Positions 1 through 64,000 of a stretch of DNA of 64,000 nt are shown one piece after another. The notes under the pieces are model-generated. The model saw only the letters and a list, made by a program, of their open reading frames with translations. It did not search any database and was not told the DNA's origin. The stretch is taken from contig CAWJZV010000034.1 in NCBI GenBank assembly GCA_963847445.1, forward strand, positions 288,001 through 352,000, read 5' to 3'. Source of the stretch: an uncultured delta proteobacterium (lineage in GTDB: Bacteria; Desulfobacterota; Binatia; UBA9968). The first letter of the stretch is position 1. The number at the start of each line of letters is the position of its first letter. The position numbers and the translations under genes were made by a program.

Positions 1-455
1 TCGTAAGACGGCTTGGCGATGGACGCGATCGGATAGCCGGCCGCGGCAATGGCTTGGCCAAGGAGCTCCCAGTTGCCGATATGTCCGGAAATCAGCACCG
101 CGCCTTTGCCTTCCGCGAGCGTATCATCCAGCACTCGCCGCGCCGCGTCATCCAGTTTAGGCACTGAGCGGTGCAGGCGGGATAGTTCCCAGAGCGATTC
201 GGCGAAATGAACGAACATGCGCCGGGTGATTATCACCGCGTCGAGCTCGGGTAAAACCGCAGTTAGCTGTGCGCGCGCTCGCCGCGCCGCACTGACAAAA
301 ATATGCGGTGCCAGACAACCGACCAGGCGCAGAAAACCGCGCAGCGGCAATACTCGGGCGGCGGCAAATCCCAGCCGCATCAAGCCGTAGAGCAAGTCGT
401 TCTTTACGCGCTGGTGCCAACTCCAGCGGCTGCGCTTTTCTCTCGTCTTTATCAC
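1..455 (-). CDS. Lipid A lauroyl/myristoyl acyltransferase (HtrB/LpxL family), runs off the window edge
   Basis: Manual translation of an open minus frame missing from the ORF track: ...LDDTLAEGKGAVLISGHIGNWELLGQAIAAAGYPIASIAKPSY; HxGNWE motif; start (GTG ~455) uncertain. Confidence 0.8.
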   Translation of the reverse strand, partial: MIKTREKRSRWSWHQRVKNDLLYGLMRLGFAAARVLPLRGFLRLVGCLAPHIFVSAARRARAQLTAVLPELDAVIITRRMFVHFAESLWELSRLHRSVPKLDDAARRVLDDTLAEGKGAVLISGHIGNWELLGQAIAAAGYPIASIAKPSY

Positions 456-573
456 GGTCAAACATTAGCACGGCTTAGCCGAACCTCATAACTCATGTAA
501 GCATGATCAGTTACGACGTAAGAGTGCGTTTCAATGGGCCCTCGTTTTGGATGCCGACGTTGAGGGCAGGGAT

Positions 574-595
574 GGGGCGCAATTGATTGCGCCCC
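574..595. repeat. REP-like palindrome GGGGCGCAAT-tg-ATTGCGCCCC
   Basis: Perfect 10-bp inverted repeat in intergenic DNA. Confidence 0.5.
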
Positions 596-600
596 AGGAT

Positions 601-858
601 TCACGGGCCGTGGTACTTGAGGTTCTTGTGAAGTGAAACCGTCGGCACTTCAAACGAAGTCCGCTCAGCCATCCCGTCCCAAACTAACTGCGAAGCGAGA
701 ATTGGACCGTAAGCGCAAGTCTTCTTCCCGCTCTCCTTATCCGCCGCCGACGTGTTCAAATCCACCGGCGGATTGTTCGCCCGCTGCTTGCCCTTGTGCG
801 CGTACTGGTCAATCGGCTTTTTCTTTGCGATGCTCGCCGGCTTCTTTGCCTTGGCCAT
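601..858 (-). pseudogene. N-terminal remnant of a site-specific adenine DNA methyltransferase (type III Mod-like)
   Basis: KQRANNPPV...KKTCAYGP..ASQLVWDGMAERTSFEVPTVSLH resembles the conserved N-terminus of these enzymes; ends at 85 aa with no catalytic motifs; GGGAG RBS upstream. Confidence 0.65.
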
Positions 859-955
859 TTACTCTCCCCAATACAGGTTTAGAGATTCAGCGCTGAAAAT
901 TGTCCGATCTTACGCGATGCGCTAGCAGCCTTACAAGTCTCGACCTGCGGTTGCG

Positions 956-1357
956 TTGACATCGGGAATGGCACGGCTTAAGACTGACTTGATGCTGGTT
1001 TCTTCGCAGTACCGGGCGGTCGTTCAACTCCTCGCGCTAACGCTTCATACCTTTCTTCTTGGCATTGTTGTCCTCGCTTCGGTTCCCCAGGTCTCGGATC
1101 GAGATGGGGACTATCGACCGGCGCAGGCGAGTCGGCTAGCTGCATTGCACGATCAGATTGACGGCAGGGCGCTCAACCGCGGGGTAAAACCTTATGACAG
1201 CCCGAGCCCTGGGGCGTTCTTTGCGTCGGCTCGTTTCCGTCAGGCTCAGGTCCAACAAGCGGCGCTGTTCGGTTTCCATATAAATGATGGTTTTTATCGC
1301 CAACCTTCGCTGGGGTTTCTGCCGATCCGTTCTCCGCCTTTCCAACTTCCTCTGTAA
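956..1357 (+). CDS. Hypothetical protein with one hydrophobic segment
   Basis: 133-aa ORF ending ...IRSPPFQLPL; no recognisable family. Confidence 0.3.
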   Translation: MTSGMARLKTDLMLVSSQYRAVVQLLALTLHTFLLGIVVLASVPQVSDRDGDYRPAQASRLAALHDQIDGRALNRGVKPYDSPSPGAFFASARFRQAQVQQAALFGFHINDGFYRQPSLGFLPIRSPPFQLPL

Positions 1358-1546
1358 CTTTCGAGCAGTTTGATAGCGAACGACTGGTCTGGCCCGCCGA
1401 TGCGTGCGAGCGCGGGACGAGTCGTCGCTCGTGGTGCTGTAATGTGATCGAACATCGCCGCGGTCCGCGCGCGCTATTTCACTCGCGAAGAGGCAAAGCT
1501 CTTCGGGGTGAGATGCCGCCGCGCCGTCGGCGAGATAGGAGTCGAA

Positions 1547-1636
1547 ATGTTAGGGGGATTGTCTACCGATACAATTATCGTAATCGGCTTAATGGCTGCC
1601 GCAGTGCTGTTTATCATTTGGGTGAGAAGACAATAG
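1547..1636 (+). CDS. Small single-pass membrane protein, 29 aa (MLGGLSTDTIIVIGLMAAAVLFIIWVRRQ)
   Basis: AGGAG RBS just upstream of ATG; one hydrophobic helix followed by basic RR; below the ORF-track length cutoff. Confidence 0.55.
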   Translation: MLGGLSTDTIIVIGLMAAAVLFIIWVRRQ

Positions 1637-1868
1637 TGTCTCAGGGGCAGCCTTGCTCTCGCTCCGCAAACTAATTCCGGCATGCCCACGCGCACTGGAG
1701 CTGCGTGTGGGCTCGCCAAAAAAGGCGCGCACATGATTCGCACGCACTCCACTTACAATCAATGTCTGCTGCCAAGCCCACTGGTGAAATTTTTCTGTGG
1801 GCGGGCGCGGCGGTGCCGGCGCTGAAAAATTGCTGATTGCCTAAACGGCGTCTTACGCAGTTTTAATC

Positions 1869-1905
1869 TGCATAGATATTAGGCTGCGCGCTCAATTTCT
1901 GGGCA
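1869..1905. promoter_or_regulatory. Tandem 17-bp enhancer-like boxes upstream of the glnK sigma54 promoter
   Basis: TGCATAGATATTAGGCT (1869) and CGCTCAATTTCTGGGCA (1889); similar pairs precede three other sigma54 promoters. Confidence 0.55.
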
Positions 1906-1921
1906 GCGTAGCCGTCATTAA

Positions 1922-2425
<504 letters not shown>

Positions 2426-2455
2426 TAAGTATCAAGCTAACTTGAGGAGGAGATC

Positions 2456-4064
2456 ATGAAAGTTTTACGGTTTAATTTACAGCGATTTAGCTGCGCGTTG
2501 GCGTTGGGAACGCTGCTAATGACGAGTATTTCGTTGGCGCAGGAAGCACCGGCGCCGGCGGAGGTGAAAGTTGAAGCGGCTCCGGCACCCGCTGCGCCGG
2601 CGGAGACGAAGAAGGAAGACCCCCTGGCCAAGCCGGCACAGTTTACCCAGGGGATGCTCGAGCAAATCGGCGGTGCCAAGGTTGCTTTGGACACCATGTG
2701 GACTTTGATCGCCGGCATGCTGGTATTTTTTATGGGTCTGGGTTTTGCCTCGTTGGAATCGGGATTATGCAGGGCGAAGAATACCGTGACGATTCTCGCG
2801 AAAAACTTCATTGTGTTCGCGGTGGCATCCATCGCCTTTTTGCTTGTCGGCTGGGGTTTGATGTTCGGCGACGGCAATCCATTTTTCGGTACGCAAGGAT
2901 TGTGGTTTGTCGGCGGCGCGGACAACAGTCCGGCGACGGGCGGATGCCTACAAAGGCGTTTATTCCTCGATCAACTGGACGGGCGTGCCGCTGTGGACGA
3001 AGTTTTTCTTCCAACTGGTGTTTGCCGGCACGGCGGCGACAATTGTTTCGGGCGCGGTTGCCGAGCGCATCAAGTTCGGGGCTTTTTACATCTTCAGTTT
3101 TGCAATGGTCGCGCTTATCTATCCGGTCGTGGGGCACTGGATTTGGGGCGGCGGCTGGCTCGCCAAGCTTGGCATGTTCGATTTCGCGGGCTCGACGGTG
3201 GTTCATTCGGTCGGCGGTTGGGCGGCATTGACCGGAGCCATAGTTCTCGGGCCCCGCATTGGCAAATTTAATCGCGACGGAAAGCCCTTGCCGATCCCTG
3301 GCCACAGCATCGCGATGGCGACCATCGGCGTATTCGTGCTCTGGTTCGGTTGGTTCGGATTCAATCCAGGCAGCACCATGGCCGCTGATGCCGGCGCTAT
3401 CGGCCGCATCGCCGTGGCGACTAACACCGCGGCGGCCGCGGCGGCAATCTCCGCCTCGATCACAGCGTGGTTGTTTTTGGGCAAGCCTGATCTGACGATG
3501 ATCTTAAACGGCGCTTTGGCAGGTTTGGTTGCAATCACTGCCCCCTGCGCATTCGTCAGTATCCCAAGTTCGCTCGTCATCGGTCTGTTCTCTGGCGCGT
3601 TGGTTGTGCTCGCGGTGCTCTTTTTCGACAAAATTAAGATTGACGATCCAGTCGGCGCGACCTCCGTGCATTTGGTCTGCGGCGTATTCGGCACCATCTG
3701 TGTCGGTCTATTCGCCCAGGATCAGTTCACTCCAGGTACCACTGGAAACGGTTTGTTCTTCGGTGGGGGCACCAAATTGTTATTTGCGCAGCTTGCGGGC
3801 GTAGTAGGTGTCGGCGGCTTTGTCTTGGTCTCTTCGCTAATCATTTGGAAGATAATTGACGCGACCATCGGTGTCCGGGTATCGGCAGAAGAAGAAATCG
3901 AAGGTTTGGATGTTGGCGAGCACGGCAACATCGCTTACCCGGACTTTGCCTCGACGTCATCCAGTAGTTTTCGATCCCAAATGGGCAGCGGTAGCGGTTC
4001 AGTGGCCCAGTACGAGCCTCAGACGGCTCCGGTCCTCGCTACACAAAGCGGCAGCAAGTCTTAG
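2456..4064 (+). CDS. amtB: Ammonium transporter AmtB (one frameshift near 2940)
   Basis: Two overlapping ORFs give LDTMWTLIAGMLVFFM, GAVAER, DFAGSTVVH, WFGWFGFN and DDPV motifs; signal-peptide-like N-terminus. Confidence 0.93.
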
Positions 4065-4090
4065 GATCGCTGCAGGTGCGGCGCAAGTTC

Positions 4091-4136
4091 GACAGAACCG
4101 GGACGCGCGCCTCGGGTTCGCCATCCCGGTTCTGTC
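4091..4136 (+). other. Strong stem-loop between amtB and glnA
   Basis: GACAGAACCGGGA...TCCCGGTTCTGTC, 13-bp stem, no long U-tract. Confidence 0.6.
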
Positions 4137-4193
4137 TTAAGTGAAACTGACAACCACCAGGATTGTTAATATAGACAAGGAGTGGAGAAAAAC

Positions 4194-5610
4194 ATGTCCG
4201 TAAAAGACGCCCTAGAGATGGCGAAGAAGAACAAAGTAGAGATCGTCGATTTCAAGTTTATCGACGTGCCCGGGCTGTGGCAGCATTTTTCGATTCCCGC
4301 AACGGATTTCGACGCCGATAAGTTCGAACAAGGGTTGGGCTTTGACGGTTCGAGCATCCGCGGCTTTCAGAGCATCAACGAATCGGACATGATCCTGATC
4401 CCCGATCCCGACACCGCGATGATGGATCCGTTCACCGAACATCCCACCCTAAGCTTTGTCTGTAACGTGTTGGATGCGATCACCCGCCAGCCCTATTCCC
4501 GCGATCCCCGCTATATCACTCAGAAAGCCGAGAAGTATCTAAAGTCCACCGGCTTGGCCGACATCAGCTACTGGGGTCCCGAGATCGAGTTCTTTATCTT
4601 CGACAGCATCCGCTTCGACCAGAACCACCATGAAGGCTACTATCACATCGACTCCAGCGAAGGGTTCTGGAACTCCGGCAACGCCGACGGCCCCAATCTG
4701 GGCAACAAGATTCGTTACAAAGAAGGTTACTACCCGGTTCCGCCGATGGATCAGTATCAAGACCTGCGCTCCCAGATGGTGCTCAACTTAGAGAAATGCG
4801 GCATCAAGATCGAAGTGCATCACCACGAAGTCGCCACCGGCGGCCAGACCGAGATCGACATGCGCTTTGACACCATGACCAAGATGGCCGACAAGGTGCT
4901 GCTGTATAAGTATGTGGTTAAGAACACCGCCAAGCAAAGAGGCAAAGTGGTCACCTGTATGCCCAAGCCGCTGTTTCAGGACAATGGTTCCGGCATGCAC
5001 TGTCACCAGAGCTTGTGGAAGTCGGGGAAGAATATTTTCTACGACAAGAAGGGCTATGGCCTGATCAGCGAGACCGCCAGACACTACATTGGCGGCCTGC
5101 TCAAGCACGCCCACGCGCTGTGCGCCTTCATCGCGCCGACGACCAACTCCTACCGCAGACTGGTGCCCGGCTACGAAGCGCCGATCAACTTGGTCTACTC
5201 GGCGCGAAACCGCAGCGCCTGTGTGCGTATTCCCATGTACTCGACCAGCGAGAAGGCCAAGCGGCTGGAGTTTCGCACTCCTGACCCGAGCGCCAATCCG
5301 TACCTCGCCTTTCCGGCGATGTTGATGGCGGGGTTGGACGGGATTAGAAACAAGATCGAGCCGCCGAAACCGATCGACAAGAACTTGTACGAATTGGAAC
5401 CCGAAGAGGCCGCCAAGGTGAAGTCGATGCCGGGATCGCTGGACCAGGCCCTCGATGCCTTGGAGAAGGATCATGATTTCCTACTCAAGGGCGATGTCTT
5501 CACCAAGGACGTGATCGAGACCTGGCTGGAGTACAAACGCAAGCATGAGGTCGATGCCATCCGGCTTAAGACCCCATCCTTGGGAGTTCGCTCTCTATTT
5601 CGATATCTAA
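4194..5610 (+). CDS. glnA: Glutamine synthetase type I (frameshift near 5566 masks the C-terminus [13 protein letters not shown])
   Basis: [35 protein letters not shown], adenylylation-site motif NLYEL; canonical end lies in the alternative frame with TAA at 5608-5610. Confidence 0.95.
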
Positions 5611-5691
5611 AAAATGGCTGGGCACAGTGGACTGAGGGACGAAGTCCGCTCAGTCCACTGTGCTTTTGATGGAGTAACTTTTGGGGGACCC

Positions 5692-6438
5692 ATGGGTGAG
5701 GTCGTCGTTTTTCAGCATGACCCATTCGAAGATTTGGGTTTCTTCGCCGAAGTTTTTGAAAAACAGCACGCCGCTTATCGTGTGGTCCGCTTGTTCCACG
5801 GTGAAATGCCAGAGGAGAACTGGGAACAGGTCAAGGCGCTGATCATTCTCGGCGGGCCGATGAACGTCGACGACGAAACCAGGTTGCCGATTCTCCGCTG
5901 GGAAAAGCGCATCATTCGCGCTGCCATCGATGAAGCGGTGCCGGTTCTAGGAATTTGTTTAGGCGCGCAGTTGATTGCCACGACTCTCGGTGCTGCGGTG
6001 TTTCACGGCGCGGTTAAAGAGATCGGCTGGAGTCCGATTTCGATCACGCCCCATGGCCAGGTCGATTCCTTACTCGGCTATCTGCCGGAGAATGCGACGG
6101 TGTTCCAGTGGCATGGCGACGGCTTCGAGCTGCCAGCGGGGGCGATTTTGTTGGCGTCGTCACAGCACTATCGCACCCAGGCATTTCGCCTCGGCAAGAC
6201 TATTTACGGCTTGCAATTTCATCTCGAGGTGACGCCGCGCATGATCGAACGCTGGCTCGATGAGCGTTCCAAAGACCTGGCGCTGTCGCCCTACGTGCAG
6301 CCGGACAAAATCATGGCCGATACGCAAAATTATGCGCCGGCGCTGAAATACTATGGCGAGCGCTTTCTATCCGAGTTTCTCCGGCGCGTCGCTCGCTCGA
6401 AAAGCCGCAAAACGGACGGCGGGATGGTTTCGCTATGA
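5692..6438 (+). CDS. Class I glutamine amidotransferase-like protein
   Basis: ILGGPM, GICLGAQ nucleophile elbow, QWHGD, QFHLE: Cys-His-Glu triad present. Confidence 0.9.
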   Translation: MGEVVVFQHDPFEDLGFFAEVFEKQHAAYRVVRLFHGEMPEENWEQVKALIILGGPMNVDDETRLPILRWEKRIIRAAIDEAVPVLGICLGAQLIATTLGAAVFHGAVKEIGWSPISITPHGQVDSLLGYLPENATVFQWHGDGFELPAGAILLASSQHYRTQAFRLGKTIYGLQFHLEVTPRMIERWLDERSKDLALSPYVQPDKIMADTQNYAPALKYYGERFLSEFLRRVARSKSRKTDGGMVSL

Positions 6439-7022
6439 AGAAGGTGCTGGTTATCGATGATCATGAACCTTCGCGCCGTCAACTGATTCAAAGTCTGCAC
6501 GGCTGCGGTTATCAGATCGCCGCCGAGGGTTCCAGCGGCAGGGTGGCGTCGGCGCTGGCGCGTGCTTCGGCTGCTGAAGTCATTGTCATGGCCGTGGGCT
6601 TGGTGGATCTCGATGGTATCGACGCGGCGCGAGAGATCATGCAGTCCGACCCGCTGCCGATCGTGCTGGTCACGAGTCATGCCGATCCTTCGACGGTCGC
6701 GCGCGCGACTAATGCTGGCGTGATGAGTTATCTGGTCAAACCCCTGCGCGTCGAAGAGCTCGCGCCGGCGATCGAGCTCGCCGTCAGCCGCTTTCGTGAA
6801 TTTGTTTCCTTGCGCGACGAAGTCTCCACGCTCAAGCTCAATCTCGAAGAACGCAAGTTAATCGAGCGCGCCAAAGGGTTGTTGATGGAGCAGCGTCATC
6901 TTTCCGAAGAGCGCGCCTATTCGTTGATGAAAAAGGCCAGCATGAACATGCGCAAGCCGATGTCGGACATCGCCCAGGCGATCTTACTCGCCGGCGGACT
7001 GCTTACCGAGACCAATCCCTGA
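6435..7022 (+). CDS. Receiver-ANTAR transcription antiterminator (NasT/AmiR-like, atypical receiver)
   Basis: REC fold (VLVIDD, IVLVT, YLVKP) plus ANTAR motif LEERKLIERAKGLLM...SEERAY..MKKASM; VIVMA where the phosphoacceptor Asp is expected. Confidence 0.92.
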   Translation: MKKVLVIDDHEPSRRQLIQSLHGCGYQIAAEGSSGRVASALARASAAEVIVMAVGLVDLDGIDAAREIMQSDPLPIVLVTSHADPSTVARATNAGVMSYLVKPLRVEELAPAIELAVSRFREFVSLRDEVSTLKLNLEERKLIERAKGLLMEQRHLSEERAYSLMKKASMNMRKPMSDIAQAILLAGGLLTETNP

Positions 7023-7040
7023 ATTTAACGCTTTTCGCCA

Positions 7041-7116
7041 TTCACCGCAGAAACGCAAAGCTTTCGAGCGGTGTCCAATCTTGACTTCTCTGTGGTGGTT
7101 GCGCCTCCGTGGTGAA
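7041..7116. repeat. Imperfect inverted-repeat element (TTCACCGCAGAAACGCAAAG...GCGCCTCCGTGGTGAA)
   Basis: Complementary ends built from degenerate ~9-nt units; sits after the ANTAR gene. Confidence 0.5.
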
Positions 7117-7149
7117 ACATCTTCTAGTTGCAGCACAGCCGCCTCTGGC

Positions 7150-7188
7150 TGCTTGTTGTTTAGGCATCTCGTGACTGATGAACAGGCG
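7150..7188. promoter_or_regulatory. Tandem 17-bp enhancer-like boxes
   Basis: TGCTTGTTGTTTAGGCA (7150) and TGACTGATGAACAGGCG (7172). Confidence 0.55.
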
Positions 7189-7248
7189 ACGATTATTAAC
7201 AGAATATTAAAACGTCATGATATCGCGATGTTTCTGATTGCTGGCAAG

Positions 7249-7263
7249 TGGCACAGCGGTTGC
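7249..7263 (+). promoter_or_regulatory. Sigma54 promoter
   Basis: TGGCAC-AGCGG-TTGC. Confidence 0.85.
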
Positions 7264-7278
7264 GTTGTCAGGTAAGCG

Positions 7279-7343
7279 AGGGCGAAGTAGCCCTGGGTCG
7301 AGCAAAGGCGCTCACCGGTGAGCCGGTGGAGCGCCTTTTTTTT
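7279..7343 (+). promoter_or_regulatory. ANTAR-target dual hairpin overlapping an intrinsic terminator (attenuator 1)
   Basis: P1 AGGGC-gaagta-GCCCT; P2 GAGC-aaaggc-GCTC; terminator AAAGGCGCTCACCGG-tgag-CCGGTGGAGCGCC followed by T8. Confidence 0.85.
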
Positions 7344-7356
7344 GGAGAATAAGAAA

Positions 7357-7551
7357 ATGAACACGAAGAAGTCTGCAACCGACAAGATCTTCGACAACAT
7401 TATTTTCCTGGCCGATGTCTTTGGCGACCTGGCGGACAAGGATATCCCGCCATTGCCGGTGTTGGAGATGGCGCGCTGTTTCGAGCTTGCGCCGGCCTAC
7501 GTCGTTCGCGCCAGCCGGCGCCGGCGGAAAGACTGGCCGCTATGGAATTAG
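7357..7551 (+). CDS. Hypothetical 64-aa protein
   Basis: GGAG RBS; first ORF after the attenuator; overlaps the next gene; basic C-terminus RRRRKDWPLWN. Confidence 0.55.
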   Translation: MNTKKSATDKIFDNIIFLADVFGDLADKDIPPLPVLEMARCFELAPAYVVRASRRRRKDWPLWN

Positions 7552-7895
7552 CACCGGTGCAATATCGCCTTACCGAAGTGTCGGGTTGGGTGATCGTGAC
7601 GCCTTCGGGGAAGGCTGAAAACAATGAACCGCTGCGGGTGCGCTATTTGTTTCGCCGCTGGCTGACACGCCAGGGAATTCGAGTCATCGTCAACCTGAAG
7701 CAACTCGAGCAGTTCGGCGTGTGGGAAGTGGGCGTGCTGACATCGTTCAAACGCGAAGTCGACCAGCGCGTCGGGATGCTGCGGCTGTGCCACCTCAATC
7801 CGGAACTGAAGGGATATTTTCACGACGATCGGTTCACCGAGCAGTTTGAAATCTTCGATGACCTCGAAGAAGCCATGATGGCAGGAAAGCATTGA
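7542..7895 (+). CDS. STAS-domain (anti-anti-sigma-like) protein
   Basis: WVIVTPSG...RVIVNLKQLEQFG..EVGVL....GMLRLCHLNPEL...FEIFDDLEEA follows the SpoIIAA pattern. Confidence 0.75.
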   Translation: MELAPVQYRLTEVSGWVIVTPSGKAENNEPLRVRYLFRRWLTRQGIRVIVNLKQLEQFGVWEVGVLTSFKREVDQRVGMLRLCHLNPELKGYFHDDRFTEQFEIFDDLEEAMMAGKH

Positions 7896-8662
7896 CGGCA
7901 ATGGGACAAATGCCTGACGCGGTTAACGAACTCAATCCGGGGATTTTTCAGATTCGCGGCCTCAAAGGCAGCAGTCATAGTTACGTTCTCAAAGGCGATT
8001 ACATGAACGTGATGATCGACACCGGTTCGGATCAAAACTTTCCGGTGCTGGAGCGCGGCTTGCGCCATATCGGCATGAAGGTGCGCGACGTCAACCTGGT
8101 GATCAACTCGCACGAGCATTGCGATCATATTGGCGCCAATCGTTACTTTCAGGAAACCGCGATGATCGCGGCCTATCGTTTGGCCGCGTCGAAGATGACT
8201 ACCGGCGATTACTACGTGACCATGTACAAGGGCAACGATCTGAACGAACCGCCGATGCGGGTGCATCTGTGGTTGGAGAATATGACGCGCATCGACCTGG
8301 GCAATTATACGCTGCGCGTCTTTCACACGCCGGGTCACACTTCCGGCTGCATTTCGATCATCGAGAGCACCTGCGGTCTGCTGTTTTCCGCCGACAGCGT
8401 GTTCGCCGGCGGCACGCTCTCCTACATCGCCGAGAGCGGTAGTATCGGCGACTACCTCGACTCGCTGGCGCGGCTGCGCAGTTTCAGTCTGAAGGCGCTC
8501 TATCCCGGTCATGGGCGAGTGTCGGCGACGCCGATCGAAGATATTGATCGCGCGGTCGCCAACGCGCAACTGTTGCTGGAAACAAAGAACAACGAGAAGG
8601 TCGACATTTTCTATCAGAATGCGCATGAGAATTCCGATGCAATGGCAGGGATGGTGTTGTAA
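7892..8662 (+). CDS. Metallo-beta-lactamase-fold hydrolase (glyoxalase II-like)
   Basis: IDTG, SHEHCDHIG, HTPGHT, LFSAD, YPGHG metal motifs; true start may be ATG at 7901 or 7910. Confidence 0.9.
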   Translation: MTAMGQMPDAVNELNPGIFQIRGLKGSSHSYVLKGDYMNVMIDTGSDQNFPVLERGLRHIGMKVRDVNLVINSHEHCDHIGANRYFQETAMIAAYRLAASKMTTGDYYVTMYKGNDLNEPPMRVHLWLENMTRIDLGNYTLRVFHTPGHTSGCISIIESTCGLLFSADSVFAGGTLSYIAESGSIGDYLDSLARLRSFSLKALYPGHGRVSATPIEDIDRAVANAQLLLETKNNEKVDIFYQNAHENSDAMAGMVL

Positions 8663-8736
8663 GCGACTAAGAAACGGTTCGTAAAAATATTTACGCTTGC
8701 GGCGCCGAGACGCCGCAAGCACGAGAAGAACGGTCC

Positions 8737-8812
8737 GGGTGTCGACGCTGAAGCCCGCGACCATGGCAATGGCGCCTGATTCCTCAAACGGGATCGAGCG
8801 CCATTTTTATTT
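8737..8812 (+). promoter_or_regulatory. Second ANTAR-type attenuator
   Basis: P2 GGC-aatggc-GCC overlaps terminator stem AATGGCGC...GCGCCATT with TTTTATTT tail; weaker P1 with loop GACGCT. Confidence 0.65.
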
Positions 8813-8839
8813 GCAACGAATGATTAAAGAGGTGACGCG

Positions 8840-8911
8840 ATGATCGAAGAACAGGTTTCCAGCAATAACCAACGACTCGAAGACCAAGAAGCGCGGAAAG
8901 GATTGCCATGA
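8840..8911 (+). CDS. Putative 23-aa leader ORF (MIEEQVSSNNQRLEDQEARKGLP)
   Basis: GAGGTG RBS; ATGA overlap with the downstream gene. Confidence 0.3.
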   Translation: MIEEQVSSNNQRLEDQEARKGLP

Positions 8912-9903
8912 AAGTGAAAATGTTTCCGATGCTCGCATTGACGCTATCGCTGGCCCTCGTGCAGGGAAGCGGCGCCCAAGAAAAATTGGAAAAACTTCAC
9001 GTCGGTGTGGCCGGGTTAAGCGGCGCGCTGGCGCATGCGTTCATCCCGAAAGACACCGGCCTGTACGAGAAATTTGGCCTGGATGTGGATTTAGTTTTCT
9101 TTCAGGGCGGCACCCAGGGAGTGCAATCTCTGATTGCCGGCGGCGTGCAATTCATCGTGTCTTCGGGATCGGAGGTTATTGCCGCGCGGGTTGCCGGTTC
9201 TGACATCACTATCATCGCAGGCTACATGAATACGGTGCCTTACAGCATAGTCGCCGACAAAGGCGTCCGCCGGTTCGAGGACTTGAAGGGCGGCAAGGCG
9301 GCAGTCAGCCGGTTCGGCACCACTTCAGATCTCGCGTTACGTTATGCCTTTGAACAGAATGGGTTGTTCCCAGGCAAAGATATTACCTTAGTCCAGTTGG
9401 GCGATCAGGGCGCCCGCTTCGCGGCGCTCACCGGCGGCACGGTGCAAGCGACGGTGATCTCGCCCCCCTTCGATCTCACCGCCAAAAAACTGGGATATCG
9501 AATTCTCGCCGATATGGCGGATCTCGGCTTGCATTATCAGCATGAAGCCTTGGCCACCACGGAGCGCATGCTTGCGGCCAGACCGGATACGGCACGCCGG
9601 TTTCTCAAGGCGTTCATCGCCGGCATCCATGTCTGGATGACCGATGAGAAAAAGACCAAAGAGATATTGGCCAAACGGTTAAGGATCAAGGATAACGAAA
9701 TTCTCGACGAAACCTATTCGGCCTACAAGAAACTGACTGAAAAGAAACCTTATCCGACTCTCCCTGGCCTGGAATTTCAGATCGCCGATTTGGCGCTGCG
9801 AAACGCCAAAGCCAAAGGCGCCCGGGCCGATACATTCGTCAATCTCGGCTTGCTGAAGGAGATCGACAGCAGTGGTTATATCGACGGTCTGTACAAAAGA
9901 TAG
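8908..9903 (+). CDS. ABC transporter substrate-binding protein, NMT1/SsuA (nitrate/sulfonate/bicarbonate) family
   Basis: Signal peptide; GLYEKFGLDVDL, DLKGGKAAVSRFG, RFAALTGGTVQA. Confidence 0.88.
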   Translation: MKVKMFPMLALTLSLALVQGSGAQEKLEKLHVGVAGLSGALAHAFIPKDTGLYEKFGLDVDLVFFQGGTQGVQSLIAGGVQFIVSSGSEVIAARVAGSDITIIAGYMNTVPYSIVADKGVRRFEDLKGGKAAVSRFGTTSDLALRYAFEQNGLFPGKDITLVQLGDQGARFAALTGGTVQATVISPPFDLTAKKLGYRILADMADLGLHYQHEALATTERMLAARPDTARRFLKAFIAGIHVWMTDEKKTKEILAKRLRIKDNEILDETYSAYKKLTEKKPYPTLPGLEFQIADLALRNAKAKGARADTFVNLGLLKEIDSSGYIDGLYKR

Positions 9904-9960
9904 CGCATGATTCGAAGTAGGCGCTCCGTTATCAACCCTATTTTGGTGAAGGAGATGAAC

Positions 9961-10526
9961 ATGCAGAAAGTAACAAAGATTTTAGTCCCGATCGATTTTT
10001 CTCCCGAGTCCGGCAGGCCTTGCGCGATGCTGCCTCAATAGCGCGGGAAACCGGCGCGCAGCTGATCGCGTTGCATGTCATCGATGAAAGAGTCGAGAGA
10101 GATATGTTGCTGTCTTCGATCGTGTCGGTCGACGGTTGGCGGTTTCCCTTGGACGGCTTGGCAGCGATCCCGCTGGACCTTGTGATGCGCGAGCGAGCGC
10201 TCGATTTGTGGAACTTTGTCGAGCGTGAGGCCGAGCCGCTGAGCCAGGACAGGGTTAAGAAAGTGGTCAGACTCGGCAAGTTCACCAGAGAAATAACCAA
10301 CTTCATGCGCGATGAGGAAGTCGATCTGCTGGTTCTCAAACTGCGCCGGAGGCGGCGGTTTCCCGATCTAACGACGCTACAGCTTGTCACCATTGCTGGG
10401 CGGCTGTCATGTCCAGTTTTGCTGGACCCGCCGGCCGTCCGCGACCTTCCGGAGCCAAAAAATGGTTTGTTGACTTTCAATCTGTTACCGACGTGGAGAT
10501 TCCTGAGCTGTCGCCAGGCGATCTAA
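9961..10526 (+). CDS. Universal stress protein (frameshift near 10015)
   Basis: MQKVTKILVPIDFSPES then, in the shifted frame, A..ETGAQLIALHV...VDLLVL...SCPVL; AAGGAG RBS. Confidence 0.8.
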
Positions 10527-10591
10527 CGATCAGGCCGGCTTCTGGACTAGCGGGTTGGCAATGGCGCCGATCCATGCCGTGTTCTGACGTT

Positions 10592-10630
10592 TGCCTAAAT
10601 TGTTGGCGGTAGGCGAATAAACCATAGGCA
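10592..10630. promoter_or_regulatory. Tandem 17-bp enhancer-like boxes
   Basis: TGCCTAAATTGTTGGCG (10592) and CGAATAAACCATAGGCA (10614). Confidence 0.55.
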
Positions 10631-10692
10631 AGCCGCTTTCGAGTCGAACGTCAAAGGTGCTGAATTTATTTTATTATTGCCGATTCACATGG

Positions 10693-10707
10693 CGGCATAA
10701 GCGTTGC
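10693..10707 (+). promoter_or_regulatory. Sigma54 promoter of nirA
   Basis: CGGCAT-AAGCG-TTGC (GG-N10-GC). Confidence 0.7.
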
Positions 10708-10726
10708 GTATAGAGCATCGCGAGAG

Positions 10727-11182
10727 ATGAACAAGATTGAAGAATATAAGAAGGAGAAAGCCGGCCTCGATATTCTCGGTGACATACCGCGCTACGCCGC
10801 TGCAGGATGGGAAAGCATCACCGACGGTGACAAGGAGCGTTTAAAATGGGCCGGGATTTTCTTTCGGCGGCAGACTCCCGGGCGCTTCATGATGCGGCTG
10901 CGCTTCGCCAACGGCTTCATCAACGCGGCGCAGCTGCGCACCATCGGTGAAATTAGCCGCGACTTCGGCAAAGCCTTCGCCGATATCACGACGCGCCAGC
11001 AGATTCAGTTGCGCGAATTCAGAATCAACGATGTGCCGGAGATCTGGCGGAGACTGCGCGCCGTCGATTTGATTTCTTTGCAGACCGGCATGGATAACAT
11101 TCGCGGCGTGATCGGCTGCCCGGTGGCCGGTCTCACTCCCAATGAGTTGTTCGACGCTTCGCTTTGCAATGTGATTGCTTAA
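10727..11182 (+). pseudogene. nirA: Ferredoxin-nitrite reductase, N-terminal ~145 aa only
   Basis: MNKIEEYKKEK, RLKWAG, FMMRLR, DITTRQQIQL, QTGMDNIR..GCPVAG; no continuation seen downstream. Confidence 0.85.
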
Positions 11183-11212
11183 ATTTTCAGCAGCAGCGTC
11201 AATAATTAGGCA
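11176..11212. promoter_or_regulatory. Tandem 17-bp enhancer-like boxes
   Basis: TGCTTAAATTTTCAGCA (11176) and GCGTCAATAATTAGGCA (11196). Confidence 0.55.
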
Positions 11213-11293
11213 ATTATTCATCCGTGGGGTTTCCCATCGGTGAAAAAGCGGTGTGAAATGAAAGATCGAATTACTAGTGGATGGAATTTTCCA

Positions 11294-11308
11294 TGGCATT
11301 CGTTTTGC
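11294..11308 (+). promoter_or_regulatory. Sigma54 promoter of the porin gene
   Basis: TGGCAT-TCGTT-TTGC. Confidence 0.8.
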
Positions 11309-11427
11309 TCGATTTTTACGAAATTAAATATTAGTGAAATTTGTCCGGACTTAGTGAATAGTTCGTTTGGGTTTAGTGACGTATTTGCTATAAATTAGCG
11401 AAATCGATTTTCGAGGAGGATTGGGTA

Positions 11428-12668
11428 ATGAAACGTGGAATGGTTCGAATCGCGCTCTTAGCTGGAGTCATCATGCTTAGGGGGCAAAACGTTAAGGCGG
11501 CCGAAGATAAGCCGCTCGGCCCAGGCTGGTTGAGTCTGGATAGCAGTGTCGGCAAGCTCGATGGCGCCATCGCCAACGGCAAAAGTGGGTTGGAAAATGC
11601 TTTGGGCATCGGCATCAGCGGATTTATCGATATGGGCTACACATGGAGCTCGAATCATCCCGGTAATGGGGCTAATATCTCCGGCCGCTATTTCGATAAA
11701 GACAATAATCAGTTTAATGTTAATAATTTTCATCTCGCACTAGAAAAGCCGGAAAAGGATTGGGGCGTTGGTTTCAGGGTTTCCGGTGATTTTGGTCGAT
11801 ATGGCGAGCTGCTGCACGAAGCGACACAGTGGAACAAGACCGGTGCCAGGTTTTGCTGCGGACCGTCGGCCGAACTGCGTGAGGCGTATCTTAACACCAC
11901 GATTCCTGTGGGCGCGGGGATCGGTATCAAAGGCGGCTTGTTCACAACTCTCTTGGGCACGGAAATTCTCAACAACCCCGGCGCATATAACGACAATATC
12001 TCTCGTTCTTTCGCGTTTAACTTTGGTGTCCCACTGCGCCATCTCGGGATGTTGTTCAGCTATCCGTTTCACAAAACGGTCACGGCCACTTTAGGCGTGG
12101 TGACCGGTTGGGATAATCCGCACGACAACAACAGCGCGCCGTCCGGTATTGTCGGCGTGAACCTTAACCCCGAGCGATGCCTTTGGCTTGGCGAGCAATC
12201 TCATATATTGGTCCCGAACAAAGGCATAACACCGGACGCCAAAGGCTGACCTGGAGCAGCGTGGCGACGATCAAACCGACGGATCCTTTGACAATTTTGC
12301 TCGAATATACGTTTGGCGGGGAATCTGAAGTGGCCACGCCGACGAGCAATAAGGAAGATGCTTACTGGCATGCTCTTGCGGCTATCGCATCATGGAGCTG
12401 GACCGACCGTTTCACCACGGCTCTGCGCGGCGAGGTTTTCTTCGATAATGAAGCTGCGCGAACTGCCGGCCTATCGGCCACTACTCCCCAACATAATGTC
12501 ACACTCGGCGAACTGACTTTGACCGGCAGCTATAAGTTTACCAAGATGCTGATCGGTCGCGCCGAGCTGCGTCAGGATTGGGCCAACCACCCAGTCTATC
12601 AAAAAGGCCGAAACAGCGCCGATAGCAATCAAACGACGATCGGCATGCAATTGCTTTACACGTTCTAA
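11428..12668 (+). CDS. Outer-membrane beta-barrel porin (BBP2/DUF1597-like), frameshifted near 12180-12250
   Basis: Signal peptide; GFID.GY, F.TLLG.E, N.NISRS..F..G.P..H.G, GWDN, RAELRQD; terminal ...QLLYTF. Confidence 0.8.
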
Positions 12669-12694
12669 GTCGATTGCCTCCACTTAGGGCGGAC

Positions 12695-12727
12695 GGGGAG
12701 CAGCCGATGGGCTGCTCCCCTTTTTTT
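12695..12727 (+). terminator. Intrinsic terminator
   Basis: GGGGAGCAGCC-gatg-GGCTGCTCCCC followed by T7. Confidence 0.9.
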
Positions 12728-12842
12728 GGCTCGATGACAGCTCCCGCCACAGGCTTCGTTAGTTTGCCCTGCCCGCGCCGCTGGAAAAAAAACCTGGCGA
12801 CTGTTAGTCCTGAATTATCTCGTCGTCGGCTGACCCGTTCAA

Positions 12843-14430
12843 TTGATTCGCCAAAACCACTTTCCGTTCATTCTCGTCATTTTAAGTTCTCTGTTGTTTT
12901 TCTTCGCTCTCGGCTCGCGTGATTTCTGGGCGCCGGTGGAGCCGCGCTACGCCGAGATCGTTCGGGTGATGTTTGCCAAGGGCGAGTGGATCGTTCCCAC
13001 CGTCAACGGGGGCATTTACACCGACAAGCCGATTCTCTTCTTCTGGCTGGCGCTGATCGCGTCGAAGCTTTGCGGCGGCGTGTCCGAGTGGACGGTGCGG
13101 TTTCCCGCCGCGCTCGGCGGCGTCGGATTTATTTTATCGACGTACTTCTTCGGTCGTGATTTCTTCAGCCCGCGCATCGGCTTGATCGCGGCGGCGATCC
13201 TGGCGACGACCATGCGCGTGATCTGGGAAGCGCGCTGGGCCCATGTCGACATGGTTTTTTGTTGTTGGTTCTTGCTGTCGGTTTACTTCGCTGCACGAAC
13301 TTTTCTCCGCAAAGATCGCGGTTACGAAATTCTTTCGCCTACGTTTTCATGGGATTGGCGGTACTGACCAAGGGGCTGATCGGCGTCGTCTTGCCGGGCT
13401 TGGTGTTTGGTTTCGTTCATGCTCGTGCGGCGCGATTGGCGCATGATCGCGGCAGCTAAGCTTCATTTGGGAATTCCCATTTTCCTGCTGGTCACCATGC
13501 CGTGGCTTTATCTAGTTCAGCAAGCGACCGACGGGCGTTGGCTCAGCGAGTTTATTTACATCCATCATTTGCAGCGTTACACCGCCGGTGCCGGCCATCG
13601 GCAGCCGGTCTATTATTATCTGACGACGCTACCCACCGATTTTTTGCCATGGACGATCTTCGCTATCCCCGCACTGATCGCGCGTTGGCCTTATCGCCAA
13701 GCCTTGAAGGATGTCTCCAGTCAACTTTGTCTCTGCTGGTTTCTGGCGATCTTGTTATTTTTTGCTATCTCCGATACCAAGCGCGATCTTTATTTGCTGC
13801 CGTTGCTGCCGACGGTGGCGTTATTGGTTGCTTGCTACTGGGACTCTCTCGGCGCTGAAGCGCGACGCGCTAGGCGCGTCATCCCGCTGGCTCACGGCCG
13901 GCTTTTTCGCGCTGCTTGCTCTCGGCGCTTTCCTGATTCCAGCGGCGGCGTGGTGGCTGCGACCCGATGCGCTGCTGCCGCTGCTGCCGGCGAGTCTGGT
14001 ATTGACGATCGGCGGCGCGCTTGTCGCCGCATACTTGCTGCAGCGCGAGTTTTGTAGGGCGATGGTGGCGATCGTCGCTTTGATGACACTGTCGATGGTC
14101 ACGGCGGCGCTTTGGATATTCCCTTATTTGGAAAATTTTAAATCGCCGCGACCGTTCGCCTTGGAGATCAAGAGAGTGGTGCCGGCGTCAGCGCCGTTGT
14201 ATATCTATGCCGACACCATGCATGATTTTAATTTTTATGCCGAGCGCGAAGTCATGCCGGTTCTAACTTCACCGGCGGTATTGGCAAAATTGCTAAAGAC
14301 AGGCCAAACTGGGTTTCTCTTGGTCAGGGAGCGCGATTTCGGCAGATTACCGATGTTGTCGCGGACTTGGGTAATCGCCAGCGATGGTAAAGGGCGTATG
14401 CCGTGGCATTTAGTTGAGTTCAAAAGATGA
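12843..14430 (+). CDS. ArnT/PMT-family (GT39/GT83-like) membrane glycosyltransferase, about 3 frameshifts
   Basis: EPRYAEI.R.M...GEWIVP, DKP.LFFW, LTKG.IG, H.QPVYYY, K...YLLPL spread across four overlapping ORFs. Confidence 0.85.
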
Positions 14431-14855
14431 TCAGAAACATTTCCTGGATCGCAGTTGCCGTGATGGTGGCTTACCTGCTCTGGTGGCTGGTTCCGGCATA
14501 TTTCCCAAGGGAGGCGGACGATCCGCGCTCGCAGGAGTATTTGAGCCGCATCGCCGCGGAGATCAATCGCGGTGTGCCGATGATGATCGATAAGGAGACC
14601 GAGCTGATGCCGTCCTCAGGCCATGAAGGGATGCTGATCTATAATTATCGTTTAGTGAGTTATGCGGTAAAAAAACTTGACCATCAACGATTCGCCGCCG
14701 GTGCGCGCGATCGCTTAGTGCAAGGCGCGTGCGGCCGGCCCGAGACCCGCGACGATTTCCTCAAGAAAGGCGTAACTCTACGTTACTCCTATTTCGACAA
14801 GGACAAGCAGCATATCGCGTCCATCGATGTGACGCCGAAGGATTGCGGCTTCTGA
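14427..14855 (+). CDS. Membrane-anchored hypothetical protein (possibly PA3611/pilotin-like)
   Basis: N-terminal TM helix; AAEINRGVPMMIDKETEL; two Cys; ATGA overlap with the upstream gene. Confidence 0.65.
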   Translation: MIRNISWIAVAVMVAYLLWWLVPAYFPREADDPRSQEYLSRIAAEINRGVPMMIDKETELMPSSGHEGMLIYNYRLVSYAVKKLDHQRFAAGARDRLVQGACGRPETRDDFLKKGVTLRYSYFDKDKQHIASIDVTPKDCGF

Positions 14856-14867
14856 GGGTGGGCGAAT

Positions 14868-14948
14868 TGGAGTGATGGAGTAGTGGAGTATCGGAGTGGT
14901 GGTCCGGTCCAGAGCCCATCACTCCACCATTCCAATACTCCATCACTG
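14868..14948. repeat. Inverted array of 8-nt tandem repeats
   Basis: TGGAGTGA TGGAGTAG TGGAGTAT CGGAGTGG ... CCATCACT CCACCATT CCAATACT CCATCACT between convergent genes. Confidence 0.8.
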
Positions 14949-14962
14949 CAGCGCGCTTCGCG

Positions 14963-15992
14963 CTATTTGAGGATTTCTTTCGCGCGCGGAATCAGTTTGG
15001 GGTCGAGTTTGAAAACATCGAGGACATTTTTTTCCAGCTCTGCGCCGTCGAGCGGGCTGATGTCGAGTTTGGCCTTTGTCGCATCAGCAAGGAACTCCGG
15101 ATCTTTCATGACGTCCATGAATGCCTTTCGCAGGATCGTTAAACGATCCTTCGGGGTGCCGGGCGGAAGCATATAGGGTCTGGCTGCTGGGCCTACGCTG
15201 TGAACCAAAGCGTTGATTAGATTCCGAGCTTCGTCTGTCTTGGCATAGCTAATCGCCAACGGGACCTTGGTTAGCTCCGGGTGCGATTTCGCAGTGGTCT
15301 GCAATACGATCTGCAGGTCGCCGCCTTTAAGCTCATTAGGCCAGGTCGCGGCAAAAGGACTGCCAAGAGTTGCACACCCCTTGGACTTCGCCGCTGTCGT
15401 AGGCCAATCTTACTGTCGAGGTGCCTTTATAGCCGGAGACGAGTTGCGCAGGAAGCCCGATGGTTGCCATCAATACTTTGGGGATATCGTCCGTGGCTGA
15501 ACCCGCTCCGACCCCCCCAAGCTTGACGACGGTCTTGGACGACATCCATTGGTCCATGGTCGAGATGCCGGTATTTTTTTTCGACACGCCGATGACATAA
15601 TCGTCCTGGGTCGGGACGCCGATGTAGCCAAATTTGGCCGCGTCGAACTGGATGCCCGGTTTGCCCAGGAGTTGCTGCAGGAAAAGCCCGCCGATGAAGT
15701 GACCGATGGTCAGGCCGTCGGGCTTGGCGATATTGTACATGTAGTTGGCCGAGATCAGAAAGCCGGCGCCGGGCATATTTTCAACAACGAAGGTCGGATT
15801 GCCCGGAATATGTTTACCCATGTGTCGCGCAATCGTGCGCGAATAGGTATCGTAACCGCCGCCGGCGGAAGCGCCGACAATAATCCGGATGGTCTTGCCT
15901 TGGTAAAACTTGTCCTGGGCGACAGCGACGCCATGGTACCAGGTTAACGGCCAGCAAAACGGCTGCGAGCACGAAATGACATCTTGTTTCAT
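14963..15992 (-). CDS. TctC/Bug-family tripartite tricarboxylate transporter substrate-binding protein (frameshifted)
   Basis: FYQGKTIRIIVGASAGGGYDTYSR..ARHMGKHIPGNP..VVENMPGAG, GYKGT; C-terminal part in a separate ORF. Confidence 0.85.
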
Positions 15993-16042
15993 AGATTGAT
16001 TCTCCTCTTGTTTTAAGGTCTTAGACGATAGCGGCTGACCAC

Positions 16043-17067
16043 TTATTGCAGGATCTCTTTTAGCTGACTTGACGATGGCTGGCTCTATCTTGAAGAGCTG
16101 CATCGACGATTTTTTCAATTTCCTCGCCGGTCAACGGATCGATGTCGAGGCGTGATTGTTTAGCGTCGGCGATGAACTCCGGATCTTTAAGCGTCTCGCC
16201 GAACGCTTTCCGCAGCAGTTGCACGCGATCCTTGGGCGTCCCGGGCGCCACCGCGTAAGGGCGGGTGATCGCGGCGGGATCGTGGCCGCCGAATTTGAGG
16301 ATTTGCTTGGCGTTGTCGTTAGCGGCGAAGTCGACGGCGTTGGGGACTTTCGCTAGTTCGGGGTGCGGCTTGGGATTGACCTGCAAGACGATGAAGACGT
16401 TGCCGGAGTCGAGGCCTTGACGCCAGATCGACTTGATCGATTCCCATTGCCAGCAGCCGCCGGCGACTTCGCCGGCTTCGGCGGCGAGCCGAACCTCCGC
16501 CGTGCCTTTGTAGCCCGCCACTAGTTGGATCGGCAACTTGAGCGCGGCGAGCAGGAGCTTGGCGGTGTTATACGTCGTGTCGCCCGGCGCAACGCCGCCG
16601 ATTTTCACCGGCGTTTTCGAGTTCCTCAATGCGTCGAAAGTGGTGATGCCGCTTGCCTTGGTAAAGGCGCAGGCGACGTTGTCCTGGGTCGGGATGCCGA
16701 TGTATTCGAACTTGCGCGCGTCGAACTCGATGCCCGGCTTGCCGATGACTTGATTGATCACCTGGTTGCCATGGAAATTCAAAATCGTCAGGCCGTCGGG
16801 CTTGGCGACCTTATATACGTGATTGGCGGCGAGCAGACTGGCGGCGCCGGTCATGTTCTCGACGACGATGGCCGGGTTCCCCGGAATATGGTGGCCGAGG
16901 TGACGCGCGATCAGGCGCGAGTAAGTGTCGAAGCCGCCGCCGGCGGAGAAGCCGACGATTAATTTTATAGTCTTGCCTTCGTAGAATGGCGCGGCTGCCT
17001 GGGCCGACGTCAGCGCTGTCATAACCAGGAGCATTTGGCCGAGTGATATGCCTAAAAGTTTAAACAC
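16043..17067 (-). CDS. TctC/Bug-family substrate-binding protein (C-terminal frameshifts)
   Basis: FYEGKTIKLIVGFSAGGGFDTYSR, ENMTGA, GYKGTAEVRLA; GTG start with AAGGA RBS. Confidence 0.88.
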
Positions 17068-17255
17068 TTGATTAATTCCTTTACCGAGACTCGGAACTTT
17101 AACGCAGGCAATTAATAATGAAAAATCGACCTGAGTCAATGGCAGCGTACCGCTCCGGGCAATCTCACGAACTCCGGGAGCAGTCGTTTTAGGTTAACCG
17201 TGACGCTTCAGCGAGGGACCCACGCGGTGACGATAATAGGTTCATTAGTATTCGA

Positions 17256-19360
17256 CTAATCGTTATCGCTGATCGTGACTTGCGCGGTATTTTGCGCACC
17301 GAGCGCTGCGCCGCCGGTAGGATTGGAGAGCGTAAGATTAATTGTTTCATTACCCTCGACAGCGGTGTCGTTAGTAATCGGTATCGTAAAGGTCTTAGTG
17401 GTTTGATTTACGGCGAAGGTGAGGGTTCCTGAAGTTGCGGTATAGTCCGATCCCGCCGTCGCTGTGCCGTCGCTAGTCGCATAGGTGACGCCAACACCGC
17501 TGGCGGTGCCGCCGGTGCGGGTAACCGTAATGATCGCTCTTCTGCCGGATTCGCTGACAGTGTAAGTGGGTGAGGCTAAACTGAACGGTGCCTGCGGCAT
17601 CGTCGTCATTCACGGTCAAGGTGGCCGTGCTCTGGCTTCCCAGACAGTCCACCGACCGGAGCGCTCAAGGTCAGATTGATCGTTTCATTGGCTTCATTGA
17701 GGGTGTCTCTCCTGATTGAAACGGTGAAAGTTTTGCTGGTCTGGCCGGCCGTGAAGCTTAGCTTCCCGGTCCTGGCGGTAAAGTCCGATCCTGAAGTCGC
17801 GGTGCCAGCGCTGACCGCATAGTTCGCCGACAAAGTGCCAACCGCAACGCCGGTGCGAGTTACTGTAATCGTTGCTCTGCCGCTGCTCTCGTCGAAAGTG
17901 TAATTTGCCTGAACTAAATTGCAGGGAAGGAAGCTCGTCCAAGGCGGCGAGGATTCTTATCCGCGGCTTGGTGAGGCCGTTCAGCCGGGTCGAAAACCGC
18001 TTGACCGGAAGTCTGCAATGCCGCCAGCATCTGGCTGACTGTGGCATTTGGCGCTGCTTGCTTGAGAATCGCAAAGGCTCCAGAGACATGCGGCGTGGCC
18101 ATGGAGGTTCCTGGAATTGCAGCGAAGCCGCCGCCGGGAATCGACGAGTTAATCACCGATCCCAGGAGCCAACAGCGATAGAAACGTTGCACTATTCGTG
18201 AATAATGAAACCTCATCCGTGGTCGATCCGCCGGAACCGTCTCCAGTAGAGCCGACACTGACCGCGTCGGGCACACAAGCAGGAGCCGCAATACGGTTTC
18301 CCTGACTGTCATTCCCCGACGCTACGACGGTGGCAATATTGGCGGTTTTAAGGGACCTTATAATACTTGCTCGTGGGTCGGTGTTGCAGGGAGCTGCCGA
18401 GGTTTGTCCGCCGAGACTCATGTTGACCGCGGCAATGTTGAACAGCGACCGCTGGCTATAAACATGCTGTAACCCAGCCAGGACATCTGAGGTGAATGCT
18501 AGAGCGCACGGCGCAGGATCGCCGCTCAACTGGCAGATAAACGCGTCCGAGAATTGGCTAAAAACCTGGATTGCCATGATCCCTGCGCCCGGCGCGACTC
18601 CGGCAAATCCTCCGGTTGATCCGCCTGCTGCGATGCCGGCCACGTGGGTGCCATGGTCACAGCCGTTGGCGTTACAAGGTACACCCGATCCAGTCGCTGT
18701 GGACGTCTCCGCGCCGCCAGGACATACACTCGTGGCCGATAGATTCGAATCATTAGATGAAAAACACGCTTCGGCGATGACTTTGCCGCTGAGGAATGCG
18801 TGACTCTTGTCTACACCCGTATCGAGTATCGCGATCACGGTGCCGGTGCCGTCCAAGCTGAGTCCCGCGAATCCGCCGGCCCACGCCTGGTCGGCTTGCA
18901 CCAGCGGGATGCTTTCGGCGAGAAATGGTGTGTTGAGTTGATCCTCTAAGACTTCGGTGACGACGCCGCGGAGGGATTCTAAGGCTTGAAGTCCCCCGGG
19001 GGTGAGACTGAGAGCCATAAATGGAAAATCTTGAAACTCATGAATGACCCGGTGCGGCAATCGCGATAAGCTAGCTCGTGTAGAGGCGCGAGCGAAGTCA
19101 ATAGTTCTGCGGCGGCTTGCGATCTCCAGGTCGCTCTCAATGTCAGATTCGGTAGTTGGCGGCGTGTTAAGCCGAACGATGACTCGGACGGTTCCTTGTT
19201 GCTGTGCCTTTTGCATTAAACTCTGTGGGACCATAAAGGAGGCCGCCCCGCTGACGATTCCAGCGGGGAGGAAAAAAAACTGGATGAATAAAACGGCCGC
19301 AAGAAGCGTGGGCAAAAGTGATCGGATAATCATGGTGTATTCCCTCAAGTATACAGGCAT
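17256..19360 (-). CDS. S8 subtilase with I9 propeptide and two C-terminal Calx-beta domains (several frameshifts)
   Basis: ILDTG (Asp), HGTHVAG (His), ASGN, GTSMATPHV (Ser); Calx-beta repeats GTA..GSD...T...DT..E.NETINLTLS. Confidence 0.85.
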
Positions 19361-19368
19361 GCGTTTAT

Positions 19369-20046
19369 TTAGAGGCTCATAATGGTTTTAAAAGGGATCG
19401 ATAGTCCGTCCTCAGTTACGCGCGTCACATGCCGGGACGCGGCAATTATCTTGAGCGCATCGACGGATGCTGCCAGCACAATGGCTGGAATCGAAGAGTA
19501 GCTTCGGATAACTCGAAGGTTTACCTGGGCTAGCTCGTCAAGGAGCGCTTTTTGTGCCATGCGAATAGCATTTTCCCGAGACGATTCGGAATCTTCTCTG
19601 TGCGGCGCTAAGCGTAATTCGACAATCACGCGGACCGAGCCCAGGGCCTTCGCCTTCTGATAAATTTCCGGAGCAATGAGGGCTGGCTCGTCAGCAACAG
19701 GTTTTGGGTTCTGCGGCTCGAAGTCTCTGCCGGCAAATGAGATTCCAATGCTAACGCGATCTTGAGGTACATGCTCCAAGAGGATGTTATTCGCTGTTTC
19801 TTGTCGGGGATCAACCTTAGCAGGTTTGCCTGAGGCGGTTAAGGTTGGGATCGCGGCGCCTTCTCCATCCCGATCAATTTCAGGATTCAATCGAGGATCG
19901 AACCCCAACGGCAGGGAGATGCCAAAGGACAGTAATAAACTCGCACTGAGCCGCCGTGCAGATTGACCAGACTTGCTTGGGGAAGAGTTTGTTGAATGTG
20001 CGCGCAAATTGTCCCAGGTCACGACATTAAGTGACTGATTTACCAA
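19369..20046 (-). CDS. Exported protein ending in an I9/subtilase-propeptide-like domain
   Basis: KAKALGSVRVIVELR...VIRSYSSIPAIVL...VTRVTEDGL parallels the neighbour's prodomain KAQQQGTVRVIVRL...VIHEFQDFPFMAL...VTEVLEDQL. Confidence 0.6.
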   Translation of the reverse strand: MVNQSLNVVTWDNLRAHSTNSSPSKSGQSARRLSASLLLSFGISLPLGFDPRLNPEIDRDGEGAAIPTLTASGKPAKVDPRQETANNILLEHVPQDRVSIGISFAGRDFEPQNPKPVADEPALIAPEIYQKAKALGSVRVIVELRLAPHREDSESSRENAIRMAQKALLDELAQVNLRVIRSYSSIPAIVLAASVDALKIIAASRHVTRVTEDGLSIPFKTIMSL

Positions 20047-20197
20047 AGTGATTATGTTTCTTAGTGGGTTTCCCGGCGAAGCCCATTGTCGCTCCAGTTA
20101 CGCCGATCCGGTTGAGCAGTCAACAGGCGGGCAAGCACCAAGCCTGGGCGTCTTTGCCAAGCCGCGCTTGAAGGGCAAGACTTCCGGGTGATTTGCC

Positions 20198-20990
20198 TCA
20201 GTGGTCTTGGCGCATCTCAGCGCGTAACTCATCCTCCCAAATGCGGCTGCCATCCGACAACCATTGTAAGCCCGGGTCGCGGATTTCACCGGCGCGTGTG
20301 AACTTGGGCAGCTCTTCGAGCGCGCGGGCGAGCACCGCTTGGTTGCGGACGCGGTCATGGGGCGGGCCGAAGGTACGGCCCACCGGATGATCGACGAATA
20401 GCGCGCGCGGCGGCGTGACTTTACTCATGATGTCGTGGGCCGTGCCGATCATCAGTGTCGGAATACCCTGGCCTTCGATGACATGGGCGATGAGACCGAC
20501 GGTCTCATGGCAGAAGGGTCAATAGGGCACGAGCAGAGCGAGATCGACCTGGGCCTGCTTCAAGTCGTTGGCGATGGCCGTCGCCAGCTCGTTTTCAATC
20601 TTGCCATGATCGCGCAAACCGCCCATGAAGGAAAAGTGAAACGGTGCCAAGCTGCCGACGACCCCGCGCTTGTGCAAGATTCGCCAATGCCGTGCGCGGA
20701 AAAACAATCTCCGGGTCCTGCTTCGGCACTCGGCCGATGCCGGAATGATGATCGATGATAAGCTCTCCCGCGCTCGGATCGGACGGCACGCGCCGATAAT
20801 TGAAATCTTCACGCGGTATGAACGGCTCCTGATGCGCCAACCGCAACGCCGCGCTGCTCAATAGCGCGACGCGCGATTCACTCAACGGTTTCTTGATCGG
20901 ACACCAGGCTGGTTTTGTCGGCGACACCAGCACGCGCGGCGGTTTGGGCGCGGAGTTTTGCGCCATGACGGGGAGATATTGGAAGGGCAT
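20198..20990 (-). CDS. GrdB/PrdB-like reductase selenoprotein with UxxC motif (Sec at TGA 20519-20521; frameshift near 20675)
   Basis: KPLSESRVALLSSA, FSFMG, VDLALLVPY-TGA-PFCHETVGLIAHVIEGQGIPT, PPRALF..HP.G; frame stays open after TGA. Confidence 0.85.
20490..20508 (-). promoter_or_regulatory. Putative bacterial SECIS hairpin
   Basis: AUGAGACC-guc-GGUCUCAU beginning 10 nt after the in-frame UGA, with G in the apical loop. Confidence 0.65.
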
Positions 20991-21516
20991 TAATAAGATC
21001 CTCCGTGCGATAGTTCTACTTCAGGAACTAACAGGGTTCAACGCAAGCATCGGGTAAATTCGTTTAATTCTTTTCTTCTAATCTTGGGATTGCCAAGTCG
21101 TTGAGCGTCGTGGTATCGGGCTTACTCTAGAGTGCTTGCCCAACAAGTATCTCAGACTAATGCGCGGAATCGAGGACGCCGGTGACTCACTGGACAAGTT
21201 CGGCAAGAACTGCGACGACTGAAAAGTTAGAGAGGAAGAATAGACTTCAGACTTTCCCTTAAGTAGATTCGTTTCAGTTTGTTGTGATATCGATAGCAAA
21301 GTTTCTAGTCTGCCCCGATCCTGCTCGCCGATTTGTTTCGTGCCACGTAGTATTGGCGATCTCTCTTTGGCCGCACGGAATGTTAGTGGCCGACACGGAT
21401 CTTGCTGTCCATTCGCCAAGAGAGATCACGCCGCTTTGTTTTGGTCCATCAGAGGCGATCGTTGAAACTCGCCGGCGTGTGAAATCCCTCCTGCGTTGTG
21501 GTAAGCAATTGCCCTC

Positions 21517-22209
21517 ATGATCGATGTCGGGGCGAACTATCGGATGATTGTTGAGCGGATTGCTGTTGCGGCGGCGAAGGTGGGGCGGGATGCGCGCGAG
21601 GTTCGGCTGCTGGCGGCTTCGAAGTCGCAGCCGGTGGATTCGATCCGCGCGGCGCTGGCGGCGGGGGTGGCGCTGGTCGGTGAGAACTACGTCCAGGAGG
21701 CGGAGGAGAAGAAGAATCTATTGGCAGAAGCCAAGGTCGAGTGGCATATGATCGGCCATTTGCAACGCAACAAGGCCAAGCTGGCGGTGGAGTTGTTCGA
21801 CGTCGTCGAGTCGCTGGATAATTTGGCGCTGGCGCGGGAATTGGATAAAGAGGCGGCGAAGCGAAGCAAGATTGTGCGCGCGCTTATCGAAGTGAATTTG
21901 GCGGGTGAGGAGAGTAAGGCTGGGGTTGCCAAAGCTGAAGTCGCTGGCTTGTTAGAAAAGGTTGCCGGTTTGGCCCACGTGAGCGTCCAAGGGCTGATGA
22001 CCGTGCCGCCGTTTCGCGAAAATCTTGAGGAGGTGCGGCCGTACTTTCGCGAGTTGCGCGAGTTACGCGACTCGCTCAATTCACTGAATTTGCCCAACGT
22101 GCGTCTTAACGAGTTGTCCATGGGCATGACCCACGACTTTACCGTGGCGATCGAAGAGGGCGCGAGCATCGTGCGCGTCGGTACGGCGCTTTTCGGGCCG
22201 CGGGGATGA
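21517..22209 (+). CDS. yggS: PLP homeostasis protein (YggS/PROSC)
   Basis: LLAASK, GENYVQE, WHMIGHLQRNK, LSMGMTHDF..AIEEG..VRVG. Confidence 0.95.
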   Translation: MIDVGANYRMIVERIAVAAAKVGRDAREVRLLAASKSQPVDSIRAALAAGVALVGENYVQEAEEKKNLLAEAKVEWHMIGHLQRNKAKLAVELFDVVESLDNLALARELDKEAAKRSKIVRALIEVNLAGEESKAGVAKAEVAGLLEKVAGLAHVSVQGLMTVPPFRENLEEVRPYFRELRELRDSLNSLNLPNVRLNELSMGMTHDFTVAIEEGASIVRVGTALFGPRG

Positions 22210-22215
22210 TGACCC

Positions 22216-22515
22216 ATGTTTCTGATCGCTAATTTGCTGGTTGCGGTGGCGCAGATTCTCGACTACGTCCTGTGGGCGTATGCTTGGATTTTATTGGCTC
22301 GTGTGGTGATTTCTTACATTAATGCTGATCCGAATAATCCATTGATCCGTTTCCTCCACAGTGCCACCGAGCCGGTGTTGACGCGGCTGCGGGCGAAATT
22401 GCCGTTGTCCTCCGGCGGCTTCGATTTTTCGCCGATTGCGGTTTGGCTGGCGGTGATGTTTTTGCAGCGTTTCTTGGTTCGCTCCTTGTACGACTTGGCG
22501 CAAGCGATCAATTAA
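22216..22515 (+). CDS. yggT: YggT family membrane protein
   Basis: DPNNPLIRFL...TEPVL...DFSPI; follows yggS. Confidence 0.9.
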   Translation: MFLIANLLVAVAQILDYVLWAYAWILLARVVISYINADPNNPLIRFLHSATEPVLTRLRAKLPLSSGGFDFSPIAVWLAVMFLQRFLVRSLYDLAQAIN

Positions 22516-22533
22516 AACTGGGAGGATGTTCAG

Positions 22534-23488
22534 ATGAAGTCTCTCTTTGCCGCCGATATTCGCGACAATCAAGCGGTCGATGCCATGTTTTTGGTCGCGG
22601 CGAAAACTCATGGCGTGACTAAGACCGGCAACAGTTATCTAACGTTGAAGCTGATCGACCGGACCGGCGACATCGAAGCGCGGGTGTGGGAGCGCGCCGA
22701 CGATATCGGCCGCGGCTTCGACAAAAATGATTTTGTCCGCGTGCGCGGCCAGGCGACGCTTTATCAAGGCAAGATGCAATTGCGCGTGCAAGACGTCATG
22801 CGCGTCGACGAGTCGAAGATCGCGCCAGAGGATTTTTTGCCCAAGAGCGCTTTCGATCCGCAGGTCTATGCTTGAGGAACTGCAAACAATTCTTCGTGCC
22901 ATGAAAAATCCCCATCTGCTCGCCCTGGCGGAAGCCTGCTTCGCCGACGAGGAGCTGATGCGCTTGTTGCGCCAGGCGCCGGGGGCCAAGACGATTCATC
23001 ATCCTTATTTGAGCGGTTTGTTGGAGCATACGCTTTCCTTGATGAAGCTGATTCAAAAAGTCGTCGAGAATTACCAAGGCGTCGATGTCGACCTGTTGCT
23101 GATGGGCGGCTTTCTCCATGACATCGGCAAGGTTTACGAGTTTACTTTCGACCGGGCAGTGGATTACACCGACGCCGGGCAGTTGTTGGGCCATTTGGTC
23201 ATGGAAGTGGAGATGGTGACCAAGAAGATCGAAGCGATTGCGGCATTTCCCACTGAGCTGGCTTTGCTGCTCAAGCATTTACTGGTGAGCCATCATGGCG
23301 CTTATGAGTTCGGCTCGCCCAAGCTGCCGCAGACCGTTGAAGCGGTGATCCTTCATTCCCTCGACGACCTCGACGGCAAGATTCAAGCGATCCAAAACAT
23401 GCCGGAGAAAGAGCCGGGATCGAAGTGGACCGCGTTTCACCGCGCGTACGGGCGGAGTTTTTATCGAATTAAGACTGAAGAGCCATGA
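22534..23488 (+). CDS. yhaM: OB-fold plus HD-domain 3'-5' exoribonuclease, YhaM/Cbf1 family (frameshift near 22865)
   Basis: YLTLKLIDRTGDIEARVW; APGAK.IHH.Y..GLLEH; LHDIGK; SHHG..EFGSP. Confidence 0.85.
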
Positions 23489-23492
23489 AGTT

Positions 23493-23520
23493 TGCAGAAT
23501 GCGAAATGCACAATGCAAAT
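23493..23520. repeat. Heptamer tandem repeat (TGCAGAA TGCGAAA TGCACAA TGCAAAT)
   Basis: Four degenerate 7-nt units, intergenic. Confidence 0.6.
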
Positions 23521-23571
23521 TGAACGCCGTGAAATCTGAAAATATGAGATTCAAACCGGAGGTTTGCCATC

Positions 23572-24990
23572 ATGAAAAATTTTGTTGCGGGCGCGTGGAT
23601 CGATAAGGCGAAGAAGATCGAAGTAACCAATCCGTTCGATAACTCGGTAATCGACGCCGTGCCGAAGGCCGATGCAGGGGATTTGGAAACGGCGTTGGCC
23701 TTCGCCGAGCGTGGCGCCAAGGTGATGGCGAAGCTGTCGAGCTACGAGCGCTGGAAGATTCTCCGCAAAGCGGCGGACATGATGGCGGCGCGTAACGAAG
23801 AGCTGGGCCAAATCATTTCCCAAGAAGAGGGCAAGATCATCGCCGAAGGGCGCGGCGAGGCGATGCGCGCGGTCGAAACCATGATGGGCTCGGCGGAGGA
23901 GGCCAAGCGGCTGCATGGCGAGACCGTGCCGCTGGATGCCGATCCCACCGGCGGCAAGAAACTCGGCTTCACGCTGCGCGTGCCTTGCGGCGTCGTCGCG
24001 GCGATCGCGCCGTTCAATTTCCCATTAAACCTCGTCTGCCATAAAGTTGGCCCCGCGCTGGCGGCGGGTAACACGGTCATTATCAAACCGGCTTCCGATA
24101 CACCGTTGTCGGCGGTCAAATTGACTGAGATTTTGCTTGAAGCAGGCTTGCCGCCGGAAGGGATTCAATGCCTCACCGGTTCAGGCGGTGAAATTGGTGA
24201 CGCGCTAGTTGCCGATCGAAGAGTCCGTAAGGTGACATTTACCGGCAGCCGCGAGATCGGCGAGCGGATTTGCCGCACGGCGGGCATCAAAAAAGTTACC
24301 ATGGAGTTGGGTTCCAATAGCCCGGTGATCGTCATGCCGGATGCCGACATGGAAAAAGTCGCGACGGTTTTAGCGATGACCGGTTACGGCAACGCCGGCC
24401 AAACTTGCATCTCGACACAGCGGGTATTGGCGGCAAAAAGAGTATACGGTGATCTCTTGAGCGCGTTGAAGCCGAAAGTTGAAGCGTTGACCACCGGCAA
24501 CCAGCTCGACGAGAAAAGTAAAGTCGGCCCGATGGTGAAAGAGAGTGAAGCCATGCGTGTCGATGAATGGATCAAGGAAGCGGTCAGCGGCGGCGCGAAG
24601 TTGGTCGCCGGCGGCGGGCGGCGCGGCGCGATTTATCTCCCGGCGGTAGTCGCAGACGTTCATCCTGACATGCGCGTCTCGCGCGACGAGTTGTTCGGCC
24701 CGGCGGTGGCGGTGACTCCATTCGAGACGATTGAAGAAGCGATCGCCTTGGCGAACGACAGTATTTATGGATTAGCCGCCGGGATTTTTACCGACAACGT
24801 CGAATGGGCGATGAAGTTCGCGCGCGAAGCGGAGGCGGGCAATCTGCACGTCAACTGGGGCTCGCAGTGGCGCGTCGATCTGATGCCCTATGGCGGACTG
24901 AAAGACTCCGGCTTCGGCAAGGAAGGGCCTAAGTACGCGGTCAACGAGATGACGGAACTGAAGATGGTAGTGTTTCATTTGAATAGTTGA
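23572..24990 (+). CDS. NAD(P)-dependent aldehyde dehydrogenase
   Basis: PFNFP, KPAS, FTGS, MELGSN, GQTCIS, ELFGP, PYGG.K.SG. Confidence 0.95.
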   Translation: MKNFVAGAWIDKAKKIEVTNPFDNSVIDAVPKADAGDLETALAFAERGAKVMAKLSSYERWKILRKAADMMAARNEELGQIISQEEGKIIAEGRGEAMRAVETMMGSAEEAKRLHGETVPLDADPTGGKKLGFTLRVPCGVVAAIAPFNFPLNLVCHKVGPALAAGNTVIIKPASDTPLSAVKLTEILLEAGLPPEGIQCLTGSGGEIGDALVADRRVRKVTFTGSREIGERICRTAGIKKVTMELGSNSPVIVMPDADMEKVATVLAMTGYGNAGQTCISTQRVLAAKRVYGDLLSALKPKVEALTTGNQLDEKSKVGPMVKESEAMRVDEWIKEAVSGGAKLVAGGGRRGAIYLPAVVADVHPDMRVSRDELFGPAVAVTPFETIEEAIALANDSIYGLAAGIFTDNVEWAMKFAREAEAGNLHVNWGSQWRVDLMPYGGLKDSGFGKEGPKYAVNEMTELKMVVFHLNS

Positions 24991-25031
24991 ACTAGGCAAC
25001 GGGCATCAGGCAAGAAAGAAGTCACCCTATA

Positions 25032-25766
25032 ATGATAGCAAAATCGCGAACCGACGGACGGAAACAGAATCAATTACGAACGCTGAAGATCACGCCGAGC
25101 TACATCAAGACCGCGGACGGCTCGGTGCTGATCGAGATGGGCGATACCAAGGTCATTTGCACGGCCAAGCTCGAAGAGCGCGTGCCGCCGTTTCTGCGTA
25201 ACAGCGGCAAGGGCTGGATCACTGCCGAGTACGGCATGTTGCCGGGGTCGTCGCAGCAACGCATCGGCCGGGAGTCGTCGCGCGGCAAGGTCGGCGGCCG
25301 CACCCATGAAATTCAACGGCTGATCGGCCGCAGTTTGCGAGCGATCGCCGACTTGAAACTTTTGGGCGAGCGGACCATCTGGATCGACTGCGACGTCATT
25401 CAAGCCGATGGTGGCACACGCACGGCGTCGATCACCGGCGCCTATGTGGCGGTGGCGGAAGCGGTCAAGAGTTGGCTCGACAAAGGCAAGCTGCTGCAAA
25501 CGCCTATAAAGGATGCCGTAGCGGCCGTGAGTATCGGTATCGTCGAAGGACGGATTTTATTAGACCTATGCTACATTGAAGACAGTACCGCCGATGTCGA
25601 CATGAACTTCGTCATGACCGGCTCGGGCAAGTTCATCGAAGTCCAAGGCACCGCCGAGAGCGCACCGTTCACGCGCAAGCAGATGGAGCGCATGGCGGAA
25701 ATCGCCCAGGACGGCATCAAAGAGCTGCTCAAAGCGCAAAAGCAAGCGATCTCTGGCCTGGCTTAA
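25032..25766 (+). CDS. rph: Ribonuclease PH
   Basis: [42 protein letters not shown]. Confidence 0.97.
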
Positions 25767-25807
25767 GAGAAATATTTTACCGCAAAGTTCGCAAGGAAAT
25801 TCTATTC

Positions 25808-26428
25808 GTGATCGAACTCCTCGTTGCCACGACCAATCCAGGCAAGTTGGCCGAAGTGCAAGCGTTTTTAAGTTCACGGCCGATTCGGATTCGTTCCTTG
25901 CGGGATTTAAAAGATCCTCCCACGGTGGTGGAAGATGGCGCGACCTTCGAAGCAAACGCGCTTAAAAAGGCGCGCACCTTGGCGGATTTTTCCGGGTTGC
26001 TCACGTTAGCCGATGACTCCGGTCTGGAAGTCGAGGCACTGGGCGGCGCGCCGGGAATCTATTCGGCGCGCTACTGCGGCAGGGAAGGTGACGACGCCGA
26101 AAACAATCGCAAGCTCCTGCGCGAATTGACTGGCGTGGCCGAAGCGAAGCGCACTGGTCGTTTCGTCTGTGCGTTGGCGCTTTGTGCGCCTGAAGGGTTT
26201 GCCATGGCTGACTGGACCGTGCGCGAGTCTTGCGACGGGAAAATCACCTTCGAACTAACAGGCGTAATGGCTTCGGCTACGATCCGTTGTTTTTCTATGC
26301 GCCCTTTGGCAAAACCTTCGGGGAGATCGACCGCGAAACTTAAAGCAACGGTCAGTCACCGCGGTAAGGCGCTGAAAAAGCTTGCTCAAGCATTGCCGCA
26401 ACTGGTTGATTTGGCGGTTGAACCTTGA
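25808..26428 (+). CDS. rdgB: dITP/XTP pyrophosphatase (short internally frameshifted segment ~26262-26340)
   Basis: ATTNPGK, ADDSGLEV.AL.GAPGIYSARY, SHRG.AL; GFGYDP motif present in another frame. Confidence 0.92.
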   Translation: MIELLVATTNPGKLAEVQAFLSSRPIRIRSLRDLKDPPTVVEDGATFEANALKKARTLADFSGLLTLADDSGLEVEALGGAPGIYSARYCGREGDDAENNRKLLRELTGVAEAKRTGRFVCALALCAPEGFAMADWTVRESCDGKITFELTGVMASATIRCFSMRPLAKPSGRSTAKLKATVSHRGKALKKLAQALPQLVDLAVEP

Positions 26429-26469
26429 TTTGATCGAAACCCAGTGTAGAATGGCCGCTGGTTGATTGA

Positions 26470-26546
26470 CGGGGCGTAGCGCAGCCTGGTAGCGCACCTG
26501 CCTTGGGCGCAGGGGGTCGGAAGTTCGAATCTTCTCGCCCCGACCA
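26470..26546 (+). tRNA. tRNA-Pro(TGG)
   Basis: Cloverleaf; anticodon loop CTTGGGC; CCA end. Confidence 0.95.
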
Positions 26547-26560
26547 ACGAACAATGGTAT

Positions 26561-26632
26561 GTGCTGAGCTATGAGTACTGAGTACTGTAGGGCAGAAGGG
26601 CATTCCCTTCAGTACTCAGTACTCGCTACTCG
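26561..26632. repeat. Inverted heptamer repeats (GTACTGA / TCAGTAC) in a tRNA spacer
   Basis: GTGCTGA GCTATGA GTACTGA GTACTGT ... TCAGTAC TCAGTAC TCGCTAC. Confidence 0.65.
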
Positions 26633-26637
26633 ATTGG

Positions 26638-26714
26638 GCGCCAGTAGCTCAGCTGGATAGAGCAACGGCCTTCTAAGCCGTAGGTCATGGGTTCGAATCC
26701 CTTCTGGCGCACCA
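26638..26714 (+). tRNA. tRNA-Arg(TCT)
   Basis: Anticodon loop CTTCTAA; CCA end. Confidence 0.95.
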
Positions 26715-26725
26715 GACTGTTTTGC

Positions 26726-26803
26726 GGTGAGTGTAGCTCAAGTGGTTAGAGCACTGGATTGTGGTTCCAGGGGTTGAGGGTTCAAGTCCCTTCACTCACC
26801 CCA
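26726..26803 (+). tRNA. tRNA-His(GTG)
   Basis: Anticodon loop TTGTGGT; G-1; CCA end. Confidence 0.95.
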
Positions 26804-26888
26804 GTTTCAATTCGGCGAAGATCGAGGATTGAGGATTGATAGCCGCAATCCTTAATGATCTATCTTCCAGATTTAGTTTGATCCGTGC

Positions 26889-26964
<76 letters not shown>

Positions 26965-27132
26965 AATTCTCTTCTCAATCTCACCGCTACTGGGCTTGGC
27001 TGCCCATCTCCCGGTCCGAGCATGGGTTGGACTAAATCGCTGGATGTTATTTATCCGCAGCAGTATGCTATCATGAGTGACGATTCGACACTGGTTTGAT
27101 CTGGCAACAATCCGAGAAACTACCTGGCAGCC

Positions 27133-27651
27133 ATGGAACAAAGCCTGAGTTATACGATGCCGATGGAGGTTCACCTGCCAGCGGCACTGGTGCGCGGTGT
27201 GCTTGAGACCAATCAAGACCGGCTTAGCAGTCATCTCCTAGTTCGCCAGGATGACCAGGTTTTCTCGCTGCGGGATGCGACCGTGGAAGATCTTACCGGC
27301 AAGCCGATTGCTAGCCGCACCAACGATTATGTCGTCTATATGCGGGAGGTTTTTTTGATCGCCGACTTGAGTCCGGCCGGCCAGTCGCAGCGCTCCGGTC
27401 TCGAGGGGCTTTATCGGAAAAAAAATATCAGCAAGGCATTGATCAGCGTCGGGACGTACTTGATCCAGGGCGACGTCTATCTGCTTCCCGGTGGCGCGTT
27501 GTACGATCTGCTGCTCGAAAAGAATCAATTCATACCGTTGACCAACGCGACGATTCTCGGTCGGCCACCCGCCCCACCCCGGACTTATTTGATCAACCGT
27601 CAAAAGATCGGCTTTATGACGGCCATCGGCGATGGTTTGGTGGAGTTCTAA
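27133..27651 (+). CDS. Hypothetical protein with two internal repeats (possibly DUF6812-like)
   Basis: Repeated pattern VRG.L...FSL.DATV / IQG.V...FIPLTNATI..YLINR..I. Confidence 0.6.
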   Translation: MEQSLSYTMPMEVHLPAALVRGVLETNQDRLSSHLLVRQDDQVFSLRDATVEDLTGKPIASRTNDYVVYMREVFLIADLSPAGQSQRSGLEGLYRKKNISKALISVGTYLIQGDVYLLPGGALYDLLLEKNQFIPLTNATILGRPPAPPRTYLINRQKIGFMTAIGDGLVEF

Positions 27652-27654
27652 CCC

Positions 27655-27972
27655 ATGGCCGCCTATCCAACTGAAATAAATCATGTAAAAGCGCGCGGCG
27701 TGGTACGCATCACCTGGGATGACGGCCATATAGGCGAATACAACGAGCCATATCTGCGCGGCTATTGCCCCTGTGCGATGTGCCAGGGCCATGGATCCCA
27801 GCGCCAATTCATTTCGGTGCCCGAGGCGAAGCTTCAAGAAATTCACGGTGTCGGCAACTATGCCATCGAGTTCCGATGGCATGATGGCCACAGCACCGGA
27901 ATCTATACTTTCGAATATCTGCGGACAATTTGCCCCTGCGCGGCCTGCACTCGGGCGCACGGCGACGGTTAG
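27655..27972 (+). CDS. DUF971/GBBH-like N-terminal domain protein
   Basis: ITWDDGH, LRGYCPCAMC.G, VGNYAI.F.W.DGHSTGIY..EYL. Confidence 0.88.
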   Translation: MAAYPTEINHVKARGVVRITWDDGHIGEYNEPYLRGYCPCAMCQGHGSQRQFISVPEAKLQEIHGVGNYAIEFRWHDGHSTGIYTFEYLRTICPCAACTRAHGDG

Positions 27973-28105
27973 TAGTTCTTGTCGGCGCCCGGGAGTGTGT
28001 TCATGTCCTTGCTTCGATTTGCCAGATGATTTCCGTCCTCTGTTCGATCACGGCGCGGCGCTCGATGTTTTATCACCTTCTGTGACCCTGCTTTTTTTGA
28101 TTTCA

Positions 28106-28779
28106 CCCCAACCTTCCCCACTGGGAGGGTAGTCGATCTAAGCAGCCAACCAAATCAACCTGCACAGCCAGAAGGTCTCCACATAAGGCTTGGAGTCGTC
28201 AGTGTACGTAACGTCGGTTGTCGCTCTGGTCGTCGGGTCGACTGGCAACAAGTGCCCTCGCGACTATCGGGTAGATCTTGCCAGTACCGAACCAAGGCCA
28301 ATTGTTCATCGAGATTGACAGGCCAACCAGCACGCGCCGTACTGGTGCGGCCGACACAGTTCCATCGCCTCAAGACGCACTCGGACTCCATGCCTCTCGG
28401 GCGTCCGCGGACAAACCCTTTTTCCACCGGGAGTAGCGCCAACTGCGTGCGCTGTTGGGTCTTTTCATCGAAGCCTTCGATCACCCGGCCCCAAGCCTGC
28501 TGCCGGCTGTCGTTGATCTTGCTCAGATACAACACCTGGCGCTGCACCACCTTGGCCCCGGCGCAGCGTTTACTCTCGACGATGTTCCAATAGCGATGCT
28601 CTTGCCGTCCGATTGCAGCGGATCTTGGTGTCTGATTGTAGCCAAAAACTCGCCCTTGATTAAGATACTTGGTCTACATTACAGCCGCTTTGAAAGTATC
28701 AGCTCTTGAAATTACGAAGCTTTTTACGCTTCAGAGTTACATAAAAATTTTGTTTCGCTGCGAGTTGGGAAAGGTGGGG
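28106..28779 (-). mobile_element. Degenerate, internally deleted IS1634-family element
   Basis: Minus-strand RYWNIVESKRCAGAKVVQRQVLYLSKINDS..AW.R.IE.FDE...QLALLP; imperfect terminal IRs CCCCAACCTTCCCCACT / AGTTGGGAAAGGTGGGG. Confidence 0.75.
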
Positions 28780-29048
28780 TAGTCAGGTTGAGACCTGGGT
28801 CGTTGACGCGCAGCAGTCCCAGAGTATCGACCAGGAAGGATTGAGTTTAACCGATATTAGCACTGCAGAACATTATCCAATTGCGTTATCTTAGGATGCT
28901 GAACTGCCAAGTGATCTTGGGCATGGAGTAGTTCGATCCCGATACCCGCCAGTCGCGCTCACTGCGCTTGACTTACCACCGGGTAATTCTTACTCTCCTT
29001 TCCTAGTCTGTGAAACTGGATCGAGAATTTGCAGCGACAGAAATACGT

Positions 29049-29131
29049 GCGAGAGTGGCGGAATTGGCAGACGCACTAGACTTAGGATCTAGCGGGCAAC
29101 CGTGGGGGTTCGAGTCCCCCCTCTCGCACCA
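29049..29131 (+). tRNA. tRNA-Leu(TAG)
   Basis: Anticodon loop CTTAGGA; variable arm; CCA end. Confidence 0.95.
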
Positions 29132-29272
29132 AGAAAGGTTTTGCTTCGCTCGATATACACTGAGATAGAAAGGTTAACGGTAAGGCTACCGCCCGACTCT
29201 CATTGCGAGATTCCGTACAGTCGGGGCTCGCCCTGTGTCAATGCGCAAACGCCTCTGTCGTAAGAAAATCAG

Positions 29273-30598
29273 ATGAAAGTCGATATCGATGAATTGAGTC
29301 CGATCCAACGCAAGGTTAGCATCGAATTGCCGGCGGATCGGGTCGCTAAAGAGTTTTCCCACGCGTATAGAAACCTTGGCCAGCGTGTGACAGTTAAGGG
29401 CTTTCGTACCGGCAAGATTCCGCGCGGCGTGCTTCAGGGAATTTATGGCGAAGATATCAAAGGCGAAGTACGCTCCCACCTGGTGGAAGAGTGCCTGGCG
29501 GAGGTGGTCAAAGAACGAGACTTGCAAATCGTCTCACGGCCGGAAGTGGAGACTGGTGAGATCAAGGAAGACGGGGAGTTTTCCTTCTCGGCGGTCTTCG
29601 AGATTAAGCCGGCTATCGAATTGAAAGATTATTTGGGTGTCGAAGTAGAAAAGGTCAAGGTCGCCATCAGCGAAGAGCAGGTCGATGAGGCACTCAAACG
29701 CTTGCAAGACGGTCATGCGCGCCTTGAGTTGGTGGAAGGCCGCGATGTCGTTCAGAAGGGCGATTTCGTTACCGTCGATTTCGAAGGCACCCTTGCCGGC
29801 AAGCCATTTGCCGGTGGCAAAGGCGAGAACTACGTGCTCGAAGTCGGCGCCGGTCACACGTTGCCGCAGTTCGAAGAGGCTGTGGTTGGTTTACAATTGG
29901 GCCAGCAGCAATCGGTTGCGGTGACCTATCCGGATAACTACCCAAATGCTGAAATCGCCGGGAAGGCCGTCGACTTTGCCCTAACCGTTCGTGAGATCAA
30001 ACAGAAAGTGCTCCCGGTGCTTGACGATGATTTCGCCAAAGATCACGGCGAGCATGGCTCATTGGCAGAGTTGCGAGCGGCGATTCGTCAGCGGCTTGAG
30101 GATGAACTCAAGCACTATCAGGATGAAGATCTCAAAGAAAAGATGATCAGCCGTTTGATCGAGGCTCACTCGTTCAGTGCGCCGCCGTCGATGGTCGAAC
30201 GGCAGACTCGCTATCTCATGGAGCGTTACCAAAGCCAAATGGCCGGACATCCGGGTGGGGCAGAGGTGCCGGCTCCACCCATGGAAGAGGCGCGCAAGAC
30301 CTTCGAAGGCCGCGCCGCTCGTCAAGTACAGGCAACGTTACTCGTCGAAAAAATCGCCCAGGCGGAAACCATCGAAGTGTCGGACAAAGAGCTGCAAGAG
30401 CGGGTCGATAATCTGGCGCGTGGCGCTGGTGATCGCGCTAAAAGCTTGCGGGAATACTATGCGCGCCCCGACGCACGCGACGATCTGCGGGCGCAAATAG
30501 CGTTTGATCGCACTCTTAGCTTCTTGCTTGAGCGGGCCAAAATAAAAGAGGTCGATGCACCGATATCTACAGTTGATGCTACGCCCGAAAAAAGCTAG
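29273..30598 (+). CDS. tig: Trigger factor
   Basis: GFRTGKIP signature; FKBP domain; synteny with clpPX. Confidence 0.95.
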   Translation: MKVDIDELSPIQRKVSIELPADRVAKEFSHAYRNLGQRVTVKGFRTGKIPRGVLQGIYGEDIKGEVRSHLVEECLAEVVKERDLQIVSRPEVETGEIKEDGEFSFSAVFEIKPAIELKDYLGVEVEKVKVAISEEQVDEALKRLQDGHARLELVEGRDVVQKGDFVTVDFEGTLAGKPFAGGKGENYVLEVGAGHTLPQFEEAVVGLQLGQQQSVAVTYPDNYPNAEIAGKAVDFALTVREIKQKVLPVLDDDFAKDHGEHGSLAELRAAIRQRLEDELKHYQDEDLKEKMISRLIEAHSFSAPPSMVERQTRYLMERYQSQMAGHPGGAEVPAPPMEEARKTFEGRAARQVQATLLVEKIAQAETIEVSDKELQERVDNLARGAGDRAKSLREYYARPDARDDLRAQIAFDRTLSFLLERAKIKEVDAPISTVDATPEKS

Positions 30599-30631
30599 AA
30601 TGCTCTTAATGATTAAGGGGTTTACCCACAT

Positions 30632-31234
30632 ATGAACTTCATTCCCATGGTCGTCGAGCAAACGGGGCGAGGCGAACGGGCATATGATATTTATTCGCGT
30701 CTGCTAAAAGAACGAATCGTCTTTCTTGGCTCGGTGGTCAATGACGAAGTGGCCAACGTCATTACCGCGCAGCTGCTGTTCCTCGAATCCGAAGATCCTG
30801 AGAGAGAAATTTTCTTCTACATCAACAGTCCGGGCGGATCGGTCACTGCGGGCTTGGCGATCTATGACACCATGCAGTATGTGCGACCGCAAATTTCGAC
30901 GCTTTGCGTCGGTCAAGCGGCAAGCATGGGCGCCGTGTTGCTAGCTGCCGGCGCGAAAGGTAAACGCTTCGCGCTGCCACATTCGCGGATCATGATTCAC
31001 CAACCGCTGGGTGGTTTCGAAGGCCAGGCGACCGACATCGAGATTCACGCCCGTGAAATTCTCCGTATGCGCGAGGAATTGAACAACATTCTCATGAAGC
31101 ATACGGGCCAGGGCATGAAGAAAATCGAAAAAGACACGGATCGCGACATGTTCTTGACGGGGAAGCAAGCTCAAGAGTATGGCTTAGTCGACGATGTGAT
31201 CGCGGCGCGTCCTGACAGTGCGCTCAAGAAATAG
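30632..31234 (+). CDS. clpP: ATP-dependent Clp protease proteolytic subunit
   Basis: DIYSRLL, YINSPGG, GQAASMG, MIHQP. Confidence 0.98.
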
Positions 31235-31258
31235 CTCGTAGTTTGGCTTGGGGGGTCT

Positions 31259-32518
31259 ATGCCTAAACATGGTGAGCACGGATCGGGAAATCTCGTCTGT
31301 TCTTTTTGTGGCAAAAGCCAAGACGAGGTTCGCAAGCTGATTGCCGGTCCGACGGTTTACATTTGCGACGAATGCATCGACCTTTGCAACGACATTATCG
31401 CTGAAGAAATCGACCACGACGAGAACCTAAGTTCGTCGTCGAACGTTCCCAAGCCCGCGGAAATCAAGCGGGTGCTCGACCAGTATGTGATCGGACAGGA
31501 GCGCGCCAAGAAGATATTGGCGGTCGCCGTGCATAATCACTACAAGCGCATCGACAGCCAGATGGTGACTGGGGATGTCGAACTGCAAAAGAGCAACATT
31601 CTGCTGCTTGGTCCCACTGGATCGGGCAAAACTCTACTCGCCCAAACTCTTGCCCGCTTTCTGCAGGTCCCCTTTACTATTGCCGACGCCACCAGCCTGA
31701 CTGAGGCGGGTTATGTCGGCGAGGACGTTGAGAATATTATTCTCAATTTATTGCAGGCGGCCGAGTACGATGTTGAAAAAGCCCAGCGCGGCATTGTCTA
31801 TATAGATGAGATCGATAAAATTTCGCGTAAGTCGGACAATCCATCAATCACCCGGGATGTGTCCGGCGAAGGGGTGCAACAAGCGTTGCTAAAGATTATC
31901 GAAGGGACTATGGCGAGCGTGCCGCCGAAGGGCGGACGCAAACATCCCCAGCAAGAATTTTTGCAGGTGGATACCACCAATATTCTGTTTATTTGCGGTG
32001 GCGCTTTTGTTGGTCTTGAAGATATCATTCGTAAGCGCACCGGTCGCAAGCGCATGGGCTTTGGCGGACAGTTAGAAGAGAGCGAAAAAAGTGGCCAACG
32101 GGCTTCGGATTTACTGCACAGCGTACAGACGGAAGATTTGCTTAAGTTTGGCTTGATTCCTGAGTTCATCGGCCGATTGCCGGTTATTGCCACTCTCGAC
32201 GAGTTGGACGATAGCGCTCTGATGCGAATATTGAAGGAACCCAAGAATGCGTTGACCAAACAGTATTCCAAACTTTTTGAAATGGAGTCGGTGCATCTTA
32301 AGTTCACCGAGGATGCGTTGCGAGCAATTGCGCGCGAAGCCATGAAACGTAAATCGGGAGCGCGAGGGCTACGCGCGATCATGGAAAACATTATGTTGGA
32401 TATCATGTACGACATGCCATCGCAGCCCAATATTAAAGAGGTTGTGATTTCAGAGGATGTTGTTGAAAAGCATGAACCTCCAATCGTCGTATACACCAAG
32501 GCCGCAGAGAGCGCTTAG
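31259..32518 (+). CDS. clpX: Clp protease ATPase subunit ClpX
   Basis: CSFCGK zinc finger, [18 protein letters not shown]. Confidence 0.98.
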
Positions 32519-32529
32519 GAGGGGATCGT

Positions 32530-34992
32530 ATGTTGTTTCGGAACGATAAGAAGGATCCGGAAGCCACTGCTGGGGGCACAAGGGTGCCGTTGCTGCCGTT
32601 GCGGGATATTATCGTTTTCCCGCACATGGTCGTGCCGCTATTTGTCGGGCGCCAACGCTCGATCAAGGCGCTCGAAGAGGCAACTCAGAAGCAGAGTCTC
32701 ATTTTCTTGTCCTCGCAGAAGGACGCCAAAACCAACGAGCCCGCCGAGGACGATATTTACCGGATTGGTACTCTCGGATCGGTGGTGCAAATGCTCAAGC
32801 TACCCGATGGCACCGTCAAAGTGCTGATCGAGGGGAAAAAGCGCGCGAAGATCGCGAGCTTTGCCGCCAACCCTGATTTTTTTCTGGTTGACGTCGAGGA
32901 TGCTCAAGAGGTGAACGAACGCACCACGGAGGCGGAGGCGCTGATCCGGGAAGTTCACACCACCTTTGAAAACTACGTCAAGTTAAAAAAGAAAATCCCC
33001 CCCGAAATGGTCATGTCGGTGTCCTCCATCGATGAGCCGGGGCGGCTCTCCGATACCATCGTTGCCCATCTTGGCATAAAGCTGGAAGATAGGCAGAACT
33101 TGCTGGAGACCTTTAATGCCGCGGAACGGCTGGAGAAGGTTCTCGGCCATATGCGCGCCGAGATCGAAATCCTTGAAGTCGAGCGACGTATTCGTTCGCG
33201 CGTCAAGAAGCAGATGGAGCGATCTCAGAAGGAATACTATCTCAACGAACAGATGCGGGCGATTCAAAAAGAGCTGGGTGAAAAGGATGAGTTTAAGAAC
33301 GAGATCCAGGAGATCGAGGAAAAGTTAAAGCAGAAAAAGCTTTCCGCCGAAGCTAAAGACAAGGTCGAGAAAGAACTGAAGAAGCTCAAAATGATGTCGC
33401 CGATGTCGGCTGAAGCGACGGTGGTCAGAAACTATATCGACTGGATTATCAGTTTGCCGTGGAACGAATTCACCGACGACAAGCTCGATATCAATGAAGC
33501 CGAAAAGGTTTTGGACGAGGACCATTTCGGACTGGAGAAGGTGAAGGAGCGTATCCTCGAATATCTCGCTGTGCAAAGTTTGGTGGGCAAAATCAAAGGG
33601 CCGATCCTTTGTTTGGTTGGACCTCCGGGTGTCGGCAAAACCTCACTGGGGCGATCGATCGCGCGGGCAACCGGTCGTAAATTTATCCGAGTGTCCCTCG
33701 GTGGCGTCCGTGACGAGGCGGAAATCCGTGGTCATCGCCGCACCTATATCGGCGCCCTCCCGGGGAAGATCGTTCAATCCATGAAGAAGGCAGGGTCGAG
33801 TAATCCGGTATTTCTAATGGACGAGATCGACAAAATGTCCACTGATTTCCGCGGTGATCCTTCGTCGGCGTTATTAGAAGTGCTCGACCCGGAACAGAAT
33901 ACGGCGTTCAACGATCACTATCTCGATCTCGATTTCGATCTTTCCAAGGTCATGTTCATTACCACCGCCAATTCGCTGGATCGCATTCCTCGGCCGTTGC
34001 AAGATCGGATGGAGATCATTCGAATTGCTGGTTATACCGAGTTGGAAAAGGTCAGCATCGCTAAGAAATATTTGATCGAGAAGCAACGGGAAGCCAATGG
34101 CTTGACCCCGGAGAATATTGTTTTTACCGACAATGCTTTGATGGGTGTGGTGCGCCACTATACCAAAGAAGCGGGCGTGCGTAGCCTTGAACGCGAAATC
34201 GCCGCGGTTTGCCGTAAGGTTGCGGTGGAAGTAGTCAAGAAAGACCGCAACTCTCATGTCCAAGTCGGCACCAAGAGCCTGCACAAATTTCTCGGCCCTA
34301 TCAAATTCCGCTATGGTAAAGCGGATGCGGAAACCAAGGTCGGCGTTACCACCGGTTTGGCTTGGACAGAATTGGGTGGCGAGTTGCTATCGACTGAAGT
34401 GACGGTTATGCCGGGAAAGGGGCAGCTCATTATTACCGGTAAGCTGGGCGATGTTATGCAGGAGTCGGCACAGGCAGCAATGAGTTACGTCCGCTCGCGC
34501 GCGACCGCCTTGGGATTAGACAAGGATTTCTACCAGAAGTTGGATATCCATCTTCACGTACCCGAAGGGGCGATTCCCAAAGATGGTCCCTCCGCTGGTA
34601 TCACGATGGCTACCTCCTTGGTATCCGCGTTGATAAAAATTCCTGTGCGCAACGATCTGGCCATGACGGGTGAAATCACGTTGCGTGGTACGGTGCTGCC
34701 GATTGGTGGTCTTAAAGAAAAGGTATTGGCGGCGCATCGGGCCGGGATCAAGAAAATCCTGATTCCGGCGGAGAACGAAAAGGATATAGAGGAGATTCCC
34801 GCCAGTGTACTTAAGGGCCTGGAATTAGAGCTTGTTGCCCACGTCGACGAAGTTCTCAAGAAAGCATTGGTACTGAACGATCCGGAGACCTTGTTCAGCC
34901 ACACTCCGGTCGAAATCCAACCGAAAGACGATAATCCGCCCTTCTCTGATAAGGTAGAAGAAGTTCCCGTAAGCGAAATTCTTCCACAATAA
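32530..34992 (+). CDS. lon: Lon protease
   Basis: [24 protein letters not shown]. Confidence 0.98.
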
Positions 34993-35026
34993 TTAACGGC
35001 TATTTGGCGCGGAAGTGCCGGGTTAT

Positions 35027-35055
35027 TTGACACCCGGCATTTCCGCTGTTATAAC
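35027..35055 (+). promoter_or_regulatory. Sigma70 promoter for tRNA-Val/Asp-rplM-rpsI, overlapped by a hairpin at 35009-35046
   Basis: TTGACA-N17-TATAAC. Confidence 0.7.
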
Positions 35056-35279
35056 TCCCCATTGCTAAATGTCAGTGGACTGTTGCCGTTAGGATCGTCG
35101 ACACACCAACGCTACGAGAGTTGCTGGGTATTCGTATCGTTACCGGCCTTTTCACTTGGGACGCACGGTGGTGCGTGATCGATTTTTTGCCTGAGAAGCT
35201 TGATTAGGCAATTCAGATTGGTTCTTGTAGTAAGGGGACTCATGTCCCTGGCGAAGCTCTAGAAGTAAGGTTGCGGTAG

Positions 35280-35354
35280 GGGCGGTTAGCTCAGTGGGAG
35301 AGCATCGGCCTTACAAGCCGGGGGTCACAGGTTCAAGCCCTGTACCGCCCACCA
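35280..35354 (+). tRNA. tRNA-Val(TAC)
   Basis: Anticodon loop CTTACAA; CCA end. Confidence 0.95.
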
Positions 35355-35382
35355 CGTACGTGAGTCTTGTTTTGAATACATC

Positions 35383-35459
35383 GGGGTCGTAGTTCAGTCG
35401 GTTAGAACGCCGGCCTGTCACGCCGGAGGTCGCGAGTTCGAGTCTCGTCGGCCCCGCCA
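35383..35459 (+). tRNA. tRNA-Asp(GTC)
   Basis: Anticodon loop CTGTCAC; CCA end. Confidence 0.95.
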
Positions 35460-35504
35460 TTTTTACAAGTTCGAATGAACTTGGAGTTGACTGGAGTGTG
35501 CGCC

Positions 35505-35930
35505 ATGACAAGGGAAGAAGCGCTGACGCAACGTCGGTGGTATGTGATCGACGCTCAAGGAAAGATCCTTGGGCGGATGGCCACGGAGATCGCCAATGTT
35601 TTGCGCGGTAAACACAAGCCGGTATTTACGCCTAACCAGGATACAGGTGACTTTGTGATTGTCGTAAACGCAAAGGGGATCAAGCTGACCGGCGCTAAGC
35701 TGGACCAAAAGATTTACTACCGGCACACGGATTATCCCGGTGGCATCCGCCAGCGGACCGCCGCGGAATTGCTTGAAGAGAAGCCTGAAGAGTTGGTCCG
35801 GTTAGCCGTCAAGGGAATGCTGCCGAAAAACCGTTTGAGCCGCCATTTGGCCACAAAGCTCAAAATTTACGCCGGACCGGAGCATCCGCACGCGGCGCAA
35901 ATGCCGCAGCTCTTGGCAGTCGAAGCATAG
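35505..35930 (+). CDS. rplM: 50S ribosomal protein L13
   Basis: WYVIDA, LRGKHKP, GMLPKN; start could be 35475. Confidence 0.96.
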
Positions 35931-35943
35931 GAGAATTAGTTCA

Positions 35944-36336
35944 ATGGCAGATAAAACAATCGTCGCAACAGGGCGACGCAAGACTTCGGTTGCCCGAGTC
36001 TTTCTTAAACCTGGGCAAGGCAGCCTAAGAATCAACAACCGAACGTTGCAAGATTATTTCGGGCGTGAAACCGCACGGATGATTGTGTTGCAACCTTTTC
36101 AGGTTACGCAAACCGCCGGCAATTTCGATATTGAAGTCAATGTCGACGGCGGCGGCAATTCGGGTCAAGCTGGAGCCATTCGTCACGGCATTACCCGCGC
36201 GCTGATGGAATTCAATCCCGACCTTCGTACTTCCCTTAAAAAAGCCGGGTTTGTCACCCGCGACCCACGCGCAGTTGAGCGTAAGAAGTATGGCCGTCAT
36301 AAAGCCCGCAAACGGCCGCAGTATTCAAAACGTTAA
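35944..36336 (+). CDS. rpsI: 30S ribosomal protein S9
   Basis: [22 protein letters not shown]. Confidence 0.98.
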
Positions 36337-36366
36337 TCTTACAAATCGATTATTTGTATTTATCAG

Positions 36367-36410
36367 AGAGCTTGGCGCTGCCCATTGAGCGATGCCAAGC
36401 TCTTTTCGTT
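36367..36410. terminator. Terminator hairpin between rpsI and convergent lptG
   Basis: AGAGCTTGGC...GCCAAGCTCT followed by a T-rich tail. Confidence 0.7.
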
Positions 36411-36476
36411 TGGGTTGAATAATTTTGAAGTGGGGCATCATTGATCGTGGCTTAAGCGCTCGCGCGAATTACAGTT

Positions 36477-37592
36477 TCATTCTTCAGCGGTGAAGAAGTA
36501 TAGACCAATCATCGAGAAAATTAGGTTTGGAATCCATGCGGCCGGTAGTGCTGGAATGGCGCCGCTGTGGCCCAAGGATATGCAAAAGGCGGTAAGGACC
36601 CAATAACCGAAGGCGATGACCATGGCGATGCCGAAGCTGAGCGAGATGTTGTTGCTCATTTGCCGTTTGATAGCGAATGGCGTCGCCAATAGAACCATTA
36701 GAAAAGAGACCACTGGAATCGCCAGTTTGCCTTGGAGATCGACTTCGATGGCGGTGGTGTCGATCCCTTTAGTCTTCATGTCGCCAATCTGTTTCTGCAA
36801 ATCAAAATAGCTATACTCTTCGGCATCGCGTGCCAGCAGCTTCAGGTCGTTGGGCGTTTCGGTGATCGGAATGTTGGCGATGCTGTCTCGGCGAGCCAGT
36901 TTGCCGTCCTGCTGCAATTCCCATTCGACCGCACCGTCGGTTTGCCAGTTTCGAATGCTCCACCGAGCACTGGGAATTTCGATCAACGAACGCAAACTGA
37001 AATCTCGGTTGAGAGTGAATACCGTAACGCCATCCAGGGTGTTCGTGCGTGGATCGAAGTTGTCAATGTTGATGAAGCTGCCGTCGCCGCGAATCCAAAT
37101 GTCCCGCGTGCCGAATAGGCTGAGTTGTCTCTTCTGCCTGATCTCGGTGCGATAGATTTGTTCAGCGTTACGGCTGAAAATCGGCACCAGCGTCTCGTTC
37201 CAAAAAAAAGTGATACCAGAAAGGCACAAAGCCAGCACTAGCAAGGGCCAGGCGATGCGTTGGACGCTAACGCCGCTTGAGCGAATTGCGGTAATTTCCT
37301 GCGTGCGTGCCAATAGGCCCAAACAAAATAACGTCGAGAACAATGTCGCAAAGCCGACCACGCGGGAAATCAACAAGGGCGCTTTGAACATGAAATAGCG
37401 TAAAATGGTCGAGACCGGCGCGCCGGATTCGAGTAGATTGCCGATCCGTTCGAAAAAGTCGGCGGTTACGTAAAGTCCGGTGATCACTGCCAAGCTGATG
37501 CCGAAAACGCGCAGGAATCCCGCTGAAATATAGCGATCAAGGATGCCACCGAGAGGCATCATGCGATGTTGAGCTCTTGATGTCCTGGCCAT
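36477..37592 (-). CDS. lptG: LPS export ABC permease LptG
   Basis: ILDRYI, EITAIRSSGVS; YjgP/Q architecture. Confidence 0.9.
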   Translation of the reverse strand: MARTSRAQHRMMPLGGILDRYISAGFLRVFGISLAVITGLYVTADFFERIGNLLESGAPVSTILRYFMFKAPLLISRVVGFATLFSTLFCLGLLARTQEITAIRSSGVSVQRIAWPLLVLALCLSGITFFWNETLVPIFSRNAEQIYRTEIRQKRQLSLFGTRDIWIRGDGSFINIDNFDPRTNTLDGVTVFTLNRDFSLRSLIEIPSARWSIRNWQTDGAVEWELQQDGKLARRDSIANIPITETPNDLKLLARDAEEYSYFDLQKQIGDMKTKGIDTTAIEVDLQGKLAIPVVSFLMVLLATPFAIKRQMSNNISLSFGIAMVIAFGYWVLTAFCISLGHSGAIPALPAAWIPNLIFSMIGLYFFTAEE

Positions 37593-38792
37593 TTAGTTTC
37601 TTGGCCTCCTCATTAGTCTTTTCACCTGCCGCAGCGTTGCGTCACCGACCCGGGACGCGAACGCGGGAAAAGCCAGGGGCGATTCGCGCATCGCCTTGCG
37701 AAAGAAGACCAGGGCGATGCAACCGATGGTCAGGTTGGGTAGCCATAGCGCTGGGATGGGGGGTAGGCTTCCCTTGTCGCCCAATGCTTTGCCGAAGGAG
37801 AGTAAAACATAGTAGGCCAACAGCCAAAACAAGCACAACATGAATCCCCACGAGCGACTCGCTCGCGAGGCGCGCGGTAGCAGCGCCAAGGCCACGCCAA
37901 GGACGCCAAATATCAATGGGACAAAACCGAAAGCGATCCGTTGGTGCAACTCCATTCGCTCGGGGATCGATTTGCCGCCGCGCCGCTGTTTATCTTCGAT
38001 GGATTTGAGTAAATCCGCGGAAGCTAACTCTTTCGGTCCAGCTTCTTTCTGCCGCACGGGGCCGACGAGTTCATCCAAGTCGAGTTTGAAATCGTAGATG
38101 TTGAAGCGGGTTTGGCTAAATCCTGGGCGCTTTTTTTCCCGTTCGTAAATCGAACCGTCGAAAAGCCTCAATCCTAATGTGTTGGCAACGTCGTCGGTGG
38201 TGATACGGGCAACCTTGCCGAGTATGATGTCTTCGCGCACGCGATCGCGCTTGTCGATGATGAAGATCCCTTGAGCGGTATTTCCAGGTGGAATGATTTC
38301 CTCTACGTAAATGAGGATCTTGGGAAAATCATCATTGAAAATTTTTTCTTTGAGTGCCGTGCTGACCCGAGACTTCGCAATGTTATAAATCTCTTTTTTG
38401 AGTGCGGCATTGGCGGTCGGCCGGGCGTAGAGCGTCGTGGCCAAGGTCAGGATGGAAATAACCAACGACAGGCCGGCGATGGGCCACAAAATCTGCAACG
38501 GGCTCACTCCGGAGGCTTTCATGGCGAGTAGTTCTTGGTCGTTGGCCATGCGCCCGAGTCCGAGCAAAATGGCTAGTAGAAACGCCATGGGCACGGTCAT
38601 TTCCAAGAAAGTTGGCATTATCAACGCTAGGAGTTTACCGACTTGGAGCGGTGGAACCCCGCGGCTGATGACCAACTCGATAAGCTTCAACAGGCGGCCA
38701 ATGAGCAAGATGAACGTGAACGCCAGCAGGCCAAGAAAAAATGGCGGCAGAACTTCGGAAATAAGATAGCTAATTAACGTCTTTCGTTTCAC
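37593..38792 (-). CDS. lptF: LPS export ABC permease LptF
   Basis: PMAFLLAILLGLGRM.ND.ELLAMKASGVS. Confidence 0.9.
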   Translation of the reverse strand: MKRKTLISYLISEVLPPFFLGLLAFTFILLIGRLLKLIELVISRGVPPLQVGKLLALIMPTFLEMTVPMAFLLAILLGLGRMANDQELLAMKASGVSPLQILWPIAGLSLVISILTLATTLYARPTANAALKKEIYNIAKSRVSTALKEKIFNDDFPKILIYVEEIIPPGNTAQGIFIIDKRDRVREDIILGKVARITTDDVANTLGLRLFDGSIYEREKKRPGFSQTRFNIYDFKLDLDELVGPVRQKEAGPKELASADLLKSIEDKQRRGGKSIPERMELHQRIAFGFVPLIFGVLGVALALLPRASRASRSWGFMLCLFWLLAYYVLLSFGKALGDKGSLPPIPALWLPNLTIGCIALVFFRKAMRESPLAFPAFASRVGDATLRQVKRLMRRPRN

Positions 38793-38855
38793 TGTGGCGG
38801 CATGTTAACTGTTGTACTCCTGGTTGTAAAATCCATTGCTGATTTGAACTAGCCC

Positions 38856-39605
38856 ATGACAACCGACTATCTTTTCGGCATCAACGCGATTCATGAAACA
38901 CTGATCGCTGCACCGCGGAGCGTGCGGGAGATTTTCGTCAGCGAAAATTCCAATCATGGCCGGTTGCAAGCGTTGGTGGATGAAGCACGGCGCCAAGGAT
39001 TGCCGGTTGGCTATCGCACGGCGCGGGAATTGGACCGGTTGTCCCAAGGACAAAAACACCAGGGCGTTGTCGCAATCGTTGAAGCTTACGCCTATCCGGC
39101 GTTCGAAAAATTACTGCAACGGATCGCTGATGCAGAGTTGTCAGAATGGATATTAATCCTGGATGGAATCGTCGATCCGCGTAACTTCGGTGCCCTACTG
39201 CGGACGGCTGAAGCAGCCGGTGTCCGACATATCGTGATCCCGAAGGACCGTAGCGTTGATGTGACCCCCATGGTGGTCAAGGCTTCGGCTGGCGCGGCGC
39301 ATCATCTGAGCATTTATAAAGTCACTAACTTGCGACGCTCGCTGCAAGCGCTAAAACAAGCGGGATATTGGATCGTTGGCTTAGCGGTGGGCGCCAAGGA
39401 AAGCCTTTACGACCGGGAATATCCGCATAAACTCGCAATTGTGCTCGGTAGCGAAGCCACCGGAGTTCGTCCAATCAACCTGCGGGAGTGTGATTTTCTT
39501 GTATCAATTCCAATGCTTGGTAAGGTAGCCTCGCTTAATGTCGGGGTCGCCGGGGCGATTTTTCTATTTGAACTGGTGCGGCAGCAGCGGTTGCCTCGGT
39601 CGTAA
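38856..39605 (+). CDS. rlmB: 23S rRNA Gm2251 2'-O-methyltransferase
   Basis: HQGVVA, LDGI.DPRNFGALLR, GSE, IPM.G...SLNV. Confidence 0.93.
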   Translation: MTTDYLFGINAIHETLIAAPRSVREIFVSENSNHGRLQALVDEARRQGLPVGYRTARELDRLSQGQKHQGVVAIVEAYAYPAFEKLLQRIADAELSEWILILDGIVDPRNFGALLRTAEAAGVRHIVIPKDRSVDVTPMVVKASAGAAHHLSIYKVTNLRRSLQALKQAGYWIVGLAVGAKESLYDREYPHKLAIVLGSEATGVRPINLRECDFLVSIPMLGKVASLNVGVAGAIFLFELVRQQRLPRS

Positions 39606-39866
39606 CTGTTGTTGGTAACTTTACACCCTTTCAAGGCAAGCACCGATGCATTAGTGGGAAACCTCGTGCTCTGTTGACATGAACCTCTGAAGATGGTTTA
39701 AATACCCGTTTACAAACGGGGATAACTCCCGGGTGTTGTGGTTTGCCTGTTAGGCAAAAGATCTTTACTTACATACTGTTAAAATTTGTTCAGATAAGTA
39801 TCTTTTACAGCCGCCAAAAGGTAATTGGCAATCATTTCGCTGGCACGAAAAACCTAAGGGCGATGG

Positions 39867-39941
39867 GCTGGCGTAGCTCAATGGTAGAGCAGCTGATTTG
39901 TAATCAGCAGGTTGTAGGTTCAAGTCCTATCGCCAGCTCCA
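39867..39941 (+). tRNA. tRNA-Thr(TGT)
   Basis: Anticodon loop TTTGTAA; CCA end. Confidence 0.95.
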
Positions 39942-39992
39942 GCTAGTTGGTCAGTTGGAGTGGCGAAGAAATTTGTTTCTGGGGGGAGTCGA

Positions 39993-40077
<85 letters not shown>

Positions 40078-40082
40078 ATTTT

Positions 40083-40158
40083 GCGGGAATAGCTCAGTTG
40101 GTAGAGCGCAAGCCTTCCAAGCTTGGGGTCGCGGGTTCGAGTCCCGTTTCCCGCTCCA
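40083..40158 (+). tRNA. tRNA-Gly(TCC)
   Basis: Anticodon loop CTTCCAA; CCA end. Confidence 0.95.
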
Positions 40159-40248
40159 CATTGGTAGTTGTAGCTGATGGCGTTTTAACATGGCCAGCTT
40201 ACCGCCCCGTACGTGGGCACATCACGGCCAATTGCCATCGACCGACAT

Positions 40249-40321
40249 GCCCAGGTAGCTCAGTCGGTAGAGCACGTCCTTGGTAAGGACGAGGTCAGCG
40301 GTTCAATCCCGCTCCTGGGCT
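40249..40321 (+). tRNA. tRNA-Thr(GGT), CCA not encoded
   Basis: Anticodon loop TTGGTAA. Confidence 0.93.
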
Positions 40322-40403
40322 TTGCCTTTCGGTTTGGAGAATTTGGAGAAAGTTTATAGCGGCATTTTAGGGTGATGATTCGGAAATCATTTAGGAGGAC
40401 GCG

Positions 40404-41594
40404 ATGAGCAAAGCGAAATTTGAGCGTAAAAAACCACATTTGAACATTGGTACGATCGGTCACGTCGACCATGGCAAAACTACCTTGACCGCAGCGATCA
40501 CCAAGGTGCTGGCGAAGTCGGGGAAAGCCACATTCCTGGCCTACGATCAGATCGACAAGGCGCCGGAAGAAAGAGAACGCGGCGTTACCATTAACATTGC
40601 CCATGTCGAGTATGAGACCGACAAACGACACTACGCTCACGTCGATTGCCCTGGACATGCTGACTACGTCAAAAACATGATCACCGGCGCGGCGCAGATG
40701 GACGGCGCGATTCTCGTCGTTTCCGCTGCCGATGGCCCTATGCCGCAGACCCGTGAGCATATTCTGTTGGCGCGCCAAGTTGGTGTTCCTGGCATTGTGG
40801 TTTTTCTTAACAAGGCCGATATGGTCGATGACAAAGAGCTGTTGGAGTTGGTCGAACTCGAAGTTCGCGAGCTGCTCTCAAAGTACAAATTCCCTGGCGA
40901 CGATACGCCGATTATCATCGGCAGCGCTCTAAAGGCTCTAGAAGGCGACACTTCCGAAATGGGAGAGGGCGCGATCTTGAAGTTGATGGAGGCCGTCGAC
41001 GCGTTCATTCAGGAACCGGAGCGCGAAATTGACAAGCCGTTCATTATGCCGGTTGAGGATGTTTTCACCATCAGCGGTCGCGGCACGGTGGTCACCGGCC
41101 GGGTCGAGCGCGGTATCGTCAAGGTCGGCGAAGAAATTGAGATCGTCGGTTTCAAGCCGACGCAGAAGACGGTTGCTACCGGTGTTGAAATGTTCCGCAA
41201 GCTGCTCGATGAAGGCCGCGCCGGCGACAATATCGGCGTGCTCTTGCGCGGCACCAAACGGGAAGAGGTCGAGCGTGGCCAGGTTTTGGCCAAACCGGGC
41301 AGTATTACACCGCACACCAAGTTTAACGCTGAGGCCTATGTATTAACCAAGGAGGAGGGTGGTCGTCATACGCCATTTTTCAACGGCTATCGACCGCAAT
41401 TTTACTTCCGCACCACTGACGTCACCGGAGTGGTGAAGCTACCGGAGGGAACGGAGATGGTTATGCCGGGTGACAACATCAACGTCGAGATCGAGCTGAT
41501 TACCCCGGTCGCCATGGATCAAGGCTTAAAGTTCGCTATTCGTGAAGGTGGCCGTACGGTCGGCGCCGGCGTGGTTACTAAGATCGTTCAGTAA
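40404..41594 (+). CDS. tuf: Elongation factor Tu
   Basis: [20 protein letters not shown]. Confidence 0.99.
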
Positions 41595-41624
41595 TTCAAC
41601 GCCGATCGTCAGGAGGACAAGGTC

Positions 41625-41777
41625 ATGCGGGAGTTGGTAGGTTTTGCATGCGATAAGTGCAAACGGAAAAACTACACATCGTCGAAGAACCGGAAAACAA
41701 CCACCGAAAAGCTGGCGCTCAAGAAGTTTTGTGCTTCTTGCCGGTCCCACACCCTGCATCGTGAGGTTAAAGTTTAA
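41625..41777 (+). CDS. rpmG: 50S ribosomal protein L33 (zinc-binding type)
   Basis: Manual translation MRELVGFACDKCKRKNY...KKFCASCRSHTLHREVKV. Confidence 0.95.
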   Translation: MRELVGFACDKCKRKNYTSSKNRKTTTEKLALKKFCASCRSHTLHREVKV

Positions 41778-41788
41778 CGAGGATACCG

Positions 41789-41865
41789 GGGTCAGTAGCT
41801 CCAATTGGTAGAGCGCCGGACTCCAAATCCGGTTGTTGCAGGTTCGAGCCCTGCCTGACCCGCCA
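41789..41865 (+). tRNA. tRNA-Trp(CCA)
   Basis: Anticodon loop CTCCAAA; CCA end. Confidence 0.95.
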
Positions 41866-41890
41866 CGTTATCGCGTTGGAGAAACCTCAC

Positions 41891-42106
41891 ATGGGGGATT
41901 GGATTCAAAAAGTTCAGGACGGCGTCCACCAGGGTGTCGAGTTTTGCAAAGAGTCCTGGCAGGAGTTGCAAAAAGTCCATTGGCCGTCCCGCAAGGAAAC
42001 TTACATGGCGACAATGGTCGTCATCGTCGTCGTTGTCCTGGTGTCTTTGTATTTGGCGACTGTGGATTTCTTCCTAACAAAGGCCGTCCAGGCCATTATC
42101 GGTTAA
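41891..42106 (+). CDS. secE: Preprotein translocase SecE
   Basis: ELQKVHWPSRKE plus a TM helix. Confidence 0.95.
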   Translation: MGDWIQKVQDGVHQGVEFCKESWQELQKVHWPSRKETYMATMVVIVVVVLVSLYLATVDFFLTKAVQAIIG

Positions 42107-42124
42107 TAACTTAGGTTCTCCTCT

Positions 42125-42655
42125 ATGGCGAAACAGTGGTACATCGTTCACACCTTTTCGGGCTTTGAACAAAAGACCAAGTCGGCCCTAGAAGAGCGCG
42201 TCAAGCAGCTCGGCAAGCAGGAGTTCTTCGGCGAAGTGCTAGTGCCGATGGAGAAAGTCGTTGAGCTGGTCAAGGGAAAGAAGAAAACTTCGTCGCGCAA
42301 GTTTTTTCCCGGTTATATTCTCGTGCAGATGGAGCTCAACGACGAGACCTGGCATGTGGTTAAAGAGACTCCCAAGGTAACCGGATTTGTCGGTGGTAGT
42401 ACCAATCCGCCATCGGTTAGCGATGAAGAAGTCCGTGCGATCACGCTACAAATGGAAGAGGGCGCAATCAAGCCCAAGCCGCGCGTGTCGTTCTCGGTCG
42501 GCGAAAACGTCAAGGTGGTCGACGGCCCGTTCGCCGACTTTAACGGCGTGGTCGAAGATGTCAAGCCGGAAAAAGGCAAGCTCCGAGTATTGATCAGCAT
42601 CTTTGGGCGAGCGACGCCGGTTGAGCTCGAATTTGTCCAGGTTGAACGCAATTAG
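42125..42655 (+). CDS. nusG: Transcription termination/antitermination factor NusG
   Basis: [19 protein letters not shown] motif, [10 protein letters not shown]. Confidence 0.98.
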
Positions 42656-42669
42656 AAGGATCGAAAGCA

Positions 42670-43095
42670 ATGGCTAAAAAAGTCATCGGTGAAATCAAAT
42701 TACAGATCCCTGCCGGTCAGGCGAATCCTAGCCCGCCGGTGGGTCCGGCGCTCGGCCAGCGTGGCGTTAATATCATGGAGTTTTGCAAGGCTTTCAATGC
42801 CGCCACTCAAGCGCAGATCGGTATGGTTACGCCGGTGGTTATCACGGTCTACGCCGACAGGTCATTTACTTTTGTCACCAAGACACCGCCGGCGTCGGTA
42901 TTGCTCAAAAAGGCCGCCGGACTGGAAAAGGGTTCTAAGGAGCCGGGTAAGACCAAGGTCGGCAAGGTGACTAGGGCTCAAGTCAAAGAAATTGCGGAGT
43001 TAAAACTCAAAGATCTGACGGCCAGCGACTTAGCGGCCGCGGAAAAATCTGTCGCCGGAACCGCGCGTAGCATCGGCTTAGAAGTCGAAGGTTAG
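42670..43095 (+). CDS. rplK: 50S ribosomal protein L11
   Basis: [11 protein letters not shown]. Confidence 0.98.
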
Positions 43096-43139
43096 TGCGC
43101 GCAATCTTCATTGATCCAGCGAAATCGAGGAGTGATGCC

Positions 43140-43844
43140 ATGAGTGGAATTGGAAAAAGCTATCGCAAGGTTCTGGATAAGGTCGATCGCAACCAACGCT
43201 ACCAGTTGGAAGATAGTCTGAAGTTGGTCAAGGAAACCGCCCGCGCCAAATTCGATGAAACCGTCGATATAGCGATTCGCTTGGGTGTCGATCCGCGCCA
43301 AGCCGATCAGAATATTCGCGGCACGGTAGCGTTGCCCCACGGCATGGGTAAAACCGTCCGTGTGTTGGCCTTTGCCAAAGGTGAAAAGGAGCGCGAGGCT
43401 CAAGAAGCCGGTGCCGATTTTATCGGTAGCGACGAACTGATCAAAAAGATTAGTGAAGGTTGGCTGGACTTCGACAAGGCGGTGGCTACTCCGGATATGA
43501 TGGCCGCCGTTGGCCGTATTGGTAAGATCCTCGGGCCCCGTGGCCTCATGCCGAACCCTAAGACCGGTACGGTGAGTTTGGACATCGGTAAGGCGGTCAG
43601 AGAAATCAAGGCGGGTAAGCTGGAATTTCGCGTCGACAAAGCGGGCATCGTTCATGTACCGGTAGGCCGCGCGTCTTTTTCGGCCGAACATTTGATCGAC
43701 AACGCGCGGATGGTCTTGTTGACAATCCTGCGCGCCAAACCGGCGTCGGCCAAGGGGAACTACGTTAAGGGTGTAACGATCGCCACCACCATGGGGCCGG
43801 GAATCAAAGTCGATTTGGCGCAGATCCGGGCGATGGCAGCCTAG
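43140..43844 (+). CDS. rplA: 50S ribosomal protein L1
   Basis: [20 protein letters not shown]. Confidence 0.98.
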
Positions 43845-43907
43845 CGGGTCAGGGTCTTTACGCGGGCTTCATCAACACTAGATCAGAGTAGAATCAGGGA
43901 GAAGAAA

Positions 43908-44450
43908 ATGTCGGAAGCGCAAGTTGTCCGTGCTGGTTACGGCGAGAAATCGGCAACGGTGAACGCCATTCACGAACGGCTAAAATCCGCCAAGATGGCG
44001 ATTGTTACGGAGTACCGCGGTTTGACGGTTGCGCAAATGACTAAGTTGCGCCGCGAAGTGCGCCAGGTTTCCGGCGAATATCAGGTGATCAAGAATACTT
44101 TGGTGCGGCGTGCGCTCAAAGACACCGTTTACGGCGATTTGGAAAAATTGCTCGAAGGTCCTAACGGCTGGGTGTTCGCCTACGATGACCCGGTCTTACT
44201 TTCCAAGACTTTGCTCAAGTTCGCTGGCGACAACGATAAGTTGACGATTAAGGGCGGCGTGTTCGAGGGCCGCTTCATGAACCCGGCGGCAGTTAAAGTC
44301 CTGTCGCAGATGCCCAGTAAACCTGAATTACAAGCGAAGCTGTTGGCGACCATCAACGCACCGGCGACCCAGTTGCTACGCACGATTCAGGAACCCGGCG
44401 CGCAGATGGTGCGTTTGCTCGAATCATTGCGCAAAACCAAGGGCGAATAA
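43908..44450 (+). CDS. rplJ: 50S ribosomal protein L10
   Basis: EYRGLTV, IKNTL; synteny. Confidence 0.96.
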   Translation: MSEAQVVRAGYGEKSATVNAIHERLKSAKMAIVTEYRGLTVAQMTKLRREVRQVSGEYQVIKNTLVRRALKDTVYGDLEKLLEGPNGWVFAYDDPVLLSKTLLKFAGDNDKLTIKGGVFEGRFMNPAAVKVLSQMPSKPELQAKLLATINAPATQLLRTIQEPGAQMVRLLESLRKTKGE

Positions 44451-44485
44451 CAATTATTTAGCAGAAATTTTAAGGGGGGAACGTT

Positions 44486-44860
44486 ATGGAAGGCGTATCG
44501 AAAGAACAAGTTAAGGATTTCATCAAGAACATGAGTCTGATGGATGCGGCGACTCTGGTGAAAGAGCTCGAAGAGGAGCTAGGTGTTAGCGCTGCCGCTC
44601 CGGTAGCCGCTGCGGCAGCCGGCCCGGCGGCCGCAGCGGTTGAAGAGAAGACTGAGTTTAACGTCATTCTCGCCGAGACCGGTGAGAAAAAGATACAAGT
44701 CATCAAAGTTGTCCGCGAGCTCACCGGACTGGGTTTGAAAGAAGCCAAAGATTTGGTCGATGGCGCGCCCAAGCCGGTCAAAGAGGGTGTTTCCAAGGCC
44801 GATGCCGAGAACATCAAGAAGAAGCTCGAAGAACAGGGCGCCAAGGTCGAAATCAAGTAA
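44486..44860 (+). CDS. rplL: 50S ribosomal protein L7/L12
   Basis: [17 protein letters not shown]. Confidence 0.98.
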
Positions 44861-44934
44861 TTCTCTCGCCGTCGGTGGTTCCGTTGAATGATTTGAAATG
44901 GATCGTTAACCGCTAGTCCGAGAGAGGAGCACGC

Positions 44935-47900
44935 ATGGCATTTCAGGTTGCCAATAACTTACGATTCCGCCGTAGCTTCGGAAGAATTCGAAAAATTATC
45001 GAACTCCCGTATTTGATCGAAATCCAGAAAAACTCTTACGAGCTGTTCCTGCAGAAAGATGCGGCGCCGACAGAGCGTCAGAACATGGGACTGCAGGAAG
45101 TTTTTAAGTCGGTTTTCCCGATTAAGGATTTTAACGAAACCGCTTCTTTGGAATTTGTCAGTTATACCCTCGGCGAACCCAAGTATGACGTCGAGGAATG
45201 TCACCAGCGGGGCATGACTTACGCCGCGCCGTTAAAAGTTACCGTGCAGTTGGTGTTGTGGGATGTCGACCAGCAGACCGGCGCGCGCAGCATCAAGAAC
45301 GTCAAAGAGCAGGAAGTTTACTTCGGTGAAGTCCCGCTCATGACGATCAACGGTACCTTCATGATCAACGGGACCGAGCGGGTCATTGTCAGCCAATTGC
45401 ACCGCTCGCCGGGAGTTTTCTTTGAGCATGACAAGGGAAAGACCCACGCCAGCGGCAAGTTGCTTTATTCGGCGCGGGTGATTCCCTACCGTGGCTCTTG
45501 GGTCGATCTCGAATTCGATCCTCGGGACGTCGTTTACGTACGCATCGACCGGCGGCGTAAGTTTCACGCTACCGTGTTGTTGCGCGCACTGGGCATGACT
45601 AGCGAGGACTTGCTCAACTACTATTATCGGAGCGATTCAATTCACTTCGACGGCCGCAAGACCACACTGGAGTTCAATGCCAACCATCTGTTGGGCGCGA
45701 AGGTCAGCGCCGATGTGCGCGATCCGAAGTCCAACGATATTATCGTTAAAGAAGGCAAGAAGTTCACTCGGCAGGTGCTGCGCCAAATGGAAGCGGCACG
45801 GATCAAGCAGGTGCCCATCGCGCAGGAAGAGATTCTCGGTCGAGTCGCGGCCCACGACCTCGTCGACCCCCATGGCAAAGAGGTTCTGGTCGAATGCAAT
45901 CATGAGATCACGCAGGAGAAGCTCGACCTGATCCGTGACAAAGGGCTCACGCATATCGAAGTACTGTTTATCGACGAATCGAACGTCGGTCCTTACTTGC
46001 GCAACACGTTGCTGCAAGACCGCATCCGCTCTCCTCAAGATGCCATTCTGGAGATCTATCGGCGCTTGCGGCCCGGCGATCCACCGACGGTGGAATCGTC
46101 GACCAACTTTTTTAATAACCTGTTTTTCAATCCCGATCGCTATGACCTATCCAAGGTCGGCCGCTTGAAGCTCAACCATCGGCTCAAGCTCAATATCCCG
46201 CTGGAGCAGGGTACGCTGCGCAAAGAGGATATCCTCGAAGTGGTGCGTTACCTGATGGAGCTCAAGAACGGCCACGGCTCGGTGGACGATATCGATCACC
46301 TGGGCAATCGCCGTGTACGCGCTGTCGGTGAACTCGTCGAAAATCACTTCCGCGTCGGCCTGGTGCGCATGGAGCGGGCGATCAAGGAAAAGATGAGCTT
46401 GCAGGACATCGAGACTCTGATGCCCCAGGAGCTGATCAACTACAAGCCGGTTTCAGCGGCGCTCAAAGAGTTCTTTGGCTCCAGCCAGCTGTCGCAGTTC
46501 ATGGATCAGACCAATCCGCTGTCGGAAATCACCCACAAGCGGCGGCTCTCGGCCCTCGGTCCTGGCGGTCTAACCCGCGAGCGTGCCGGTTTCGAAGTGC
46601 GCGACGTGCATCCGACCCATTATGGCCGGGTCTGTCCGATCGAAACCCCTGAAGGGCCGAACATCGGCCTGATCGCTTCGCTGACTACCTATGCGCGGGT
46701 CAACGATTTTGGTTTCATCGAAACGCCCTATCGCGAAGTAGAAAGTGGCCGGGTTAGCGATCGCATCCGTTATCTATCCGCCCTCGAAGAAGAAGACCAT
46801 GTCATCGCCCAAGCCAATGCGCCGATCGACGGTCGGGGTAATTTTTCCGCGGACTTGGTCTCGTCGCGTAAGGGCGGTGAGTTTGTCATGGCCCATCCCG
46901 AAGAAGTCAACTTCATGGACGTGTCGCCGAACCAGTTGGTGAGCGTCGCGGCTTCGCTCATTCCGTTCTTGGAAAACGACGATGCCAACCGCGCCTTGAT
47001 GGGTTCCAACATGCAGCGCCAAGCAGTACCGCTGTTGCGCACCGAAGCGCCGTTTGTCGGTACCGGCATGGAACGCACTGTGGCGCGGGATTCCGGCGTG
47101 ACTATCGTCGCGCGCCGCGACGGCTTGGTCGAAAGCGTCGATTCGACGCGCATCGTCGTCAAAGCCGACAAACCGGGTGGTTCACGAGATACCGGTGTCG
47201 ATATTTACAACCTGGTCAAGTACCAGCGTTCCAATCAAAATACTTGTAATAACCAGCGGCCGATCGTTGTGGTCGGCGACCAGGTAAAGGCCGGCGATGT
47301 CATCGCCGACGGTCCGTCGACTGAGATGGGCGAGCTGGCGCTGGGGCGTAACGTCGTCGTCGCGCTAATGCCCTGGGGCGGTTACAACTTCGAAGATTCG
47401 ATTCTGATCAACGAACGGGTGGTCAAAGAGGATATTTATACCTCGATCCACATCGAAGAGTTCGAGTGCGTGTCGCGCGACACGAAATTGGGCCCCGAGG
47501 AAATCACCCGGGATATACCGAATGTCGGCGACGAGGCGCTCACTGACCTCGACGAAAGCGGCATCATTCGCATCGGCGCCGAGGTTAAACCAGGCCATAT
47601 CCTGGTCGGCAAGATTACCCCCAAGGGTGAAACCCAACTATCGCCGGAAGAAAAACTGTTGCGAGCGATCTTCGGCGAGAAGGCCGGCGAAGTGCGCGAT
47701 ACCTCGCTGCGGGTGCCCCCCGGCGTCGAAGGCACGGTCATCAATGTAAGGATTTTTTCGCGCAAAGGATTGGGCAAGGATGAGCGCAGCCGGTCCATTG
47801 AGGATGAAGAGGTTACCCGACTACGTAAAGATCAGCATGACGAAGTGCGCATTCTCCAAGAAGGTGCGCTCCGCCGGCTGAAAAAATTGCTGGTCGGCCG

Positions 47901-49038
47901 GCGCTTGGAGAGCCGCATCAGCGACGATAGTCGCAAGGTCCTACTCAACAAGGGGCAGGAGGTGACCGAGGAGGATCTCGATCAACTGCCGATGTCCTAC
48001 TGGAGTGAGATCCAAGTCGATAATGAATCCGTGGAAAGCGAACTCGGCCGGATCATCGAGAGCACGACCACCCAGGTCAACCTCATCAAGCATGCTTTCG
48101 AAGACAAGATCGAAAAACTTAAAGGCGGCGATGAGCTGCCCCCCGGCGTCATCAAAATGGTCAAAGTCTTTGTCGCCATCAAGCGTAAGCTGCAAGTGGG
48201 CGACAAAATGGCCGGACGGCATGGCAATAAGGGCGTCATTTCCCGCATCCTGCCCGAAGAAGACATGCCCTATTTGGAGGATGGTACACCTGTCGATGTG
48301 GTGTTGAATCCATTGGGTGTGCCGTCGCGTATGAACGTCGGCCAGATTCTCGAGGCCCACTTGGGATGGGCGGCCCGTAGTCTGGGACACCAAATCGACG
48401 ATCTCTTGCGTACCCATAATGGAGATATCGATCAGTTGCGGCGCCGGTTGAAAGACTATTTGAATACCCGGGACGCCAACGAGTTGATCGACGGTGCAAA
48501 AGACGTCGAGGTGTTAAAGCTTGCGGCCAAATATCGCGATGGCGTGCGCATTGCCTCGCCGGTATTTGACGGTGCCGCGGAAGAGGAAATCTTTAATCTG
48601 CTGCGCAAAGCTGGTTTGCCAGCCAGCGGCCAGGCGACGTTATTCGATGGCCGGACCGGCGAAGCTTTCGACGGCAAAGTGACTGTGGGTGTCATGTACA
48701 TCATGAAGCTGCATCACTTAGTCGACGACAAGATCCACGCCCGCTCGACCGGACCCTATTCTCTCGTCACTCAGCAGCCCTTGGGCGGTAAGGCCCAGTT
48801 CGGCGGCCAGCGTTTGGGCGAGATGGAAGTTTGGGCGCTGGAGGCGTACGGCGCTGCGTACACTCTTCAAGAGATGCTCACCGTCAAGTCCGACGATGTC
48901 GTCGGCCGCACTCGTATGTACGAGGCGATCGTTAAAGGCGACAATTTGCTCGAACCAGGACTGCCCGAGTCGTTTAACGTCATGGTGAAAGAGCTCCAAA
49001 GCCTAGGCTTAGATGTCGATCTCGTCGAAGAAAAGTAG
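44935..49038 (+). CDS. rpoB: RNA polymerase beta subunit
   Basis: [30 protein letters not shown]. Confidence 0.99.
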
Positions 49039-49083
49039 GTAACCCCAGTACGGGTGTGTCCTCACACCGGAGGTGATCCTGAT

Positions 49084-52000
49084 ATGGAAGATCTGTTTAA
49101 TCTATTTGAAAAACCTAAAAATCCACTTAGTTTTAACGCGATCAAAGTTTCCGTGGCTTCACCGGAAAAAATTCGCTCTTGGTCTCATGGCGAGGTAAAA
49201 AAGCCGGAGACCATCAACTATCGGACCTTCAAACCGGAGCGCGATGGTTTATTTTGTGCCAAGATCTTTGGTCCGACCAAGGATTACGAGTGTAACTGCG
49301 GCAAGTACAAACGCATGCGCCATCGCGGCGTGGTCTGTGAAAAGTGCGGCGTCGAAGTCATTCAGTCTAAAGTCCGCCGCGAGCGCATGGGCCATATCGA
49401 ACTGGCCACGCCGGTCGTCCATATCTGGTTTTTGAAAAGCCTGCCCAGCCGCATCGGCGCGCTACTCGACATGTCGCTCAAAGACATCGAAAAGGTGCTC
49501 TACTTCGAGTCCTATATCGTTGTCGATCCAGGCGAGACGCCGCTGCAATACAAAGAACTCTTGACCGAGGCGCGCTACCGCAAGGCGGTCGAGGAGTACG
49601 GCGGCAAGTTTGTCGCGGGAATGGGCGCCGAGGCGGTGCGTAAGCTGCTCAAAGAGATCGATATCCCTAAGGTCGCCGACGAATTACGCCAGGAAATGCG
49701 CGACGCTAATTCTGAAGTGCGGCGCAAGAAAATGGCCAAGCGCCTAAAGGTTTTGACCGCGTTCCGGACCTCGGGCAACCGACCGGAGTGGATGGTCATG
49801 GAAGTGATTCCGGTGATTCCACCGGACCTACGTCCCCTGGTGCCCCTCGACGGCGGCCGTTTCGCGACCTCGGATTTGAACGATCTCTATCGTCGCGTCA
49901 TCAATCGCAACAACCGGCTCAAACGGCTGATGGAATTGAGCGCGCCGGACATGATCATCCGTAACGAAAAGCGCATGCTGCAAGAAGCGGTGGATGCCTT
50001 GTTCGACAACGGTCGCCGCGGCCGGGCGATTACCGGCCAAAACCGCCGGCCGCTCAAATCTTTGAGCGAGATGCTCAAGGGCAAAACTGGCCGCTTTCGC
50101 CAGAACTTGCTCGGTAAGCGCGTCGACTATTCGGGCCGTTCGGTTATCGTCGTCGGTCCTGAGTTGCGCTTGCATCAGTGCGGTCTGCCGAAAAAAATGG
50201 CCCTCGAGCTCTTCAAGCCGTTTATTTACAACAAGCTCGAAGAGCGCGGCCATGTGACGACGATCAAGAGCGCGAAAAAGATGGTCGAGCGCGAGTTACC
50301 GGAAGTCTGGGATATTCTCGATGAAGTTATTCGCGAACATCCAGTGCTGCTCAACCGGGCGCCGACGCTGCATCGTTTAGGCATCCAAGCCTTCGAGCCG
50401 ATTTTGATCGAAGGCAAGGCGATTCAACTGCATCCGCTGGTGTGCGCCGCGTACAACGCCGATTTCGACGGCGATCAAATGGCCGTGCATGTGCCGTTGT
50501 CCGTCGAAGCTCAAGTGGAAGCTCGCACGCTGATGATGTCGACCAACAATATTTTATCGCCAGCCCATGGTAAGCCGATCATCGTACCGACCCAGGATAT
50601 CGTCTTGGGCTTGTACTACATGACCCGCGACCGCTTACACGCTAAGGGCAGTGGCCGGCTGTTCAGTAGCCCGACCGAAGTTCGCGTCGCTTACGACCAG
50701 GGTGAAGTGGACCTCCAGGCGCCGATCACCGTGCGTATCAACGGTGAACGGGTCGACACCACCACCGGTCGCGTGCTGCTTTACGATGTCGTTCCCGAAG
50801 TGATTCCTTTCAAGGAAGTCAATCGGGTGATGAAGAAGAAAGAGCTCGCGAATCTGATCGACATCAGCTTTCGTCTGGCCGGCAATAAGGCGACGGTTAT
50901 TCTGGCGGACCGACTGAAAGATGTCGGCTACCACCATGCCACCAAGGCGGGTATCTCGATCTCGATTAAAGACATGCTGATTCCGCCGACGAAAGAGGCG
51001 ATGCTCAAGAAGGCCCATGACGACGTGCGGGAGATCGAGGAACAATACAAGAATGGTCTGATCACCGACGGCGAGCGCTATAACAAAGTGGTCGACATCT
51101 GGGCTGAGGTCACCGACCGCATCGCCGATCAAATGCTTGGCGACTTGGGTTCGGAGAAGATTACTGACGCACAAGGACACGAGTTTACGGTGCCGAGCTT
51201 TAATCCGATTTTCATGATGGCCGACTCCGGCGCCCGCGGTAGCGCGCAGCAGATTCGCCAATTGGCCGGTATGCGCGGTTTGATGGCTAAGCCCTCCGGC
51301 GAAATCATCGAGACCCCGATCACGGCTAATTTTCGCGAAGGCTTGACCGTGTTACAGTATTTCATCTCGACCCACGGCGCCCGTAAGGGTCTCGCGGATA
51401 CGGCTTTGAAAACCGCCAATTCCGGCTACTTGACGCGCCGTCTCGTCGACGTCGCTCAGGACGCCGTCATCGGCGAAGAAGATTGCGGCACTATGGATGG
51501 CATCGAGATCACGCCGCTCATGGAAGGCGGCGAAGTGATCGAGCCGCTTGGCGACCGTGTGCTCGGCCGAGTAGCGCTGGAAGATGTCGTCGATCCCTTC
51601 ACCGGCGAAGTCATCGTCAAGGCCAACCAAGAAATCAACGAAGAATTGGTCCAGCGGGTCGAGGATGCGGGTTTAGAACGGCTCAAGATTCGCTCCGTCT
51701 TAACCTGCGCGTCCCGCCGTGGTGTTTGCATCATGTGCTACGGCCGCGACTTGGGCCGCGGTCATATGATCAATATGGGCGAAGCGGTCGGAGTCACCGC
51801 TGCTCAATCCATCGGCGAGCCGGGGACGCAGCTAACCATGCGGACCTTCCACATCGGCGGTACGGCAAGCCGGCGCGCTGAACAGACGACGTTAGAGGCG
51901 CGCAATGACGGCAATCTCAAGTTCATCAACGTCAACACCGTGACCAACAAAGACGGAGATTTCGTCGTTATGAACCGTAACGGTGAGGTTGCCATCGTCG

Positions 52001-53211
52001 ATTATCCCGAGGGCGAGAAGGGGCGCGTGCGCGAACGGGAGCGCTACCCGGTGGTATACGGCGCGAAACTGAAAAAGAAGGACGGCGCTAAAGTCAAAGC
52101 CGGCGAACTGTTGGCAGAATGGGATCCCTACACGATTCCGATTCTCACCGAGGTGAGCGGCCCGGTTAAGTTCGGCGACGTGATCGAAAACATCACCATG
52201 GAAGAGAAGGTCGATGAGCGTACCGGGCTATCGACCAAGGTTATCATCGACTCCAAAGACATCGACAAGCGGCCGCGCATTTCGATCAAGGACACGCAAG
52301 GTCAGACCACCCGGCTCACCGCAACCGCGGAAGCGCGTTATTTGATTCCGGTGGGCGCGCACATCAACGTGCAAGATGGCCAGGACGTATTCGCAGGCGA
52401 TATCTTGGCGAAAATCCCGAGGGAAACTACCAAGACCAAAGACATCACAGGTGGTTTGCCGCGAGTGGCGGAACTCTTCGAAGCGCGCAAGCCGAAAGAG
52501 TTCGCGGTGATCAGTGAGATCGACGGTGCGGTCTCTTTCGGTAAGGACACCAAGGGGAAGCGCAAAGTCGTGGTCACGCCGGAAGTTGGCGAGGCGCGCG
52601 AATATTTAATTCCTAAAGGCAAGCATATCAGCGTCCATGACGGCGACCGCATTCGCGCCGGCGAGGCGTTGATGGACGGTTCGTCCAATCCCCACGACAT
52701 TCTCAACATTCTTGGCGAAAAGGCCTTGGCCAAGTATCTCGTCGATGAAGTGCAAGAGATCTACCGGCTCCAAGGCGTGCGCATCAACGACAAGCATATC
52801 GAGGTCATCGTGCGTCAAATGCTGCGCCGTGTGCGCATTAAAGACGTCGGCGACGCCGAGTTTTTGGTCGGCGACCAGATCGAGAAGTGGCGTTTCGAGG
52901 ACGAAAACCAGCGGGTCATTGCCGAAAATGGCAAACCCGCGGTCGCCGAGCCGCTACTCCTGGGGATTACCAAGGCGTCGTTATCGACCGAAAGCTTTAT
53001 CTCCGCGGCATCGTTCCAGGAAACCACAAAGGTTCTTACGGAGGCGGCGATCCAAGGCAAAGTCGATTTGCTGCGCGGCTTGAAAGAGAACGTGATTATG
53101 GGCCGGCTAATTCCCGCCGGCACTGGCGTGACCAACTATGCCAAGGCCGACATCGAAATCGACGAAGTTGAAGACGGCGCGGTTCAATTACACGAGGTAG
53201 CGGAAGCCTAA
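49084..53211 (+). CDS. rpoC: RNA polymerase beta' subunit
   Basis: [12 protein letters not shown]; ATG at 49084 with GGAGGT RBS. Confidence 0.99.
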
Positions 53212-53214
53212 GCT

Positions 53215-53243
53215 TTGACAATGACGAATATTTTTGTTAAATA
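53215..53243 (+). promoter_or_regulatory. Putative sigma70 promoter of the str/S10 operon
   Basis: TTGACA followed about 17 nt later by an AT-rich TAAAT -10. Confidence 0.5.
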
Positions 53244-53319
53244 AAGGATTTTCCTGGGGGAGTTGTGGGGTTTGATTTACTCCTCCGAATCCTAACGAGA
53301 TCGACGAGAAAAAGTAAGT

Positions 53320-54167
<848 letters not shown>

Positions 54168-54190
54168 TTAGAATTTAAGTTTGAGTTCGT

Positions 54191-54222
54191 AAAAGGAGGC
54201 GGTTGGACCGCCTCCTTTTTTT
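54191..54222 (+). terminator. Terminator/attenuator between rpsG and fusA
   Basis: AAAAGGAGGCGGT-tgg-ACCGCCTCC followed by T7. Confidence 0.75.
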
Positions 54223-54236
54223 CCGGCGTTAAGAAA

Positions 54237-56333
54237 ATGGCTAGAACCGTTTCACTAGAGAAGACCCGCAATATCGGCATCATGGCCCACATCGATGCCG
54301 GTAAGACCACGACCACGGAGCGGATCCTCTACTACACAGGGATCAATTATAAGATCGGTGAAGTGCATGAGGGTACCGCGACGATGGACTGGATGGTCCA
54401 GGAACAAGAGCGCGGCATCACGATTACTTCGGCGGCGACCACCTGTTTCTGGCGCGACCACCGGGTCAACATCATCGATACGCCGGGCCATGTGGATTTC
54501 ACCATCGAAGTCGAACGTTCGTTACGCGTGCTTGACGGCGCGGTGGCGGTGTTCTGTTCGGTGGGCGGTGTCGAACCACAGACGGAAACCGTTTGGCGCC
54601 AGGCTGATAAGTATGGTGTTCCACGGCTCGCGTTCATCAACAAGATGGACCGCCTCGGTGCCGATTTCTTCCGTGTCGTGAAGATGATCGAGACCCGGCT
54701 AGGCGCTCGCCCGGCGGTCATGCAGCTGCCCATCGGTGCCGAAGATAAATTTACCGGTATCATCGATTTGATCACCATGAAAGCGGTGATCTGGGAAGAT
54801 GAGAGTTTGGGCGCAAAGTTTCATGAAGAGGAGATTCCCGCCGATCTCAAGGAACAGGCTGAGGAATATCGTGAAAAACTGCTAGAGGCAGCCGCCGACG
54901 CCGAAGAAGCGTTGATGGAAAAATATCTCGACGGCAAACCGATCAGCGAAGCCGAGCTGCGCGCGGCGATTCGCAAGGCGACACTCTCTCTCAAGATAGT
55001 TCCGGTAGTCTGCGGTACTGCGTTCCGCAACAAGGGTGTCCAGCCGATGCTTGACGCGGTGGTGGACTTTCTCCCGTCGCCTGTCGACATCCCCCCGGTC
55101 AAAGGCGTTGTTGCCGGTACCGACAAGCCGGAGGAACGACCGGCCCGGGACGATGTGCCGTTTTCCGCGTTGGCTTTTAAAATCATGACCGACCCGTTCG
55201 TCGGTACATTGACGTTTTTCCGGGTCTATTCGGGCTCCATCAGTTCCGGGGCGAGCATTTATAACTCGACGAAAACTAAACGTGAGCGAGTCGGCCGGCT
55301 GCTCAAGATGCACGCCAACAAGCGGGAAGAGATCAAAGACGTCTACGCTGGGGATATCGCCGCGGCAGTGGGCCTAAGAACCGCGACCACTGGCGACACC
55401 CTATGCGATGAAGACAAGCCGATCGTTCTTGAGTCCATCGATTTCCCGGATCCGGTCATATCGATTGCCATCGAACCCAAGAGTAAAGCCGACCAAGAAC
55501 GGCTCGGCCTGTCGTTGCAGAAACTGGCCACCGAGGATCCGTCTTTCCGGGTGCGCACTGACGAAGAGACCGGCCAAACAATTATTTCCGGCATGGGCGA
55601 GTTACATCTCGAAATTATCGTCGATCGTTTGCTCCGTGAATTCAGCGTCGGCGCCAGCGTGGGCAAGCCTCAAGTTGCTTATCGTGAGACGGTTCGTAAG
55701 GCGGTCGAGCAGCAGGGCCGTTTCGTGCGCCAGACGGGTGGTCGCGGTCAGTACGGCGATGTCTGGATCAAGCTCGAACCGCAAGCCACCGGCGGCGGTT
55801 TTGAGTTCGTCGATGCCGTCAAGGGTGGATCGATCCCGCGCGAATATATCCCTGCGGTTGAGAAGGGCATTCGCGAGGCGCTCGATAATGGGGTGCTCGC
55901 CGGTTATCCCGTCGTCGACGTTAAAGTAACCCTGTTCGATGGCAGTTATCATGACGTCGACTCATCGGAAATCGCCTTCAAAATCGCTGGTTCGATGGCT
56001 TTCAAGCAGGCAGCGCGTAAGGCTAGTCCGGTGCTCCTCGAGCCGATTATGTCGGTGGAAGTCGTTGTTCCAGAAGATTTCATGGGTGATGTCATCGGCG
56101 ATTTGAGCTCGCGGCGCGGTAAAGTGCTCGGTATGGATACCCGGCCGGCGGCGCAGGCGATCGACGCGCGGGTGCCGCTGGCGCAGATGTTCGGTTACGC
56201 TACGGACGTGCGTTCGATGACTCAAGGGCGGGCGACTTACACGATGCAGTTTTCCCATTATGAACCTGTTCCCGCGGCGGTTGCTGAGGGCATTATCGCC
56301 AAATTTGATGGCAAGTCGGATGATGACGTATGA
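54237..56333 (+). CDS. fusA: Elongation factor G
   Basis: [17 protein letters not shown]. Confidence 0.99.
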
Positions 56334-56638
56334 ACGAGAAAATTAGAATTCGGCTGAAGGCCTATGACCACCGCGTGTTGGATCAATCGGTGGGAGAGAT
56401 TGTCGAAACCGTGCGGCGCACCGGCGGCCGGGTTGCGGGACCGATTCCGCTACCCACACGGATTGAGCGGTTCACGGTCAACCGTTCGCCCCATGTCGAC
56501 AAGAAATCACGGGATCAGTACGAAATCCGTACGCACAAGCGCTTGCTCGATATCCTCGAGCCGACTCAACAAACCATCGACGCGTTGGGTAAACTCGATA
56601 TCGCCGCGGGTGTGGATGTGGAGATCAAACTCCAGTAA
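56330..56638 (+). CDS. rpsJ: 30S ribosomal protein S10
   Basis: [18 protein letters not shown]. Confidence 0.99.
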
Positions 56639-56685
56639 CCAATAGACAAGATCCGGACTAATCGGGCGTGGATGGGAATGAGATC

Positions 56686-57318
56686 ATGACTGGGCTAATT
56701 GGCAGAAAAATTGGTATGACACAGTTCTACAGTGCCGAAGGCAACGTAGTTCCTGTGACTGTTGTGGAGACCGGACCCTGCATCGTCGTCCAAAAGAAAG
56801 AACCGTCCAAGGATGGATACACCGCGTTGCAGGTTGGCTTTGGCAGCAGGAAGGCCCAACGCGTCAACAAAGCCGAGCAGGGCCACATGGCGAAGGCTGG
56901 CAAGGGTGCCTTCGAGGTGCTGCGCGAATTTCGCCTTGACGATGTTTCCGGCTATGAAGTTGGGCAGGAAATTAAGGCTGCCGATCTGTTCAAAGTTGGC
57001 GATCTGATCGATGTCGCGGGTATCTCTAAGGGACATGGTTTCACCGGCGTCATCAAGCGCTGGTCCTTTGCCGGTTTCCCAGGTTCCCATGGTACCCACG
57101 AGTACTTTCGTCATGGCGGCTCCATCGGTAACCGTTCTTATCCGGGCCGTGTTCGTAAAGGCAAAAAGATGGCCGGCCATTGGGGCAATGAGCAGATCGC
57201 CACACAGAATCTCTTGGTCGTCGATATCCGTGCCGAGGAAAATTTAATGTTTGTGCGCGGCGCGGTTCCCGGCGCTAAACAGGGAGTGGTGATCTTGCGG
57301 CCGGCAATCAAAAGGTAA
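56686..57318 (+). CDS. rplC: 50S ribosomal protein L3
   Basis: GRKIGMTQ, KGKKMAGH. Confidence 0.98.
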   Translation: MTGLIGRKIGMTQFYSAEGNVVPVTVVETGPCIVVQKKEPSKDGYTALQVGFGSRKAQRVNKAEQGHMAKAGKGAFEVLREFRLDDVSGYEVGQEIKAADLFKVGDLIDVAGISKGHGFTGVIKRWSFAGFPGSHGTHEYFRHGGSIGNRSYPGRVRKGKKMAGHWGNEQIATQNLLVVDIRAEENLMFVRGAVPGAKQGVVILRPAIKR

Positions 57319-57324
57319 TTAAAA

Positions 57325-57921
57325 ATGGAAGTCCACGTTATCCAACCAACCCTCAACGACGCGATTTTCGGCGCCAAAACCCGCCCCCATTTACTGCATC
57401 AAACCGTGGTCATGCAGTTGGCCAATCGGCGCGCCGGTTCGGCTGCGACAAAGACCAAAGGGCTGGTCCGTGGCGGCGGTAAGAAACCTTGGCGGCAAAA
57501 AGGTACGGGCCGCGCCCGTGCCGGTAGTTCCCGGTCACCGATTTGGGTGGGTGGCGGCACCGCGTTCGGTCCGACACCGCGCGATTACTCTTATCGTATG
57601 CCCCGTTCGGCGCGGCGCGAAGCGCTGTTGTCGGCATTGAGTCTCAAGAATCGCGAAGGCAAGCTCATCGTCGTCGATAAGTTTGAGCTCGAAGCCGCCA
57701 AGACCAAAATTATGGTGCAGGCGTTGGCCGAACTTAAAGTTGCCAGCGCGGTGATTGTCGTGGCGCAACCGGATGAAAAGATCGAACGCTCGGCACGAAA
57801 CATACCTAAGATCAAAGTGCTGCGCGTCGAGGGCTTGAATGTTTACGATTTGATGCGCTATGAGCACCTGATTTTGACCGATGGAGCGCTCAAACTTTTG
57901 CAAGAAAGGTTGGCGGCATGA
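57325..57921 (+). CDS. rplD: 50S ribosomal protein L4
   Basis: KPWRQKGTGRAR. Confidence 0.98.
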   Translation: MEVHVIQPTLNDAIFGAKTRPHLLHQTVVMQLANRRAGSAATKTKGLVRGGGKKPWRQKGTGRARAGSSRSPIWVGGGTAFGPTPRDYSYRMPRSARREALLSALSLKNREGKLIVVDKFELEAAKTKIMVQALAELKVASAVIVVAQPDEKIERSARNIPKIKVLRVEGLNVYDLMRYEHLILTDGALKLLQERLAA

Positions 57922-58208
57922 AGGCGCCACATGAAATCATTAAAGCGCCGCTGATCTCGGAAAAGGGTACGGCACTGACGGAAAGCGCGAATCAGGTATT
58001 GTTCAAGGTTCGCACCAATGCCAACAAGATCGAGGTCAAGCAGGCCGTGGAGCAGATGTTCAAAGTCAAAGTCGAGCAAGTACGCATGGCCCGTTATCTC
58101 GGCAAGGTGCGTCGCATCGGCCGTAGCCAGGGACGCCGACCGGATTGGAAAAAGGCTTACGTAACTCTCAAGAAAGGCGACAAAATCGATTTTTTTGGCG
58201 CCGCCTAA
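57918..58208 (+). CDS. rplW: 50S ribosomal protein L23
   Basis: PLISEK, WKKAYVTL. Confidence 0.98.
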   Translation: MKAPHEIIKAPLISEKGTALTESANQVLFKVRTNANKIEVKQAVEQMFKVKVEQVRMARYLGKVRRIGRSQGRRPDWKKAYVTLKKGDKIDFFGAA

Positions 58209-58240
58209 AGTGTCAGCATTAGGAATTAGAGAAGAACAAC

Positions 58241-59068
58241 ATGGCGATTAGAACTTACCGGCCAACTTCCGCGGGCATGCGTTTTCGCACCGGCCACACC
58301 TTCGATGAGGTGACCAAGGCGCGGCCGGAAAAAGCACTAGTGGAGCCCAACAACCATAGCGGCGGGCGCAACAATACCGGGCGGATAACCGCTTTCCATC
58401 GCGGTGGCGGTCATAAGCGGCTTTATCGTTTGATCGATTTCAAACGCAACAAGCTTAAAGTTCCGGCTAAGGTCGAGGCCATTGAATATGATCCCAATCG
58501 ATCCGCGCGTATCGCCCTACTCTGCTACGCTGACGGCGAGCGGCGCTACATCCTAGCGCCGGAAAAGCTCCAGGTCGGTTCCACGGTGATTGCTGGCGAT
58601 GACAACATCGATATCCAACCGGGCAACTCTATGCCGCTTAAGTTCATTCCGGTGGGCACGCTGCTCCATAATATTGAACTTAAAATCGGCAAGGGTGGGC
58701 AGCTGGTGCGCAGCGCCGGTTTGGGCGCGCAGCTGATGGCCAAGGAAGGCACTTATGCCCTGCTCAAGCTGCCTTCTGGCGAGTTACGCTACGTGTTAGC
58801 CGAATGCCGCGCGACGGTGGGACAAGTTGGCAATGCCGAACAGGAAAATGTCTCCTGGGGTAAGGCGGGCCGGATGCGCTGGTTGGGCTTTTTACCGGGA
58901 AGCCGTGGTATCGCGAAAAACCCCGTCGATCATCCCCACGGCGGCGGCGAAGGCCGGTCCAAGGGTAATCATCCTATGACGCCTTGGGGAAAACCGACCA
59001 AGGGTTATAAGACGCGGAAAAATCAAGCCACGGATAAGTATATCGTGGCACGGAGAAAAGGTAGGTAG
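58241..59068 (+). CDS. rplB: 50S ribosomal protein L2
   Basis: [20 protein letters not shown]. Confidence 0.99.
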
Positions 59069-59070
59069 CG

Positions 59071-59388
59071 ATGGCCCGTTCGGTTAAAAAAGGACCTTTC
59101 ATCGACGACCATTTGCAGAAGAAGGTCACGGCGATGGCGGAGACCCGCGGTCGCCAGGTGATTCGTACCTGGTCGCGCCGTTCGACGGTGACCCCGGAGA
59201 TGGTCGGTCTCACCATCGGCGTGCACAATGGCCGGAAGTTCATTCCGGTGTTTGTCAGTGAAAATATGGTCGGCCACAAACTCGGTGAGTTCTCGCCGAC
59301 GCGGACATTCTACGCGCATTCAGGGGATCGCAAGAGTGATGCTAAGGACACCGGTGGTGCGCCCCGGGCCGCGCCGGCAAAGAGTTAA
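59071..59388 (+). CDS. rpsS: 30S ribosomal protein S19
   Basis: [16 protein letters not shown]. Confidence 0.99.
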
Positions 59389-59425
59389 GGCAAGCCATAA
59401 CCGATTAGGAACGATTGACGAAGTC

Positions 59426-59770
59426 ATGGAAACACGCGCGATCACAAAATTTATCCGGGTCTCACCGCGCAAGGTGCGTTTGGTGGTAGACCAAATTCGC
59501 GGCAAGGGTGTCGAGGAAGCGCTCAATATTCTCAAGTTCATTCCCAAGCGCTCCGCCGGGATCGTCGCCAAAACCGTGCGGACGGCGGTCGCCAACGCGG
59601 AAAATACCCAGAGCGTCGATGTCGACCGGTTGTTCGTTAAACAAGCGAAAGTCGATGAGGCTGGCATGTGGAAGCGCTTTACCTCCCGTGCCCAAGGACG
59701 TGCGACGCGCGTTCGTAAGCGGCTAAGCCATGTGACGATTATCCTCGATGAATCCGAGGGGAGGAGTTAA
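59426..59770 (+). CDS. rplV: 50S ribosomal protein L22
   Basis: SPRKVRLV, AVANA, RAQGRA. Confidence 0.98.
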   Translation: METRAITKFIRVSPRKVRLVVDQIRGKGVEEALNILKFIPKRSAGIVAKTVRTAVANAENTQSVDVDRLFVKQAKVDEAGMWKRFTSRAQGRATRVRKRLSHVTIILDESEGRS

Positions 59771-59776
59771 CTTTCG

Positions 59777-60439
59777 ATGGGTCAAAAAACACATCCGAAA
59801 TTGTTTCGCCTAGGTGTCATCGAGACCTGGGACTCTAAATGGTTTGCCCGCCATGACTATCCCAAGCTCTTACACGAAGATTTCCGGATCAAGAAATTTT
59901 TAAAAACCCGGCTCTATCATGCCGGCATCTCTCGCATCGAAATAGAACGGGCGGCGAACAAGGCTAAGATCAACATTCACACCGCGCGTCCCGGTATCGT
60001 CATCGGTAAGAAGGGCGCCGAGATCGAAAAGCTCAAGGAAGAAATCACCAAGCTCACCCATCGTGAGACCTATATCAACATTCACGAAGTGCGCCGGCCG
60101 GACTTGGACGCGCAATTGACTTCGGAAAATGTCGCATTGCAGCTCGAGCGTCGCGTCGCCTTCCGGCGCGCCATGAAGGAAAGTGTCTCCCGGGCGTTGC
60201 GCATGGGCGCCCAGGGCGTAAGAATTCAGTGCGCCGGCCGCTTGGGCGGTTCTGAAATCGCCCGTACGGAATGGTATCGCGAAGGCCGTGTGCCACTGCA
60301 TACCCTGCGCGCCGACGTCAACTATGGTACTGCCGAAGCGCATACGACTTACGGCATAATCGGCGTCAAAGTTTGGATCTTCCGTGGTGAGGTATTGACT
60401 GCGGAAGAAGAGCAGCAGAAAGCGATGATGGGCGGTTGA
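59777..60439 (+). CDS. rpsC: 30S ribosomal protein S3
   Basis: [17 protein letters not shown]. Confidence 0.99.
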
Positions 60440-60492
60440 TTCAGCGGAGCGATTGATTGCGCTCGAATTACTAATTCAACTCGACTAAGAAA

Positions 60493-60918
60493 ATGCTTGA
60501 ACCGAAAAAAGTAAAATTTCGCAAACTGCAAAAGGGTCGCCGCCGCGGTACGGCGCACCGAGGTTCCACACTCGCCTTCGGCGATTATGGGCTGAAGGCG
60601 CTGGGGCGAGGATGGATGAGCGCGCGAGAAATCGAAGCGGCACGTGTCGCATTGACGCGTTATCTGAAGCGCGGTGGCAAGGTTTGGATTCGCATCTTTC
60701 CAGATAAGCCCTTGACCAAGAAACCCCTGGAAACCCGCATGGGTAAGGGTAAGGGCGCGACCGAGAAATGGGTCGCCGTGGTCCAACCAGGACGGATCTT
60801 ATTCGAGATGGAAGGGGTCGAAGCCGTGCTTGCCAAGGAAGCATTTCGCTTGGCGGCGCATAAGCTGTCGATTGCCACCACGATGGTCGAACGCAGAGGA
60901 TTAGTCCATGGAAGCTAA
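60493..60918 (+). CDS. rplP: 50S ribosomal protein L16
   Basis: RIFPDKP, RMGKGKG. Confidence 0.99.
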
Positions 60919-61111
60919 AGAACTGCGCGGCATGAGCGCGGCAGATTTGCAAGAAAAGCTGGCGAGCTTGCGCGAAGAAATCGGCCATTTGGCGCTTAAG
61001 CGAGCGACCAGCCGGTTGGAGAATCCCATGAAGCTTAAAGAGACCAAAAGGGATCTTGCCCGGGTCGCAACCATTTTGCGCGAAAAGGCGCTCCAGAGTC
61101 AGGAAGGCTGA
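60908..61111 (+). CDS. rpmC: 50S ribosomal protein L29
   Basis: LENP...KRDLARV.T; synteny. Confidence 0.95.
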
Positions 61112-61113
61112 GC

Positions 61114-61395
61114 ATGGAAGGCAGAGGATTACAAAAAGAGCGTAGCGGCGTGGTGGTCAGCGATAAAATGGCAAAGACCGTCGTGGTTTCTATCGAACGC
61201 ACGGTGATTCACCCGCGTTACAAGAAGATATTACGGCGCCGTTCGCGAGTGAAAGCTCACGACGAAACCAATCAGTGTCATGTCGGCGACCGGGTATTGC
61301 TGGTTGAATGCCGTCCGCTCAGTCGCGACAAACGCTGGCGTGTCAGCAAGGTTTTGGAAAAAACCAAATCGGGGCCCGAAATAGCCATCGGCTAA
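61114..61395 (+). CDS. rpsQ: 30S ribosomal protein S17
   Basis: VVSDKM.KT, ECRPLSR.KRW. Confidence 0.98.
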   Translation: MEGRGLQKERSGVVVSDKMAKTVVVSIERTVIHPRYKKILRRRSRVKAHDETNQCHVGDRVLLVECRPLSRDKRWRVSKVLEKTKSGPEIAIG

Positions 61396-61431
61396 CGACG
61401 TTTGGGCGATGAAAGTGAGTCGGACTGATCT

Positions 61432-61800
61432 ATGATTCAGACCAATTCTAATCTGGATGTGGCGGATAATTCGGGCGCGCGCCGAGTCCAGTGCATTAAA
61501 GTCTTGGGCGGTAGCAAGCGACGATATGCTTCCGTCGGCGATATTATCGTGGTCGCGGTGCAGGAAGCGATTCCCAACGGCAAGGTGAAAAAGGGCGATG
61601 TTGTGAAGGCTGTGGTGGTGCGGACCGCCAAGGAGCTGGGGCGGCCGGATGGAACCTACATCCGCTTCGACACGAACTCCGCGGTGTTGATCGACAATCA
61701 AAAAGAGCCGGTGGGGACGCGAATCTTCGGACCGGTGGCGCGTGAACTACGCGCCAAGAAATTCATGAAGATCATTTCTCTGGCGCCTGAAGTGCTTTAG
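61432..61800 (+). CDS. rplN: 50S ribosomal protein L14
   Basis: [19 protein letters not shown]. Confidence 0.99.
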
Positions 61801-61824
61801 CCAGAGATTGAGGAGAAATCGCTC

Positions 61825-62136
61825 GTGGAGATTCGTAAAAACGACAGCGTGATGGTGATTGCCGGCAAGGAACGGGGTAAGACCGGCAAAGTCCTGCGCG
61901 TACTGCCGGAGAAAAACGCGGTCATCATTGAGAGGATCAGCATCGTCAAACGGCATACCAAGCCACGCGGACCGCAGCAGAGCGGCGGTATCGTCGAGAA
62001 AGAAGCGGCGATCAACGTGTCTAACGTCATGATGATGTGCGACAAGTGCAACGCGCCGGTGCGCATCGGCCATAAAGATCTCACCGACGGCAAAAAAATC
62101 CGCATCTGCCGCCGTTGCAACGAAGCGCTCGATTAG
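61825..62136 (+). CDS. rplX: 50S ribosomal protein L24
   Basis: IAGKERGKTG KOW motif; GGIVEKEA. Confidence 0.98.
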   Translation: MEIRKNDSVMVIAGKERGKTGKVLRVLPEKNAVIIERISIVKRHTKPRGPQQSGGIVEKEAAINVSNVMMMCDKCNAPVRIGHKDLTDGKKIRICRRCNEALD

Positions 62137-62168
62137 TTTGCTAGACTAGTGGGACGATTGAAGTAACC

Positions 62169-62708
<540 letters not shown>

Positions 62709-62725
62709 CTTAGGGGGAAATTCCA

Positions 62726-62911
62726 TTGGCCAAGACTTGTCTAAGAATCAAAGCGGAACGACCGAACAAGTTCAAAGTGCGGGAATACAACCGTTGCCCG
62801 CTCTGCGGCCGTTCACGGGCATTTTATCGCCGTTTTCGCATGTGCCGGTTATGTCTGCGCGACAACGCGCGCAAGGGAAATATCCCCGGACTGATCAAGG
62901 CCAGTTGGTAG
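62726..62911 (+). CDS. rpsZ: 30S ribosomal protein S14 type Z
   Basis: RCPLCGR...CRLC; TTG start. Confidence 0.96.
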   Translation: MAKTCLRIKAERPNKFKVREYNRCPLCGRSRAFYRRFRMCRLCLRDNARKGNIPGLIKASW

Positions 62912-62926
62912 AGGCTGGAGTTTATT

Positions 62927-63331
62927 ATGGGAATGACCGATCCGATCGCGGATTTACTTACTCGGATTCGCAATGCTTCACGAGCGCGCCATCAAAAAGT
63001 GACGGTGCCCTATTCGCATCTAAAAGAAAACATCGTCAAGGTCTTGATCGATGAAGGCTATCTCAAGGACCAAAAAAAGGTCAAAGCCGCCATCGGTGGC
63101 GGCGATGAGATGATCATCACGCTAAAGTTCGACCGGGAAAGCCGGCCCATCATCCTCGGCATGAAGCGGGTCAGCAAGCCCGGCCGGCGGGTCTATGTCG
63201 GCTCCCAAGAGGCACCGCCGATCCGCAAGGGATTGGGTATCCATGTGCTCTCGACGCCCAAGGGTATCTTGGTCGATCGTGAAGCGATGCGCGCCAAGGT
63301 TGGCGGTGAATTGATCTGTACTGTTTGGTAA
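62927..63331 (+). CDS. rpsH: 30S ribosomal protein S8
   Basis: DPIADLLTRIRNA, SKPGRRVY. Confidence 0.99.
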   Translation: MGMTDPIADLLTRIRNASRARHQKVTVPYSHLKENIVKVLIDEGYLKDQKKVKAAIGGGDEMIITLKFDRESRPIILGMKRVSKPGRRVYVGSQEAPPIRKGLGIHVLSTPKGILVDREAMRAKVGGELICTVW

Positions 63332-63349
63332 GATTGATCGAGGTGTAAT

Positions 63350-63901
<552 letters not shown>

Positions 63902-63918
63902 TCTACCGAGGATTTGAG

Positions 63919-64000
63919 ATGTCGAGCAAGCGACTAGATATAGGCCGCCAGCGGCGTAAAGTTCGAGTACGTAAAAAGGTTCGCGGCACGGATCTCCGCC
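63919..64000 (+). CDS. rplR: 50S ribosomal protein L18 (5' part only)
   Basis: MSSKRLDIGRQRRKVRVRKKVRGT...; position after rplF. Confidence 0.85.
   Translation, partial: MSSKRLDIGRQRRKVRVRKKVRGTDLR

Follow-up and report, generated by a model that had tools for sequence, protein, structure and literature searches.

What sets the activity of an antiterminator whose receiver domain has lost the phosphoacceptor aspartate, and does the glutamine amidotransferase-like protein encoded with it have any part in this? The question is raised by a pair of overlapping genes behind glnA in a stretch of 64,000 nucleotides from an uncultured delta proteobacterium, a stretch referred to here as the window. 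The locus, in which everything from the first promoter to the metallo-beta-lactamase gene, and the nirA remnant beyond it, reads on the plus strand, opens with a sigma54-type promoter (TGGCAC-N5-TTGC; 2003..2017, from a pattern scan) 5′ of glnB (P-II; 2087..2425; PF00543, E 5e-34). This is followed by amtB (2456..4064; PF00909, E 3e-106 for 2907-4064), which occupies two frames in the present assembly, and by glnA, encoding a type I glutamine synthetase (GS; 4194..5610; TIGR00653, 659 bits). The promoter pattern has three matches in the 64-kb window against 0.34 expected by chance, and the match at 2003..2017 is likely the start of a glnB-amtB-glnA-GATase-ANTAR transcription unit. The preliminary description had the class-I glutamine amidotransferase (GATase) gene directly behind glnA. 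That gene order stands, but an 82-nt spacer intervenes: the listed end of the glnA reading frame at 5669 is an artefact of a one-base insertion near 5563-5571 which is not in the short-read contigs, and once this is discounted the true stop is 5608-5610. The spacer holds a hairpin with 15-bp arms followed by TTTT (5622..5663), which may be a weak terminator or an mRNA-end element; its GGACTGAG...CTCAGTCC is found again in most orthologous spacers, those of loci L019 and L020 excepted. A short-read DNA contig (99% identical) spans 5585-6983; its one indel, at 5609, falls in neither the GATase nor the ANTAR gene. An RNA-library contig crosses the junction between these two genes (6326-6652, five differences), possibly through DNA carry-over, and RNA-library contigs leave 6718-7487, which includes the leader discussed below, without coverage.

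The first gene of the pair (5692..6438) encodes a stand-alone, TM1158/PRK07053-like class-I GATase of 248 residues that matches PF00117 with 74.9 bits (cut-off 22.8). Its Cys89, His177 and Glu179 lie within LGICLGAQ and FHLE motifs that align with the same motifs in the solved GATase TM1158 (1o1y, E 6e-36), and no synthase domain is fused to it or adjoins it among the reading frames and domain matches of the neighbourhood. The intact triad, and the ATGA overlap (6435-6438) by which the gene runs into the REC-ANTAR gene, are thus as first described. The protein scores below the curated equivalog cut-off of NCBIfam NF005458 (PRK07053; 216.7 against 250 bits). It shares with the TM1158-type structures (PDB 1o1y, 9xfs, 3m3p) a length of about 240-250 residues, the Cys-His-Glu triad, a C-terminal helical extension and the lack of a synthase domain, and the names under which those structures were deposited ('conserved hypothetical protein', 'glutamine amidotransferase') give no function.

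The second gene (6435..7022) encodes a REC-ANTAR protein of 195 residues (PF00072, E 3e-19; PF03861, E 7e-20), with the receiver fold and C-terminal ANTAR domain of the antiterminators grouped in COG3707 (AmiR, NasT, GnfR, PdtaR, EutV). It aligns over its full length to Rv1626 (1s8n, E 1e-38), and a search of the source genome found no other ANTAR gene. HMMER alignments set Ala53 (GCC, 6591-6593) opposite the Asp in the 'MDV' motif of Rv1626 and in the 'MDI' motif of Thermotoga CheY, a residue that we take to be the phosphoacceptor. The protein therefore lacks the Asp at the end of beta-3 that defines a canonical response regulator, although Asp8/Asp9, Thr80 and Lys102 are retained. The substitution, already claimed in the preliminary description, recurs across genomes: the position is Ala in 23/23 orthologous loci from other genomes, and a further 80 loci have 77 Ala, three Ser and no Asp. 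Among REC-ANTAR representatives more broadly (150 at 50% identity plus three long forms) there are 120 with Asp, 17 with Ala, ten with another residue and six that do not cover the position. Judged by these alignments, the window's protein belongs to a large pseudo-receiver subfamily of GnfR/NasT-like regulators. Among the best 60 of 199 solved-structure matches the closest are Rv1626 and an EutV-type regulator, and AmiR is absent, so Asp was likely lost independently within the PdtaR/GnfR-like branch. With Ala at this position the receiver would not be switched by a kinase, and the question of a cognate kinase is moot; a scan of 11 neighbouring reading frames, up to 11.2 kb, showed no histidine-kinase domain, and the claim that neither a kinase nor a NasS/AmiC-type gene is adjacent holds.

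What this regulator would act on can be read immediately downstream, where target RNAs had been noted. A second sigma54-type promoter of the same pattern (TGGCACAGCGGTTGC, 7249..7263) is followed by hairpin P1 (7279..7294; AGGGC / hexaloop GAAGUA / GCCCU), hairpin P2 (7300..7313; GAGC / hexaloop AAAGGC / GCUC, from the alignment) and an intrinsic terminator with arms of 12 and 13 nt and a T8 tract (7307..7343; fold energy -23.7 kcal/mol in the terminator scan), so that the two-hexaloop leader and terminator together occupy 7279-7343. The 3′ half of P2 is part of the 5′ arm of the terminator, and the two structures are mutually exclusive. This is the anatomy of ANTAR target RNAs, two hexaloop hairpins of which the second competes with a terminator; the binding of ANTAR to it is a prediction. 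The published target rule asks for A at position 1 and G at position 4 of the hexaloop, according to the available text of PMC3369931. P1 loops fit [A/G]NNGNN, and 9 of the 18 aligned loci start the loop with A. The P2 core is also present in 17 other loci, and the sigma54 pattern likewise lies 3′ of ANTAR in 17/23 orthologous loci. Across the alignment 92.2% of cells pair as expected; sliding the partners gives 55.6% at best. In P1, three pairs differ on both sides, which makes it a covarying stem, whereas P2 is uninformative in this respect because it never varies. A covariance model finds a single site in the 7.19-Mb genome (58.5 bits; next best 17.5 bits), although the invariant P2 dominates the model and diverged targets may escape it. 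A weaker match at 53960-54010 (13.6 bits) was dismissed as apparently coding sequence, and a whole-genome scan for dual hexaloops with a terminator gave 40 matches which, the known site excepted, amount to little more than noise and provide no evidence of further targets. No Rfam family matched the leader in a scan of 1-14000 at E<=1, the sole match there being a chance one of mir-622 to the glnA hairpin.

The leader precedes a small open reading frame of 64 residues (7357..7551, from the ORF list), a STAS-domain protein (7542..7895; PF01740, E 5e-6) and a metallo-beta-lactamase-fold (MBL) protein (7892..8662; PF00753, E 2e-26). In relatives the genes directly 3′ of ANTAR or of the STAS-MBL pair are nirA, nrtABC, narK or cynS. 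An intact nirA follows STAS-MBL in relatives, and here there is a remnant with the first 145 of about 515 residues (10727..11161). That the source genome has one target site only, with its nirA reduced to a remnant, counts against the cascade as we draw it below.

We consider it highly probable that the locus encodes a nitrogen cascade in two tiers, of the type known from GnfR and NasT, whatever the role of the GATase. Under nitrogen limitation the promoter at 2003-2017 would drive glnB-amtB-glnA, and transcription running on past the weak hairpin behind glnA would yield the translationally coupled GATase and REC-ANTAR proteins. In the second tier, transcripts from the promoter at 7249-7263 would end at the terminator (7307-7343) unless an ANTAR dimer binds the P1 and P2 hexaloop hairpins (7279-7313); since P2 sequesters the 5′ arm of the terminator, such binding would prevent termination and allow the small ORF, STAS and MBL genes to be expressed, with the unit presumably continuing into nirA, nrtABC/narK or cynS in relatives. 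The activity of the REC-ANTAR protein would be set by the amount made and, in the clade with the GATase gene upstream, most likely also by the co-made GATase-fold protein, which could bind glutamine and hold back or release the antiterminator in much the way that AmiC controls AmiR. This full explanation, cascade and GATase control together, we hold tentatively, as an attractive possibility that stops short of being probable.

The circuit itself, in which sigma54-dependent transcription is gated by an ANTAR antiterminator, is not new, and the suggestion that it represents an undescribed RNA-level control on sigma54 is contradicted by two precedents. In Geobacter sulfurreducens (GnfL/GnfM-GnfK/GnfR), sigma54 nitrogen promoters are followed by terminators that are relieved by a sigma54-induced REC-ANTAR regulator, GnfR, which binds CAGGCAANGGCGCC overlapping the terminator (PMC2995071, available text). 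The window has the same arrangement of a sigma54 promoter and then a terminator leader with the near match GAGCAAAGGCGCUC, and the labels of relatives' records ('delta proteobacterium', Syntrophobacter) place the source in the same phylum as Geobacter. There are also clear differences, in that GnfR is phosphorylated by the kinase GnfK where the window's protein has Ala, the Gnf targets are nif genes rather than the nitrite, nitrate, cyanate and ammonium uptake genes seen here, and the available account of the Gnf cascade mentions no GATase (PMC2995071). The second precedent combines activation by NtrBC/RpoN with antitermination by NasT (PMC10783516, available text). The NasS-NasT systems of Paracoccus, Pseudomonas and Azotobacter resemble the present locus in pairing NtrBC/sigma54 with REC-ANTAR antitermination at a dual-hexaloop leader of nitrite/nitrate assimilation genes and, as far as the available text of these reports goes, in relying for control on a protein partner and not on phosphorylation (PMC3795266; PMC10783516). 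Close relatives of the window's REC-ANTAR protein are in fact auto-annotated as 'response regulator NasT'. In contrast to NasS-NasT, however, no nasS adjoins the gene, the candidate partner has a GATase fold rather than an NrtA-like one, and the presumed signal is glutamine rather than nitrate or nitrite.

The resemblance to NasS-NasT raises the possibility of an ordinary system of that type with unlinked genes, in which the real partner is a NasS/AmiC-type binding protein encoded elsewhere. An NMT1-family binding protein is encoded 1.9 kb downstream (8908-9903), and NrtA-like genes lie behind ANTAR in three relatives (G037, G035, G031). The NMT1 protein, however, is not NrtA/NasS-like: its best matches are SsuA-type models and its N-terminus resembles a signal peptide by eye. 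The relatives' NrtA-like genes, for their part, encode 419-456 residues and head ABC-transporter operons, with the domain starting near residue 96 in the 456-residue copies. A NasS homologue elsewhere had been named as an observation that would count against the GATase; a tblastn search of the source genome (91.8% complete) with an NrtA-like query gave nothing at E<1e-15. We regard an unlinked NasS as very improbable. AmiC-AmiR of Pseudomonas aeruginosa is a further parallel, since AmiR is a pseudo-receiver without phosphorylation residues that is bound by a co-encoded ligand sensor (PMC8934654, available text), although the rest of the acidic pocket (Asp8/9, Thr80, Lys102) is intact in the window's receiver and the co-encoded gene specifies a GATase rather than a protein of periplasmic-binding-protein fold.

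The case for the GATase as partner begins with the conservation of the pair. A GATase gene adjoins ANTAR upstream in 18/23 orthologous loci, as the proposed conservation of gene order would have it, but in only 17/80 further loci; 16/17 intact pairs have the ATGA overlap. A second clade (clade B; 11 genomes of six families) has the reverse order, ANTAR then GATase. By eye, clade B has a sigma54 promoter 5′ of ANTAR and a second sigma54 promoter with a GGCAAAGGCGCC leader 5′ of porin-amtB-glnB-amtB, and these leaders carry AGGCAAAGGCGCC as the counterpart of the GnfR motif. Both clades thus place the GATase gene on the same side of the leader as the regulator. One natural fusion, P0121, joins the domains as REC-ANTAR-GATase in a single protein of 452 residues. 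Taken as evidence from gene arrangement, two clades and a fusion put the GATase-ANTAR linkage well beyond chance, and a literature search on ANTAR and (glutamine) amidotransferase found no report of it, only Antarctic word matches, mentions of GOGAT and unrelated papers. The available texts of PMC4676874 and PMC12316311 describe no class-I GATase-ANTAR pair, and that of the review PMC12591593 holds nothing relevant on pseudo-receivers or amidotransferases. Two further apparent fusions were discarded. An in-frame GATase-ANTAR junction in G029 (locus L017) is one base off its neighbours and was not counted because it comes from a low-contig assembly, of the kind prone to indel errors here, and the window's own assembly has one-base indels without short-read counterparts; an 'open frame' of 471 residues in G078 proved on translation to have stops between the two genes.

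The GATase could instead be no more than an operon mate. The cascade would then be the same, with the GATase acting as a glutaminase or gamma-glutamyl hydrolase under nitrogen control that recovers nitrogen without ever contacting the antiterminator; the latter would be constitutively active once made, and the circuit would be a plain feed-forward delay in which sigma54 induces a regulator that unlocks a second sigma54 operon. Much speaks for such a mere operon mate, and we see it as a strong contender that falls a little short of probable. ATGA overlaps are common in ordinary operons. The catalytic triad is retained in nearly all GATase copies, as expected for a working enzyme, and relatives are auto-named 'gamma-glutamyl-gamma-aminobutyrate hydrolase family' or 'GMP synthase-like'. 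GATase homologues are widespread without ANTAR: a family search gave 2107 matches, mostly without ANTAR, and among the 120 listed only P0121 is fused to it. Conversely, no GATase adjoins ANTAR in 63/80 Ala/Ser-type loci, which also removes the supposed coupling of the Asp-to-Ala change to the GATase. When five relatives were searched for the gene, G035 had no match, G032, G037 and G055 had only homologues of 39-43% identity, and G008 had a copy of 75% identity behind glnB-amtB, without ANTAR and on another contig than its ANTAR gene. The idea that the GATase took the place of a kinase fares no better, since clade B receivers keep Asp in 8/8 scored; a kinase may still act there, and the GATase did not simply replace it.

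Against a mere operon mate stands, besides the fusion, the opposite gene order in the two clades, in both of which the GATase gene accompanies the regulator upstream of the leader and is never among the regulated genes. The GATase gene and its ATGA coupling also persist where catalysis should be lost: the nucleophile is Gly in L019 (1/17) and in L078 (1/17 loci of the further set), two MAGs with roughly 94% mutual identity, as counted by eye, that retain His and Glu. Finally, the predicted GATase-ANTAR complex scores 0.50 (runs 0.50, 0.32 and 0.53) compared with 0.00 for the best of three controls, which hints weakly at contact. Agreement between the runs is at least 100% of contacts, with partner pLDDT of at least 86. 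The score mark was reached by 116/157 solved complexes and 2/215 mismatched pairs, but the range up to 0.60 holds only 18/157 solved complexes and both of the mismatched pairs that passed. An AlphaFold2 model of P0121 (unpaired alignment) has a pLDDT of 92.9 and a pTM of 0.64, so the packing of its domains is not confident. On this evidence we treat the GATase as a possible rather than probable direct modulator of the ANTAR protein, and a glutamine-sensing role for it as plausible to about the same extent, given the synteny, the fusion, the loss of Cys in one lineage and the weak complex prediction.

A third candidate for control of the pseudo-receiver is another nitrogen-status protein of the conserved block, either P-II (GlnB) or feedback-inhibited GS, with the GATase irrelevant or auxiliary. 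Control of Bacillus TnrA and GlnR with GS provides the model. The order glnB-amtB-glnA-ANTAR is the widest conserved context, with glnA upstream on the same strand in 37/80 loci, including Methylomirabilota and Rokubacteria records without a GATase; the G037 operon ends, behind ANTAR, with a P-II gene; and the retained Asp8/9, Thr80 and Lys102 suggest a receiver surface that still functions. Shared regulation explains this synteny equally well, however, and what lies between glnA and ANTAR is variable in Rokubacteria (porin, CitMHS transporter, SBP_bac_5 binding protein, FKBP). We consider control by GlnB or GS improbable. The same intervening genes were examined as alternative partners, and none is consistent.

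Returning to the GATase as glutamine sensor, its most general form would be a stand-alone, cytoplasmic GATase-fold protein that binds both Ala-type and Asp-type REC-ANTAR proteins and so gates read-through of the sigma54 leaders of operons for the uptake of ammonium, nitrite, nitrate and cyanate, a proposal that we regard as rather doubtful. Bacterial readouts of glutamine include GlnD/P-II, GS-bound transcription factors and riboswitches. A sensor of GATase fold that acts through an RNA-binding antiterminator would constitute a new route, a protein-based glutamine sensor at the RNA level that is a pseudo-enzyme (Cys to Gly) in one lineage, and beside histidine kinases and AmiC/NasS binding proteins it would stand as the third class of partner for ANTAR proteins. 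Even if the GATase has no such role, the data outline a large pseudo-receiver branch of GnfR/NasT-like regulators that has so far gone unremarked, found beside glnB-amtB-glnA in uncultured Desulfobacterota-like, Methylomirabilota/Rokubacteria and Acidobacteriota MAGs, and its readable RNA target aids the annotation of nitrogen regulons in genomes from soil and sediment.

Judged from its sequence, the ANTAR switch in the window is real and well-formed, and it belongs to the GnfR/NasT type. On the + strand, glnB (2087-2425), amtB (2456-4064, in two frames) and glnA (4194-5610) are followed by genes for a class-I glutamine amidotransferase (GATase) of 248 aa (5692-6438; PF00117, 74.9 bits) and a REC-ANTAR protein of 195 aa (6435-7022). 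The open reading frames and an alignment to TM1158 (1o1y, E 6e-36), a solved structure without assigned function, uphold the preliminary description of a GATase with a Cys-His-Glu triad whose gene overlaps the REC-ANTAR gene by ATGA: Cys89, His177 and Glu179 pair with residues of the TM1158 motifs LGICLG and FHLE. Against NCBIfam NF005458 the GATase scores 216.7 bits, under the cut-off of 250. The two frames are no assembly artefacts, since a DNA contig assembled from short reads, at 99% identity to the window, spans both genes with no internal indel. The window assembly does contain indels of a single base: one base too many within a CTTAAG context (5563-5571) puts the final 12 glnA codons in another frame, a form also seen at locus L006 of genome G003, and an extra A lies within an A-run at 5609; both are absent from short-read contigs of four runs. 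The same genome has a second glnA copy (C7:235261-237013), 97.7% identical over residues 29-463, with a 72%-identical P-II gene beside it; duplication or strain heterogeneity may account for this copy (estimated contamination 6.9%). Read-through from glnA into GATase-ANTAR appears likely, because the spacer hairpin is followed by only four T (5622-5667) and orthologous spacers either bear related GGACTGAG...CTCAGTCC repeats or, at loci L019 and L020, are just 25-30 nt long. A metatranscriptome-library contig, possibly DNA carry-over, spans the GATase/ANTAR junction (6326-6652); the leader region is without cover in such contigs.

Rv1626 aligns with the whole of the ANTAR protein (E 1e-38), as does an EutV-type regulator. 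Ala53 stands opposite the Asp of their 'MDV/MDI' motif, which we take to be the phosphoacceptor, and opposite the CheY Asp; Asp8/9, Thr80 and Lys102 are retained. The Asp-to-Ala change first proposed from the sequence is borne out by these alignments and by the orthologues, all 23 of which, in 23 other genomes, have Ala at this position (the set includes the unpublished locus L021 of G035, on which the claim does not depend). Asp was likewise absent from all 80 best loci of a species-representative collection (Ala 77, Ser 3), a result that gives the breadth of Asp loss and not its frequency because the search started from Ala-type sequences; the Ser loci are L076, L077 and L079 (MSVGL). In a set of 150 representatives at 50% identity, with three long forms added, the residue is Asp in 120, Ala in 17 and another in 10, with the site uncovered in 6, and the 17 Ala representatives are the nearest relatives, with the motif xAVGLxDxDG. 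Record titles of the Ala/Ser loci name uncultured 'delta proteobacterium', Candidatus Binatia, Syntrophobacter(aceae), Methylomirabilota/Rokubacteria and Acidobacteriota MAGs, and their common upstream context is glnB-amtB-glnA, with same-strand glnA in 37/80. The Ala receiver is thus not peculiar to this genome, in which no further ANTAR gene was found (7.19 Mb, 91.8% complete), and a kinase-independent receiver defines a broad ANTAR subfamily. AmiR is also described as a pseudo-receiver ANTAR protein (PMC8934654), but the Asp was probably lost separately here, within a PdtaR/GnfR-like branch, because AmiR is not among the best 60 of 199 solved-structure matches. Two natural fusion proteins that keep Asp, the P0122/P0123 pair, join REC-ANTAR to other domains: one to GAF and a HisKA_2/HWE kinase in a single PdtaS-PdtaR-like chain of 548 aa, the other to a GNAT acetyltransferase (400 aa).

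The preliminary description had placed a target RNA immediately downstream of the ANTAR gene, and a predicted one is indeed found there. A sigma54-type promoter (TGGCACAGCGGTTGC, 7249-7263, +) lies 227 nt 3' of the ANTAR stop, one of three matches in the window where chance alone would give 0.34, and is followed on the same strand by hairpins P1 (AGGGC-GAAGUA-GCCCU, 7279-7294) and P2 (GAGC-AAAGGC-GCUC, 7300-7313) and by a strong T8 terminator (7307-7343) whose 5' arm takes in the 3' half of P2. This is the architecture of the dual-hexaloop ANTAR substrates of Ramesh et al., whose loops carry A as the first and G as the fourth base (PMC3369931); Table S2 of that paper, a tabulation of predicted ANTAR RNAs, may be relevant to related leaders. 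The promoter pattern recurs 3' of the ANTAR gene in 17/23 orthologous loci, and the P2 core is present in 17 other loci. In an 18-row leader alignment, the share of cells that pair is 92.2%, and sliding the partners lowers it to 55.6% or less; three P1 pairs are altered on both sides and the P1 loop consensus is [A/G]NNGNN, while P2 is without variation and so gives no covariation signal either way. Searched with a covariance model of this alignment, the genome yields a single site at 58.5 bits, with the runner-up at 17.5 bits, and a generic motif scan of the genome gave no credible further leader sites.

The suggestion that this would be an undescribed RNA-level control layered on sigma54 fails, because circuits of this type are already known. 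In Geobacter, by the account in PMC2995071, GnfL/M is a sigma54 master system that switches on nitrogen genes together with the ANTAR regulator GnfR, and GnfR in turn binds CAGGCAANGGCGCC and so relieves terminators. P2 of the window almost reproduces this motif. Pseudomonas and relatives join NtrBC/RpoN activation with NasT antitermination, as PMC10783516 describes. A GnfR/NasT-like cascade is very probably what operates at the window locus. In the literature searched, we found no paper linking ANTAR to a class-I GATase.

Two readings of the GATase deserve similar weight, both tentative: that it modulates the antiterminator directly, probably in response to glutamine, or that it is a nitrogen-regulated enzyme merely co-expressed with it. 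ATGA coupling is found in 16/17 intact pairs of clade A (GATase then ANTAR, including the window), which speaks for a functional tie. A GATase adjoins ANTAR in only 17/80 loci, all Desulfobacterota-like, and most members of the large GATase family have no link to ANTAR, which tells against a necessary tie. So do G035 and G032, where ANTAR directly follows glnA; these genomes, G037 and G055 lack any GATase homologue more than 43% identical. G008 likewise carries its 75%-identical copy behind glnB-amtB, with the ANTAR gene on a different contig (that gene, L056, G008:C11, 7511-7993, misses the first third of the receiver and precedes genes for a porin and for a UrtA-like urea-transporter binding protein). 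The nearly always intact triad also fits an enzyme, although two MAGs, ~94% identical to each other by hand count, have Gly for the nucleophile Cys and retain His, Glu and the coupling, which hints that catalysis may be dispensable.

Gene order argues for the modulator. Clade B has ANTAR then GATase in 11 genomes of 6 families (401 phylum genomes searched with the fused homologue), with Asp in 8/8 scored receivers and the triad in 9/9 GATases; by eye, one sigma54 promoter lies 5' of the bicistron and a second, with a GGCAAAGGCGCC-type leader, 3' of it, before porin-amtB-glnB-amtB. From the order of genes, promoters and leaders, the GATase in both clades is placed to be produced along with the regulator, ahead of the switch and outside the switched genes. 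The sensor genes of AmiC-AmiR and NasS-NasT have this same placement relative to amiR and nasT, nasS and nasT being co-transcribed (PMC5424462). A natural REC-ANTAR-GATase fusion (P0121, 452 aa; the nearest among the matches listed are unfused) likewise tells against mere co-expression; its AlphaFold2 model (pLDDT 92.9, pTM 0.64) is uninformative on domain packing. At L017 (G029:C15) GATase and ANTAR share one 442-aa frame owing to an extra base, which reflects either a true fusion or an indel from long reads. A complex predicted from orthologue alignments weakly suggests that the two proteins may bind, scoring 0.50 (runs 0.50, 0.32, 0.53) against 0.00 for the best of three controls, with runs agreeing in at least 100% of contacts and partner pLDDT of at least 86. 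The mark was reached by 116/157 solved complexes and 2/215 mismatched pairs, but with scores of 0.60 or less only 18 of the 157 did so, along with both passing mismatches.

Behind the leader lie a 64-aa ORF and genes for a STAS protein and an MBL-fold protein (7357-8662), the last a weak ODP-family match; the trio is kept ahead of nirA in many relatives. There, either the unit with the trio runs on into nitrogen-uptake genes or ANTAR directly precedes these, namely ferredoxin-nitrite reductase nirA, nrtABC-like transporters, narK or cyanase. In the window's own genome only the first 145 codons of nirA are left (10727-11161), and tblastn found no nrtA, narK or cynS. The third sigma54-type promoter match (11294-11308) lies 3' of this remnant and is followed by a BBP2-like porin gene in two frames (11428-12668).
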